Positions 1 through 50,085 of a DNA stretch of 50,085 nucleotides are shown in pieces. Each line of letters starts with the position of its first letter. Position 1 is the first letter of the stretch. Origin of the DNA: Eubacteriales bacterium (GTDB lineage: Bacteria > Bacillota > Clostridia > Oscillospirales > SIG627); assembly GCA_045580105.1 (NCBI GenBank), contig JAZNNH010000036.1, forward strand, positions 1 to 50,085, given 5' to 3'. The notes under the pieces are model-generated. The model worked only from the letters and a program-made list of their open reading frames with translations. It had not been told where the DNA came from and made no database searches. The translations under genes were made by a program, and so were the position numbers.

Positions 1-387
1 CAAAATCCGCTCGGGCATCTCGGTGGGGGAGGCGGGAATCGTATCTTCCAGCTCGGTCAGATCCGTCGGCTGTCCTCTGTCGTGCAGTTTGCGCACGCCG
101 TCGATCAAAGCGGAACGGATGCAAACGCGGGCGAAAGTACCAAAAGAGGAGAGGGCGGGATCAAAGAGCCGCACGGCCTTATAAAGACCGATCAAACCCT
201 CCTGCACCAAATCTTCTTCCTCAGTACAAGGAACGGACAAGGGTGCGATCAAGGCATAAATGACCGGCAAAAAATGGGCAACAAGCTGAGAAAAGCTTTC
301 TTCTTTTCCCAAAGCAGCATCGTTTGCCAAGGCACCAAGAAAATCTTCTTCCTGTTTGCAAGGGGACATTTTCCGGTTTTCCGTCAT
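1..387 (-). CDS. Sigma-70 family RNA polymerase sigma factor, SigH-like (3' end runs off the window)
   Basis: Not in the ORF track. Manual translation from ATG 387 (RBS GAGGT): MTENRK...EEDLVQEGLIGLYKAVRLFD...FGTFARVCIRSALID, the sigma region 2 motif DLxQEGxIGLxKA. Open to the window edge. Confidence 0.85.
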   Translation of the reverse strand, partial: MTENRKMSPCKQEEDFLGALANDAALGKEESFSQLVAHFLPVIYALIAPLSVPCTEEEDLVQEGLIGLYKAVRLFDPALSSFGTFARVCIRSALIDGVRKLHDRGQPTDLTELEDTIPASPTEMPERIL

Positions 388-418
388 AGATACCTCTTTT
401 GATTACTACCTACGATGC

Positions 419-447
419 ATTATAGCATCTTCGGAAAAATATGTCAA
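419..447 (-). promoter_or_regulatory. Consensus sigma-A promoter for the sigma factor gene
   Basis: Minus strand TTGACA (447-442), 17 nt spacer, TATAAT (424-419) with an extended TG. Confidence 0.8.
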
Positions 448-568
448 GCATTTTAATAAAAATTATATGATTTGCAAAATTTTTTGTTGAATTTTCTTTA
501 CTTTAACAAAATTGTTGGTTTTTGGCGAATCGTCAGACGGCTTGAAAAAAACGGTCGAAAACGGCTTT

Positions 569-2020
569 CTATCGAATGACTTTGGTCAAAACGGCGTGAA
601 CGGCGAAACGGTTATCCGTGGCGGTTTCGTTTTCCATACAGGTGGAAAGCGTGATGATTTGACTGTTTTTGTTGAATTTATATTCTGTTTCAAACAGGGA
701 AATGAACGCCATTTGCTCGCAAAAGTCGAGAAAATCGTCGTCGGAAACAAAGTCGGTTTCAAAATAATTGTCAAAGGCATTGGAGCTGTGCACGGAGAAG
801 GGGGAATAAACGAAGATGCCGTCTTTGGTGGCAATTTCGATTTTCGTTCCGTAGAAGACCGAGGCGTTGGCAAAATCGTGAATGGAAGCAAACATACTTC
901 CGTCGGACATATTGTGTCCGTAGATGACGGTGTTGCGGTTTTTCGTCGGATCCGGATTGTTTCTTTCGTCGATGAAGATAGCACCGCCGGACAAGGTTTT
1001 TCCGTAAAAATCGCGATGCAGATAGTAATTGCGCTTTTCCGACCAAACGAGGGGGTAATTGACCACCGTGCCGTTAATGGTGATCCAGCCCGCTGTGTCG
1101 GGGTTGATTTTTTTCAGTTGCGCGATTTTACCCACAAGGGTTGCTTGCTCTTGGGTAAAGGTGCCGGAAACGTCACTGCCCTCCGGTGTTTTGCCCTCTA
1201 AAATTTCTGCGGGGGTGATGGTGTCTAAACTGACGCTTGTTTTTTTCAAATATTCCGAGGCAAAGAAGTCTTCCTTGGCTACCATTTCCTGCAGACCGGA
1301 ATAAACCACGTAAGCGCGGTAATAGTCAAAGAGCTTTTGAAAGACGAAAAAGCCGGCGGAGAAAAAGCCGAAAATGCAAACGAAGAGGATCGCATAGCGA
1401 ACGGTGTCCGCAACGGAAAGGCGCTTCTTCTGATTCTTTTTCGGGTCGAGATACACGCCGTACATACCGTCCAGAGAGGCCTTGACGGCGTCCTGCAAGG
1501 TTTGGGTGGTGGTGATTTGGTCCATTTGGCGCACGGCTTTGCCGTGTGTTTTTTTGCGCTTGCCAAACAGGGAGAGCTTGGGTTCCGACTTTGTTTCTTT
1601 CCCTTTTTCTTTTTTCTCTTCGGTGCGCAAAAAGGATGCCAAGGTTTCTCGATCCAGATCCAAGGTTTGGTTGACTTGGGGCAGGGGAAGATCGGTCGCG
1701 GTGTCGTTGTTACGCTTGGGGCGTTGGGGCAGAAGTCCGCTCTCACGCGGCTTGTTTGACTCCTGCCCTTGCAAGGCAGGAGCGCTTTCTTGTTTCTTCT
1801 CACCTGCTTCTTCCGAGAGGGGGGGAGCTTGTTTTTCGGATTTCTTTTCCTCTTTGCCCAGCAGATCGCGCTTTGCAATCCGACGAGTTTTCGGCGCGGG
1901 ATGAGAAACCGGCACCTGCTCCGGTTTCTTTTCTTCTACTATTTCGGAATCGTCCCAGAGGAAAATGTCGTGGGTGAATTCCTCGTGCCGGGAATTGTTT
2001 TTCTTATTGTTTCCGAACAT
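569..2020 (-). CDS. srtB: Class B sortase with long charged N-terminal extension
   Basis: GWITINGTVVNYP, YGHNMSDGSMF (His), TLSTC (Cys), downstream Arg (DNRF); TM anchor near residue 210; RBS AGGAGG. Confidence 0.85.
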   Translation of the reverse strand: MFGNNKKNNSRHEEFTHDIFLWDDSEIVEEKKPEQVPVSHPAPKTRRIAKRDLLGKEEKKSEKQAPPLSEEAGEKKQESAPALQGQESNKPRESGLLPQRPKRNNDTATDLPLPQVNQTLDLDRETLASFLRTEEKKEKGKETKSEPKLSLFGKRKKTHGKAVRQMDQITTTQTLQDAVKASLDGMYGVYLDPKKNQKKRLSVADTVRYAILFVCIFGFFSAGFFVFQKLFDYYRAYVVYSGLQEMVAKEDFFASEYLKKTSVSLDTITPAEILEGKTPEGSDVSGTFTQEQATLVGKIAQLKKINPDTAGWITINGTVVNYPLVWSEKRNYYLHRDFYGKTLSGGAIFIDERNNPDPTKNRNTVIYGHNMSDGSMFASIHDFANASVFYGTKIEIATKDGIFVYSPFSVHSSNAFDNYFETDFVSDDDFLDFCEQMAFISLFETEYKFNKNSQIITLSTCMENETATDNRFAVHAVLTKVIR

Positions 2021-2054
2021 AGCCGGCCTCCTTTTTTGTTTTGAAACGGCGAAC

Positions 2055-4322
2055 TTATCGCCAAAACGTTTCCAGTTCTCTTTTTAATTGGGCGTCGCGT
2101 TCCAAATGAACGGCGTCTTCCCAGCTTTCGGGAAAGAGTTCTTTGACATCTTCCCCCATGTATCGTGTATCACAAAGAATGATAAAACCGCGGTCGTTTT
2201 CGTCACGAATCACGCGCCCTGCCGCTTGCAGTACGCGGCTCCAACCGGGTAAGGTGTAAGCAAAGCTTTTTCCGTCCAGCTCCCGATTGCAGTATGCGGT
2301 GCATTCCGCTTGGGCTTCGGGGGAGGGCGGCGGAAATCCGGTTCCCACGATGATCTCTCCGCAAAGGGAATCGCCTTTTAAGTCCACACCCTCGGAGAAG
2401 ATTCCTCCCATGACGCAAAATCCGATCAGGGTTCCTTTGCGGTTTTGTTCGAAGGTTTTGAGAAATTCGGCTCGTTTTTTTGCGGTCATCACTTTCTCCT
2501 GCACCAGAATTCGATGCTCGAAGAAGCGGCGTTTATATTCCTGAGAAACCAGATTTAAGTATTCAAACGAGGGCAAAAACACCATGTAATTTCCCGGCTT
2601 GGAAGAAACGGCACTGTGAATGATGCTGCAGATCTGCGGGGAGGTAACGTAACGCTGACTGTGAGATACGTCCACGCGGCAGATGCCCACGAACAGATGC
2701 TCGCGCGGGAAGGGGGAGGGAAGGTTTAAAAAGACGTCACCGTCTTCTCCCGCCAACATTTCAAAATAATAATCGCGCGGCAGGAGTGTGGCGGAGAAAA
2801 ACACGCACGTTTTCCAATTTTGTACCGCGCTGCGGATTTTTTCCTTGGGGTCGACAAGATAGATGCGCACGCCTCCCTCAGGGGGATAAATCGTGGCGAA
2901 ATCATCTTTGAAAATCCGGCAGAGCGAAACGAATTTTTTCAGTTTCCGATACAGCGCCTTTAAGTTCTGTTCCGTTTGCTCGGACGGGGTTCCGAACCCG
3001 GCTTGGAGGGCAAAGCCAACCTTTGGCAGCAAGGCGGCCGCCGCAGTTTTGATCTCCTCCCTTAGGGTGAAAGAAAAGTATTCTTTGCTTTCGTTTCGTT
3101 CCTTTTCGATTCGGGTGAAAAGGGCGGTTAAAGGGGCGAAATGCTCCCGAAGCATTTGCGAGGGCGGGGTGGGATCGCGGAAAAAGAAATCCAAATCCTG
3201 CGGGCAGAGGGTTTCCGTAAAGCTTTCCCGCATGCGTGCGGGCAGGTTGTGTGCCTCGTCAACGAGAAGTATGGCGTTCTTTTTCGGCTTGAAAATGGCA
3301 CGGTTGGGATCGAAAACGTGATTGTAGTCACAGATGATCACCTGACAGTATTGCTGCATTTTTCGAGCCAATTCAAACGGGCACACGGAAAAACGCCTTG
3401 CCGCGTCAAGCAGTTCCTTTTCGGCAATGCAGGAAAACGAACAAAGATAGGAAAGCGCCTCGGGAAGCTTGGTTTCCAACTGCTCCGAATAACGGCACAG
3501 CCCTTTTTGACACTCTTCCTGCTTTTCGGGACAAAGGGACATTCTGGCACCCATAACCAGCGTGCGCAGACCGCGGATCTCCTGCAGACTTTCCACTGCA
3601 CTTGCCGCTTGCAGCTTCAAAGTGTTTTTCGGAGAGGCGTAAAACACTTTTTCGGCTTTTCGGGTTTCCAGTGCGCGCAGTGCAGGATACAGCACCGCCA
3701 TGGTTTTACCGATACCGGTGGGTGCACAGGCAAAGAGCTTGGTTTCCGTTTTGATGGCATCCCAAACCGCGTGGATTAACTTTTTTTGTCCGTCCCGCAA
3801 GGACGGATAGGGGAAGGTGATTTTAACGTCCGGTTTTTCCCAAAGCGGACAAAGGGAAAGAATGGTCTGAATGGGCGCGGCGAGCGCGGCCGACAGCGCT
3901 CCCTTTTCCAGCAGATGCTCTTCCATTTCCATTCTGCCTTCGGCAAAGACACAAAGGAGAATCTTGACGCGATCCAGACCCTTGGTGTTGGCAAGAGCCA
4001 GAGCAAGAAATTGAGCACGCTGTAAAACGCGTTTGCGCCACAGGGAAAAGGATACCATCCGATCCAAAAGAATCTGCTCTTCCACGGTGAAAGGATGGTG
4101 CTCGGAGCCGGGATGTACAAAATCCGCTTGACCCGTGATATGTAACTGAACTTCGCTGCTGCAAAGATTGAGGGTGAGAGGGACGCCCGGAAACGAATGT
4201 TCTTCTTGTCCGAAAAAAGAAGTGCGCAAGGCGGAATCGGGTTTTTGCTTTTTGCCGGTCAGCTTTTCCTCCAACGGACAGATCAAATCCAGCACTTCGT
4301 CCAGATTCAGATTCAGTTCCAT
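2055..4322 (-). CDS. ATP-dependent DNA helicase, DinG/XPD/Rad3 family (Fe-S)
   Basis: Q motif RDGQ, Walker A APTGIGKT, Fe-S Cys cluster (CPEKQEEC...C...CPF), DEAH, SATL, SEGVD, QAAGRVIR. Confidence 0.9.
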   Translation of the reverse strand: MELNLNLDEVLDLICPLEEKLTGKKQKPDSALRTSFFGQEEHSFPGVPLTLNLCSSEVQLHITGQADFVHPGSEHHPFTVEEQILLDRMVSFSLWRKRVLQRAQFLALALANTKGLDRVKILLCVFAEGRMEMEEHLLEKGALSAALAAPIQTILSLCPLWEKPDVKITFPYPSLRDGQKKLIHAVWDAIKTETKLFACAPTGIGKTMAVLYPALRALETRKAEKVFYASPKNTLKLQAASAVESLQEIRGLRTLVMGARMSLCPEKQEECQKGLCRYSEQLETKLPEALSYLCSFSCIAEKELLDAARRFSVCPFELARKMQQYCQVIICDYNHVFDPNRAIFKPKKNAILLVDEAHNLPARMRESFTETLCPQDLDFFFRDPTPPSQMLREHFAPLTALFTRIEKERNESKEYFSFTLREEIKTAAAALLPKVGFALQAGFGTPSEQTEQNLKALYRKLKKFVSLCRIFKDDFATIYPPEGGVRIYLVDPKEKIRSAVQNWKTCVFFSATLLPRDYYFEMLAGEDGDVFLNLPSPFPREHLFVGICRVDVSHSQRYVTSPQICSIIHSAVSSKPGNYMVFLPSFEYLNLVSQEYKRRFFEHRILVQEKVMTAKKRAEFLKTFEQNRKGTLIGFCVMGGIFSEGVDLKGDSLCGEIIVGTGFPPPSPEAQAECTAYCNRELDGKSFAYTLPGWSRVLQAAGRVIRDENDRGFIILCDTRYMGEDVKELFPESWEDAVHLERDAQLKRELETFWR

Positions 4323-4771
4323 TCTTTTTCCTCCTCTCCGAATACGATTTCCATCAGCGCCAGCGTAAAGCCGACTGCCAAATTTTTGTAAAGACTGACC
4401 CTACGGTCAAAATAAAACGGTTTTTCAAAGGGGGCGATCCACTGCCCCGCAAATCGAATCTCTTGTTGCAGACAGAGCATGGCACGGTTTTCGCGGATGC
4501 TGGATAAAGTGACGTGGTCTGCCAGATTCATCCCTCCGGTCAGGATCTGACCGGTGGTGCCGAGCCGTGGCATGGGAGCGGTGCCCGGAATCAGATACAG
4601 CTTTGCCTTGACGTTTCGGGGAAGATAACTGCGATCGGAAACGAAAAGGTCGTACGTTTCGCCAGACGCGGCTTGTTCCAAAGAAACGGCGCGGCGAAAA
4701 AAGCGGTTTGCCAAACGCTTTTGCAATAACTGCTCCAAAATGGGAAACGGCTCCGACAGCGCGACTCTCAT
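4313..4771 (-). CDS. Hypothetical protein
   Basis: ATG 4771 with RBS GAGGA; overlaps the helicase start. Weak resemblance to a Mur-ligase middle-domain fragment (VTLSSI...LCLQQEI), not established. Confidence 0.6.
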   Translation of the reverse strand: MRVALSEPFPILEQLLQKRLANRFFRRAVSLEQAASGETYDLFVSDRSYLPRNVKAKLYLIPGTAPMPRLGTTGQILTGGMNLADHVTLSSIRENRAMLCLQQEIRFAGQWIAPFEKPFYFDRRVSLYKNLAVGFTLALMEIVFGEEEKEWN

Positions 4772-4837
4772 AAACGATTCCTCACTTATGCTTGATTTTT
4801 TTAGTATGACCCGAAAAAAATCAAACATACGAAAAAA

Positions 4838-5434
4838 TTAAGCGTTTGAGGACTGATAGGCAGCTACGGTCGTTTCAATGAGATTCCAAACCTGTTCCAC
4901 TCCTTCTCCCGTGAGGGAAGAAAACGGAAAAACAGGAACGGGGAACATGGCATCTTCCAGTTCTTTTAAATTCTTTTGTTGATTGGTTTTGTTGAGTTTA
5001 TCCAGCTTCGTGGCGACTACGATGAAAGGGATTCCGACCTCTTGCAAAAAGGAGATCATCATTTCGTCGTCGCGGCTGGGGCCGGTTTTCAAATCGATCA
5101 ATTGCAGAACCAGCGCAAGGTTTTCGTGATTTTGAAAATAGGAATCGGTCAAAGAAGACCACGCGCGCTTTTCTTTTTCACTGCGCCTTGCAAATCCGTA
5201 ACCGGGAAGATCCACCAGATAACACTGACCGTCTAAATCAAAGAAATTGATGGTGACGGTTTTTCCCGGTGAGGAGGAAACTCTCGCCAGTTTTTTTCTT
5301 CCGAGAAGTTGGTTGAGAGCAGAGCTTTTTCCGACGTTACTGCGGCCGGAAAAGGCGATCTGACAGCGTCCGTCCCGAAGAATCTGATCGCGTCTTCCGG
5401 CGGAAATTTTCAGGGTGATATTGTGTTTGTTCAT
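4838..5434 (-). CDS. engB: Ribosome biogenesis GTPase YihA/YsxC
   Basis: GRSNVGKSS, PGKT, DLPGYG, TKLDK; directly after lon. Confidence 0.95.
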   Translation of the reverse strand: MNKHNITLKISAGRRDQILRDGRCQIAFSGRSNVGKSSALNQLLGRKKLARVSSSPGKTVTINFFDLDGQCYLVDLPGYGFARRSEKEKRAWSSLTDSYFQNHENLALVLQLIDLKTGPSRDDEMMISFLQEVGIPFIVVATKLDKLNKTNQQKNLKELEDAMFPVPVFPFSSLTGEGVEQVWNLIETTVAAYQSSNA

Positions 5435-7770
5435 CAGTTCAAAAGCGCGACGCGCAAAACATCGTCAATGCTGCTGCAGGGAATAAACTCGATGCATTCC
5501 AATGCTTTGGGGTCCACTTCCTCCAGGTCTTTTTCGTTGTCTTTGGGGATGCAAACGGTGCGGATGCCCGCGCGCAGAGCCGCGCCTGCCTTTTCGCGCA
5601 AACCGCCGATGGCAAGCACGTTTCCGTGAAGTGTAATCTCGCCCGTCATCGCCACGTCCCCGCGGACCTTCTTTCCGCTCAAGAGCGAGGCAAGGCAGGT
5701 GACCAGCGTCACGCCGGCACTGGGGCCGTCCTTGGGGATGGCGCCTTCCGGCAGGTGAATGTGAAGATCGCAGTTTTTATAAAACTCGGGATCGGTAATT
5801 CCCAGTTTTTCGCCTTTGGCGCGGATCAGGGAGATGGCGGCTTTTGCCGATTCTTTCATCACGTCGCCCAGACTTCCCGTCAATTCCAATTTTCCTGATC
5901 CGGGCAGTGCCAGCGCTTCCACCTCCAGCATTTCACCGCCCATCATCGTCCAGGCAAGGCCGTTGACCACGCCCACCCGATCGGGTAGGTTTTTCTTTTC
6001 GGGCAGATATTTTTCTTTGCCCAAAAATTCGACCAGATTCTTTTCCGTAATGCTCACGCACGCTGCGCCGCCAACGAGCTCTTTTGCGCATTTGCGGCAG
6101 ATTCGGGCGATCTCACGTTCCAATTTTCTTACGCCCTGTTCTCGGGTGTAGGAACGAATGATCTTGCGCAGTGCCCCTTGGCTGATGCGAAGCTGTTTTG
6201 CTTCGATGCCGTGCTCTTTCTTTTGCTTGGGAATCAGATGATTCTTGGCAATGGCGCATTTTTCACTTTCCGTATATCCGTTGATGTGAATGATTTCCAT
6301 ACGGTCCAAAAGCGCAGGGGGAATGGTTGCGGTATCGTTTGCGGTGGCAAGGAACATACAAGAGGAAAGATCCACCGGCAGTTCCACGAAATGATCTCGG
6401 AACGCGTGGTTTTGAGCCGAATCCAGCACCTCCAGAAGGGCGGAGGAGGGATCGCCGTGAGAATCTCTTGTCAGTTTGTCGATTTCATCCAGCGTGATCA
6501 GGGGGTTCATAGAGCCCGCCTGTGTCAAAGCGGTGATGATGCGACCGGGCATCGCGCCGATATAGGTTTTTCGGTGACCGCGAATGTCCGCTTCATCGCG
6601 CACGCCGCCTAAGGAAACGCGCACGTATTTTCTGCCCAGTGCCTCGGCAATGGAGGAGGCAACGCTGGTTTTTCCGACGCCGGGTGCGCCGACCAAACAC
6701 AGGATTTGACCTTGCACGTTTTTGCGCAAGAGGCCTGCGGCAAGAAATTCGAGAATGCGCTCTTTTACTTTTTCCAGACCATCGTGGTCGCGATTGAGAA
6801 TGCGCTCGGCTTCTTCCAGCGAAAGGCGATCCTGCGTGTACGTTTTCCACGGAATTTCAAGGCAGGTTTCAATGTAATTGCGAAGCAGGGCGGATTCGGA
6901 AGAGCCGAAGGGCATATGACGGATCTTCTTTGCCTGCGCAGTCAGTTTTTCACCAATGGCCTCGGGCAGCTCCGCTTTTTCGATGCGGCCGAGAAGATCT
7001 TCTTCGTCCGGATCCGCACTGCCGTCCGGCGCGCCGGAAATTTCGGCTTGAATGACGCGAAGCTGTTCTCTCAAATACGCCTCGCGCTGTTGATCGTCCA
7101 TTTGACGCTGAACTTTTCTTGCCAAGCGGTTCTCCAGCTTTGCGACCTGAAGCTCGCGCTCCAGAATCTCTTTGACGGTCAGGGCGCGTTTGATAGGGTC
7201 CGTTTCCGCCAGAACCTGCATTTTATCTTCCGTTCGGCGCAGAATATTGGCAGCGACGTAGTCGGATAAAAATCCCGGGTCTTCAATGCTTTGAAGGGCA
7301 CCGGTCACTTCCGGGCTGAGCTTGGGCAGAAACGCCGCCAGATCCTCCACGCTGTGCAGCACACTGCGCCGATAAGCATCGGCGGTGATGTCGTCCGACA
7401 GGGAAACGTCCTTGCGCATCACCTCGGCCGTGAGGGCACCGGATTCGAGGCGGAAGAGATTGATCACTTCACCGCGGGCAAGCCCCTCGGTGATGATGCG
7501 ATAGCTTTGGTCAGGAAGCTTGATGGACTGCTTGATCCGTGAGATGACACCCACTTTGTGAAGATCTGCCGGCTCGGGAATTTCCACCTGAGCATCCTTT
7601 TGCGTAACAAGAAAAATCAGACCGTCGGCGTTCAAAGCCATTTGCGTGGCTTTGACGGTTTGGGGTCTTGCCACTTCGAAGCTGGTGTCGATTCCGGGGA
7701 AGACCACAAGACCTCGCAGGGCAATGACAGGCAGTGCCACGCGGTCGAGTTTTTCGGTATAATAAGACAT
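5434..7770 (-). CDS. lon: Lon protease (endopeptidase La)
   Basis: Lon N-domain (LPVIALRGLVVFP), Walker A GAPGVGKT, LDEIDK, PKDGPSAG catalytic Ser, GGLREK; start moved to ATG 7770 (RBS AAGGA). Confidence 0.95.
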   Translation of the reverse strand: MSYYTEKLDRVALPVIALRGLVVFPGIDTSFEVARPQTVKATQMALNADGLIFLVTQKDAQVEIPEPADLHKVGVISRIKQSIKLPDQSYRIITEGLARGEVINLFRLESGALTAEVMRKDVSLSDDITADAYRRSVLHSVEDLAAFLPKLSPEVTGALQSIEDPGFLSDYVAANILRRTEDKMQVLAETDPIKRALTVKEILERELQVAKLENRLARKVQRQMDDQQREAYLREQLRVIQAEISGAPDGSADPDEEDLLGRIEKAELPEAIGEKLTAQAKKIRHMPFGSSESALLRNYIETCLEIPWKTYTQDRLSLEEAERILNRDHDGLEKVKERILEFLAAGLLRKNVQGQILCLVGAPGVGKTSVASSIAEALGRKYVRVSLGGVRDEADIRGHRKTYIGAMPGRIITALTQAGSMNPLITLDEIDKLTRDSHGDPSSALLEVLDSAQNHAFRDHFVELPVDLSSCMFLATANDTATIPPALLDRMEIIHINGYTESEKCAIAKNHLIPKQKKEHGIEAKQLRISQGALRKIIRSYTREQGVRKLEREIARICRKCAKELVGGAACVSITEKNLVEFLGKEKYLPEKKNLPDRVGVVNGLAWTMMGGEMLEVEALALPGSGKLELTGSLGDVMKESAKAAISLIRAKGEKLGITDPEFYKNCDLHIHLPEGAIPKDGPSAGVTLVTCLASLLSGKKVRGDVAMTGEITLHGNVLAIGGLREKAGAALRAGIRTVCIPKDNEKDLEEVDPKALECIEFIPCSSIDDVLRVALLN

Positions 7771-7986
7771 GGTGTTGGGGGATTCCTTTCGATTTGGTAT
7801 TGCTTTTAGGGTACAAAAACCCATCATCAAACCAATATAACACATTGTTTCAAAAAAAGAAATGTTTTTCTGCCATTTTTTCAAAAAATATCGCAAAAAA
7901 TGTGTTTTGCTTTGCTTCCTTTCCGAAAATATGCTACAATACTGATTCAGGGACACGAACCAATGGAAAAAAGACAGGAGAACGTG

Positions 7987-9015
7987 ATGAATTCAGAAAA
8001 GCTTGAAGCGGTCGCCGGCGTACAAGGCGGCGACTTGGAACGGTTTCCGTTTCCGGTGATTTCGGTCGATCCGGATTTTGAACTGCTGGAGCGAAACCGT
8101 TTGGCACAAAAGCTTCTGTTGCCGCCTTGGCAACTGCGGCGGTATTTAAAAGAGCTACGGAAAAAGGGATGCAAAGAGCGCTTTTTTGTTTCGAGCTTGG
8201 AAAACAGGAGCTATTTTGTGGCGTTGTTGTCCCGTCCGAGTGGATATTGGATCGCATTTTTGGAAAATTTGTTTTATTTTTACGAGCCGCTGACGCGCCC
8301 CTTGCTCGGAGAAGGGGTGGAGCTGATGGGGCAGTGGCAGGATCGCGAGCGGTTTTCCGCCGATCTCTTCGGGCAAGAAAAGCACCGTGCTCTTTCGGAT
8401 CGGATCACGGCCCGCACCTGTCGATTGCGCGAGCAAATGTCTATGCTTCACCGACTCTTATCCCTTTCGGGCAGAGCGTGGCAAGAACCCTGTTGGTGCG
8501 ACGTTGCGGGACTCATCCGAATTCTGCAGAGAAAACTGAAGGAGCATCGGATTACCTTGGAATTGGATTCGACCGCACAAGGAAGCTGTCCCGTTTCTCC
8601 GGAAGCCTTGATTGCCGCCGTGGTGAATCTGGTTCAGTTTGTTTTGGTGTATGAAGGAGAATCCCATTTGCACCTTTGTCAGGATCGCGGGGAAACAACG
8701 CAGGTGTTGCACGTTTCGTTCCGGGAACGGGAGGGACTGTTTTCGGACTTTTCCAAGCTTTTCGAAAGCGTTGGAACGGGAAAGGAACTGCCGGGAGTGA
8801 TCGGGCTTGCGCCACTGTTTTCGGCGATGATCCTTTGCCGTGAAAACGGCATGAAAATGGAACTTTTTTCGGATGGCGACGTGGGACGGATCGACCTGAT
8901 TTTGCCAAACGGAAAAGATTATGACGTGCAGTTTTTGGGCACCAAACTCGGAAAAGAAGAAGCGATGGCGGAAGCGTGGATTCGCCAAATTCTGTTTCCG
9001 TATGCGCAGGGGTAG
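7987..9015 (+). CDS. Hypothetical protein resembling a degenerate PAS + histidine-kinase-like protein
   Basis: RBS AGGAG before ATG 7987; PAS-like start (FPFPVISVDPDFELLERN); N-box-like LIAAVVNLVQ; no canonical H-box or DxG box. Confidence 0.55.
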   Translation: MNSEKLEAVAGVQGGDLERFPFPVISVDPDFELLERNRLAQKLLLPPWQLRRYLKELRKKGCKERFFVSSLENRSYFVALLSRPSGYWIAFLENLFYFYEPLTRPLLGEGVELMGQWQDRERFSADLFGQEKHRALSDRITARTCRLREQMSMLHRLLSLSGRAWQEPCWCDVAGLIRILQRKLKEHRITLELDSTAQGSCPVSPEALIAAVVNLVQFVLVYEGESHLHLCQDRGETTQVLHVSFREREGLFSDFSKLFESVGTGKELPGVIGLAPLFSAMILCRENGMKMELFSDGDVGRIDLILPNGKDYDVQFLGTKLGKEEAMAEAWIRQILFPYAQG

Positions 9016-9124
9016 GCGCGCATTATTTGTTGAAAAATCCGATCGAATATTTTCTTGTCAAAACACTTTGTTTTGAGGTATACTAAAAGGGAAAGGACCG
9101 TTCGCCGGTAAAGGAGGAATGCTT

Positions 9125-10105
9125 GTGGCACAAAAACAAATCAAAAGAATCGGAGTTTTGACCTCCGGTGGGGACGCGCCCGGAATGAATGCCGCCATCC
9201 GTGCGGTGGTGCGCTCCGGTCTTCATCACGGGTTTGAGGTGTTTGGGATCCGTCGGGGCTATGAGGGGCTTTTGGACGGAGAAATTTCGGAATTGGACAA
9301 CCATTCCGTTTCCCATATCATCAGTCGCGGCGGCACGGTGCTTCTGACTGCCAGAAGCCGAGAGTTTTCTACTCCCGAGGGAGTGTCCAGAGGAAAAGCG
9401 ATGGCAGACATTTTCCGCTTGGATGCTTTGGTGATCATCGGAGGGGACGGATCCTTGCGCGGGGCGCTGGATTTACACCGAGCGGGTGTCCCCGTTGTGG
9501 GAATTCCGGCGACCATTGACAACGACGTTGCCTGCAGTGATTATACCATCGGGTACGACACGGCAATGAATACCGTAAAAGAGGCGATTGACCGCATCAA
9601 AGATACCGCCTATTCTCATGAGCGGTGCAGCGTGGTGGAAGTGATGGGGCGCAACGCCGGATACATTGCCCTCAACTGCGCCATTGCCGGCGGTGCGGAG
9701 GCGTGCCTGATCCCTGAGAAGAAATGTTCTGTCGACGAAAACGTGATCCAGCCGATCCTTTCCTGTCGCAACGCCGGAAAGAATCACTATATCGTCATCA
9801 ACGCAGAGGGCGTGGGCGGTACCTTGGAATTGGCAAAGCAGATTGAGAAAAAGACCGGTATCAGCACCACGATGACCATTTTGGGACATCAGCAAAGAGG
9901 AGGAAGTCCCACGGTGCGCGATCGCGTCGCAGCTTCCCTGATGGGGGTGAAAGCGACGGAGCTTTTGGCGCAAGGGATTTTTGGCAGAGTCATTGCCATA
10001 AAGGGTGAGGCGGTGGTGGATTATGAGATTCAAGAAGCGCTTTCCATGGAAAAGCACGTCGATGAAGGATTAATTCGCACGAGCGAAATTCTGTCTTTGT
10101 ATTGA
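9125..10105 (+). CDS. pfkA: ATP-dependent 6-phosphofructokinase
   Basis: LTSGGDAPGMN, GGDGS, PATIDND, EVMGR, LGHQQRGG; GTG start after AGGAGG. Confidence 0.97.
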   Translation: MAQKQIKRIGVLTSGGDAPGMNAAIRAVVRSGLHHGFEVFGIRRGYEGLLDGEISELDNHSVSHIISRGGTVLLTARSREFSTPEGVSRGKAMADIFRLDALVIIGGDGSLRGALDLHRAGVPVVGIPATIDNDVACSDYTIGYDTAMNTVKEAIDRIKDTAYSHERCSVVEVMGRNAGYIALNCAIAGGAEACLIPEKKCSVDENVIQPILSCRNAGKNHYIVINAEGVGGTLELAKQIEKKTGISTTMTILGHQQRGGSPTVRDRVAASLMGVKATELLAQGIFGRVIAIKGEAVVDYEIQEALSMEKHVDEGLIRTSEILSLY

Positions 10106-10208
10106 TCCGGTTTTCAATCGCAAACAGCAGACGGCTTTTTTTGACAAAGAAAAACCGTCTTTTTTGATTAAAAGCCGAATCTTTTAAGGAAGAGTATTGA
10201 AAAAACAC

Positions 10209-10238
10209 TTGATTTCGATTCGTTTGCTGTGATATACT
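10209..10238 (+). promoter_or_regulatory. Putative sigma-A promoter for the kinase-cps-sortase operon
   Basis: TTGATT, 18 nt spacer, TATACT with an extended TG. Confidence 0.45.
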
Positions 10239-10320
10239 ATAACCAGTACTGCTTTAACTAATTTTAACCTTTTGTAACGGCATGATGGAGAGCGACGTTA
10301 CGAAAGGGATGAGGTATGTG

Positions 10321-11433
10321 ATGTACGACGATAAGAAAATTTCTAAAATTTTGAAATGTTTCGGTGTTGATTTCGATTCGTTTGGTGTCGAAACGTTTCA
10401 TAGCGGTCATATCAATTCCACTTTCAAGGTGGATATTCGTTGCAAAGGAAAAACCGATAGCTTTGTTTTGCAGCGAATCAATACTTACGTGTTCCCGGAT
10501 CCCGTGGGAATCATGAAAAATATTGACAAGGTGACCCGTCATATCCGTAACAAGCTGATTTACCAAGGAATCGATCCGCTGGGAAAGGTACTTGACTTTT
10601 TGAAGTGCCCGGACGGCACCAACTACTATTTTGAAGACAAGGACAATTTTTGGCGCGGGTATCGCTATATCCACAATACGATCACCTATGATCAGGCGGA
10701 GGATCCGGCGGTGCTTCACAGTGCCGGATATTCGTTCGGGCAGTTTCAGGAACAGCTTTGCGACTTTCCGATGGAAGAGCTGATCGATACCATGCCCAAT
10801 TTCCACAACACCCCCGTCAGAATGAAAAACTTTTTTACTGCCTGTGAGAAGGACGTTGCCGGAAGACGCCATCGGATCGAAAAGGAAATTCAAATTCTCA
10901 AGGAAAACGAAGGACTTTGGTCCCGGCTGGAAAAAGCCAAAGAAAACGGAACTCTTCCGCTTCGCGTGACCCACAACGATACCAAATACAACAACATTCT
11001 CATTGACAAAGACAGCGGCAAAGCCGTTTGCGTCATCGATTTGGATACGGTGACCCCCGGACTTTGTGCCTACGACTTCGGAGATGCCATTCGTTTTTCT
11101 GCCAATTTTGCAGCGGAAGACGAGCCGGATACCTCCAAGGTCGGCTTGAATTTGGAACTTTACGAGGCCTTTGCCTCCGGATTTATCACCTCTTGCCGTA
11201 AGTTCTGTACGCCGGAGGAGCTGGAAAGTCTTGCGATCGGCGCGGTGACGATGGCGTTCGAGCTGTCCGCCCGCTTCTTGGAAGATTATCTGAACGGAGA
11301 TAAATATTTTAAAGTGCGTCATCCCGAGCACAATTTGGAGCGCGGCAGAAGCCAGCTTGCTCTCGCTTTGGATATGAAGGAAAAAATCGAGAAGATGCAA
11401 CAGATCAATCGCCGTTGGGCGAATGCGAAATAA
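10321..11433 (+). CDS. APH/choline kinase-like phosphotransferase, N-acetylhexosamine 1-kinase-like
   Basis: GHINSTF, LQRIN, FHNTP, HNDTKYNN, VIDLDT, YDFGDAIR, DYLNGDKYFK. Confidence 0.8.
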   Translation: MYDDKKISKILKCFGVDFDSFGVETFHSGHINSTFKVDIRCKGKTDSFVLQRINTYVFPDPVGIMKNIDKVTRHIRNKLIYQGIDPLGKVLDFLKCPDGTNYYFEDKDNFWRGYRYIHNTITYDQAEDPAVLHSAGYSFGQFQEQLCDFPMEELIDTMPNFHNTPVRMKNFFTACEKDVAGRRHRIEKEIQILKENEGLWSRLEKAKENGTLPLRVTHNDTKYNNILIDKDSGKAVCVIDLDTVTPGLCAYDFGDAIRFSANFAAEDEPDTSKVGLNLELYEAFASGFITSCRKFCTPEELESLAIGAVTMAFELSARFLEDYLNGDKYFKVRHPEHNLERGRSQLALALDMKEKIEKMQQINRRWANAK

Positions 11434-11468
11434 AAATGAAAAGTAAGGATAAAGAAAGGGACCAAACC

Positions 11469-12161
11469 GTGGAAATAACGATTAAAGATTTGCTTACGTG
11501 GGTGATGAGGGGAATTGTGCTGATTCTGGTGACAGCCATTCTCTTTGGCTCCGTTGCATTTGTTTACACCAAATATTTTGTTGCGCCGACCTATGAGGCA
11601 GAAGTGAAGTTTTACGCCAGCAGTTCTGCGGAGAACAAAAACCAGTTGCTGGCAGAGTATTACCGTTCGGTTGCTCCGCAGTACATTGAGTTTTTAAACG
11701 TAACCGAATTTTATGAGATGCTTTCCAAGAAATTGCAGGAAGAAACAGAGCAGATTTTAACACCCAAACAGATCTCTTCTTGCATTCGCTTCTCTTCCAT
11801 CATTGCGGACACCTCTTCTTTCTTCGTGTTGGTGAAAACCACAGATGCGAATTTGACCTATCAGATTGCAAAAGCGATTGCAGAATTGGCACCGGAGCGC
11901 ATCAGCAATTTCGAAAACGTGGGCGCGCTGGAGGTTTTGAGCAATCCTCGGATGCCTGTTTCTCCCTCCGGACCCAGCTTATCTCGAAACGTTCTGCTCG
12001 GTGTGATTTTGGGCTTGGTTTTGTCTGCCGGCTTTGTCATCATCAAAGAAATTACCGATAACCGCATCCGGACAGCGGAGGAGATCGGAGAATTTTTCGG
12101 TCTTCCGGTCTTTGGCAGTGTGCCTGATTTTAGTGCCAACGAAAAGAAAGGAGGCAGATGA
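11469..12161 (+). CDS. cpsC: Wzz/CpsC-type polysaccharide chain-length regulator (BY-kinase activator)
   Basis: Two TM segments, PTYEA motif, PVSP before TM2, DNRI...LPVFGSVP tail; GTG start after AAAGGGA. Confidence 0.85.
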   Translation: MEITIKDLLTWVMRGIVLILVTAILFGSVAFVYTKYFVAPTYEAEVKFYASSSAENKNQLLAEYYRSVAPQYIEFLNVTEFYEMLSKKLQEETEQILTPKQISSCIRFSSIIADTSSFFVLVKTTDANLTYQIAKAIAELAPERISNFENVGALEVLSNPRMPVSPSGPSLSRNVLLGVILGLVLSAGFVIIKEITDNRIRTAEEIGEFFGLPVFGSVPDFSANEKKGGR

Positions 12162-12967
12162 AGATGAATCAAAAGAACTATCAGACTGCTTCCGGCAATG
12201 AATTTTCTGTTTTTGCTGCAAAAGAGGCATATCGCACCATTCGTACCAATTTGATGTTTTCGTTTGCAAAAAACGGCTGTAAAACGATTTTGTTTACCAG
12301 TTCGATCCAAGGAGAGGGAAAGACAACCACCTCAGTTAACGTGGCGTTCTCTCTTGCCCGCAGCAATAAAAAAGTGCTTCTCTTAGACTTGGACCTGAGA
12401 AGGCCGCGCGTTCATCGCTTTGTGAAAAAGCCCAATTCTCCCGGTCTGACCAACTATTTGAGCGGCTTTAACAGCTTGGAGGAAGTTTGTCACACGGACG
12501 TTCTTCCCAATCTGGACGTGATCTGCGCCGGAACCATTTCTCCCAATCCTGCCGAAATCGTCGCCAGTGAGGAAACGGAAAAATTGCTCAAGAGCATGAA
12601 AAAGAAATATGATTTTATCATTTTGGATACGCCCCCTGTGACCGTGGTTTCGGATTCTCTTTCCTTGATTCCCCAAACCGACGGTGTTGTGTTGGTGATC
12701 CGTCCCAATTACACGACACGCAAAGAAGCTCGGTCCGCCATTGATCAGATTCAGTTTGTGGGCGGAAAGATCTTGGGTGCCGTTGCCAATGCGGTGAATT
12801 TGGAAAAGAAACGCGGCAAAAAAACTTACGCGCGCTACGGATACAGCCGATACGGATATGGCTCGTACGGGGCCAATCCGGAAACGGTAAAAGAAAATAC
12901 CCAATCAAAACAAAACCCGGCCTCTGAAATCGAAGAACAGAAAGAGGAATCGGAATCAACGGAATAA
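12158..12967 (+). CDS. cpsD: CpsD/CapB bacterial tyrosine kinase
   Basis: EAYRTIRTN, Walker A GEGKTT, DLDLRRP, IILDTPP, C-terminal Tyr cluster YARYGYSRYGYGSY. Confidence 0.93.
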   Translation: MKMNQKNYQTASGNEFSVFAAKEAYRTIRTNLMFSFAKNGCKTILFTSSIQGEGKTTTSVNVAFSLARSNKKVLLLDLDLRRPRVHRFVKKPNSPGLTNYLSGFNSLEEVCHTDVLPNLDVICAGTISPNPAEIVASEETEKLLKSMKKKYDFIILDTPPVTVVSDSLSLIPQTDGVVLVIRPNYTTRKEARSAIDQIQFVGGKILGAVANAVNLEKKRGKKTYARYGYSRYGYGSYGANPETVKENTQSKQNPASEIEEQKEESESTE

Positions 12968-12982
12968 GCAACGGAGTAATCA

Positions 12983-13687
12983 GTGAGAACAGATATTCAC
13001 TCGCATCTTTTGCCCGGCATCGATGACGGGGCGGCAGACCTTGCTGCCAGCCGCCGCGGCTTGTCGGCATTGACCTCGGTGGGAATTACCCATCTTGCCC
13101 TGACCCCCCATTTTTATCCCATGCACACCTCTTTTTCTCATTTTTTGGAACGGCGGGAGGGGGCTTGGCAGAAGCTTCAAACCGTGCCGGAAGCAAAGAA
13201 TTTTGTCTTTTCTCTGGGTGCCGAGGTTTATTTTACGGAAAACCTTTTTAATCATCACGACCTTTCGTCCGTTTGTTACCGCGGAACCCGTCTGATGCTC
13301 ACGGAATTGGAAACAAAGGATCATTTTACTCCGGTTATGGAGAAAAATTTGATCTGCTTGATCGAAGATTACGGCATTACCCCCGTTCTTGCCCATATTG
13401 AACGGTATCCCTTTCTGCACGACCGCGGACTTCTTTCGGAATTAAGGCGCATGGGATGTATGTTCCAGCTGAATTTGGAATGTTTTTCCTCTTTCCTGTT
13501 TCGTAAAAAATGGATTGGCTTAGCAGAAACGTATGTGCCTGTTTTTTTGGGGCAGGACGTCCATCACCTTCCACTGACAGGAAAGAAACGGGAAGCAATT
13601 TTTGACGCATGGAAAAAAAATCGCGCGACCTTTCCCGCAAAGGCCGACGATTTGGCGCTCTCTTCTATTTTTAATCAAACGAAATAA
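12983..13687 (+). CDS. cpsB: CpsB/CapC PHP-family tyrosine phosphatase
   Basis: DIHSHLLPGIDDGA, TPH, AHIERY, DVH. Confidence 0.9.
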   Translation: MRTDIHSHLLPGIDDGAADLAASRRGLSALTSVGITHLALTPHFYPMHTSFSHFLERREGAWQKLQTVPEAKNFVFSLGAEVYFTENLFNHHDLSSVCYRGTRLMLTELETKDHFTPVMEKNLICLIEDYGITPVLAHIERYPFLHDRGLLSELRRMGCMFQLNLECFSSFLFRKKWIGLAETYVPVFLGQDVHHLPLTGKKREAIFDAWKKNRATFPAKADDLALSSIFNQTK

Positions 13688-13712
13688 CCCGATAAACGGA
13701 GGTATTTTTTAT

Positions 13713-14291
13713 ATGAAAAAAGCAATTGCAATTTTGCTTGCGATGATTTTGGTGGTCGCAACCGCATCATTTTGTGTCAGTGCCAGAAATCTGACCGCAG
13801 AAGAAAAGGATCTGATCGAATTGATCAAACAGAATACCGATCTTTTGGGAGAGGAAGAGAAAAACTCTGCCACCTTGATTGCAGAGGCGGAAAACTATCT
13901 GTGTTCCCGTCCCGATCCGTTGACCCCCGAGCAGATCGCGCAAATCAAAGGTGAGATTTCTGCCGCAAGAGCAAAGGTAGATGCTGAGAAGGCAGCCAAT
14001 TCGCAGGGCTCTTCCGAAAACGCCTCCAATCAGATGTCCACGGAAACCAAAAAGGAAGTGTTGAACCACATTGAAAACGCGGCTCAGTCGGTGGGCTGTA
14101 AGACCGTTGTGGATGCCAAGGGCACGCTGATCATCAAAGATGCGAAAACGGGCGAAGTGGTTGTAACGAATAACACCAATCTGGTGAAGGTGACCGGATT
14201 CGGTTTTGAGCGCGCGGCTGTTTTGGGGCTTTGTGCGCTGACCGTGCTTTGCGCCTGTTTTGCTGTAAGCAAAAAAGGCAACCTCATTTAA
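13713..14291 (+). CDS. Secreted protein with a probable non-canonical sortase sorting signal (VKVTG)
   Basis: RBS GGAGG; signal peptide MKKAIAILLAMILVVATASFCVSA; C-terminal VKVTG + hydrophobic helix + SKKG; adjacent sortase. Confidence 0.7.
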   Translation: MKKAIAILLAMILVVATASFCVSARNLTAEEKDLIELIKQNTDLLGEEEKNSATLIAEAENYLCSRPDPLTPEQIAQIKGEISAARAKVDAEKAANSQGSSENASNQMSTETKKEVLNHIENAAQSVGCKTVVDAKGTLIIKDAKTGEVVVTNNTNLVKVTGFGFERAAVLGLCALTVLCACFAVSKKGNLI

Positions 14292-14303
14292 TCGGTGTCA
14301 GCA

Positions 14304-14981
14304 ATGAAACGTTTGCAGAAAGCGATAAAGGCAGTGGCGTTAGCAATATCGCCGCTGTTTTTGTCTTTGATCGTAACACTTATCGTTTTGGTTTTTGTGA
14401 AAACGACTCTTTCGCCTTATTTGTCGGCCGTGAATCTGTTTTTGTTTGCCGAAGAACATACCGATTCCGATCGGGAATATGAGAATATTTTCGAGGGCTT
14501 TGAAGACAAAAACGAAACCGAAAAGGTGGAAACCATCGACGGTAATACCATTGTATACCCCAAGCGCGGCGCTTTGTATGCCAAGCTTGCCATCGAAAGC
14601 GTGGGGCTTATAACCGACGTGTATTTTGATGACTCGGATGCCGCACTCTCGCGCGGCGGGGTCGGTCAAAACTATAGCAGTAAAATTCCCGGTTACGGAA
14701 AACCCATTCTCATCAGCGGCCATAACAACGGGAAATTCAATGCACTCCAGCACGTCAAGGTGGGGGACGTGGTAACCATCACCACCAACTACGGCATCTA
14801 CGAATATCAAATTCGTGAATGTGTCGTCAAGGATAAAGACGATCCCGGTGCTGTGGATTTGACCAAGGATCAAGAGGAATTGACCCTCTATACTTGCTAT
14901 CCGTTTACGATGTTGGGCTTGACCCGCCAGCGCTATTTTGTCTATGCCGACAAAATTTCCGGTCCGGTGGTGTCTTACTGA
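14304..14981 (+). CDS. Sortase, class D-like
   Basis: N-terminal TM, ISGHN, LTLYTCYPF, downstream Arg (QRYFVYA). Confidence 0.88.
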   Translation: MKRLQKAIKAVALAISPLFLSLIVTLIVLVFVKTTLSPYLSAVNLFLFAEEHTDSDREYENIFEGFEDKNETEKVETIDGNTIVYPKRGALYAKLAIESVGLITDVYFDDSDAALSRGGVGQNYSSKIPGYGKPILISGHNNGKFNALQHVKVGDVVTITTNYGIYEYQIRECVVKDKDDPGAVDLTKDQEELTLYTCYPFTMLGLTRQRYFVYADKISGPVVSY

Positions 14982-14994
14982 AAGGAGTGGCGTT

Positions 14995-15909
14995 GTGAAA
15001 CAGGAAACAATCGGAAAGAAAATACTCCGTCAGATCATCTCGTGGATCGTGGTGTTTCTGTTTTCGCTTTTGATCACGCTTGCCGCCGCCTTTTGGATGC
15101 TGGGAGATTTGGTGTCGGAAGCGTGCGTGATGAAAGTGGTGGACGAAATCGGCTATGAAGAGCTGGTTCGGGAAAATATCCAAGAGTCCTTCGAAAGCTT
15201 GTGTGAAACCAGTGGCGTTCCCGCGTCGTTGACAACGGCGTTTTTAGAGGAAGAAGTGACGCGAGAGGACATTCTTCTGCCTATTTTGCAGATGTTCACA
15301 CAAGAAACCTTGGAACCGGATACCGAAACGTGGAAAGAGGCGTTCTCTGCTCGTGTGGAACATTACGCACAGGGCCTGCGAGAATCGGGTGAACTTTCCG
15401 TTTCCGATGAAGATTGGGAAGCGATGAAAGCCGGTTTTCCGGAAATGGCAAATTATTTTGTAAAAGAAGTTCGCGCCTCGATTCGCTTAAGCGGTCTGTT
15501 CGCGCCCTTGGGCTCGGCTTTTTCCGTGGTTGCAGCCCTTTCCCCGTATCTGACGTGGGGAAGTATTGTCGGCGCTGCTTTTTGTGCGCTTCTGTTGCTT
15601 TTGATTTGGAAAAAGCGGGTGTGGTATTTTGCCTACGTGGGCATGACGGCATCCGGCATTTTGTTCCTTTTGCCCGCCTTGCTTTACCGCGCTCAAAATT
15701 ACGTGTCGCGTTTGGGAATCCAGCCGATCTACTTGAAACGCTTTTTGAGCGGGATCGTGGATCTCTTGGCACAGCGCTTTTTGCAAACCGGTACAATTTT
15801 CCTTGTCGTCGGCGCCGTTTTCGGGATTTTGGTGATCGTGCTGTCCTTGACGGGAGGAAAAAAGAAATCGGAAGCAAACTTGGAACAGAAAAAGGAGCAA
15901 GTATTATGA
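14995..15909 (+). CDS. Hypothetical membrane protein (1 N-terminal TM, extracellular helical domain, about 3 C-terminal TMs)
   Basis: GTG after AAAGGAG; hydrophobic segments; overlaps the next gene. Confidence 0.75.
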   Translation: MKQETIGKKILRQIISWIVVFLFSLLITLAAAFWMLGDLVSEACVMKVVDEIGYEELVRENIQESFESLCETSGVPASLTTAFLEEEVTREDILLPILQMFTQETLEPDTETWKEAFSARVEHYAQGLRESGELSVSDEDWEAMKAGFPEMANYFVKEVRASIRLSGLFAPLGSAFSVVAALSPYLTWGSIVGAAFCALLLLLIWKKRVWYFAYVGMTASGILFLLPALLYRAQNYVSRLGIQPIYLKRFLSGIVDLLAQRFLQTGTIFLVVGAVFGILVIVLSLTGGKKKSEANLEQKKEQVL

Positions 15910-16409
15910 TTCGTAGTTTTAAAGGAAAGATGCCTCGCGTGGCAGAGGGCGTTTTTTTGGCGGAAAACAGCACCGTGATCGGTGACGTGGAGCTGTCAGA
16001 GGGTGCCAATATTTGGTATGGCACCGTGCTTCGTGCAGACGAGGGCCCCATTGTGATCGGGAAAAACACCAACGTGCAGGATAACGCGACCGTCCATACG
16101 ACCAGTCAATTTCCCGTTGTGCTGGGGGACAACATCACCGTCGGTCATAATGCGGTCGTTCACGGATGCGTTGTCGGCGACGGTACGATGATCGGTATGG
16201 GCGCGGTGGTGCTCAACGGCGCGAAAATCGGAAAAAACTGTCTGATCGCCGCAGGCGCTCTGATCAAGGAGGGCGCGGAAATTCCCGACGGCTCTCTTTG
16301 CGTCGGCGTTCCGGCAAAGGTGATTCGCCAGATCGATGAGGAAACCAAAAAGGGAATTCTTGCCAACGCCGAAATGTACGTTTCGCTGGCAAAAGAGCAT
16401 CAGAGCTGA
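15906..16409 (+). CDS. Gamma carbonic anhydrase family (hexapeptide repeat) protein
   Basis: VIGDV, IWYGTVLRAD, NVQDNATVH, TVGHNAVVHGC, GVPAK. Confidence 0.92.
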   Translation: MIRSFKGKMPRVAEGVFLAENSTVIGDVELSEGANIWYGTVLRADEGPIVIGKNTNVQDNATVHTTSQFPVVLGDNITVGHNAVVHGCVVGDGTMIGMGAVVLNGAKIGKNCLIAAGALIKEGAEIPDGSLCVGVPAKVIRQIDEETKKGILANAEMYVSLAKEHQS

Positions 16410-17221
16410 TGCTGCAATGTCCCATTTGCACCCTCGCACTGAAAGAGGAAGAAAAACGCTGCTTTTGTGAAAACGGACACTCCTTTGATCGGGCAAGGCA
16501 GGGGCATCTGAATTTGTTGATGGATTCTTCTCACCACGGTCACGGGGATGATCGGAAGATGCTTTCCGCCCGTCGGGCATTTTTGGATGCCGGTCATTAC
16601 CAAATGCTGTCGGATCGCATTTGCAAGATTCTTTGCGAGCGCTTTCCGTTCGAGGGCGTTCTTTTGGACGCGGGCTGCGGAGAAGGGTATTATACCAAGG
16701 CGATGTTCGATGCGCTGTCTGCGAGCGAGAAGCGGGCAGAGCTTTACGCATTTGATATTGCCAAAGACGCGGCACGGCTCACGTCCTCGCGCCTTTGCAA
16801 AAAAGGACACGTTTTTGTTGCCAGCACCTTTCACATTCCTATGTTCTCCGAGTGCGTGGATTTTGTAACCTCGCTCTTTGCTCCGTATTCGGAAGAGGAA
16901 TTTTTGCGCATTCTCAAGCCGGGCGCTCATTTGCTGCGCGCCGTGCCGCTGGAACATCATTTGTATGAATTGAAATGTGCGATCTATGACGAACCGAAAA
17001 AGAACGAAACTGCCGCTCAGATCGGGCCGGGCTTTCGGCTTTGCGGGGAAGAGCGGATTTCCGGAACGATTTTTTTGTCTTCGGGGGAAGAGATTCGCGC
17101 GCTTTTTGAAATGACCCCTTATGCACATAAGACGGCAAAAGAGGATATCGAAAAATTGGCGTTCTTGCAGACGCTGGAAACGCAAGTGGATTTCGGTATT
17201 TTGCTGTATGAAAAGCTCTGA
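16409..17221 (+). CDS. rlmA: 23S rRNA m1G methyltransferase, RlmA-like
   Basis: Zn finger CPIC...CENGHSFD, ARRAFL, LDAGCGEGYY, MTPY. Confidence 0.85.
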   Translation: MLQCPICTLALKEEEKRCFCENGHSFDRARQGHLNLLMDSSHHGHGDDRKMLSARRAFLDAGHYQMLSDRICKILCERFPFEGVLLDAGCGEGYYTKAMFDALSASEKRAELYAFDIAKDAARLTSSRLCKKGHVFVASTFHIPMFSECVDFVTSLFAPYSEEEFLRILKPGAHLLRAVPLEHHLYELKCAIYDEPKKNETAAQIGPGFRLCGEERISGTIFLSSGEEIRALFEMTPYAHKTAKEDIEKLAFLQTLETQVDFGILLYEKL

Positions 17222-17243
17222 CGGGAAAGAGCGAAGAAAACCC

Positions 17244-17272
17244 TTGCAAACAGCTCCGTTTTGGGCTATACT
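17244..17272 (+). promoter_or_regulatory. Putative sigma-A promoter of the LCP gene
   Basis: TTGCAA, 17 nt spacer, TATACT. Confidence 0.55.
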
Positions 17273-17296
17273 ATAAAAAATAAAGGAGGAGGGAAT

Positions 17297-18223
17297 ATGC
17301 GCAGATCCATCCGTGATTATCTTGTGACGCTTTGTCTTGGCATTTTCATCTTTACTGTGGTTGCGTTCTTTTTGATCCGTGCCGCAGAGGGACTGATGGT
17401 GGACGTTGTGGATAAAATCGGTTCCGAGGGACAAACTCAGACCGAAGAAGTACCGGAAACGCAGGTTCCGGATCAGCCCGTCAATTCCGAAGTGTTGCCG
17501 GAAGCGAAAGAGGACCAAATGGTAACGTTTCTGGTGATGGGACTTGATTTGGATGAAAAGAAGGCGGATTCTATCTTTCTTGTCGGTATCAACGCCACCA
17601 AAAAGAAAGCTACCGTTTCTCTGATCCCCTCCAACACCGTCGTGCCGGAAGGAACGAGAAAAGACAAATTGGGCGAATTGTATTCTTCTCGCAGCATCAA
17701 TTTCTATAAGGAATTTGTGAAAGAAGAAACGGGGATCGATCCCGATTACTATATGGTTTTCACCCAATCCGGTATTTCCAATCTGGTCGATTTTATAGGC
17801 GGGATTTCCTGTAAGGTCCCGGAAAATATGCAGTATATGGATTCCGAGCGGAATTTCAAGATTGACCTTGCCGCCGGAAAACAGACCTTGTCCGGTGACA
17901 AAGCCATCCAGCTTTTGAACTATTACGGCTATCAAAACAAAGAAGATCAGAAGCGAGAGGTTCATCTTGCTTTCGCCAATGCCTTCTGCTCTTCGTTCTT
18001 GGTTCCGGACAACTTCAGCCGCTTTGAAGCGATTCTGTATAACATCCGCTATCATATGAAGACCGACTTTGAAGAAGAAGATCTAAAAAAATGGAACGAA
18101 ACGATCTTCAATTTCGGCACGTACGCTCAGGATTATGTATGTATTCCGGGTGCTCCCACGGGCGATGTGTATTATGCCATCAGCACGTCCAGAGCAACGA
18201 GTTTGTTTGAAAATTATCAGTAA
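17297..18223 (+). CDS. LytR-CpsA-Psr (LCP) family protein, degenerate active site
   Basis: N-terminal TM; FLVMGLD, ADSIFLV, SLIPSNT, LVDFIGGI, GKQTLSGDKA; conserved Arg residues missing. Confidence 0.8.
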   Translation: MRRSIRDYLVTLCLGIFIFTVVAFFLIRAAEGLMVDVVDKIGSEGQTQTEEVPETQVPDQPVNSEVLPEAKEDQMVTFLVMGLDLDEKKADSIFLVGINATKKKATVSLIPSNTVVPEGTRKDKLGELYSSRSINFYKEFVKEETGIDPDYYMVFTQSGISNLVDFIGGISCKVPENMQYMDSERNFKIDLAAGKQTLSGDKAIQLLNYYGYQNKEDQKREVHLAFANAFCSSFLVPDNFSRFEAILYNIRYHMKTDFEEEDLKKWNETIFNFGTYAQDYVCIPGAPTGDVYYAISTSRATSLFENYQ

Positions 18224-18248
18224 AAAGGAGGCGAAAACCTCCTTTTTG
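18223..18248 (+). terminator. Intrinsic terminator hairpin
   Basis: AAAAAGGAGG-cgaaaa-CCTCCTTTTT. Confidence 0.55.
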
Positions 18249-18271
18249 TTTTCTGAAAAGGTGAGAAATAT

Positions 18272-21136
18272 ATGGAAGAAAAAATGAATTTTGAAGTTCC
18301 GCTTTCCCCCTCGCAGGAGCCGGCGGCGCCTGTGGGAATGCCGGAGGGGGAACGTGCGAAAACGCAAACGCCGCCAAAGGGAAAATGTTCTTTGTGGCTG
18401 GAGCAAAAGAGAGGCGGCGCACTTCCTCTGGTCCTTTCCTTTTTGCTCCCGTTTTCTGTTTTTTCGCTTTGTCTGATCTTCGGCGGGCTGTATCCGTTCG
18501 GGGATGAGCAGATCATCAACTACGATGGTTGGCATCAGTACTATCCGTTTTTGCTGAAGCTTTGGGATCATTTCCACGAGGGAACGAGCTTTCTTTACGA
18601 TTGGTCCATGGGAATGGGAACCAATTTTCTTTCCATGCTCTCTTATTACGGCTCGAGCCCCTTAAATTTGCTTCTGCTGTTCGTGCCGGTGCGCGAGTTC
18701 CGTTGGCTTTTTATGCTCTTTGTGATGATCCGTTTCGGATTGGCAGGTCTTTTCTCCGGTCTTTTCTTGAGAAAAATAACGAAGAATCCCGGCTTTTCCA
18801 TCGCGTTTTTTGCAAGCGGATATGCGCTCAGCAGTTTTCTTTTGGGCTATTTTTGGAACAATATGTGGCTGGATACCGTTGCCCTGTTTCCGCTTTTGTG
18901 TCTTTGCCTTGTCATTTTGTTTCGGGAACAAGAGAGCCGATGGTACGTGCTCGTTTTAGCATTGAGTCTTTTTTCCAATTATTATATCGGATATATGAGC
19001 TGCGTGTTTTTGGTGCTGGCGTTCTTTGCGCTTTGCATCATCGATCGCGTCAATTTCAATGAATTCTTGTGCAGGGGCTTTCGCCTTCTTGTCACCACGC
19101 TTCTCGGAGCGGGACTTGCCGCCGTTTTGCTGCTTCCCGCCCTTTTGGGACTTTTGAGTACGGCCTCCACGCAGGATGCCGTTCCCATGTACGTTTCGTT
19201 TTATGAATCCGTGCGGGATCTGCTCGCGCCCTTCTCTTCTTTCCACGCACCTGCGGTGATGGAGGGACTTCCCAACATCACCACGACCGCGACCATGGCA
19301 CTCTTCGGCTTTGCTTTTCTGTGGGCAAAGAAGGTGGGATTTCGAAAGAAGATCGTCGCATTTTTCCTTTTGGTGTTCCTACTTTTTTCTATGAATTTCA
19401 GCGTGCTCAATTATATTTGGCACGGGATGCATTACACCAATATGATCCCTTATCGCTTTGCCTACGTCTTTTGCTTTCTCATCGTTGTGATGGCGTATTA
19501 CTATTACAAAAAAGCGGTGGACGCCTTTGACTGGATCGATGCGGTGGGAATGCTGATGTTTGCCGTCCTGGTGGCATTCTGCGCTTTCGGCTATTACGAA
19601 ACTTGGAGCATTTTGGCAACTGTCGGCGTGCTTGCCGTTTCCATGGTTCTTTGTGCTTTTTGCGCCGGAAAAATCATTTCAAAAAGAGCATTTTCTTCCG
19701 CCGTTTGCGTTCTTTTGGCCATCGAGCTTTGCGTTAACACCTGGCTTGGCACTCAGGCGGTGGGAACAACCAGTTATTCGCAATATTTTGATTTAAAAAC
19801 CGGACAGGAGATCGAAGAGCTGGTTCAAGTTGCCAAAGAGAATCAAACCGATCCGTCCGAGTTTTACCGGATGGAAGTGACCGAGTGGCGAAGTCTGAAT
19901 GACTCTTGCTTTTACGGCTATAACGGAATATCTCAATTTTCCTCCTCGGCCAACCGTGATGTATCCGCCTATCTTCTGGGTCTGGGAATGCCTGCAGATC
20001 CGGGCAGCAACCGATTTGTTTACGTCCACGGAACGCCGCTTGCCAACATGGCTTTGGGGGTCAAATATTTGATTTCGAAAACCGGATATTTGTCCGACAC
20101 AGGGCTCAAGTGCGTGTTGGCCGGCTCGAACGATCAAACGTGTGCGCTTTATGAGGAGTCGGCGTTTTCCGGTCTTGGCTTTATGATCGAAGAGGGCGGG
20201 GCTGATTTTCAATTTGATTTGACAAAAATGCCCTACGAACGGCAAAACGAGCTCTTTTGTGCCATGACAGGTCTTGAGGGAGAACTGTTTACCCCCATCG
20301 AGCCGATCGGCGCAGACCATACCAATTTGAACGTGACTGCATTGGGTGACGATTCCTATGAATTCTCTGCTTCCAATGAAGAAGAAACGGATTCGGACAC
20401 CTACGTTCTGCGCTTCACCTATCGCGCTCCGCAAACGGGAATGATCTACGTCTATGCCGACGTGCCAACGTCCAATTTCATTCAGGTCAACCACAACTGG
20501 CACTGCATCGAAGATTACCCCAACTTCTTTTCCGCCGGATATTTTAAAGAAAACGAAGAGTTTTCTCTAAGAACCGTCATTGACGCAGAGGGCGAGGAGT
20601 TTACCGACACCGCATCCTACGACGTGGTTGTGATGAACCAGGCGCTTTGGCAGGAGGGGCTGGCAAAGATTCAAGATGAAAAAATGCAGGTTCTTTCCAT
20701 GGAAGACACTGGTTTAAAGGCGCGGGTCAACGCCAAAACGGACGGCTATCTCTACACCTCCATCCCCTTTGAAAAAGAGGGGTGCTGGACGCTTTGGGTT
20801 GATGGAAAAGAGGCGGAAATCACCCCCTTTGCCGATGCCTTCGTGGGCGTTCGTCTGACGCAGGGTGAGCACGAGATCGAACTGCGCTACTCTCCCCTCG
20901 GCTTTGTACCCGGCGCTTGGATCACGGCAATTTCTCTTCTTCTTTTGATTCTTTTGTGGGTTTGGGAGAGAAAGGGCGGTCGGCTCTTTCCCGAAAAGGT
21001 GCGTCCAACCACAAGTGCTTTGTCTGAGGATGGGGGAACGTCGGAAGAAGGGGAAACTCAAAACGAGCCCGAAATTTTGTTAGGAGAAAAGGATGACCAT
21101 ACACAAACTTGCGTCCATCACCAGGAAAGGACTTGA
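18272..21136 (+). CDS. YfhO family membrane protein (GT-C fold glycosyltransferase)
   Basis: YPFGD...DGWHQYYPF, YYGSSPLNLL, NNMWLD, SNYYIGYM, PYRFAY, C-terminal TSIPF...W...VDGK...GEHEIELRY. Confidence 0.88.
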   Translation: MEEKMNFEVPLSPSQEPAAPVGMPEGERAKTQTPPKGKCSLWLEQKRGGALPLVLSFLLPFSVFSLCLIFGGLYPFGDEQIINYDGWHQYYPFLLKLWDHFHEGTSFLYDWSMGMGTNFLSMLSYYGSSPLNLLLLFVPVREFRWLFMLFVMIRFGLAGLFSGLFLRKITKNPGFSIAFFASGYALSSFLLGYFWNNMWLDTVALFPLLCLCLVILFREQESRWYVLVLALSLFSNYYIGYMSCVFLVLAFFALCIIDRVNFNEFLCRGFRLLVTTLLGAGLAAVLLLPALLGLLSTASTQDAVPMYVSFYESVRDLLAPFSSFHAPAVMEGLPNITTTATMALFGFAFLWAKKVGFRKKIVAFFLLVFLLFSMNFSVLNYIWHGMHYTNMIPYRFAYVFCFLIVVMAYYYYKKAVDAFDWIDAVGMLMFAVLVAFCAFGYYETWSILATVGVLAVSMVLCAFCAGKIISKRAFSSAVCVLLAIELCVNTWLGTQAVGTTSYSQYFDLKTGQEIEELVQVAKENQTDPSEFYRMEVTEWRSLNDSCFYGYNGISQFSSSANRDVSAYLLGLGMPADPGSNRFVYVHGTPLANMALGVKYLISKTGYLSDTGLKCVLAGSNDQTCALYEESAFSGLGFMIEEGGADFQFDLTKMPYERQNELFCAMTGLEGELFTPIEPIGADHTNLNVTALGDDSYEFSASNEEETDSDTYVLRFTYRAPQTGMIYVYADVPTSNFIQVNHNWHCIEDYPNFFSAGYFKENEEFSLRTVIDAEGEEFTDTASYDVVVMNQALWQEGLAKIQDEKMQVLSMEDTGLKARVNAKTDGYLYTSIPFEKEGCWTLWVDGKEAEITPFADAFVGVRLTQGEHEIELRYSPLGFVPGAWITAISLLLLILLWVWERKGGRLFPEKVRPTTSALSEDGGTSEEGETQNEPEILLGEKDDHTQTCVHHQERT

Positions 21137-21827
21137 CGATTTTTCCATGGTCGAAGAGGGCGAGTGCATCACGGTCGGCGTTTCCGGAGGAAAGGATTCT
21201 CTGGCTCTGGTAACGGCTCTGGCGCATCTTTCCCATTTTCATCCCAAACGCTTTACCGTGAACGCCGTGACCGTAGACCTCGGCTTCCCCGGTGCGGATT
21301 ATACGCCCATTGCCCGTTATCTGGAGGATTTGGGTGTACCTTACCGCGTGGAAAAAACCGAGATCGGAAACATCGTATTTGAAACGAGAAAAGAAAAAAA
21401 TCCCTGTGCGCTCTGTTCGAAGATGAAACGGGCGGTTTTGTGCGAAGCGGTTCGCGATATGGGTGGTCGGAAATTAGCACTGGCGCACCACAAGGATGAT
21501 TTGATCGATACCTTTTTGCTGAATTTGTTTTACGCCGGCAGAATCGATACCTTTTTGCCCGTAACAGACTTGGACAAGACCGGAATCACGGTCATTCGAC
21601 CGTTTCTCTATGCCGAGGAAAAGGAATTGGTGTATTTTACCAACAAAAATCCCATGCCGGTTTGCTCCTCGCTCTGTCCTGCCGATAAATTCACCTCGCG
21701 CGAAGAAGTGAAGGTCTGGCTTCGAACGCTGGCAAAAACCAATCCCGACATCAAATCAAAGCTCTTTGGTGCCATCGAACGCGCCGGACTTCTCGATCGG
21801 AAAAAGAACGATACCATCACCTTGTAA
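21093..21827 (+). CDS. ttcA: TtcA-family tRNA 2-thiocytidine biosynthesis protein
   Basis: PP-loop SGGKDS, PCALC, HHKDD, IRP, CP. Confidence 0.85.
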   Translation: MTIHKLASITRKGLDDFSMVEEGECITVGVSGGKDSLALVTALAHLSHFHPKRFTVNAVTVDLGFPGADYTPIARYLEDLGVPYRVEKTEIGNIVFETRKEKNPCALCSKMKRAVLCEAVRDMGGRKLALAHHKDDLIDTFLLNLFYAGRIDTFLPVTDLDKTGITVIRPFLYAEEKELVYFTNKNPMPVCSSLCPADKFTSREEVKVWLRTLAKTNPDIKSKLFGAIERAGLLDRKKNDTITL

Positions 21828-21852
21828 TTTGTGAAAAAAATGTTAACAATAA

Positions 21853-22236
<384 letters not shown>

Positions 22237-22248
22237 GGAGGCAAAATC

Positions 22249-23883
22249 ATGGCAAAAGAGATGATTTACGGCATCGAAGCCAGAAACAAATTGATGAGCG
22301 GCATTGACAAGCTTGCCAATGCAGTGAAATCAACCATCGGCCCCAAGGGCAGAAACGTGGTGCTGGATAAAAAATTCGGCGCACCCCTGATTACCAACGA
22401 CGGTGTGACCATCGCAAAAGAAATTGAACTGGACGATGCGTTTGAAAACATGGGCGCACAGCTGATTCGTCAGGTTGCCGTTAAGACCAATGATGCCGCC
22501 GGCGACGGTACGACCACCGCAACCGTTCTGGCTCAGGCATTCGTTCGCGAAGGTATGAAGAACGTCACCGCAGGTGCTAACCCCATGGTGATCAAAAAAG
22601 GTATTTCCAAGGCAGTGGACGTTGCCATTGCAGAATTGAAGAAGAATTCCAAGCCCGTTTCCGGCAAGGAAGACATCGTCAGAGTCGGTACCATTTCCGG
22701 CGGCGACGAGCTGGTCGGCACGCTCATTGCCGATGCGATGGAAAAAGTTACCTCGGACGGCGTTATCACCGTAGAAGAAAGCAAATCTGCCGATACCTAC
22801 TGCGAAGTGGTAGAGGGTATGCAGTTTGACCGTGGCTACCTTTCTCCCTATATGGTAACCGATACCGATAAGATGGAAGCCGTGTTTGACGATGCCATCC
22901 TTTTGATTACCGACAAGAAGATTTCCAACATTCAGGAGATCCTTCCCTTGCTCGAGCAGGTCATGCAGTCCGGCAAGAAGCTGGTCATCATTGCCGAGGA
23001 CGTAGAAGGCGAAGCTCTTTCCACCCTGCTTGTCAACAAGCTCCGTGGCACCTTTACCTGCGCGGCTGTCAAAGCGCCGGGATTTGGTGACAGAAGAAAA
23101 GAAATGCTTCAGGACATCGCCATTCTCACCGGCGGTACCGTGGTTTCTTCCGATTTGGGTCTGGAACTGAAGGAAACGACCTTCGATATGCTCGGTCGTG
23201 CCAAGCAGGTTAAGATCACCAAAGAAAACACCATCATCGTGGGCGGTCAGGGAAGCACGGATGCCATCCGCGACAGAATTGCATCCATTCGTTCCGGCAT
23301 CGAAACCACGACCAGTGATTTCGACCGTGAAAAGCTTCAGGAACGCCTGGCAAAACTTGCCGGTGGTGTTGCCGTGATCAAAGTCGGTGCGGCAACCGAA
23401 GCAGAAATGAAAGATAAGAAGCTGCGCATTGAAGATGCTCTGAACGCAACCCGTGCCGCTGTGGAAGAAGGCATTGTTCCCGGTGGCGGTGTGGCTTTGC
23501 TCAACACCGTTCCCGCTGTCAAAGCATTGATGGAAACCCTTTCCGGCGAAGAAAAGATCGGTGCTCAGATCGTTCTGCGCGCACTGGAAGATCCTGCCCG
23601 TCAGATCGCCGCAAACGCCGGCTTTGAAGGCAGTGTCATCATCGACAAGGTTCTCTCTTCCGGCAAGATCGCTTACGGCTTCAACGCATACACCGAAGAA
23701 TATGTTGATATGTACGAAGCCGGCATCATTGACCCGACCAAGGTAACCCGTTCTGCTCTTGCCAATGCTTCCAGCGTATCTTCCATGGTTCTGACCACCG
23801 AAGTTCTCGTGGCAGACAAAAAAGAAGATGCTCAGGCCGCAGCAGCAGCCGCCGCTCAGGCAGCCGCAGGCGGAATGTATTAA
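22249..23883 (+). CDS. groEL: Chaperonin GroEL
   Basis: [30 protein letters not shown] end. Confidence 0.99.
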
Positions 23884-23898
23884 TTCCCACTTCTGACA

Positions 23899-23929
23899 AA
23901 AAAAAGGACCGCTTTTGCGGTCTTTTTTT
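23899..23929. terminator. Bidirectional intrinsic terminator between groEL and uppP
   Basis: A-tract-GGACCGC-tttt-GCGGTCT-T-tract between convergent genes. Confidence 0.8.
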
Positions 23930-23942
23930 ATTTTGAATGGAC

Positions 23943-24773
23943 TTATACAAAGGCAAAATAGATCAACACCAAAGCACCGAGGACGATGCGATACCAACCG
24001 AAGGCGGCAAAGGAGTTCTTTTTGATGTATTGCATCAAAAATTTGATCACGAAAACTGAGGTGACAAAAGCAACCAAACAGCCGATTGCGAGAATCAAGA
24101 TTTGATACGAGGTAAAGACAAATCCGAATTTCAAAAGTTTCAAGGCGGAATAGCCCAGCATCACGGGAACGGCAAGGAAAAAGGTGAATTCTGCGGCCGC
24201 CACGCGGCTGATTCCTAAAATGAGAGAACCGACGATGGTCGAGCCCGAGCGCGAGGTGCCAGGAATGATGGAAAGCACTTGGAAAAGTCCGATCAGAAGG
24301 GCATCCTTGTAGGTGATATCGGATAGAGAAGTGACGCGAGTCGGGCGCTTGGCGTTCCATTTTTCCACCACAATGAAAGCGACGCCGTAAAGCACCAGGG
24401 CAAGGGCGATGACGGTGGGGGTGTGCAGATGTGCATCGATCCAATCGTCAAACAGTAGAGTGATGACCGCGCCGGGGATGCAAGCGACGACCACTTTAAA
24501 CCAAAGGGAAAATACGTCTTTGCGGATGACACTTTCCTTTTTGTTTTTCCACTGGAAAGGGAACATTTTATCCCAAAACAAAAGCAAAACCGCCAAAATG
24601 GCACCCAGCTGAATGACAATGAAGAACATTTCCTTGAACGCTTCACTTTCATTCAATTTGAAAAACTCGTCGACCAAAAGCATATGCCCCGTACTGGAAA
24701 TGGGAAGCCATTCGGTCACGCCTTCCACGATTCCCAAAATGAGAACCTTGAGAAACTCCAATATTTTTTCCAT
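23943..24773 (-). CDS. uppP: Undecaprenyl-diphosphate phosphatase
   Basis: GIVEGVTEWLPISSTGH, IQLGAILAV, PGTSRSG, FGWYR. Confidence 0.95.
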   Translation of the reverse strand: MEKILEFLKVLILGIVEGVTEWLPISSTGHMLLVDEFFKLNESEAFKEMFFIVIQLGAILAVLLLFWDKMFPFQWKNKKESVIRKDVFSLWFKVVVACIPGAVITLLFDDWIDAHLHTPTVIALALVLYGVAFIVVEKWNAKRPTRVTSLSDITYKDALLIGLFQVLSIIPGTSRSGSTIVGSLILGISRVAAAEFTFFLAVPVMLGYSALKLLKFGFVFTSYQILILAIGCLVAFVTSVFVIKFLMQYIKKNSFAAFGWYRIVLGALVLIYFAFV

Positions 24774-24860
24774 ATTTTCTCCTCGTCTGTTTTGTAAAAT
24801 GTATGCGAGAATGTTTTCCTATTTTACCATAAGCGGCTTTTTTTGTAAAGAAAAAGAGGA

Positions 24861-24889
24861 TTGACAAGCAAAAAAAAACAAGATATAAT
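24861..24889 (+). promoter_or_regulatory. Consensus sigma-A promoter of thrS
   Basis: TTGACA, 17 nt spacer, TATAAT. Confidence 0.85.
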
Positions 24890-24899
24890 ATTCGTAAGG

Positions 24900-25120
24900 A
24901 ACACGTCAAGGAAACAAGCCGTTCTTCAGAGAGGCGGGGTAGGTGAAAGCCGCCGTTCGGAATTTTTTTGGTACCATCCTTTCAGTCCCGCAGGAAATGG
25001 CGGCGCGCACCCGGCGAAACAGGGGAAACGAAGAGCAGACCCTGGGTCTGAATTCGGGTGGAACCGTGGGAATTTTTCTCACCCCGAAAGCAAAAAGCTT
25101 TCCGGGGTGTTATTTTTTTG
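24900..25120 (+). promoter_or_regulatory. T-box riboswitch (Thr) leader
   Basis: AGAGA and GGTGAAA stem-I motifs, likely ACC specifier at 24973-24975, T-box AATTCGGGTGGAACCG at about 25051-25066, terminator CCCCGAAAGC...GCTTTCCGGGG + T-tract; precedes thrS. Confidence 0.9.
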
Positions 25121-25147
25121 CCCCGAAATTACAAGGAGGAAGAAACG

Positions 25148-26914
25148 ATGAAAGTAATTTGTAACGACGGCGCTGTTCGTGAGGATCTGACCCCCGAAGA
25201 AGAACTGCACGTCATTCGCCACACCGCCGCGCACGTTTGCGCACAGGCAATCAAGCGCCTGTATCCCCACGCGGATTTTGCCTTTGGCCCTGCCACGGAA
25301 AAAGGTTTTTATTACGACGTTGATTTGGGAGAAACCAAGCTTTCCGATGAAGATCTGGTTCGCATTGAAACGGAAATGAGAAAGATCGTCAAAGAAAATC
25401 TTCCCATCAAACCCTTCATTCTTCCCAGAGAAGAAGCCATCAAGCTAATGGAAGAGCGAAAGGAAAAATATAAGGTCGAGCACATCGGGGATTTGGCAGA
25501 GGATGCTCCCATCAGCTTTTATCAGCAGGGTGAGTATATCGATATGTGTGTCGGACCGCATCTGATGTATACCAAAGCGCTCAAAGCGTTTAAAATCACG
25601 CAGCAGTCCGGTGCTTACTGGAAAAACGACAAGAACAATAAAATGCTCACCCGTATCGGCGGTGTTGCGTTCCGCACAGCGGAGGAAATGGATGAATATA
25701 TGAAACTGATGGAGGAAGCGGAAAAACGCGACCACCGTCGAATCGGCAAGGAAATGGGACTGTTTATGATCTGCGAAGAAGGCCCCGGCTTCCCGTTCTT
25801 TCTGCCTCGCGGTACGGCACTGAAAAACGCCTTGATCGATTATTGGCGCGACATTCACTACCGCGATCACTACGTGGAAGTGGCAACGCCTCTGATTATG
25901 AACCGTCAGCTTTGGGAAACCAGCGGTCACTGGGATCACTATAAGGATAATATGTATTCCACCCTCATCGACGAGGAAACCTATTGCATCAAGCCGATGA
26001 ACTGTCCGGGCGGCGTGATGGTTTACCGTTCCACCCCACATTCCTACCGCGATCTTCCCATTCGTATGGGAGAACTCGGCTTGGTTCACCGCCACGAGCT
26101 GCGCGGCGCGCTTCACGGTCTGTTCCGCGTGCGCTGCTTTACGCAGGACGATGCGCACATCTTTATGCGCCCCGATCAGATCACCGATGAAATTATGGCG
26201 GTGGTTCACCTGATCAATGAGGTCTACACCAAATTCGGATTCAAATATTTCATTGAACTGTCCACCCGTCCCGAAAATTCGATGGGTAGCGATGAAGATT
26301 GGGAAGCCGCAACCGAGGGCTTGAAGAGTGCCTTGGAAAAATTGGGTCTTGATTACATCATCAACGAGGGGGACGGCGCGTTCTACGGCCCCAAGATCGA
26401 CTTCCATCTGGAAGACAGTCTTGGAAGAAGCTGGCAATGCGGCACCATTCAATTGGACTTCCAGATGCCCATCAATTTCGGTCTGGAATACGTGGACGAA
26501 ACCGGCTCAAAGAAAAAGCCGATTATGATTCACCGCGTATGCTTTGGCTCGATCGAGCGCTTCATCGGTATTCTCACCGAGCACTTTGCCGGCAAATTCC
26601 CCGCTTGGCTTGCTCCGGTTCAAGTCAAGGTTCTTCCGGTTTCCGAAAAGAGCTTGGAATATTCTACGAGCGTGTATCAGGCCATTCGCGATGCGGGAAT
26701 TCGCTGTGAATTGGACGACAGAAACGAAAAGATCGGATATAAGATCCGCGAGGCGCAAGCTGTTGACCGCGTTCCGTATATGCTCGTTTTGGGTGGCAAA
26801 GAAGTGGAAGACGGAACTGTTTCCGTTCGTAACCGCGATACGCTGCAAACCGAAACGATGTCACTGGAAGCATTCCTTTCCAAAATTTGTGAAGAAACGA
26901 AAAACAGAATCTAA
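25148..26914 (+). CDS. thrS: Threonine--tRNA ligase
   Basis: RHTAAH, DMCVGPH, KRDHR, KPMNCP, RVRCFTQDDAH, MIHR...GSIERF; ATG after AGGAGG. Confidence 0.98.
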   Translation: MKVICNDGAVREDLTPEEELHVIRHTAAHVCAQAIKRLYPHADFAFGPATEKGFYYDVDLGETKLSDEDLVRIETEMRKIVKENLPIKPFILPREEAIKLMEERKEKYKVEHIGDLAEDAPISFYQQGEYIDMCVGPHLMYTKALKAFKITQQSGAYWKNDKNNKMLTRIGGVAFRTAEEMDEYMKLMEEAEKRDHRRIGKEMGLFMICEEGPGFPFFLPRGTALKNALIDYWRDIHYRDHYVEVATPLIMNRQLWETSGHWDHYKDNMYSTLIDEETYCIKPMNCPGGVMVYRSTPHSYRDLPIRMGELGLVHRHELRGALHGLFRVRCFTQDDAHIFMRPDQITDEIMAVVHLINEVYTKFGFKYFIELSTRPENSMGSDEDWEAATEGLKSALEKLGLDYIINEGDGAFYGPKIDFHLEDSLGRSWQCGTIQLDFQMPINFGLEYVDETGSKKKPIMIHRVCFGSIERFIGILTEHFAGKFPAWLAPVQVKVLPVSEKSLEYSTSVYQAIRDAGIRCELDDRNEKIGYKIREAQAVDRVPYMLVLGGKEVEDGTVSVRNRDTLQTETMSLEAFLSKICEETKNRI

Positions 26915-26921
26915 ATATTTC

Positions 26922-26949
26922 AAGAAGACCGCTTTACGCGGTCTTTTTT
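26922..26949 (+). terminator. Intrinsic terminator of thrS
   Basis: AAGACCGC-ttta-c-GCGGTCTT followed by a T-tract. Confidence 0.8.
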
Positions 26950-26950
26950 C

Positions 26951-26979
26951 TTGACAAATACATTCTTTTTCTATATAAT
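26951..26979 (+). promoter_or_regulatory. Consensus sigma-A promoter of the DUF1538 operon
   Basis: TTGACA, 17 nt spacer, TATAAT. Confidence 0.8.
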
Positions 26980-27060
26980 ACCTTTGATATATCCGTATAA
27001 TTAAGTTGATATAGCAAAGACGTGCTTTTGACTCACACAAAAAGGGAAAGGAGTGTCACG

Positions 27061-28599
27061 ATGAGTTCTAAAATGAACCCGAAACTGCGAGAAAAAATTT
27101 TAGAATCCGTTTCTGCGGTACTGCCCATCACGGCCATTGTGCTCCTGATCAGCATCCTTTTAATTCCGTTGAACTTGGATGGCATTGCGCTCTTTTTGTG
27201 TGGTGCGGCGATGCTCATTGTCGGTATGGGCTTTTTCCAGCTCGGTGCGGAAATGGCAATGATGCCGATCGGTGAGGGTCTGGGCGTTCGTTTTTCGCAA
27301 ACCAAGCGGATTATTTTGCTTCTTGTCGTAAGCTTTATAATGGGTGCGATCATCACCATCTCCGAGCCGGATCTTCAGGTGCTTGCCCAGCAAGTTCCTT
27401 CCGTTCCCAATCTCGTCTTGATTCTGACCGTGGCGTTGGGCGTGGGTGCGTTTTTGATGTTGGCGGTGGTTCGAAGCCGCTATCGCATTGATCTTTCCAC
27501 CCTTTTGATCATTTTGTACGCCTTTCTGATCCTCTTTTCCTGTTTTGTTCCCGCCGATTTTATCGCCGTTGCCTTTGACTCGGGCGGGGTGACCACCGGC
27601 CCGATGACCGTTCCCTTTATTATGGCAATGGGTGTCGGTCTTTCCTCGCTTCGTTCCGATAAAAACGCATCCAGCGACGCGTTCGGTCTGGTTGCGCTGT
27701 CCAGCATCGGACCGATTTTGGCGGTTTTGATTCTGGGTGTCTTTTACCGTCCCACCGAGGCGGAATACGCCTTGGAGCGCATTCCCAGCATTGTGACCAC
27801 GCAGGACGTGGCGAAAGAGTTTTGGCATGGATTGATGGTTTATGCCAAGGAAGTGGCAGCATCGCTGCTTCCCATCTTTGTCGTCTTCCTGTTATTCCAG
27901 TTGGTCACCCACCGTTTTCACAAGCGACAGATTGTAAGAGTTGTGATCGGCTTTTTGTTCACCTACGTCGGGCTGGTTCTCTTTTTGTGTGGAGTCAACG
28001 TCGGCTTTTCACCGCTCGGCGCGCACTTGGGAGAGGAAATTGCCCGCTTGCCTTACCGCTGGATCTTGGTTCCTTTGGGAATGCTGATCGGTTATTACAT
28101 CGTCAAGGCAGAGCCCGCCATTCAGGTGCTCAATGCCCAGGTGGAAAGCGTGACGGACGGTGCGATCCCGGTCAAAATGATGAATCGTGCGATGTCCATC
28201 GGTGTTTCGGTCAGTGTGGGTCTTGCCATGCTGCGCATTTTGCTCGGCATTTCCATTCAGTGGATTATTTTGCCCGGCTATCTTTTGGCACTGGTGCTTT
28301 CCCGTATCGTTCCCAAGATTTTCGTCGGTATTGCCTTTGACTCGGGCGGTGTTGCCAGTGGTCCGATGACCAGTACCTTTTTGATTCCGCTTTCCATCGG
28401 TGCTTGTCAAGCAATGGGTGGAAATTTGATGACCGACGCATTTGGCGTGGTCGCGCTGGTTGCTCTGACTCCGCTGATTGCCATTCAATTGATGGGTCTG
28501 GTGTATCAGATCAAGAGCAAGAAGCACGAGCAAGAGGTATTGCCCACGGGCACCCTGCCCGAAAATTGCGATATGATTTTGGATTTTGAGGAGGCGTAA
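27061..28599 (+). CDS. DUF1538 family membrane protein (two fused repeats)
   Basis: Two halves each with EP(D/A)(L/I)QVL and AFDSGGV(TT/AS)GPMT, ending DAFG; ATG after AAGGAG. Confidence 0.85.
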   Translation: MSSKMNPKLREKILESVSAVLPITAIVLLISILLIPLNLDGIALFLCGAAMLIVGMGFFQLGAEMAMMPIGEGLGVRFSQTKRIILLLVVSFIMGAIITISEPDLQVLAQQVPSVPNLVLILTVALGVGAFLMLAVVRSRYRIDLSTLLIILYAFLILFSCFVPADFIAVAFDSGGVTTGPMTVPFIMAMGVGLSSLRSDKNASSDAFGLVALSSIGPILAVLILGVFYRPTEAEYALERIPSIVTTQDVAKEFWHGLMVYAKEVAASLLPIFVVFLLFQLVTHRFHKRQIVRVVIGFLFTYVGLVLFLCGVNVGFSPLGAHLGEEIARLPYRWILVPLGMLIGYYIVKAEPAIQVLNAQVESVTDGAIPVKMMNRAMSIGVSVSVGLAMLRILLGISIQWIILPGYLLALVLSRIVPKIFVGIAFDSGGVASGPMTSTFLIPLSIGACQAMGGNLMTDAFGVVALVALTPLIAIQLMGLVYQIKSKKHEQEVLPTGTLPENCDMILDFEEA

Positions 28600-28600
28600 G

Positions 28601-29299
28601 ATGGAGAATAAGAGAACAACTGCCTCGTTTCGCCTGCTTTTCCTCATTGTATCTCCCAAATTGGGACTTCTGGCAGAGCCGCTGTTCGCCCGAGAAAAAA
28701 TCCCCGAGCAGGCACACGTGTTTGCCAAAGGAACGGCTTCCGGCGAATTGCAAGATCTTCTGGGCTTGGGTGAGATTGATAAAACGGTCATTTTAACGTA
28801 TTTGCCCAAACAAAAAGCCGACCGTATGATGAGGGTGCTCAAAGAGGAACTGTATTTGGGAATGCCCGGCAGCGGGGTTGCTTTCACCGTGCCCTTGAAC
28901 GCGGCTTCCCTCGGAATTACCCACTTGATGGAACGAATCAAACAAGACTCTGAAGAGAATGAGGAAGATACCATGAAAAGTGATTATTCGATGATCTTAG
29001 CTTTTGTCAATCAAGGATATAGTGAAGAAGTGATGGCAGCGGCAAGAGGTGCCGGTGCCGGCGGCGGCACGGTCTTTCACACCCGCAGAGTCGGCAGTGA
29101 CGAAGCGCTTCAGTTCTGGGGCATCCACATTCAGGAAGAGCGCGAAATTGTTCTGATCCTGGCGCGCAAAGAGAAAAAGAGTGCCATTATGAACGCCATC
29201 AGCCAAAACTGCGGCGCGCGCAGCGAGGCGCACGGCATGGTCATTTCCATTCCAGTGGATGAAGTGGCAGGCCTGAGAAAAGAAATCGAAACAACATAA
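28601..29299 (+). CDS. Tandem PII-like (GlnB fold) regulator
   Basis: Two ~105 aa halves: AKGTA...PGSGVAFTVP and AARGAGAGGGT...EEREIVLI...GMVISIPV. Confidence 0.75.
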   Translation: MENKRTTASFRLLFLIVSPKLGLLAEPLFAREKIPEQAHVFAKGTASGELQDLLGLGEIDKTVILTYLPKQKADRMMRVLKEELYLGMPGSGVAFTVPLNAASLGITHLMERIKQDSEENEEDTMKSDYSMILAFVNQGYSEEVMAAARGAGAGGGTVFHTRRVGSDEALQFWGIHIQEEREIVLILARKEKKSAIMNAISQNCGARSEAHGMVISIPVDEVAGLRKEIETT

Positions 29300-29348
29300 G
29301 CCAATCGAGACGAATCGTTATATCAATTGAGAAAAAAAGGAAAAATCT

Positions 29349-30620
29349 ATGATACCTGCAATTATTATTTTTTCACTTACTTACGTATTGATGCTGACCT
29401 TTGCCAAATATCGCCACTATATCGCACTTGCCTCCGGCCTCATTTTCGTTGTGACCGGGCTCTTACCTCTTGATAAGATTTTCGGCAGCATCGACTTTAA
29501 CGTGATCCTGATGATCGCGGGAACGATGGGCTTGGTCGGTCTTTTTATCGAGAGCAAAATGCCGGCGCTGCTTGCCGACATTATGATGGAAAAAGTCCCG
29601 ACGGTGAAATGGGCGGCGGTTGCCCTTGCCCTGTTTGCGGGCGTGATCTCGGCATTTGTGGACAACGTTGCTACCGTTTTGATGGTGGCGCCGGTTGCAT
29701 TGGCGATCTGCCAAAAGCTCGGCACCAACCCCGTTCCGTTTATCATCGCCATTGCGGTTTCTTCCAATTTGCAGGGAGCCGCAACTTTGGTAGGCGACAC
29801 CACGGCGATCATGCTCGGTTCAGCGCTGGATATGAGCTTTGTTGAATTTTTCTGGTATCAGGGCAAACCCAGTATCTTTTTTGCCGTGGAGCTTGGTGCT
29901 GTGCTGGCTGCTTTGATTTTGCTTGTGATCTTCCGCAAGGACAACGGAAAGATCACAGGGCTGAATGACAGAACGAAGGTTACGGATTTTGTTCCCTCCT
30001 ATCTTTTGATCGCAATGTTGGTTCTTTTGATCGGGGCTTCCTTTGTTCCCAACAAGCCCGCCATCACCAACGGCTTGATCTGCTGCGTTCTGTTTGTGAT
30101 CGGACTGGTTTTCAAAGTGGTTCGCGAAAAAGAATTTGCTACGTCGCTGGAAACCTTGAAAGCCATCGACTTTGAAACCATCGGCATTTTGCTGGGTCTT
30201 TTCTTGATGATCGGCGGTATTTCGGCACAGGGCGTGATTGATGCCGTTGCCGGTCTTCTTGCCAAGGCAGGCGGCGGAAACGTCTTTATGCTTTACACCA
30301 TCGTTGTTTGGGCATCGGTTGTGATCTCTGCCTTTATCGATAACATCCCGTACGTGGCAACGATGATCCCCGTGATCGGCGGCATTGCGGCAAAGCTTGG
30401 GATCGACCCGACGCCCCTGTATTTCGGTCTGCTTTCGGGTGCGACCCTCGGCGGAAACTGCACCCCGATCGGAGCGAGTGCCAACATCACCGGCATCGGC
30501 ATTTTGAGAAGAAACGGCTACGAGGTCAAAAACAAAGACTTCTTCCAAATCGGAATTCCCTTTACCCTTGCCGCGATTATCCCTGCCTATATCTACATTT
30601 GGCTGGTATACGGCATCTGA
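29349..30620 (+). CDS. ArsB/NhaD (ion transporter superfamily) permease
   Basis: ISAFVDNVATV, SNLQGAATLVGD, ISAFIDNIP, GGNCTPIGASAN. Confidence 0.85.
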   Translation: MIPAIIIFSLTYVLMLTFAKYRHYIALASGLIFVVTGLLPLDKIFGSIDFNVILMIAGTMGLVGLFIESKMPALLADIMMEKVPTVKWAAVALALFAGVISAFVDNVATVLMVAPVALAICQKLGTNPVPFIIAIAVSSNLQGAATLVGDTTAIMLGSALDMSFVEFFWYQGKPSIFFAVELGAVLAALILLVIFRKDNGKITGLNDRTKVTDFVPSYLLIAMLVLLIGASFVPNKPAITNGLICCVLFVIGLVFKVVREKEFATSLETLKAIDFETIGILLGLFLMIGGISAQGVIDAVAGLLAKAGGGNVFMLYTIVVWASVVISAFIDNIPYVATMIPVIGGIAAKLGIDPTPLYFGLLSGATLGGNCTPIGASANITGIGILRRNGYEVKNKDFFQIGIPFTLAAIIPAYIYIWLVYGI

Positions 30621-30631
30621 TCAACAAAAAC

Positions 30632-30660
30632 AAAAAAGACACCGAACGGTGTCTTTTTTT
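30632..30660. terminator. Bidirectional intrinsic terminator
   Basis: AAAAAAGACACC-gaac-GGTGTCTTTTTT between convergent genes. Confidence 0.8.
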
Positions 30661-30692
30661 CTTTGGGAGAAGAGCTTAATCAAGGGGATTTG

Positions 30693-31181
30693 TTATATCG
30701 TCTGCAAAAAAGCATCGGCATCCTCTCTTGACTTAAATAGGATTACCTGCTTGCTTTTTTCGTACTGTTTAAGCAGTTGATAGATTTTCGGCAGGATGTC
30801 AGTCGAAAACGCTTCGATGGATTTTTTAAAATCCGGGGATAGTTCTGTTTCCATCCACGGCAAATCGCGCCGATCTTTTCCAAGCCGCTCGATTGCGCCT
30901 TGTATGCAAACCTTAGTTGGTAAATCAAAAAGAAAAACGGTGTCGCTCGCTTGCAATCGCATTTCAAGGGTTCGTTGATAATTGCCGTCTATGATCCATT
31001 GTGGCGTATCCAATATACTTACCATTGTTTTGTCAAAATCTTCTCTTGTAAGATGCGTTTTGTCCGGCTTGTGCCATATCGCATCCAAATGGTACAAGGG
31101 AAGACCCGTTGCTTTATTTAATTTTTCTGCAAACGTTGTTTTGCCGCTACCGGGGCAACCGATTACGATCACTTTTTGCAT
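30693..31181 (-). CDS. P-loop adenylate kinase-like / FlaR (topology modulation) family protein
   Basis: MQKVIVIGCPGSGKTT, LYHLDAIW, WIIDGNY; true start at 31181 (the longer ORF overlaps a tRNA). Confidence 0.85.
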   Translation of the reverse strand: MQKVIVIGCPGSGKTTFAEKLNKATGLPLYHLDAIWHKPDKTHLTREDFDKTMVSILDTPQWIIDGNYQRTLEMRLQASDTVFLFDLPTKVCIQGAIERLGKDRRDLPWMETELSPDFKKSIEAFSTDILPKIYQLLKQYEKSKQVILFKSREDADAFLQTI

Positions 31182-31245
31182 CTTCTGTTTCCTTGTCTTC
31201 TGACTTGTTGTTCTGATAATACCATAGATTTTTACAAATTTCAAC

Positions 31246-31257
31246 GGCACAAGGACT
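31246..31257 (-). repeat. 12-bp direct repeat of the tRNA-Trp 3' half (att-like)
   Basis: GGCACAAGGACT at 31246-31257 is identical to 31371-31382 inside tRNA-Trp. Confidence 0.6.
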
Positions 31258-31321
31258 GCAGTTCGCGTTGACCTCGCTTCATCCGCTCCCGCGTGCCTGC
31301 GGGTTCGAGCACATATACAAA

Positions 31322-31368
31322 TGCCAAAACAAAAAGACACCACTTTCGTGGTGTCTTTTGTTTTGGCA
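31322..31368 (-). terminator. Terminator hairpin downstream of the tRNA pair
   Basis: TGCCAAAACAAAAAGACACCAC-tttc-GTGGTGTCTTTTGTTTTGGCA. Confidence 0.75.
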
Positions 31369-31439
31369 GGGGCACAAGGACTTGAACCCTGGGCACGCGG
31401 TTTTGGAGACCGCTGCTCTACCAACTGAGCTATACCCCT
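31364..31439 (-). tRNA. tRNA-Trp (CCA)
   Basis: AGGGGTATAGCTCAGTTGGTAGAGCAGCGGTCTCCAAAACCGCG...GGTTCAAGTCC...CCTGCCA; 76 nt. Confidence 0.97.
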
Positions 31440-31448
31440 ATATATGTG

Positions 31449-31525
31449 TGGTGGGCCTTCAGGGACTTGAACCCCGGACCGACCGGTTATGAGCCGGCTG
31501 CTCTGACCAACTGAGCTAAAGGCCC
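31449..31525 (-). tRNA. tRNA with CAT anticodon, most likely tRNA-Ile2 (lysidine)
   Basis: GGGCCTTTAGCTCAGTTGGTCAGAGCAGCCGGCTCATAACCGG...CCACCA; resembles Bacillota Ile2; no initiator features. Confidence 0.9.
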
Positions 31526-31549
31526 ATATTCACAAAATTTGCAAGCCAT

Positions 31550-31578
31550 AGTATAACAAAAAAAAGCCCTTTTGTCAA
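31550..31578 (-). promoter_or_regulatory. Promoter of the tRNA pair
   Basis: Minus strand TTGACA (31578-31573), 17 nt spacer, TATACT (31555-31550). Confidence 0.8.
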
Positions 31579-31617
31579 GGGCTTTTTTGCTTTTGTTTGG
31601 GAGTGTTGTTTTTCCGA

Positions 31618-33468
31618 TCAATCCGGCCAACGACGCGTGTTGGCTTTCGGTGCGCTCTTGGGTTTCGGAGTGCTTGCGGGGCGAGCGCGGTAGGTCTGGC
31701 GAGGGGGAACGTTCGGATTGGCATGAGCGGGCGCTTTGTGCGAGGCGGGTCTGGGCTGCCCTGCATTTGCGGGGCGGGGAGCGACCCGATACCGTTCGGC
31801 ACGCGGGGCGGCGGGCGCCCTTCTTTCTGCCACGGGAGGTCTTTGTGTGCTCCGGCGGGCAGGAGGTGAGTCGGCAGGGGAGTGGTAGGGAGCCCGATGC
31901 TCTTTGCGGTATTTTTCCGGCACTTTGGCAACGGCTTTGCGCGGCGGCGCGCTTCGGTAGTGGGCGGTTTCCTTGGTTTCTTCATCGCCGGAAAGCACGC
32001 GGTATCCTTCTCGGATGGCAATTTTTACGCGGTGAAGCCGCGCTTGGGAAGCTTTTTTCTCTTCCATGCGCACCTTTTTCATGCGCTGCTTTTCCTGCTC
32101 GTTGATTTCTTTGATGGCAAGATTTTTGGCTTGGTTTTTACGGGCATACTGAACCCAAACCGTTCCGATGAGAATGAGAACGTACAAAACGGCGGCACAG
32201 ATCACCAGAATCAGAACGACTTTTGCCGGTCCTTGAGAAAAGAACCCGAGAACGGCATCCCACATCACGAGCCATCGGGAAAGACCGATGTTGGTTTGTG
32301 CCACCAAGGGAACGCTGGCAAGGATCTGACCGCGATACAGGACGTCGAGCGTTCCGTATTCTTTCCCCTCAATGATGGGGGCACTGAAGGTTTGTTTTTC
32401 GGTTTTGATTTCGTACGTGATTTCGGATTCCAAATCTTCCGCGATCGGGAGCAGTTCGAAAAGCTCTCGTCCGGTGACCAGAATCACGTGGTCAACGCCT
32501 GCGCCCAAGCGCACGTTCTTTTCGCAAATGACCTTGCCTTTCGGTAGAATCTGACGGATTGAGAACGTGCTCTCCGCCCATTCCAAAAGGGCTTTGGCAT
32601 CCCGATAGGAGGAAATATCTCTTTGATTTTTCGCTTCACTTCGGTCTTCCCCTCCCGAAACGAGGGCAAAATAGGTGGCATCTGCTTTTTGATGCACTGT
32701 TGCCACGCAGTAGCCGGCACCCGAAGTGTAGCCGGCGGCCATGCCGCGCGCACCCTTCATATAATAATCGGTCACGTAAGAGTAGGGAATGAGGGCGTTT
32801 TTGTTGGTGTAGGTGCGTTCTTTGCTGAGGTTGGTGGCGGGAATGGTGATTTTCGGTGTTTCCGAAAGAATCATAAAATCGTTGACTCGATACAGAGCGG
32901 TGCAAAGAGTCAGGGTGTCGCGCAGAGTGGAATACATCACGGCGGAATCGACGCCGGTGGGGTTGGCGTAATAGGTGTGCTCCATTCCGAGCGCTTTGGC
33001 GCGTTCGTTCATTTTTTCCACGAAAGCGGAGATGTTTCCGCCCACCACGGATGCCAACACCAGGGCGGCATCGTTGGCGTTTTGCACCACAAGCCCTGCC
33101 AAAAGATCGTCGAAGGTCAAAGTCTCGCCCTCTTGCAGCTTCATGGAAGTTCCGCCGGCAGAAGAGAGCATTTCCGCGGTGACGGTGACGTTGACGTTAC
33201 CTGCTGTGGCGCGATATTCATAGCACAAAAGCGCCGTCATCAGTTTGGTAAAAGCAGCGGGGTAGATGCGGGCATCGGCGTTCTTTTCGTAAAGCAACTG
33301 CTCCGACTGAGGATTGAACAAAATAGCGGCGTTACTGGCAACTTCCGGCACGGTGACGGGTTCGGGTGTCTGCGGCACCTCTGCGGGCTGGGCAAACACG
33401 AGGAAAGGCGGCAGCAACAAAACTGCCGCAAAAAGGCCACACAAAACGGATAAAAGCCCTTTTTTCAT
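31618..33468 (-). CDS. Peptidase S11 (DD-carboxypeptidase) fold protein, predicted catalytically inactive
   Basis: Signal peptide; YPAAFTKLMT, NANDAA, FVEKMNERAKALGM..T.YANPTG, GMAAGYT; PBP5 C-terminal domain, TM, basic tail; ATG 33468 after GAAGGA. Confidence 0.85.
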   Translation of the reverse strand: MKKGLLSVLCGLFAAVLLLPPFLVFAQPAEVPQTPEPVTVPEVASNAAILFNPQSEQLLYEKNADARIYPAAFTKLMTALLCYEYRATAGNVNVTVTAEMLSSAGGTSMKLQEGETLTFDDLLAGLVVQNANDAALVLASVVGGNISAFVEKMNERAKALGMEHTYYANPTGVDSAVMYSTLRDTLTLCTALYRVNDFMILSETPKITIPATNLSKERTYTNKNALIPYSYVTDYYMKGARGMAAGYTSGAGYCVATVHQKADATYFALVSGGEDRSEAKNQRDISSYRDAKALLEWAESTFSIRQILPKGKVICEKNVRLGAGVDHVILVTGRELFELLPIAEDLESEITYEIKTEKQTFSAPIIEGKEYGTLDVLYRGQILASVPLVAQTNIGLSRWLVMWDAVLGFFSQGPAKVVLILVICAAVLYVLILIGTVWVQYARKNQAKNLAIKEINEQEKQRMKKVRMEEKKASQARLHRVKIAIREGYRVLSGDEETKETAHYRSAPPRKAVAKVPEKYRKEHRAPYHSPADSPPARRSTQRPPVAERRAPAAPRAERYRVAPRPANAGQPRPASHKAPAHANPNVPPRQTYRARPASTPKPKSAPKANTRRWPD

Positions 33469-34376
33469 ATCTGTTCCTTCCACCACGTTAAAACTTGTTC
33501 CCGATCCTTGCGGATCTGTTCGGTCAATTCCTCCAAGGAGGAAAATTGAATTTCGGGACGGATAAATCGGTAAAATGCGACTTGGACGGTCTTGCCGTAA
33601 AGATCGCCCGAGAAGTCGAATAGATGCGTTTCTGCTAAAATTCGGTTATCCTGATCGACCGTGGGACGGCTTCCCACGTTGCAAATGCCGTTATATTCGG
33701 CACCGTCCCAATTCATACGGACGGCATAAACGCCCCTCTTCGGGACAACGTATTCTTCGGGGAACGCTTGGTTGAGGGTGGGAAATCCGATTTTCGTTCC
33801 CAAATGCTTTCCGTGCAAAACCGGAAAACGGATCGAATAGGGTCTTCCCAGCAAAGCGTTGGCTTCCTCTAAGCGTCCTTCGGAAAGCAGGGTGCGGATT
33901 CGGGTGGAGGAAACGGGTTCCTGCCCGATGCAGACCGGATTTTCCACGATCACTTCCACGCCGAAGGCGCTTAAATATTGTTTTAAAAAGTCAGCGGTTC
34001 CGGCACCGTTTTTGCCGAAGCGGAAGTTGTAGCCGCAAAAGATTTTCTTGGCATACAACTGCCCGATCAAAATCTTCCGGCAAAATTCTTCGGGAGAAAG
34101 ACCCCGCACGCGCTCAAAATCTTCCAGAATCAAGTGCCCGATCCCGATGTCCGAGATCAGTCGTTCCTTGTCAAACAGGGAAATGATGTTGCCGGAGGCA
34201 AACGAGCCCTTTAAAATGTGTTCCGGATGGGTACGGAAGCTCCACACCAAAGAAACAAGTCCGTCTTCTTTTGCTTGACGAACGCAGTTTTCGAGAATTT
34301 TGCGGTGTCCTAAATGGATTCCGTCAAAATTTCCCAGAGCTACGCAAGTGCCGCGAGCTGATTTGAAATGTTGCAT
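33465..34376 (-). CDS. ribF: Bifunctional riboflavin kinase/FAD synthetase
   Basis: GNFDGIHLGH, GYNFRFG, SSTRIR, GFPTLN, GSRPT, ETHLFDF. Confidence 0.96.
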   Translation of the reverse strand: MQHFKSARGTCVALGNFDGIHLGHRKILENCVRQAKEDGLVSLVWSFRTHPEHILKGSFASGNIISLFDKERLISDIGIGHLILEDFERVRGLSPEEFCRKILIGQLYAKKIFCGYNFRFGKNGAGTADFLKQYLSAFGVEVIVENPVCIGQEPVSSTRIRTLLSEGRLEEANALLGRPYSIRFPVLHGKHLGTKIGFPTLNQAFPEEYVVPKRGVYAVRMNWDGAEYNGICNVGSRPTVDQDNRILAETHLFDFSGDLYGKTVQVAFYRFIRPEIQFSSLEELTEQIRKDREQVLTWWKEQI

Positions 34377-34407
34377 AAGCAGTCCTTAATTTCCAGCAGT
34401 CCTTGAT

Positions 34408-34920
34408 TTACGCCTCGGTTACAAAATAAACTTCTTTCATCACCTGGTCCAGAACGGGACGGTCGGAAAAGTCGGTCTGAACGTCGGCAATGGCGTCCAC
34501 GGTTTCGATGCCCTCGACAAGCTCGCCGAACGCGGCGTAGCTACCGTCCAAGTGGGGGGCGTCTTCGTGCATAATGAAAAACTGGCTTCCCGCAGAGTCG
34601 GGTGCCATCGAACGCGCCATGGAAAGGACGCCTCTTTTGTGTTTCAAGTCGTTTTTGACACCGTTGGCGGCAAACTCGCCCTTGATGGTCCAACCGGGAC
34701 CGCCGGTTCCGATGCCCTTGGGGTCACCGCCCTGAATCATAAAGCCGGGGATGACGCGGTGGAAAATCAGTCCGTTATAAAAGCCGCCGTCGACCAGCTT
34801 CTGGAAATTTGCGACGGTGATCGGTGCGATTTCGGGATAGAGCTTGGCAACCATTTCATCGCCGCTTTCCATTACGAACTTTACGAAATTGGTTTTTTCT
34901 TCACTTTTTACGAATGCCAT
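34408..34920 (-). CDS. Cyclophilin-type peptidyl-prolyl isomerase, cytoplasmic
   Basis: [45 protein letters not shown]. Confidence 0.95.
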
Positions 34921-34949
34921 GGGAGTTCTCCTTTTTTGTTTCTCTTTTC

Positions 34950-35588
34950 TTATTCTGCGCTCGTCTGCTCGGCAGGGCTTTCTTCTACGAAAAAGACCGC
35001 TTGCATCACTTGCTTTTCTACAGGGGTTTCGCCTGCAACCAGACAGGTGGCGATTTCATCCACTACGTCCATGCCCTTGACCACTTTTCCGAAGGCAGCG
35101 TAACTGCCGTCCAAGTGCGGTGCGGCTTTGTGCATGATGAAAAATTGGCTACCTGCGGAGTTGGGGTCGTTGGCTCTTGCCATAGAAATAACACCGCGCG
35201 CATGTTTTAAATTGTTTTCAAATCCGTTGGAGGCAAATTCTCCATCAATGCTCCAACCGGGGTCACCGAAGCCCGTTCCGTCCGGGCAGCCGCCTTGGAT
35301 CATAAAGCCCTTGATGACACGGTGGAAAATGAGTCCGTCATAAAATTTTTGCCCGACCAGCTTCTGAAAGTTTGCGACGGTTTTGGGTGCGGTTTCGGGG
35401 TCAAGCTCTACTATGATGCACTTGCCCGTATCCATTTGCATGCAAACCAGATTCGTGACCTCATCTGTGGCGGCAAAGCCATCGGGAAGTCCTGCGTTTT
35501 CCGTTTCTTCCTTTGCACTGCAAGCGGCAAAGGAGAAGAGAAAGAGTGCCGTGAGCAAAAGGCAGAGGATAGATTTTGTGGATTTCAT
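34950..35588 (-). CDS. Cyclophilin-type peptidyl-prolyl isomerase, lipoprotein
   Basis: Lipobox FAAC; [31 protein letters not shown]. Confidence 0.92.
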
Positions 35589-35920
35589 CGATAATATTTG
35601 AAGTAACAAACGATACTTCTCTCCTTTTTCTGAATTTCGTCGTATCCGGTGAAAATGACGCCGTCGTGGCTCATCAATTCCCCCGATTGCACGTCTTCGT
35701 CGCGGGATTTGAAAATGGATGCGGTTTCGCTGTTCACGAACACCCAGCCCGCCTTGACACAGATATAAGCGTCTTTACAAAGCACGATATCCCCGGTTTC
35801 GAGCCGTTCGGTGACGTATTTTAGGATTTTACTGTCATACTTTGCCGCGGCTTCCCGACGGTAGGCGGGGGAAGCATAATAGCGGTCGGGGAACAGTTTT
35901 TGGTATATTTTTTTAAACAT
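35585..35920 (-). CDS. Hypothetical protein
   Basis: ATG 35920; overlaps the cyclophilin start by 4 nt. Confidence 0.6.
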   Translation of the reverse strand: MFKKIYQKLFPDRYYASPAYRREAAAKYDSKILKYVTERLETGDIVLCKDAYICVKAGWVFVNSETASIFKSRDEDVQSGELMSHDGVIFTGYDEIQKKERSIVCYFKYYR

Positions 35921-36031
35921 AATATTATTATAAATTCTTTCCCGAAACGTGTCAAGGCAAGGATGGAAAAAAGAAAGAAAACGCACAGGAAAAGAAAGGG
36001 GAAGAAAATGGGGATTTTTCGGGCTCTTTTC

Positions 36032-36060
36032 TTGACAATTTGCGGGAAAATGTGTATTAT
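36032..36060 (+). promoter_or_regulatory. Promoter of the pot operon
   Basis: TTGACA, 17 nt spacer, TATTAT. Confidence 0.7.
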
Positions 36061-36128
36061 TATCTTGCTATTTTATGCGGTGCATTCTTTTTTTTGAAAA
36101 AAGAGCACAAAAGTCAGGAGGTAGATAA

Positions 36129-37520
36129 ATGGAAAACCGCGTCTCCGGAACAGATGTACTCATTCGTCTGGAGGACCTTTGTAAATCGTTTGATAATGAG
36201 CAGATTCTGAAAAGTGTGAATCTCTATATTCGCGATAAAGAATTCGTGACCTTGCTCGGCCCCTCCGGCTGTGGCAAAACCACGATTCTTCGGTGTATCG
36301 CGGGCTTTGAAACGCCCGATTCCGGAAATATTTTATTTGACGGAAATAGTCTCCTGGATACGCCTGCGCACGAAAGACCGATCAACACCGTGTTTCAGAA
36401 ATACGCTCTGTTTCCGCATCTGAACGTGTTTGACAACGTTGCGTTCGGATTGCGCATAAAAAAGACGCCGGAAAAGCAGATTCGCCAAAAAGTGAGAAAA
36501 ATGCTCGCGATGGTGGATTTGAAGGGCTATGAAAAAAGACCGATTTCCAAGCTTTCCGGCGGTCAGCAGCAACGCGTTGCCATCGCCCGTGCGCTGGTGA
36601 ATATGCCCCGTCTGCTTCTTTTGGATGAACCGCTGGGCGCGCTGGATTTGAAACTGCGAAAAGATATGCAGCTGGAATTGAAAAATTTGCACCGTCAGTC
36701 GGGTATCACCTTCCTTTACGTCACGCACGATCAGGAAGAGGCACTGACGATGAGCGATACCATCGTCGTGATGAAATCCGGTACCATTCAACAGATCGGT
36801 ACCCCTCAGGATATCTACAATGAACCCGCCAATGCTTTCGTTGCCGACTTTATCGGAGAAAGCAATATTTTCGACGCCCGTATGGAACAGGACAACAAGG
36901 TTACGCTTTGCGGTGCTCAGTTTGATTGTGTCGACCCCAAGCCCGCAGATCTGGTGGACGTGGTAATCCGTCCGGAAGACGTCGAAATCGTGTCTGCAGG
37001 TCAAGGCGCCGTGACCGGCTTTGTGGAAGCCAGTCTCTTTAAGGGCGTTCACTATGAAATGACCGTCTCCTGCGGCGGGGAACAGTGGATCATTCATTCC
37101 ACCCGCTGCGTGGAAGCGGGAGAGACCATCGGCATGAACGTTTCTCCCGAAAACATTCACGTTATGAAGCGTATGTTCCCTTCGGCCGTGAACGCGGTGG
37201 AAGCCGTGGTCGAAAGCGACACGACGCAGGAAGGCGAGACGCAGCTTTCCTTTGACGAGCAAACCATCGCGCTTTCTTCCGACGCGACCTACACCAAGGG
37301 ACAGACCCTGACCTTGTCCATTTCTCCCGAAAAGCTGGAGCTTTGCGATCCGGAGGACGCACAGTTTTCCGGCATTCTTGACAGCGTGGTTTGGAAGGGC
37401 AGTTATTACGAAATGATTGTCATCTCCGAATTTCGCCGCTGGCTGATCAAAAGTCAGATGGACGAGCAGGTCGGCTCTGAAGTTTCCTTCCGCATCAACC
37501 CAGGCTCTGTCACCCTGTGA
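36129..37520 (+). CDS. potA: Spermidine/putrescine ABC transporter ATPase with duplicated C-terminal OB/TOBE module
   Basis: GPSGCGKT, VFQKYALFPH, LSGGQQQRVAIARA, LLLDEP, FVADFIG, FKGVHYEM. Confidence 0.93.
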   Translation: MENRVSGTDVLIRLEDLCKSFDNEQILKSVNLYIRDKEFVTLLGPSGCGKTTILRCIAGFETPDSGNILFDGNSLLDTPAHERPINTVFQKYALFPHLNVFDNVAFGLRIKKTPEKQIRQKVRKMLAMVDLKGYEKRPISKLSGGQQQRVAIARALVNMPRLLLLDEPLGALDLKLRKDMQLELKNLHRQSGITFLYVTHDQEEALTMSDTIVVMKSGTIQQIGTPQDIYNEPANAFVADFIGESNIFDARMEQDNKVTLCGAQFDCVDPKPADLVDVVIRPEDVEIVSAGQGAVTGFVEASLFKGVHYEMTVSCGGEQWIIHSTRCVEAGETIGMNVSPENIHVMKRMFPSAVNAVEAVVESDTTQEGETQLSFDEQTIALSSDATYTKGQTLTLSISPEKLELCDPEDAQFSGILDSVVWKGSYYEMIVISEFRRWLIKSQMDEQVGSEVSFRINPGSVTL

Positions 37521-37533
37521 AAGGAGCGGGAAT

Positions 37534-38322
37534 ATGAAGTCGAAAAAACCTTTGGTTCCGTATCTTTTCTGGATGGTGGCGTTTGTGGTCATTCCCCTCG
37601 GAATGGTGCTTTACTACGCGTTCACCGGAAAAGACGGAAGCTTTTCTCTGTCTAATTTTAAATACATTGCGATCAACAAAGAGGTGTATTTGGATTCGTT
37701 TTGGATCGCCTTGGTTTCCACGTTGATCTGCCTTGTCATTGCGTATCCGCTTGCTTTGGTCATGACGAGAATGAGCCCCCGCGGTCAGAGAATGGTCAAC
37801 ATTCTCATCATGCTTCCGATGTGGATGAACTTTATTTTGAGAATTTGTTCTCTTGAGGTGATTTTCAAATCCGGCGGGGTGCTGGATCAGATTCTCGGTT
37901 TTTCCAATTCGATTTATCACACCTCCACGGCGGTGGTGATCGGAATCGTATACAACTATTTGCCCTTTATGGTGTTGCCCCTTTATACGGTGCTGGGCAA
38001 AATTTCGAAATCGGTGCTGGAAGCAGGACGCGATTTGGGTTGCAACGGATGGCAGCTTCTTTGGAAGGTGATTTTCCCGCTTTCCATTCCCGGCGTGATC
38101 TCCGGCGTGACGATGGTGTTCGTCCCCGCCGCCTCCGCCTTTGTTATCAGCAACCGCCTCGGCAATTTCTGGCTGATCGGCGATACCATCGATTCCTATT
38201 ACACCAAAAACTTTGATTTGAACGCCGCCAGCGTCCTTTCCTTCGTTTTGATGGTGGTCATCGTGATTTCCATTTTGGTGATGAATCACTTTGACAAAGA
38301 CGACGAGATCGTTCTGGTATAG
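37534..38322 (+). CDS. potB: Spermidine/putrescine ABC permease
   Basis: LPMWMN, YNYLPFMVLP, EAA-like EAGRDLG. Confidence 0.9.
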   Translation: MKSKKPLVPYLFWMVAFVVIPLGMVLYYAFTGKDGSFSLSNFKYIAINKEVYLDSFWIALVSTLICLVIAYPLALVMTRMSPRGQRMVNILIMLPMWMNFILRICSLEVIFKSGGVLDQILGFSNSIYHTSTAVVIGIVYNYLPFMVLPLYTVLGKISKSVLEAGRDLGCNGWQLLWKVIFPLSIPGVISGVTMVFVPAASAFVISNRLGNFWLIGDTIDSYYTKNFDLNAASVLSFVLMVVIVISILVMNHFDKDDEIVLV

Positions 38323-38333
38323 GAGGAAATGTG

Positions 38334-40223
38334 ATGAAAAAAACCGTTTCTTCCCTTTATTTGATTTTGATCTTCCTGTTTTTGTATGCTCCGATCGCTT
38401 TGATGATCGTGCTTTCGTTCAACGATGCGACTTGGGGAATTTCCAACTGGAAGGGGTTTACCTTCGATAATTACCTTTCCCTGTTCCAAAACGAGGAATT
38501 GGTGGATGCACTGATCAATTCTTTGGTCATTGCTCTGCTTTCGGCGGTGGGCGCGTCTTTGCTCGGAACGCTCGGCGCTCTGGGTCTGAACAACGTGAAA
38601 AAGTCAAGAGGGGTTCTGATGAACCTTTCGAATCTTCCCATCATCAATCCGGAAATCGTAACGGGTGTGTCCCTGATGCTCGTGTTCATCGGCATCTTTT
38701 CGATGCGGCTCGGCTTTTTGACGGTGCTTTTGTCCCACATCGTGTTCAACACACCCTACGTCATTCTCAACGTGATGCCGCGTCTTCGCAGAATGGATAA
38801 AAACCTTTACGAGGCCGCGCTGGATTTGGGATGTCCGCCTGCAAAAGCGTTTTACCAAGTGGTGCTTCCCGAAATTTTCCCCGGTGTGTTTGCGGGTTTT
38901 CTCATTTCGTTGACCTATTCGTTTGACGACTTTATCATCAGTTATTTTACCGGCGGCAATTTTCAGACGCTTTCCGTTTTCATCAACAACAGTATGAAAA
39001 AGGGAATTCAGCCCTGGATGGCGTCTATGACCGGCGTGATCTTCGTGGCGGTGCTTTTGATTCTGGTCGTGATGAACATTCACGATGCCAGAGCCGAAGC
39101 GAACGAGAAAAAAACGGTTTCGACCACTGGTTCCGGCAAAGGAAAGATGATTTTCAAGCTTTCCGCCGGCTCCCTTGCCGTGGTTTTGATTTTGGGCTTT
39201 TGTTTGCCCCGTGTGTTCCGCTCCGACGATAATACCATTGTGGTCTGCAACTGGGGCGAATATATGTCCACGGGTGATCCGGAATGCTTTGACGTAATTC
39301 GGGAATTCGAAAAGGCAACGGGCATTCGCGTCGAATACGTGACTGCCGAATCCAACGAAGCGCTGTACGCCAAAATGAAATCCGGCGCGGGAAAATACGA
39401 CGTGATTTTCCCCTCCGACTATATGGCGGAACGTATGATCGGGGAGGGAATGCTTGCCAAACTCGATTACAGCAACATCCCCAATTACGCTTCGATTATG
39501 GAGGACTTCAAAGGTCAGGCGTACGACCCGAACGAGGAGTACACGGTGCCCTATTTCTGGGGAACGGTGGGTTTGATCTACAATGAATCCATGCTCTCCG
39601 AGGAAGACCTGAAATTGGTGGAAAACGCCAAGGATTGGAGCATTCTTTGGAGCGATCATTATCCCAGTCAGATTATGATGTTTGACAACCCCCGTGACGC
39701 TTTCGGCATCGCGCTCAAGCAGCTGGGGTATTCGCAGAATACCACGGACGAATCGCAAATCCGCGAAGCAGCAGGGCTGTTGCAGAAGCAAAAGTTCTAC
39801 TACGCAATGGATCAGTTCTTTGAAATGATGCCGTCGGGTTCTCTTGCCGTCGGTGTTTACTATGCAGGGGACTGTATGGCGGTGATGGAGGAAAACGAAG
39901 ACCTGCGCTTTGTGATCCCCGAATGCGGCACGAATCTCTTCAACGACGCGATGTGCGTGCCCGCCACCAGCGAAAAGAAAGAGTTGGCGGAAAAATTCAT
40001 TAATTTTATGCTCACCGTAGAGGCGGGCAAAGCCAACACGGAATACGTTTATTATTCCACCCCCAATCAGGCGGTGTATGACGCTTTGGATGAGGAGCTT
40101 CGGGAAAACCCCGTGGCTTATCCGGAGAAAAAAGAGAATTGGGAGGCGTTCCGACATCTTCCGTCTCAAACCAACGACCTGATGACCGATCTTTGGAATA
40201 CGATAAAAACAAGTAATAAGTAA
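38334..40223 (+). CDS. Fused polyamine ABC permease and substrate-binding protein (PotC-PotD)
   Basis: FLYAPI, NPEIVTGVS, EAALDLG, SFDDF; then NWGEY, SNE, YDVIFPSDY, PYFWGTVG, YAGD. Confidence 0.9.
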   Translation: MKKTVSSLYLILIFLFLYAPIALMIVLSFNDATWGISNWKGFTFDNYLSLFQNEELVDALINSLVIALLSAVGASLLGTLGALGLNNVKKSRGVLMNLSNLPIINPEIVTGVSLMLVFIGIFSMRLGFLTVLLSHIVFNTPYVILNVMPRLRRMDKNLYEAALDLGCPPAKAFYQVVLPEIFPGVFAGFLISLTYSFDDFIISYFTGGNFQTLSVFINNSMKKGIQPWMASMTGVIFVAVLLILVVMNIHDARAEANEKKTVSTTGSGKGKMIFKLSAGSLAVVLILGFCLPRVFRSDDNTIVVCNWGEYMSTGDPECFDVIREFEKATGIRVEYVTAESNEALYAKMKSGAGKYDVIFPSDYMAERMIGEGMLAKLDYSNIPNYASIMEDFKGQAYDPNEEYTVPYFWGTVGLIYNESMLSEEDLKLVENAKDWSILWSDHYPSQIMMFDNPRDAFGIALKQLGYSQNTTDESQIREAAGLLQKQKFYYAMDQFFEMMPSGSLAVGVYYAGDCMAVMEENEDLRFVIPECGTNLFNDAMCVPATSEKKELAEKFINFMLTVEAGKANTEYVYYSTPNQAVYDALDEELRENPVAYPEKKENWEAFRHLPSQTNDLMTDLWNTIKTSNK

Positions 40224-40233
40224 GAGGAACATT

Positions 40234-42840
40234 ATGAAATACACCGGATTGAACGAACTGAGAGAAAAATACCTGTCGTTTTTTGAATCCAAGGGACATC
40301 TGCGTCTGCCCTCTTTCCCCTTGGTTCCGCAAGGAGATAAGTCCCTGCTTTTGATCAACAGCGGCATGGCTCCGATGAAAAAATATTTTACGGGCGAAGA
40401 AAAGCCCCCCAGAAACCGCGTTTGCACCTGCCAGAAGTGCATTCGTACGCCCGACTTGGAGCGCGTGGGAAAGACCGCGCGTCACGGCACGTACTTTGAA
40501 ATGCTGGGCAACTTTTCTTTCGGCGATTACTTCAAGGATGAGGCCATTCCTTTTGCTTGGGAATTTTTGACCCAGACCTTGGAAATTCCCGAAGAGCTTC
40601 TCTGGCCGTCCATTTACGAGGAAGACGAAGAAGCGTTCCACATTTGGAAAGACAAGATCGGCGTTCCCGAAGAGAGAATCGTTCGTATGGGCAAAGCCGA
40701 CAACTTCTGGGAGCACGGTTCCGGTCCTTGCGGTCCTTGCTCCGAGATCTATTTCGACCGCGGAGAAAAATACGGCTGCAAAGATCCGAACTGTAAGCCC
40801 GGTTGCGAATGCGATCGTTATATGGAAATTTGGAACAACGTGTTCAGCCAGTTCAACAACGACGGAAACGGCAACTATACCGAGCTTGCCCAAAAGAATA
40901 TTGACACCGGTATGGGTCTGGAACGCCTTGCCTGCGTGATGCAGGGCGTGGACAATATGTTCGAGGTGGATACCGTTCGCAAAATTTTGGATACGGTTTG
41001 CACCATTTCCGGCAAAACTTATGGTAACGGCGGGGATACGGACGTTTCCATTCGTATCATCACCGACCACATCCGTTCTTCGTCCTTTATGATCTGCGAC
41101 GGGGTCATTCCCTCCAACGAGGGCAGAGGATACGTGCTTCGCCGAATTCTTCGCCGCGCTGCCCGTCACGGAAAGCTTCTGGGAATTTCCGGAACCTTCC
41201 TTGCCGGCCTTTGTGACGTGGTCATTCAGGAAAACGAACAGGGCTATCCCGAATTGAGAGAAAAAGAAGCGTACATTAAAAAGGTCATCGTACTGGAAGA
41301 GGATAAGTTCAACGCAACCATCGATTCCGGTCTTGCGATTTTGTCCGACCTTGTCAACAAGGCAAAAGAAGAAAAGAAAAACGCCCTTTCCGGCGAAGAC
41401 GTATTTAAACTTTACGACACCTTTGGATTCCCCATCGATCTGACGCGCGAAATCGCGGAAGAGGCAGGACTGGAACTGGAGGAAGAAAAGTTCCAAGCAC
41501 TGATGCAGGAGCAAAAAGAGAGAGCCAGAAACGCCCGCGCCAACATTTCCGGTTGGTCCGACGCGGCAAAGAACGTGATTTCCTCTTTGGAGAAAACCGT
41601 GTTCTGCGGCTATGAAAAAGACAGCGTGAAGGCAAACGTTCTCGCCATCTTTGCCGAAGAGGAAGAAGTGCAGACCTTGTCCGAGGGCGAAGCCACCGTG
41701 ATCCTTTCGCAGACTCCCTTCTACGGCGAAAGCGGCGGTCAGGTAGGTGACACCGGTATCATCACCGGCGAAAACGGCGGTCTTGCCGTGCTGGACACCA
41801 AAAAGTCCGAAGGCGTCTTTATGCATATGGTTCGCGTGGAAAACGGCAGTATCAGCGTCGGTGAAGAAGTTCTTTGTGTGGTCGATGCCGAAAGAAGAAA
41901 AGCCATCAGCCGCAACCACTCCTCGGTGCACCTTTTGCAGGCGGCTTTGCGAGAAGTTTTGGGCAACCACGTCGAGCAGGCGGGAAGCTACGTTGATGCC
42001 GATCGCGCTCGTTTTGACTTCAAGCATTTCGAAGCGATGACCAAAGAAGAAATCGCACGCGTGGAAGCGCTCGTCAACGAAAAAATTCTGCAGGCAATCG
42101 ACGTGGAAACGATTGAAACCGATGCCGAAAAAGCCAAACAAATGGGTGCGATGGCACTGTTCGGAGAAAAATACGGCAGCAAAGTCCGTATGGTCACCAT
42201 GGGTGATTTCTCTCGCGAGCTTTGCGGCGGTATCCATCTGAAAAACACCGCGCAAGCAGGACTCTTCCGCATCGTATCCGAACAGGGTGTTGCGGCAGGG
42301 GTCAGAAGAATCGAAGCCCTGACCGGTAAGAACGTATTAAAGCTCTTCTACGAAAAAGAAGCGCTGTTGCAGGAGGCGGCAGACGTTTTGAAAACCAAAG
42401 CGGATCAGCTTCCCGAAAAGACCCGCGCGATGAAAGATCAACTGCGCGAAGCAAAAGAGAAGATCGATGCGCTTTCCTCGAAGCTTTCGGCTTCGGGACT
42501 GGATTCCATTTTGTCCTCCGCTGTGGAGAAAGACGGAATGAAATTGGTCTTTGCTACCGTCGAAGAAGATACCGACGGCAGAAAACTGGGCGATATGCTC
42601 CGCGATAAGGACAGTGCCATCGTGGCAGTGCTCTGTCAGGTACGCGGCGGCAAGGTTCTCTTCAACGCCGTTTGCGGCAAGGACGCCAACGCCAAGGGCG
42701 CTCACGCCGGCAACGTTTTGAAAGCCATTTCTCCCATCGTGGGCGGTGGCGGCGGCGGAAGACCCGATTCTGCTCAGTCCGGCGGTAAGGACCCCGAAAA
42801 GATTGAAGAAGCCAAAAAAGCATTTTTTGAACTCTTTTAA
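40234..42840 (+). CDS. alaS: Alanine--tRNA ligase
   Basis: NSGMAPMK, RHGTYFEMLGNFSFG, DTGMGLER, NHSSVHL, ELCGG, GGGGGRPD. Confidence 0.99.
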   Translation: MKYTGLNELREKYLSFFESKGHLRLPSFPLVPQGDKSLLLINSGMAPMKKYFTGEEKPPRNRVCTCQKCIRTPDLERVGKTARHGTYFEMLGNFSFGDYFKDEAIPFAWEFLTQTLEIPEELLWPSIYEEDEEAFHIWKDKIGVPEERIVRMGKADNFWEHGSGPCGPCSEIYFDRGEKYGCKDPNCKPGCECDRYMEIWNNVFSQFNNDGNGNYTELAQKNIDTGMGLERLACVMQGVDNMFEVDTVRKILDTVCTISGKTYGNGGDTDVSIRIITDHIRSSSFMICDGVIPSNEGRGYVLRRILRRAARHGKLLGISGTFLAGLCDVVIQENEQGYPELREKEAYIKKVIVLEEDKFNATIDSGLAILSDLVNKAKEEKKNALSGEDVFKLYDTFGFPIDLTREIAEEAGLELEEEKFQALMQEQKERARNARANISGWSDAAKNVISSLEKTVFCGYEKDSVKANVLAIFAEEEEVQTLSEGEATVILSQTPFYGESGGQVGDTGIITGENGGLAVLDTKKSEGVFMHMVRVENGSISVGEEVLCVVDAERRKAISRNHSSVHLLQAALREVLGNHVEQAGSYVDADRARFDFKHFEAMTKEEIARVEALVNEKILQAIDVETIETDAEKAKQMGAMALFGEKYGSKVRMVTMGDFSRELCGGIHLKNTAQAGLFRIVSEQGVAAGVRRIEALTGKNVLKLFYEKEALLQEAADVLKTKADQLPEKTRAMKDQLREAKEKIDALSSKLSASGLDSILSSAVEKDGMKLVFATVEEDTDGRKLGDMLRDKDSAIVAVLCQVRGGKVLFNAVCGKDANAKGAHAGNVLKAISPIVGGGGGGRPDSAQSGGKDPEKIEEAKKAFFELF

Positions 42841-42852
42841 AGGAGAATGAAT

Positions 42853-43191
42853 ATGGATTGTTTGTTTTGTTCCATTCTGGAAGGCGCGATTCCTTCCTCC
42901 AAAGTTTATGAGAACGAATCGGTCTATGCATTCCGTGATATCAACCCCCAAGCGCCGGTGCACGTTCTGGTCATTCCCAAAGAGCACATCGGCTCTTGCG
43001 ATGCGGTAACGGCGGAAAACAGCGGCTTGGTGGCAAAGATTTTTGAAGTCATTCCCGAAATCGCAAAGAGTTGCGGCCTGGAACAAGGATATCGAGTCAT
43101 CACCAACGTCGGAGAGCACGGCTGTCAGTCGGTGAAGCATTTGCATTTTCACCTGATCGGCGGAACACAACTCTCCGAAACAATGGCATAA
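42853..43191 (+). CDS. Histidine triad (HIT) nucleotide-binding protein
   Basis: CLFC, DINPQAPVH, HLHFHLIGG. Confidence 0.95.
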   Translation: MDCLFCSILEGAIPSSKVYENESVYAFRDINPQAPVHVLVIPKEHIGSCDAVTAENSGLVAKIFEVIPEIAKSCGLEQGYRVITNVGEHGCQSVKHLHFHLIGGTQLSETMA

Positions 43192-44243
43192 TGGCGCTAA
43201 GAGACGCATTTGGCATCTCGGTGTCGGCATTAAAGGCGCGTCTGCGGGACCATCCCTGCGGCGCCTTTGCCTTTTACGGGCCGGAAGAGATGCTCAAACA
43301 GTTTTATTTGCAGAAATTCGTTTCGCTGATTGAAAAAGAGGGCGCGGCGGATTTCAATCTCGCAAAGCTCGATTTTAACCGTGATCATACCTTGTCGGAT
43401 CTGATGGATGAAAGTCAGATCGTGCCGTTTGCCGGCACGATGCGCTTGGTGATTTGTCGCGGATTCAATCCTGCCAAGCTCAGTGCCGCCGAGGGGAAAA
43501 AGCTTCACGAGCTTTTGCAGCAAATCCCGCCTTACCTGATCCTTATTTTGTATTTGGAAGGGGAGGCGTTTGCCGCGGACAAGGCGACGCTTCAAAAAGC
43601 GGCCGTCAAGCTTCTTTCCGAGGTCATCGATTTCGTTGCCTTTCCCTTGCAGGGCGAAAAGGTGCTTTTGCCGTGGAGTCGGAAGATTTTAGCCATGGAC
43701 GGGCTCTTTTCTTCGGACGGGGCACTGCGCACCCTCTTTCAGCTTTCGGGCAATCAAATGAGTATCATTCGCGCCGAATTGGAAAAAGCCGCGTCCTACG
43801 TGCTTTCTCAAAAACGAACGGAAGTTACGCAGGAAGATTTTCTCCTTTTTGCGCAGGATACCACGGAATTTGCCGTGTTCAATCTTTGCGATGCGGTGCT
43901 GGCGGGAGATGTGCGCGCGGTTGAGCGAATTTTCTTTCAACTCAAACAGCAGGGCGTTGAGCCGGTCTTTATTGCCGCCTCGCTCTCGCGGATGCTGACC
44001 AATGCGCTTTTGATTTTGCAGGGTGCGGATGCCGCCGCTTGCTTCAAAGCCACAAAGCTTGCCTCTTGGCAGTTTGACCGCTATCGAAGAGCCCTCTTCG
44101 GAAAGAAAAAAGAAGAGATGGAACAGGCACTCTTTTCCTGTTTGGAACTGGACGGAAAATTAAAAGGCGGCGCATCCGATGCGCTGCTCGTTACGGAAAT
44201 GGCGGTTTTAAATATGACCCGCATGATCGGAGGGGCAAAATGA
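43191..44243 (+). CDS. holA: DNA polymerase III delta subunit
   Basis: FYGPEEML, PFAGTMRLV, ELEK, VFNLCDA, LDGKLKGG; about 350 aa. Confidence 0.85.
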   Translation: MALRDAFGISVSALKARLRDHPCGAFAFYGPEEMLKQFYLQKFVSLIEKEGAADFNLAKLDFNRDHTLSDLMDESQIVPFAGTMRLVICRGFNPAKLSAAEGKKLHELLQQIPPYLILILYLEGEAFAADKATLQKAAVKLLSEVIDFVAFPLQGEKVLLPWSRKILAMDGLFSSDGALRTLFQLSGNQMSIIRAELEKAASYVLSQKRTEVTQEDFLLFAQDTTEFAVFNLCDAVLAGDVRAVERIFFQLKQQGVEPVFIAASLSRMLTNALLILQGADAAACFKATKLASWQFDRYRRALFGKKKEEMEQALFSCLELDGKLKGGASDALLVTEMAVLNMTRMIGGAK

Positions 44244-44794
44244 AGCCGCGCTGTCACCGCGTGATCGTGGTGGAGGGAAAATACGATCAGATCCGTTTGG
44301 AATCCTTTTTGGATGCGACGATTTTGACCACGCAGGGGTTTGGCATTTTCAAAGACAAAGAAAAACGAGCACTCCTGCGCCGTCTTGCACAAACAAGAGG
44401 CATTGTAGTGCTGGCGGATTCGGACGGAGCAGGGGGCGTCATTCGCTCTCACATCCGTACCGTTTGCGGCAAAGAGGGCGTAACCGACCTTTATATTCCC
44501 CCTGTCCTCGGAAAAGAGCGCAGAAAAGCCGCTCCCTCGAAAGAAGGACTTTTGGGCGTGGAGGGAACGGACAACGAAACGCTTCTGGCGCTCTTTGAAG
44601 CGAGCGGACTGCTGGAAGAAGGAAACGAAAAGCTGCCGCGTTACACCAAAACAGACCTCTATCGCTTGGGCTATTCGGGAAAAGAAGATTCCAAGGCAAA
44701 AAGAGAAGCGGTTTTGGAAGCAAATGCCCTTCCCAAAACCCTGTCTGCCAACGCCTTTTTGGACGTGATCAATTTGCTGGAGATCGAACTATGA
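44240..44794 (+). CDS. rnmV: Ribonuclease M5-like (Toprim + DUF4093)
   Basis: IVVEGKYD, LADSDGAGGVIR, GVEG, C-terminal DLYRLG...R...LS. Confidence 0.85.
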   Translation: MKPRCHRVIVVEGKYDQIRLESFLDATILTTQGFGIFKDKEKRALLRRLAQTRGIVVLADSDGAGGVIRSHIRTVCGKEGVTDLYIPPVLGKERRKAAPSKEGLLGVEGTDNETLLALFEASGLLEEGNEKLPRYTKTDLYRLGYSGKEDSKAKREAVLEANALPKTLSANAFLDVINLLEIEL

Positions 44795-45279
44795 AACAAA
44801 ACTACGTACTTAAGCCGCAGCGAAAAGCAAAACAAGCCATTCTGCTTTGCTTTTGTCTTCTCGTACTTTCGGTCACGTCGTTTTATTTGGCGGAACTGTT
44901 TTTGCCGGCGCGTGCGTTCGGGCAGCTGATTGCCGCTATCTTTCTTCTCCTGTTTATTCAGATCACCAACAAGTATCTTTTGACCGAATACGAATACGCG
45001 CTGGAGGATCAGCTGTTGCATCTTTCCCTGCGTCAGGGAAAAAAGATCAAACATCTCGGCTCGATCCCGCTTTCCGATCGCTGTGTTTTGATGACAAAAC
45101 AAGAGTTTGCCGCCCAAAAGAAGAAAGGGACGGTAACCGGCCGCCTTTCCTACTGCCAAAATCTTTTTGCCGAGTATCACGTTCTTCTCTGTCCGCAGGA
45201 AAAAGGCGCCGCCTGCGTCTGTTTGGAACTCGACGAAACCTTTGTGCGTCTGTTAAAACAGCGGATTGAAACCAAATGA
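44791..45279 (+). CDS. Hypothetical membrane protein (2 TMs + EYEY domain)
   Basis: Overlaps the rnmV stop; two hydrophobic helices followed by TEYEYAL. Confidence 0.7.
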   Translation: MKQNYVLKPQRKAKQAILLCFCLLVLSVTSFYLAELFLPARAFGQLIAAIFLLLFIQITNKYLLTEYEYALEDQLLHLSLRQGKKIKHLGSIPLSDRCVLMTKQEFAAQKKKGTVTGRLSYCQNLFAEYHVLLCPQEKGAACVCLELDETFVRLLKQRIETK

Positions 45280-45331
45280 AACAAGACGGAAAAAGAGAAT
45301 GGTTTTTTCTTCTCTTTTTCCGCTCTTTGAC

Positions 45332-45359
45332 TTGACAAAGAACAAAAAAATGGTATAAT
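45332..45359 (+). promoter_or_regulatory. tRNA-Pro promoter
   Basis: TTGACA, 16 nt spacer, TATAAT with an extended TG. Confidence 0.8.
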
Positions 45360-45374
45360 GTATTAGATTTATTT

Positions 45375-45451
45375 CGAGGCGTGGCTCAGTTTGGTAGAGC
45401 GCTGCGTTCGGGACGCAGAGGCCGCAAGTTCAAGTCTTGTCGCCTCGACCA
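45375..45451 (+). tRNA. tRNA-Pro (CGG)
   Basis: CGAGGCGTGGCTCAGTTTGGTAGAGCGCTGCGTTCGGGACGCAG...GTTCAAGTC...CTCGACCA; 77 nt. Confidence 0.97.
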
Positions 45452-45452
45452 G

Positions 45453-45484
45453 AAAAAAGCACTTGCGAAAGCAAGTGCTTTTTT
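45453..45484 (+). terminator. Intrinsic terminator after tRNA-Pro (a related copy at 45727-45758)
   Basis: AAAAAAGCACTTGC-gaaa-GCAAGTGCTTTTTT. Confidence 0.85.
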
Positions 45485-45720
45485 CAACGATGCGTTCCCT
45501 ACGGAACATGATTCGCACTTCGTGCGTGATGTTTGCCTTCGGCAAGTGATGCACGCCTTCGGCACATGTTGGAACGCATTGCATCACTGCGAGCAGGGCG
45601 AGCAACATCACGTTTGCGTGAGCAAATGCATCACGCAAGGCGTAGCCTTGCGCTTCACTAAAAAGTACGAGAGTTCAAATTCATACGCAAAAACGCCCAT
45701 AATATCTTTTTGTAGCCCAT
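45485..45720. repeat. Multi-hairpin palindromic repeat element, copy 1 (GATG/CATC type)
   Basis: Four YGAT(G) motifs and four C(A/T)TCAC motifs, mostly separated by small hairpins; conserved ~65 bp tail repeated at 48236-48293. Confidence 0.75.
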
Positions 45721-45723
45721 TGA

Positions 45724-45910
45724 CAGAAAAAAGCACCTTGCTATGCAAGGTGCTTTTTCAATGATATAAATTTCTAACAGAATTTTGATATGTCCTTTGT
45801 AACACAATATATCTTCGGTTTGATACGTCGCCTCGCAACAAGAAAAAGGAATTTGTATCATATCGTACCGAACGACGAGTATATCGCCAAATTCCAAAAA
45901 CGACAGTTTC
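45724..45910. repeat. Degenerate copy 2 of the element (GATA/TATC type)
   Basis: Same terminator + CAAYGAT head as 45450-45491; TGATA x3, TATCG x2; partial tail AAAAACGACAGTT. Confidence 0.55.
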
Positions 45911-45920
45911 TGTCAAGTTA

Positions 45921-46646
45921 CTAATTCCAATTATCTTCCATATATTTTCGAGGAGCTATTTTCATTATATGCTTAAATCTTCTTGAAAAATATACGTAAT
46001 CTGTATATCCGCATTTTTCTGCAATATCAGTCAAAGACAACGTTTTTTTATATGTTTCTATCAAGTAACATGCATGGTTTATTCTTACCTGGGTTAAAAA
46101 TTCTATTGGCGTTTTTCCTGTTATTTTTTTAAACTGAGTCCTGATGTAATCAACAGCATAACCGCTTTTTTTAAGTAACTTATGGAGATTAATATTGCAG
46201 TCGCAAAAATCGTCGCTTATATTTTCTATAATCCTTTTTGTTGCCGAAAAAACCTCATCTTCCATTTTAATATTTTGAACCAGAAAATGAGCGAAAGCAT
46301 TGATTAACGAGGATACGTATTTGTTGTCGGAATGTCTGTTAGCATAAATCATTTTCGCTAATAGCATGCCCTCATTTATCGGATTATCGAAAACTACAGT
46401 CAATGTATTTAGAAAAAAGAGATGATTAAACTCACCATTTATGTAGATTCGTTCAATAACATTACTCGACTTCGTACTATAATGTGACGTTCCCGGCGGA
46501 ACAATAACGATTATTCCGGGATATACTTTAATTTCTTTTTCTGCAGTGTGCAAAATACCTTCACCTTTAGTATAAACAATAATTTCATAATTTTTATGTT
46601 TATGAGAAGGGGTTTCTTCGTTTATAAGGTCAATTAGAAAACTCAT
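45921..46646 (-). CDS. AraC family transcriptional regulator (cupin + HTH)
   Basis: HKH..YEI cupin, PPGTSH, FKKITGKTP, IAEKCGYTDYVYFSRRFK. Confidence 0.92.
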   Translation of the reverse strand: MSFLIDLINEETPSHKHKNYEIIVYTKGEGILHTAEKEIKVYPGIIVIVPPGTSHYSTKSSNVIERIYINGEFNHLFFLNTLTVVFDNPINEGMLLAKMIYANRHSDNKYVSSLINAFAHFLVQNIKMEDEVFSATKRIIENISDDFCDCNINLHKLLKKSGYAVDYIRTQFKKITGKTPIEFLTQVRINHACYLIETYKKTLSLTDIAEKCGYTDYVYFSRRFKHIMKIAPRKYMEDNWN

Positions 46647-46768
46647 AAAATCACCAACGTTATTATATTAAAAATCTATGTTTTGTGCAAGTACTTTCAT
46701 GAAAAAACATAGTAATTTTTAATATGGTGTGGTATATTTTGTTTGAAAAATTTATGTTATAGGGGCTC

Positions 46769-48130
46769 ATGATGAACATAAGAAACATTGATATGCTATC
46801 GGGGTCAATAGTCAAAGGATTAATTTTGCTAGCAGTACCAATTATGATAATGAATGTTTCACAATCTTTGTTTGGTATTATTGATATGATGGTGCTACAA
46901 TATTTTTCCGATGACAGAGCCGTGGGCGCCGTGGGTGCGTGTGGAACGTTAATGACGTTATGCACCAGTTTGCTCATAGGAATATCTACAGGGGCGAATG
47001 TTGTTATAGCAAAAAGAATAGGCTCTAAAAACAGCGAAAGTGCTAATAACGCAGGTATGACTGCAATTTTATTCTCAATCATTAGTGGAATAGTGCTAAT
47101 GATTATCGGTATAACATTTGCCAAAACTTTTTTAGAAATGACAAATTGTCCGAAAAGCTTGCTCGCTTATGCTACAAAGTATTTTAAACTTTACTTTTAC
47201 GGCATCCCCATATTAATGTTCTACAAATTTGGTGCCGCGATACTTCGAGCAATAGGAGACACAAAAACCCCGATGTATGCACTGATATTGGGAGGAATAA
47301 TCAAAGTTTTTTTCACGCTTTTATTTGTTGCCGTATTTGATATATATGTTGAAGGGGTTGCCATTGCAACTATTATTTCAAACGCTGTTGCGAGTGGCTG
47401 GATTCTTCTTACTATATTAAAGGGTCAGAACGTTATTAATATAAATCTTAAACAAATTAAATTAGATACCGGCGAATTAAAAGAGATGCTGTTTATAGGT
47501 GTTCCGGCCGGAATACAAAATGCATTATATTCGTTAGCAAATGTAGTAATCACCACGGCTGTGAACGGTTTCGGTGCCGATGCTACTACAGGAATATCTA
47601 TCGCAAATCAGTTTGATGGAATACTGTATCAAATTTCATATGCTCCGTCACTTGCCGTTACTCCTTATATTGCACAGAATATTGGAGCAAGAAATATAAA
47701 AAGAGTTAAGCAAACAGTAATGCGAGCCATATTAATTACAATAGCATTTGGAGCAACGTTTGGTTCGCTTTTTGCAATTTTTTCAAAAGAATTGTCTATG
47801 CTTATGTCTTCAACTCCTGCAGTCATTGCATTTTCGCAACAAAAAATGATTATTATATCGAGTACATATTTTATTTGCGGCATAAACGAAGTGTTATGCG
47901 GCGCTTTAAGAGGATTAGATAAACCAATTATTCCAACCATTTCAACATTTATATGTATGTGCGTTTTAAGATTTGCATGGGTTTATTTAATTTTCCCGCT
48001 TTATCCAAATCTTACTTTCTTATATGCGATTTGGCCTATTGGGTGGATATTGTCAATTATAACATTACTCACCGTTTATGCTTTTACAATATCAAATCTG
48101 CAAAAGAAAGATTTTGAACCTGCGATTTAA
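46769..48130 (+). CDS. MATE family efflux transporter
   Basis: LAVPIM, AVGAVG, LRAIGDTKTP, VEGVAIAT, QNIGA; about 12 TMs; AT-rich. Confidence 0.93.
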   Translation: MMNIRNIDMLSGSIVKGLILLAVPIMIMNVSQSLFGIIDMMVLQYFSDDRAVGAVGACGTLMTLCTSLLIGISTGANVVIAKRIGSKNSESANNAGMTAILFSIISGIVLMIIGITFAKTFLEMTNCPKSLLAYATKYFKLYFYGIPILMFYKFGAAILRAIGDTKTPMYALILGGIIKVFFTLLFVAVFDIYVEGVAIATIISNAVASGWILLTILKGQNVININLKQIKLDTGELKEMLFIGVPAGIQNALYSLANVVITTAVNGFGADATTGISIANQFDGILYQISYAPSLAVTPYIAQNIGARNIKRVKQTVMRAILITIAFGATFGSLFAIFSKELSMLMSSTPAVIAFSQQKMIIISSTYFICGINEVLCGALRGLDKPIIPTISTFICMCVLRFAWVYLIFPLYPNLTFLYAIWPIGWILSIITLLTVYAFTISNLQKKDFEPAI

Positions 48131-48154
48131 TAACACCTGCGGGCGTGAGTGTAT

Positions 48155-48293
48155 TTATTTCATTTCACTTTGTTCGTAGCACAAAATTTCACTATGGCGA
48201 AGATAATTATTTCACATTCGTCGCAAGACGAATATTTCACTAAAAATACGACAGTTCAAATTCATACGCAAAAATATCTTTTACGTAGCCCAT
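48155..48293. repeat. Right half of copy 3 of the element (TTTCAC type)
   Basis: TTTCAC at 48163, 48187, 48210 and 48235 with intervening hairpins, followed by a tail with a 22-bp exact match to 45672-45693. Confidence 0.75.
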
Positions 48294-48346
48294 AGCCAAA
48301 AAAGAATGGGTAACTTTTGTTACCCATTCTTTTTTGTTTTGGCTAT
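48292..48346. terminator. Long inverted repeat / bidirectional terminator
   Basis: ATAGCCAAAAAAGAATGGGTAAC-tttt-GTTACCCATTCTTTTTTG...TGGCTAT. Confidence 0.7.
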
Positions 48347-48590
48347 AAAATTTGAATTTTCAGTTTCTGTCCCGAACGCAGCGCGAAAGAGCGTCTGCGT
48401 TTGGGATGGGAATGGCAAGAAAAAGCCACGGGTGGCTTTTTCGCAGTCGGTCTACCGCCGACACCCGATTGTGCCAAGCCGAACGGCGAAGGCGCAAACC
48501 CGGTGTCAAGGTGAAGGAGGCCGCTTTTTTGTGATTGATCGAGAATTGGTTTTCGATAAAAAAAGGACACCGTTTGGTGTCCTTGTTCTT

Positions 48591-49157
48591 TTAAGTGAAG
48601 AGAATGCGGACTTCTTCTCCGTGGTAAAATTCAGAGGAGATGTAGTAAAGGAAGAAGGTGTGCGAGGGCTGGGGTTCCGGCTCTTCGATTTCCGAAATCT
48701 GCAGTTCGATGATACCTCCGTCTTGGAAGACGGAAACGGGATTGGGATAAGTATATTCCCCTTTGGAAGTGATCTCCAAAAGAACGCAATAGCCCTTGGT
48801 ATCGGCAAGGATTTCTTTTTCGAGCTCGGCGGTCAAATCGGGCAGAAATTTACGGTAGGGATCCAAATCGGCTTTGGATTTGATGACGGTGGCTTTGCAG
48901 GAATCCGCCGCGGTAATCACACCGGTGTCGGAATAGGAGACCAGAAGACGGATATCGTCCAAAAGCTCATGTTCTTCGTACGGATCTTCCGGCTCGTCGG
49001 ACACCGAATCAAGGGTCTTTGTTTCTTCCATTGTTTCGCTTGTGACGGTCAAATCCTGTGTTTCGGTGTTGGGCTGCGCAGCGGAACAAGCGGTGCACAC
49101 CAAACAACTGGTTGCAAGAACAAGGATGAAAAAGGATTTTAAGAAAGTCGGCTTCAT
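48591..49157 (-). CDS. Hypothetical lipoprotein
   Basis: RBS GGAGG; hydrophobic N-terminus with lipobox-like CTAC; acidic linker. Confidence 0.75.
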   Translation of the reverse strand: MKPTFLKSFFILVLATSCLVCTACSAAQPNTETQDLTVTSETMEETKTLDSVSDEPEDPYEEHELLDDIRLLVSYSDTGVITAADSCKATVIKSKADLDPYRKFLPDLTAELEKEILADTKGYCVLLEITSKGEYTYPNPVSVFQDGGIIELQISEIEEPEPQPSHTFFLYYISSEFYHGEEVRILFT

Positions 49158-49251
49158 CTTGTTACCTCCATAAAGGACATTTGGTTTTTTCTTTATTTTA
49201 GCACAAAAGCTTCTTTCTTACAATATAAAATGAGGAAAAATTGAAAAACCC

Positions 49252-49280
49252 TTGATTTTTACCAAAAACTGTGATAGAAT
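49252..49280 (+). promoter_or_regulatory. rimP-nusA operon promoter
   Basis: TTGATT, 17 nt spacer, TAGAAT with an extended TG. Confidence 0.6.
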
Positions 49281-49306
49281 GCGTTTATAGTAATAAGATT
49301 GTATGG

Positions 49307-49336
49307 GAGTAGAGTGGTTTCCACTCTACTCGCTTT
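49307..49336 (+). promoter_or_regulatory. rimP leader hairpin (attenuator-like)
   Basis: GAGTAGAGTGG-ttt-CCACTCTACTC, with the GAGTGG/CCACTC core typical of rimP leaders. Confidence 0.7.
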
Positions 49337-49367
49337 GCTGTGTAGGACTTTTTTGTGAGGTAGTGTA

Positions 49368-49853
49368 TTGGCAGAAAAAAAAGGACGCGGCAAGATTGCC
49401 GCACAAGTAGAAGAAATCATCCGCGAGCCCGTTGAGAAGCTCGGATACCTTCTTTGGGACGTTGACTATTACAAAGAAGGTGCGGACTACAATCTTCTGG
49501 TCACCATTGAGCATTCGGATCGCTCCCGAAGCATTGATCTGGAAGATTGCGAGAAAGTTTCCCGTCTTTTGAGTCCGATTTTGGATGAAACAGATCCCAT
49601 TGAGCAAACCTATTATCTTGAGGTATCTTCTGCGGGTCTGGAGCGCGAACTGAGTCGCGCGGAACACATTTTGTACTACGTGGGAGAAACAATTTCTCTG
49701 CGTTTGTATGCCCCTGTCAACGGAAACAAGAATTTCACCGGCACCCTGCTGTCTTATGAAAACGAAGTTTTCCGCCTTCAGACGGAGGATGGAAAAGAAA
49801 GGGAATTTCCCCAAGATACGGTGGCAAAAGCCACAACCGTGTTTGAAAATTAG
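49368..49853 (+). CDS. rimP: Ribosome maturation factor RimP
   Basis: IDLEDCEKVSR, YYLEVSSAGLEREL; TTG start after GAGG. Confidence 0.95.
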   Translation: MAEKKGRGKIAAQVEEIIREPVEKLGYLLWDVDYYKEGADYNLLVTIEHSDRSRSIDLEDCEKVSRLLSPILDETDPIEQTYYLEVSSAGLERELSRAEHILYYVGETISLRLYAPVNGNKNFTGTLLSYENEVFRLQTEDGKEREFPQDTVAKATTVFEN

Positions 49854-49882
49854 TAAGGTTTTAAATTCGAAAGGACGATACC

Positions 49883-50085
49883 ATGAACAACGATTTTTTT
49901 GATGCGCTGGAAGCTCTGGAAAGAGAAAAAGGAATCCCGAAGGAATTTATGTTGGAACGGGTGGAGGCCGCCCTTCTGACCGGCTATAAAAAAGAAAACA
50001 ACAACGAATCCAACGTTCGCGTTGTCATCGATCCGGTGAAACGCAACGTCAAAATGTACCGTTTGATGACCGTTGTGGAAGAGGT
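49883..50085 (+). CDS. nusA: Transcription termination factor NusA (N-terminus, partial)
   Basis: MNNDFFDALEALEREKGIPKEFMLERVEAALLTGYKK; follows rimP; runs off the window. Confidence 0.93.
   Translation, partial: MNNDFFDALEALEREKGIPKEFMLERVEAALLTGYKKENNNESNVRVVIDPVKRNVKMYRLMTVVEE

Follow-up and report, generated by a model that had tools for sequence, protein, structure and literature searches.

What are the hairpin-rich repeats that follow the tRNA-Pro gene of this Eubacteriales bacterium (Oscillospirales, SIG627; assembly GCA_045580105.1, contig JAZNNH010000036.1, positions 1 to 50,085), and do they act as RNA or as DNA? A sequence-only reading of this stretch of 50,085 nucleotides, hereafter the window, had recognized three copies of a multi-hairpin element and proposed that they are either an undescribed non-coding RNA or a recombination or mobility substrate folded from single-stranded DNA.

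The array behind tRNA-Pro

The array starts behind a tRNA-Pro(CGG) gene on the plus strand (45375..45451; ARAGORN, Rfam tRNA 65.3 bits), which is followed by T1 (45452..45485), a bidirectional terminator hairpin and inverted repeat with a 15-bp stem, an A-run and a T-run. In the relative G005, which is without the element, the same stem, GCACTTGC/GCAAGTGC, stands 3' of tRNA-Pro and is directly followed by a gene. Copy 1 comes next on the plus strand. Its left arm and centre (45486..45581) hold the four words CGATG, TGATT, TGATG and TGATG (45488, 45509, 45527 and 45547), each with a hairpin of 3–5 bp; three of the loops are TTC and one is CTAC, and a reading as UUCG tetraloops was rejected, the loops being triloops (C-TTC-G). 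A stem, P1, joins 45490–45498 (ATGCGTTCC) to 45572–45580 (GGAACGCAT) in a 9-bp run. The right arm (45582..45660, plus strand) carries CATCAC three times (45582, 45606, 45629) and CTTCAC once (45653), with hairpins at 45613–45626 (GTGA loop) and 45635–45651 (GTA loop), and leads into tail 1 (45661..45725, plus strand), a conserved module of ~60 nt (..AGTTCAAATTCATACGCAAAA..ATATCTTTTTGTAGCCCATTGACA) detected through direct repeats in the window. The sequence-only reading had located the words, spacings, hairpins, heads and tails correctly, and they are not due to chance: the window has a single instance of three CATCAC at gaps of 16–19 nt, and 100 dinucleotide-preserving shuffles produced none. 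Both strands of the window also fold far better than shuffles (z -5.4 and -5.2).

A second terminator hairpin, T2 (45726..45759), again an inverted repeat, is T1 in a diverged form whose changes are paired (74% identity over 42 nt). It precedes copy 2 (45760..45920, plus strand; hairpin finder). Copy 2 had rightly been taken for a family member with TGATA/TATC words, but it is a decayed one, scoring 22.8 bits (E 0.0088) with the left-arm model R1 described below, as against 42 bits for copy 1. Its P1 pairs are kept (45763–45773 with 45849–45859), its hairpins are weak, and its degenerate tail adjoins the 3' end of an AraC-like gene. This gene for an AraC-family regulator (45921..46646, minus strand; Pfam HTH_18, 2.9e-16, and AraC_binding) is cargo between copies 2 and 3. 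A MATE efflux gene (46769..48130, plus strand; Pfam MatE, 5.5e-55) ends 3 nt 5' of copy 3; at locus L137 a tail likewise stands directly 3' of the end of a MATE-like gene. For copy 3 (48134..48240, plus strand), the fourfold TTTCAC and the tail were confirmed, but the copy proved to be only a partial element, a GTGAAAT-type remnant made up of the last left hairpin, the centre and the right arm, the rest of the left arm being absent. It aligns with C63:30900-31010 of the same genome, where a full copy occupies C63:30797-31110. The four ATTTCAC of its right arm start at 48162, 48186, 48209 and 48234, and the corresponding TTTCAC runs (48163, 48187, 48210, 48235) were found in 0 of 100 shuffles. 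Tail 3 (48241..48296, plus strand) is a short variant in which ~9 nt of the variable middle are absent, 94% alike to tail 1 over 33 nt. The array is closed by T3 (48297..48336), an 18-bp terminator hairpin found both as an inverted repeat and by a terminator scan.

Relation to Gut-1 and copy number

At the Rfam gathering threshold, no match to Gut-1 (RF01706) was found in the window. Below the gathering score of 50, copy 3 matches Gut-1 on the minus strand (48157-48242; 44.7 bits, E 8e-07) and copy 1 on the plus strand (45485-45557; 27.3 bits), and in the sister copy at C63 both arms exceed the threshold, each on its own strand (78.7 and 54.2 bits), the left arm matching the model end to end at 78.7 bits. 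Copy 3 has the Gut-1 layout of variable hairpins and a fixed (G)UGAAAU linker, with GTGAAAT on the minus strand; copy 1 has this layout with GTGATG instead, and its low score illustrates how the Gut-1 model misses other word types. The family is thus not an undescribed one, as had been supposed: one arm is the motif already described in Rfam, though the window copies stay below its gathering score. Gut-1 is classed by Rfam as an sRNA and is an orphan motif. In its original description, it consists of three free-sequence hairpins joined by (G)UGAAAU, comes from gut metagenomes only and was rated 'RNA? Y' (Weinberg et al. 2010, Genome Biol 11:R31; PMC2864571). The Rfam model of 77 nt represents one arm, and the second, inverted arm, P1, the tail, the link to tRNA genes and the link to PF05635 are absent from it; the stable G..A loops that we describe below are on the strand opposite to the one annotated in Rfam. 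In the searches that we made of the literature on Gut-1/RF01706 and PF05635/TIGR02436 proteins, we found no account of these arrays.

R1, which was built without the window copies, matches copy 1 over its full length (42 bits, E 7.6e-07). In the own genome it detects 7 copies; of 61 related genomes, 42 contain copies, 407 in all, with up to 41 in a single genome (~1.8 Mb). Of the 28 top loci that we inspected, about half are situated immediately 3' of a tRNA or tmRNA terminator. The search of this genome and its relatives, and the association with tRNA ends, thus bear out the earlier proposal of a real and widespread family of structured elements that gather behind tRNA genes. Copies 1–3 belong to a non-coding repeat that gut Oscillospirales carry between their genes in high copy number, and Gut-1 is one arm of it. 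The catalogued 77-nt motif, an orphan since 2010, is part of a larger dyad element, which ranks among the most abundant repeats of many gut Oscillospirales and marks the 3' flanks of tRNA and tmRNA genes. It also matters in practice, because metagenome assemblies break in it at tRNA loci.

Anatomy of the element

The building block is a word of 6–7 nt ending in ..TCA(C/T), followed by a hairpin of 4–9 bp whose loop, read on the strand of the word, is C-GNA-G or C-GNNA-G. About four such oriented units per strand read outward from a central point, so that, read on a single strand, GTGATG/GTGAAAT-type words appear in the left arm and their complements in the right. As had been noticed in the window, left and right words are always reverse complements, and this applies to at least 8 word types. 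The body lies directly 3' of a terminator hairpin. What comes after it is either a promoter with a gene or the conserved 60-nt tail with a terminator; copies 1 and 3 are of the tail kind. The claim that the hairpins keep pairing while their sequence changes also stands: hairpin sequences vary between positions and copies, and what is kept is the word and the loop class only. Among 160 unique hairpins, T..C loops number 57 in arms with TGA words, where G..A loops number 0; in arms with TCA words the counts are 51 G..A and 0 T..C. The commonest loops are C-GAA-G (39), C-GTA-G (13), C-GCAA-G (12) and C-GCA-G (11). Loops of the type d(C-GNA-G) are probably specially stable. The strict strand polarity of the units points to folded DNA.

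P1, of ~11 bp, ties the first left word and hairpin strand to the centre. In 44 of 45 elements its uninterrupted pairing extends over 8 bp or more (median 11, as against 5.0 in shuffles). It is built from at least nine different sequences and was the stem chosen by RNAalifold, with changes on both sides in 9 of 10 pairs. RNAalifold found only P1 and three hairpins, because the MAFFT alignment loses the register of hairpins 2 and 4 across word types. Since P1 encloses left words 2–4, these could pair with the right words only in a pseudoknot. The stacked-junction rod proposed in the sequence-only reading is not supported, as P1 would cross the ladder, and because only 1 of 72 word deviations is compensated in the ladder partner; all rungs of one element share one word, and words do not covary rung by rung.

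The tail module is at least 90% conserved at most positions among 104 unique copies, always has a terminator 3' of it, and folds as a consensus to only -7.5 kcal/mol. We considered and rejected it as a sigma-70 promoter (9 promoter-like sites in the region, 12.9 expected; hexamers weak by eye), as an sRNA seed (the own genome has no other site complementary to it, the matches being the three tails themselves only), as a coding sequence (homopolymer and spacer length differences between copies break every frame, by eye) and as a 3' boundary of PF05635 cassettes (none of 29 loci has a tail in the 1.5 kb downstream). Cargo genes of various kinds, two serine-recombinase C-termini among them (L070, L106), are also followed by a tail on the same strand.

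Association with PF05635 proteins

A matching word array accompanies both PF05635 (Avd-like) genes of the own genome, one of which lies at C62:588-935, and 28 of 28 assessable loci in relatives (by eye), and in these gene-linked copies the last word adjoins the -35 of the gene's own promoter. On the PF05635 tree, supported protein clades each have one word type; the words were read by eye, automatic 5-mer labels being too noisy (23 labels for 30 rows). Arrays and PF05635 occur together in 36 of the 61 genomes, PF05635 only in 4, arrays only in 6 and neither in 15. It counts against the link that a PF05635 gene is found within 1.1 kb at only 3 of the 28 top loci, most arrays not adjoining one, and one genome, G024 (96% complete), has 4 arrays and no PF05635 match. 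The match of clade to word may be simple co-inheritance of linked DNA. The PF05635 protein is not known to have a nuclease or recombinase fold, nor a DNA-binding one.

RNA or DNA?

The reading that we tentatively prefer, at a probability of roughly 0.42, is that of a dyad-symmetric repeat acting at the DNA level, with a REP/RAYT-like tie to PF05635 proteins, whose binding to it we infer. Its hairpins would form when the strand is single-stranded, and owing to the dyad one arm would show its G..A-loop strand whichever direction the replication fork passes. The words would be putative recognition sites of a type-matched four-helix-bundle protein (PF05635, Avd-like), and the window copies, orphans that have lost or never had a gene, would still act as spacers between terminators. 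Orphan copies have bidirectional terminators on both sides. Transcription of the body is unlikely because of these flanking terminators and because gene-linked arrays end at the -35 of the gene's promoter. That words are kept as words, with hardly any compensation, further argues for DNA. Nearest-neighbour energies do not tell the strands apart, RNA parameters favouring the T..C strand in 58 of 90 arms and DNA parameters the G..A strand in 62 of 90, with differences below 0.6 kcal. Against the DNA-level reading, the covariation of hairpins and P1 fits RNA equally well, and the mismatches on the plus strand are more often G.T (9) than A.C (3). Of the two options originally offered, a REP-like element folded from single-stranded DNA nonetheless fits the evidence better than a non-coding RNA.

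The G.T excess, which would be one of G.U in RNA, the covariation, the folding of the window strands and the Rfam listing as sRNA would all be explained by a single structured non-coding RNA, an extended Gut-1 transcribed on the plus strand by tRNA read-through, with a P1-closed 5' domain, a 3' hairpin array and left and right words perhaps in tertiary or pseudoknot contact; so would the left arm, which in TGA-word types always lies toward the tRNA. We regard such an RNA as unlikely. It would have to pass a strong terminator between tRNA and body (15-bp stem and T6), with another behind the tail, and where a copy is linked to a gene, it stands 5' of that gene's promoter. At the centre, loop polarity reverses together with word polarity, so that a single RNA would contain both U..C and G..A loops, one kind in each half, and the body occurs in either orientation, being inverted between terminator and tail in the ATATCATCA word type; on these grounds a single RNA strand is not supported as the functional form. 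Rung-level compensation is absent, and the loops lack the UUCG form. Position and loop polarity, as read from the sequence, argue against Gut-1 acting as RNA.

Slightly less probable is a miniature or remnant site-specific integrative cassette behind tRNA genes. A recombinase would bind its words as arm-type sites and cross over at the tail or the terminator, and repeated integration would have produced the tandem units. Tandem units do stand behind tRNAs of at least ten identities, some arrays (L146, L152) contain exact terminator duplications, and the serine-recombinase C-termini are among the varied cargo in front of tails. The tRNA-Pro flank varies among 14 same-genus genomes, several of which have units that end in direct copies of the tRNA-Pro 3' end, as expected of att duplication. 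However, copies 1–3 have no such copy, and the window stretch 48360-48545, which is related to those units, is without a tRNA 3' end. Moreover, the own genome (80.7% complete) has no match to a serine recombinase, a Y1 HUH transposase (PF01797) or a reverse transcriptase, and none of its 5 tyrosine-recombinase matches (PF00589) is near an array. To serve several word types, a 1.4-Mb genome would have to encode several recombinases, and the free-sequence hairpins would be unexplained.

We consider it very unlikely that the arms are two small RNAs on opposite strands, either convergent in the Rfam Gut-1 orientation or divergent on the G..A-loop strands. Such a pair would account for the scores of the two C63 arms, each on its own strand, and for a loop polarity that strictly follows word polarity. 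However, promoter-like sites in or beside the body are no more frequent than by chance (see the counts given for the tail), the centre is only ~20 nt long, convergent RNAs would be without terminators of their own, and P1 spans the left arm and centre. A selfish or neutral repeat without a function of its own, tolerated behind terminators and at most a fail-safe barrier to read-through, would suit the very high copy number, the contigs that often break in the repeat, the decayed copies such as copy 2 and the position at gene ends, but it has equally little to recommend it, because the hairpins, P1, the identity of the words and the strict polarity of the loops have all been kept in different families of one order, which speaks for ongoing selection or for an exacting mode of copying.

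Returning to the DNA-level repeat, Gut-1-type arrays and PF05635 might together form a new kind of repeat-and-protein system, in which each protein clade would read its own 6–7 nt word on single-stranded DNA between mini-hairpins and spread or maintain arrays behind stable-RNA genes; this wider claim is doubtful. If it were true, the large orphan family PF05635 would for the first time have a function other than that in diversity-generating retroelements, and Gut-1 would no longer be an 'RNA' but a DNA element. If the link between protein and repeat is real, two unexplained families would explain each other.

Comparison with known systems

The attC sites of integrons are single imperfect palindromes with core sites, and have an integron-type tyrosine recombinase as neighbour. 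The present element differs in its two arrays of four units and in the absence of any PF00589 match near an array of the own genome. The array-neighbour protein belongs to the same family as Avd and the 23S rRNA intervening-sequence proteins (PF05635, TIGR02436; PDB 2RLD), whose genes likewise lie within or next to stable-RNA genes, with inverted repeats on either side. Diversity-generating retroelements differ, as there is no pair of template and variable repeats here, and no reverse transcriptase (PF00078) match was found in the own genome beside the Avd-like gene.

Iterons, parC and the heptad arrays of omega repressors are bound as duplex DNA and are without hairpin-forming spacers. The arrays described here share with them short words about two helical turns apart, direct and inverted blocks immediately upstream of a small-protein promoter and a word type matched to the protein clade, and differ by having such spacers. 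REP, BIME and REPIN sequences are hairpin repeats that occur in many copies between genes, at gene ends, both direct and inverted, with a conserved palindrome and a GTAG head; RAYT genes are always flanked by their own REP type, most REP repeats are orphans, and the action is proposed to be on single-stranded DNA. Here, by contrast, the hairpin sequences are free and only a 6–7 nt word is fixed, there is no conserved GTAG-headed palindrome, and the associated protein is a four-helix bundle of 115 aa, not an HUH nuclease. The likeness lies in a high-copy intergenic hairpin repeat that is found singly and in inverted pairs (both in the own genome and in relatives), in a gene family flanked by its own repeat type while most repeats are orphan, and in the idea of action on single-stranded DNA; in these respects the relation of the element to PF05635 would resemble that of REP elements to RAYT genes.

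Copies in the window and their relation to Gut-1

Three multi-hairpin elements lie downstream of tRNA-Pro(CGG), the 3' end of which is at position 45451. The tRNA is directly followed by the terminator hairpin T1 (45452-45485; 15-bp stem, with A- and T-runs), and the body of copy 1 has the layout described in the sequence-only reading: a left arm of four short words (CGATG, TGATT, TGATG and TGATG), each with a small hairpin after it, then a centre, a right arm of three CATCAC and one CTTCAC at a spacing of 24/23/24 nt, and a tail (45661-45725). A copy of T1 (T2, 45726-45759; 74% alike, with paired changes) precedes copy 2 (45760 to about 45920), a decayed TGATA/TATC member. Between this and copy 3 (48134-48296; closed by terminator T3, 48297-48336) lie an AraC-like gene on the minus strand and a MATE gene on the plus strand. 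The same reading was right about the TTTCAC run and tail of copy 3, but this GTGAAAT-type copy is not a whole element: its left arm is reduced to the final hairpin, which is followed by the centre, the right arm (ATTTCAC four times) and the tail. Over 33 nt, tail 3 is 94% like tail 1. The word runs of copies 1 and 3 are not due to chance: neither three CATCAC at the gaps of copy 1 nor three TTTCAC at those of copy 3 occurred in any of 100 shuffles of the window. Elsewhere in the same genome, a complete GTGAAAT-type element lies behind tRNA-Ala (contig C63:30797-31110), and a GTGATG-type element behind tRNA-Glu on contig C62 is truncated by the contig end.

At Rfam gathering thresholds the window yielded tRNAs only. 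With E-value reporting, the right arm of copy 3 matched Gut-1 (RF01706) on the minus strand with 44.7 bits (E 8e-07; gathering score 50), and the left arm of copy 1 matched it on the plus strand with 27.3 bits. Both arms of the C63 copy exceeded the threshold, each end to end (plus strand 78.7 bits, minus strand 54.2 bits). The array family, previously put forward as undescribed, therefore varies and extends an orphan motif that is already catalogued, with the window copies sub-threshold. As far as the account in Weinberg et al. (2010, PMC2864571) goes, Gut-1 is an orphan motif of 43 sequences, marked 'RNA? Y', not cis-regulatory and 'human gut only'; the one other paper found to name it uses it to test folding.

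Architecture of the element

Words fall into at least eight types (GTGAAAT, (A/G)TGAAATC, TGATAT, GTGATA, (A/G)TGATG, TGAAGT, ATATCATCA and TTCACT), and the right words are the reverse complement of the left words in every element. Hairpin sequences are free and loops are constrained. When the orientation of arms was set by the word alone (160 unique hairpins), loops in TGA-word arms were T..C in 57 cases, G..A in none and other in 19, and those in TCA-word arms were G..A in 51, T..C in none and other in 33. Because loop class tracks word polarity without exception, the building block is an oriented unit of a word ..TCAC, stem, GNA or GNNA loop, and stem; the element is a dyad, two arrays reading outward. 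Triloops (91) and tetraloops (58) prevail, and the commonest TCA-strand loops with their closing pair are C-GAA-G (39), C-GTA-G (13), C-GCAA-G (12) and C-GCA-G (11). The strand annotated as Gut-1 in Rfam is opposite to the one with these classical stable loops. Between terminator and tail, the ATATCATCA type is inverted relative to the other types.

The centre pairs with the first left word and 5' hairpin strand in a long-range stem, P1 (45490-45498 with 45572-45580 in copy 1), which is unbroken over 8 bp or more in 44/45 unique elements (median 11 bp vs 5.0 in shuffled sequence) and occurs in at least nine different sequences. RNAalifold, run on 35 copies, chose P1, with two-sided changes in nine of its ten pairs. 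One TGATAT-type body (L079:246-500) carries an extra central insert of about 75 nt that holds a long GC-rich hairpin.

From the complementarity of left and right words, a rod of stacked multi-way junctions held by long-range pairing had been proposed. The complementarity is real in all elements, but it is expected wherever oriented units are arranged in inverted order, and the words themselves do not support the rod. At the 72 positions where a word differs from its own element's word, the ladder partner provided Watson-Crick compensation once, a plus-strand G.U nine times, A.C 26 times and another mismatch 36 times; the copy 1 deviants TGATT and CTTCAC are both uncompensated. Of 45 elements, 29 have four words on each side and 14 have unequal numbers, and one word is common to all rungs, for which a purely geometric helix has no need. 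Moreover, P1 encloses left words 2-4, so their pairing with right words would cross it. What evolution keeps is the hairpins, P1 and each word in its own right.

Distribution and genomic setting

A left-arm covariance model (R1), trained on 31 copies with the window's own left out, recovered copy 1 (42 bits, E 7.6e-07) and copy 2 (22.8 bits, E 0.0088). In line with the family first suspected from the window, further homologs are abundant, with seven copies in the own genome and 407 matches in 42/61 related genomes (maximum 41 per genome). The suggested link to tRNA ends was likewise borne out: among the top-scoring R1 loci of 28 genomes, one from each, 13 have a tRNA or tmRNA (ARAGORN) 30-45 nt upstream, and by eye at least five more (L228, L230, L244, L246, L252) follow a tRNA-like ..CCA end. 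A tail lies downstream in 5/28 and a PF05635-like gene within 1.1 kb in 3/28; the remaining loci mostly have a promoter and then some other gene. Array copy numbers are lower bounds, since contigs frequently break inside arrays or the preceding tRNA clusters, both in this MAG (C62 end, C73 start, C62 and C5 starts) and in relatives. Terminator hairpins ahead of bodies (L016, L034, L041, L101, L146 and others) belong to few sequence families (for example CGACAAGTTTCGACAGAAACTTGTCG, CCGACAAGTTTCGACTTGTCGG and GCACTTGCnnnnGCAAGTGC), which are common to different tRNA loci and genomes and partly correlated with word type; within some arrays the hairpin is exactly duplicated.

The tail is a module separate from the body. 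Its consensus in 104 unique copies is TTTATGTAAGAGTTCGAATTCATACGCAAAA, about 6 variable nt and AAAATATCTTTTTTGTAGCCCATAGACA, with most positions at least 90% conserved; it has no stable fold, and a terminator follows it in all copies. Upstream of it lies either a body or the stop codon of varied same-strand genes (HsdS-like, MATE-like, zinc-ribbon, two serine-recombinase C-termini and others), and terminator plus body were present in 61 of the 105 instances parsed. A tail 15-mer with at most one mismatch was found in 31/61 related genomes, many one-mismatch matches being chance occurrences in coding DNA. True matches among those listed (at least 120 stretches, species-representative genomes) came from Oscillospiraceae, Acutalibacteraceae, Ruminococcus and 'Clostridia bacterium' MAGs, with human, goat, sheep, roe deer, rabbit and chicken as gut hosts. 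The first part of the tail is similar to a tRNA T-arm. At one locus (L250, G024:C11), a diverged tail about 110 nt past the R1 match begins with GAGGGTTCGAATCCATC, identical to the T-arm of the tRNA-Tyr gene that immediately precedes it, which hints that a 3' piece of a tRNA may be the ancestor of the conserved tail.

The region behind tRNA-Pro is a hot spot. In a comparison of 14 same-genus genomes, G005 has a gene right after the tRNA and a terminator resembling T1, G010 and G018 carry other word types with the tail, and six contain different units of about 200 nt, sometimes tandem, whose final part copies the T-arm and acceptor end of tRNA-Pro. Within positions 48340-48545, the window has a copy of this second unit type (48360-48545) without the tRNA-Pro 3' end. 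It includes a hairpin with arms that copy the tRNA-Pro anticodon arm (48369-48384 matches 45399-45414 exactly over 16 nt, in inverted orientation), a terminator inside the unit (48423-48446) and a GACACCCGATT..CCGGTGTCAA hairpin. It had no Rfam match, the best being L20_leader with 27 bits vs a gathering score of 58.7.

Association with PF05635 genes

Two PF05635/TIGR02436 four-helix-bundle genes are present in the own genome (C62:588-935 and C5:588-938, the L161/L162 pair), with 2RLD as the nearest solved structure. Upstream of both, the order is tRNA array, terminator, GTGAAAT-type body and extended -10 promoter. Downstream, C5 has a half array of a different word type (GATG) and then the promoter of a RuvB_N-like AAA gene, and C62 has a small membrane ORF, another array (C62:1204-1340) and a ceramidase-like gene. 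PF05635 genes occur in 40/61 related genomes (maximum ten per genome), often 150-600 nt from a contig start. By eye, a word array was present at all 28 assessable loci of 29 inspected; about 20 of these are upstream hairpin arrays, and at the others simple repeats of a word precede the gene and repeats of its complement follow it. In the protein tree each supported PF05635 clade has one word type, with words assigned by eye. Across the 61 genomes, which are related and not independent, 36 have arrays and PF05635, four PF05635 only, six arrays only and 15 neither.

Hairpin-less repeats such as AATGCGG, TAGTTGC and GCCGTCA accompany PF05635 genes in relatives (L163-L167, L179, L185), the word lying upstream of the gene and its reverse complement downstream. 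At L164 the cassette sits between two genes seemingly of one operon, the end of the upstream gene and the RBS of the downstream one abutting the arrays by eye, and it looks much like an intervening sequence.

A recombination substrate had also been envisaged. The own genome, at 80.7% completeness, gave no match to a serine recombinase, an HUH transposase or a reverse transcriptase, and none of its five tyrosine recombinases is near an array.

RNA or DNA

It could be that the element acts as a transcribed RNA. The covariation is compatible with RNA, but equally with DNA; a small G.T excess on the plus strand and the equally good folding of both strands are also compatible with RNA. Folding energies do not separate the strands. 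The setting argues against transcription, as orphan copies have the body enclosed by two bidirectional terminators, gene-linked copies have it upstream of the promoter (C62 and C5 in the own genome; L172-L177, where a TTTACA-17-TATAAT promoter directly abuts the last word), and promoter-like sites are not above chance. C-GNA-G triloops are the hallmark of very stable DNA mini-hairpins, which may point to DNA. Judged from sequence comparison, the element is most likely an intergenic repeat with dyad symmetry that acts at the DNA level and is tied to PF05635 proteins much as REP elements are to RAYT genes; its mechanism is inferred. Most arrays have no PF05635 gene nearby, and REP elements and RAYT genes follow the same pattern, in which the genes come with arrays but most arrays stand without a gene nearby.
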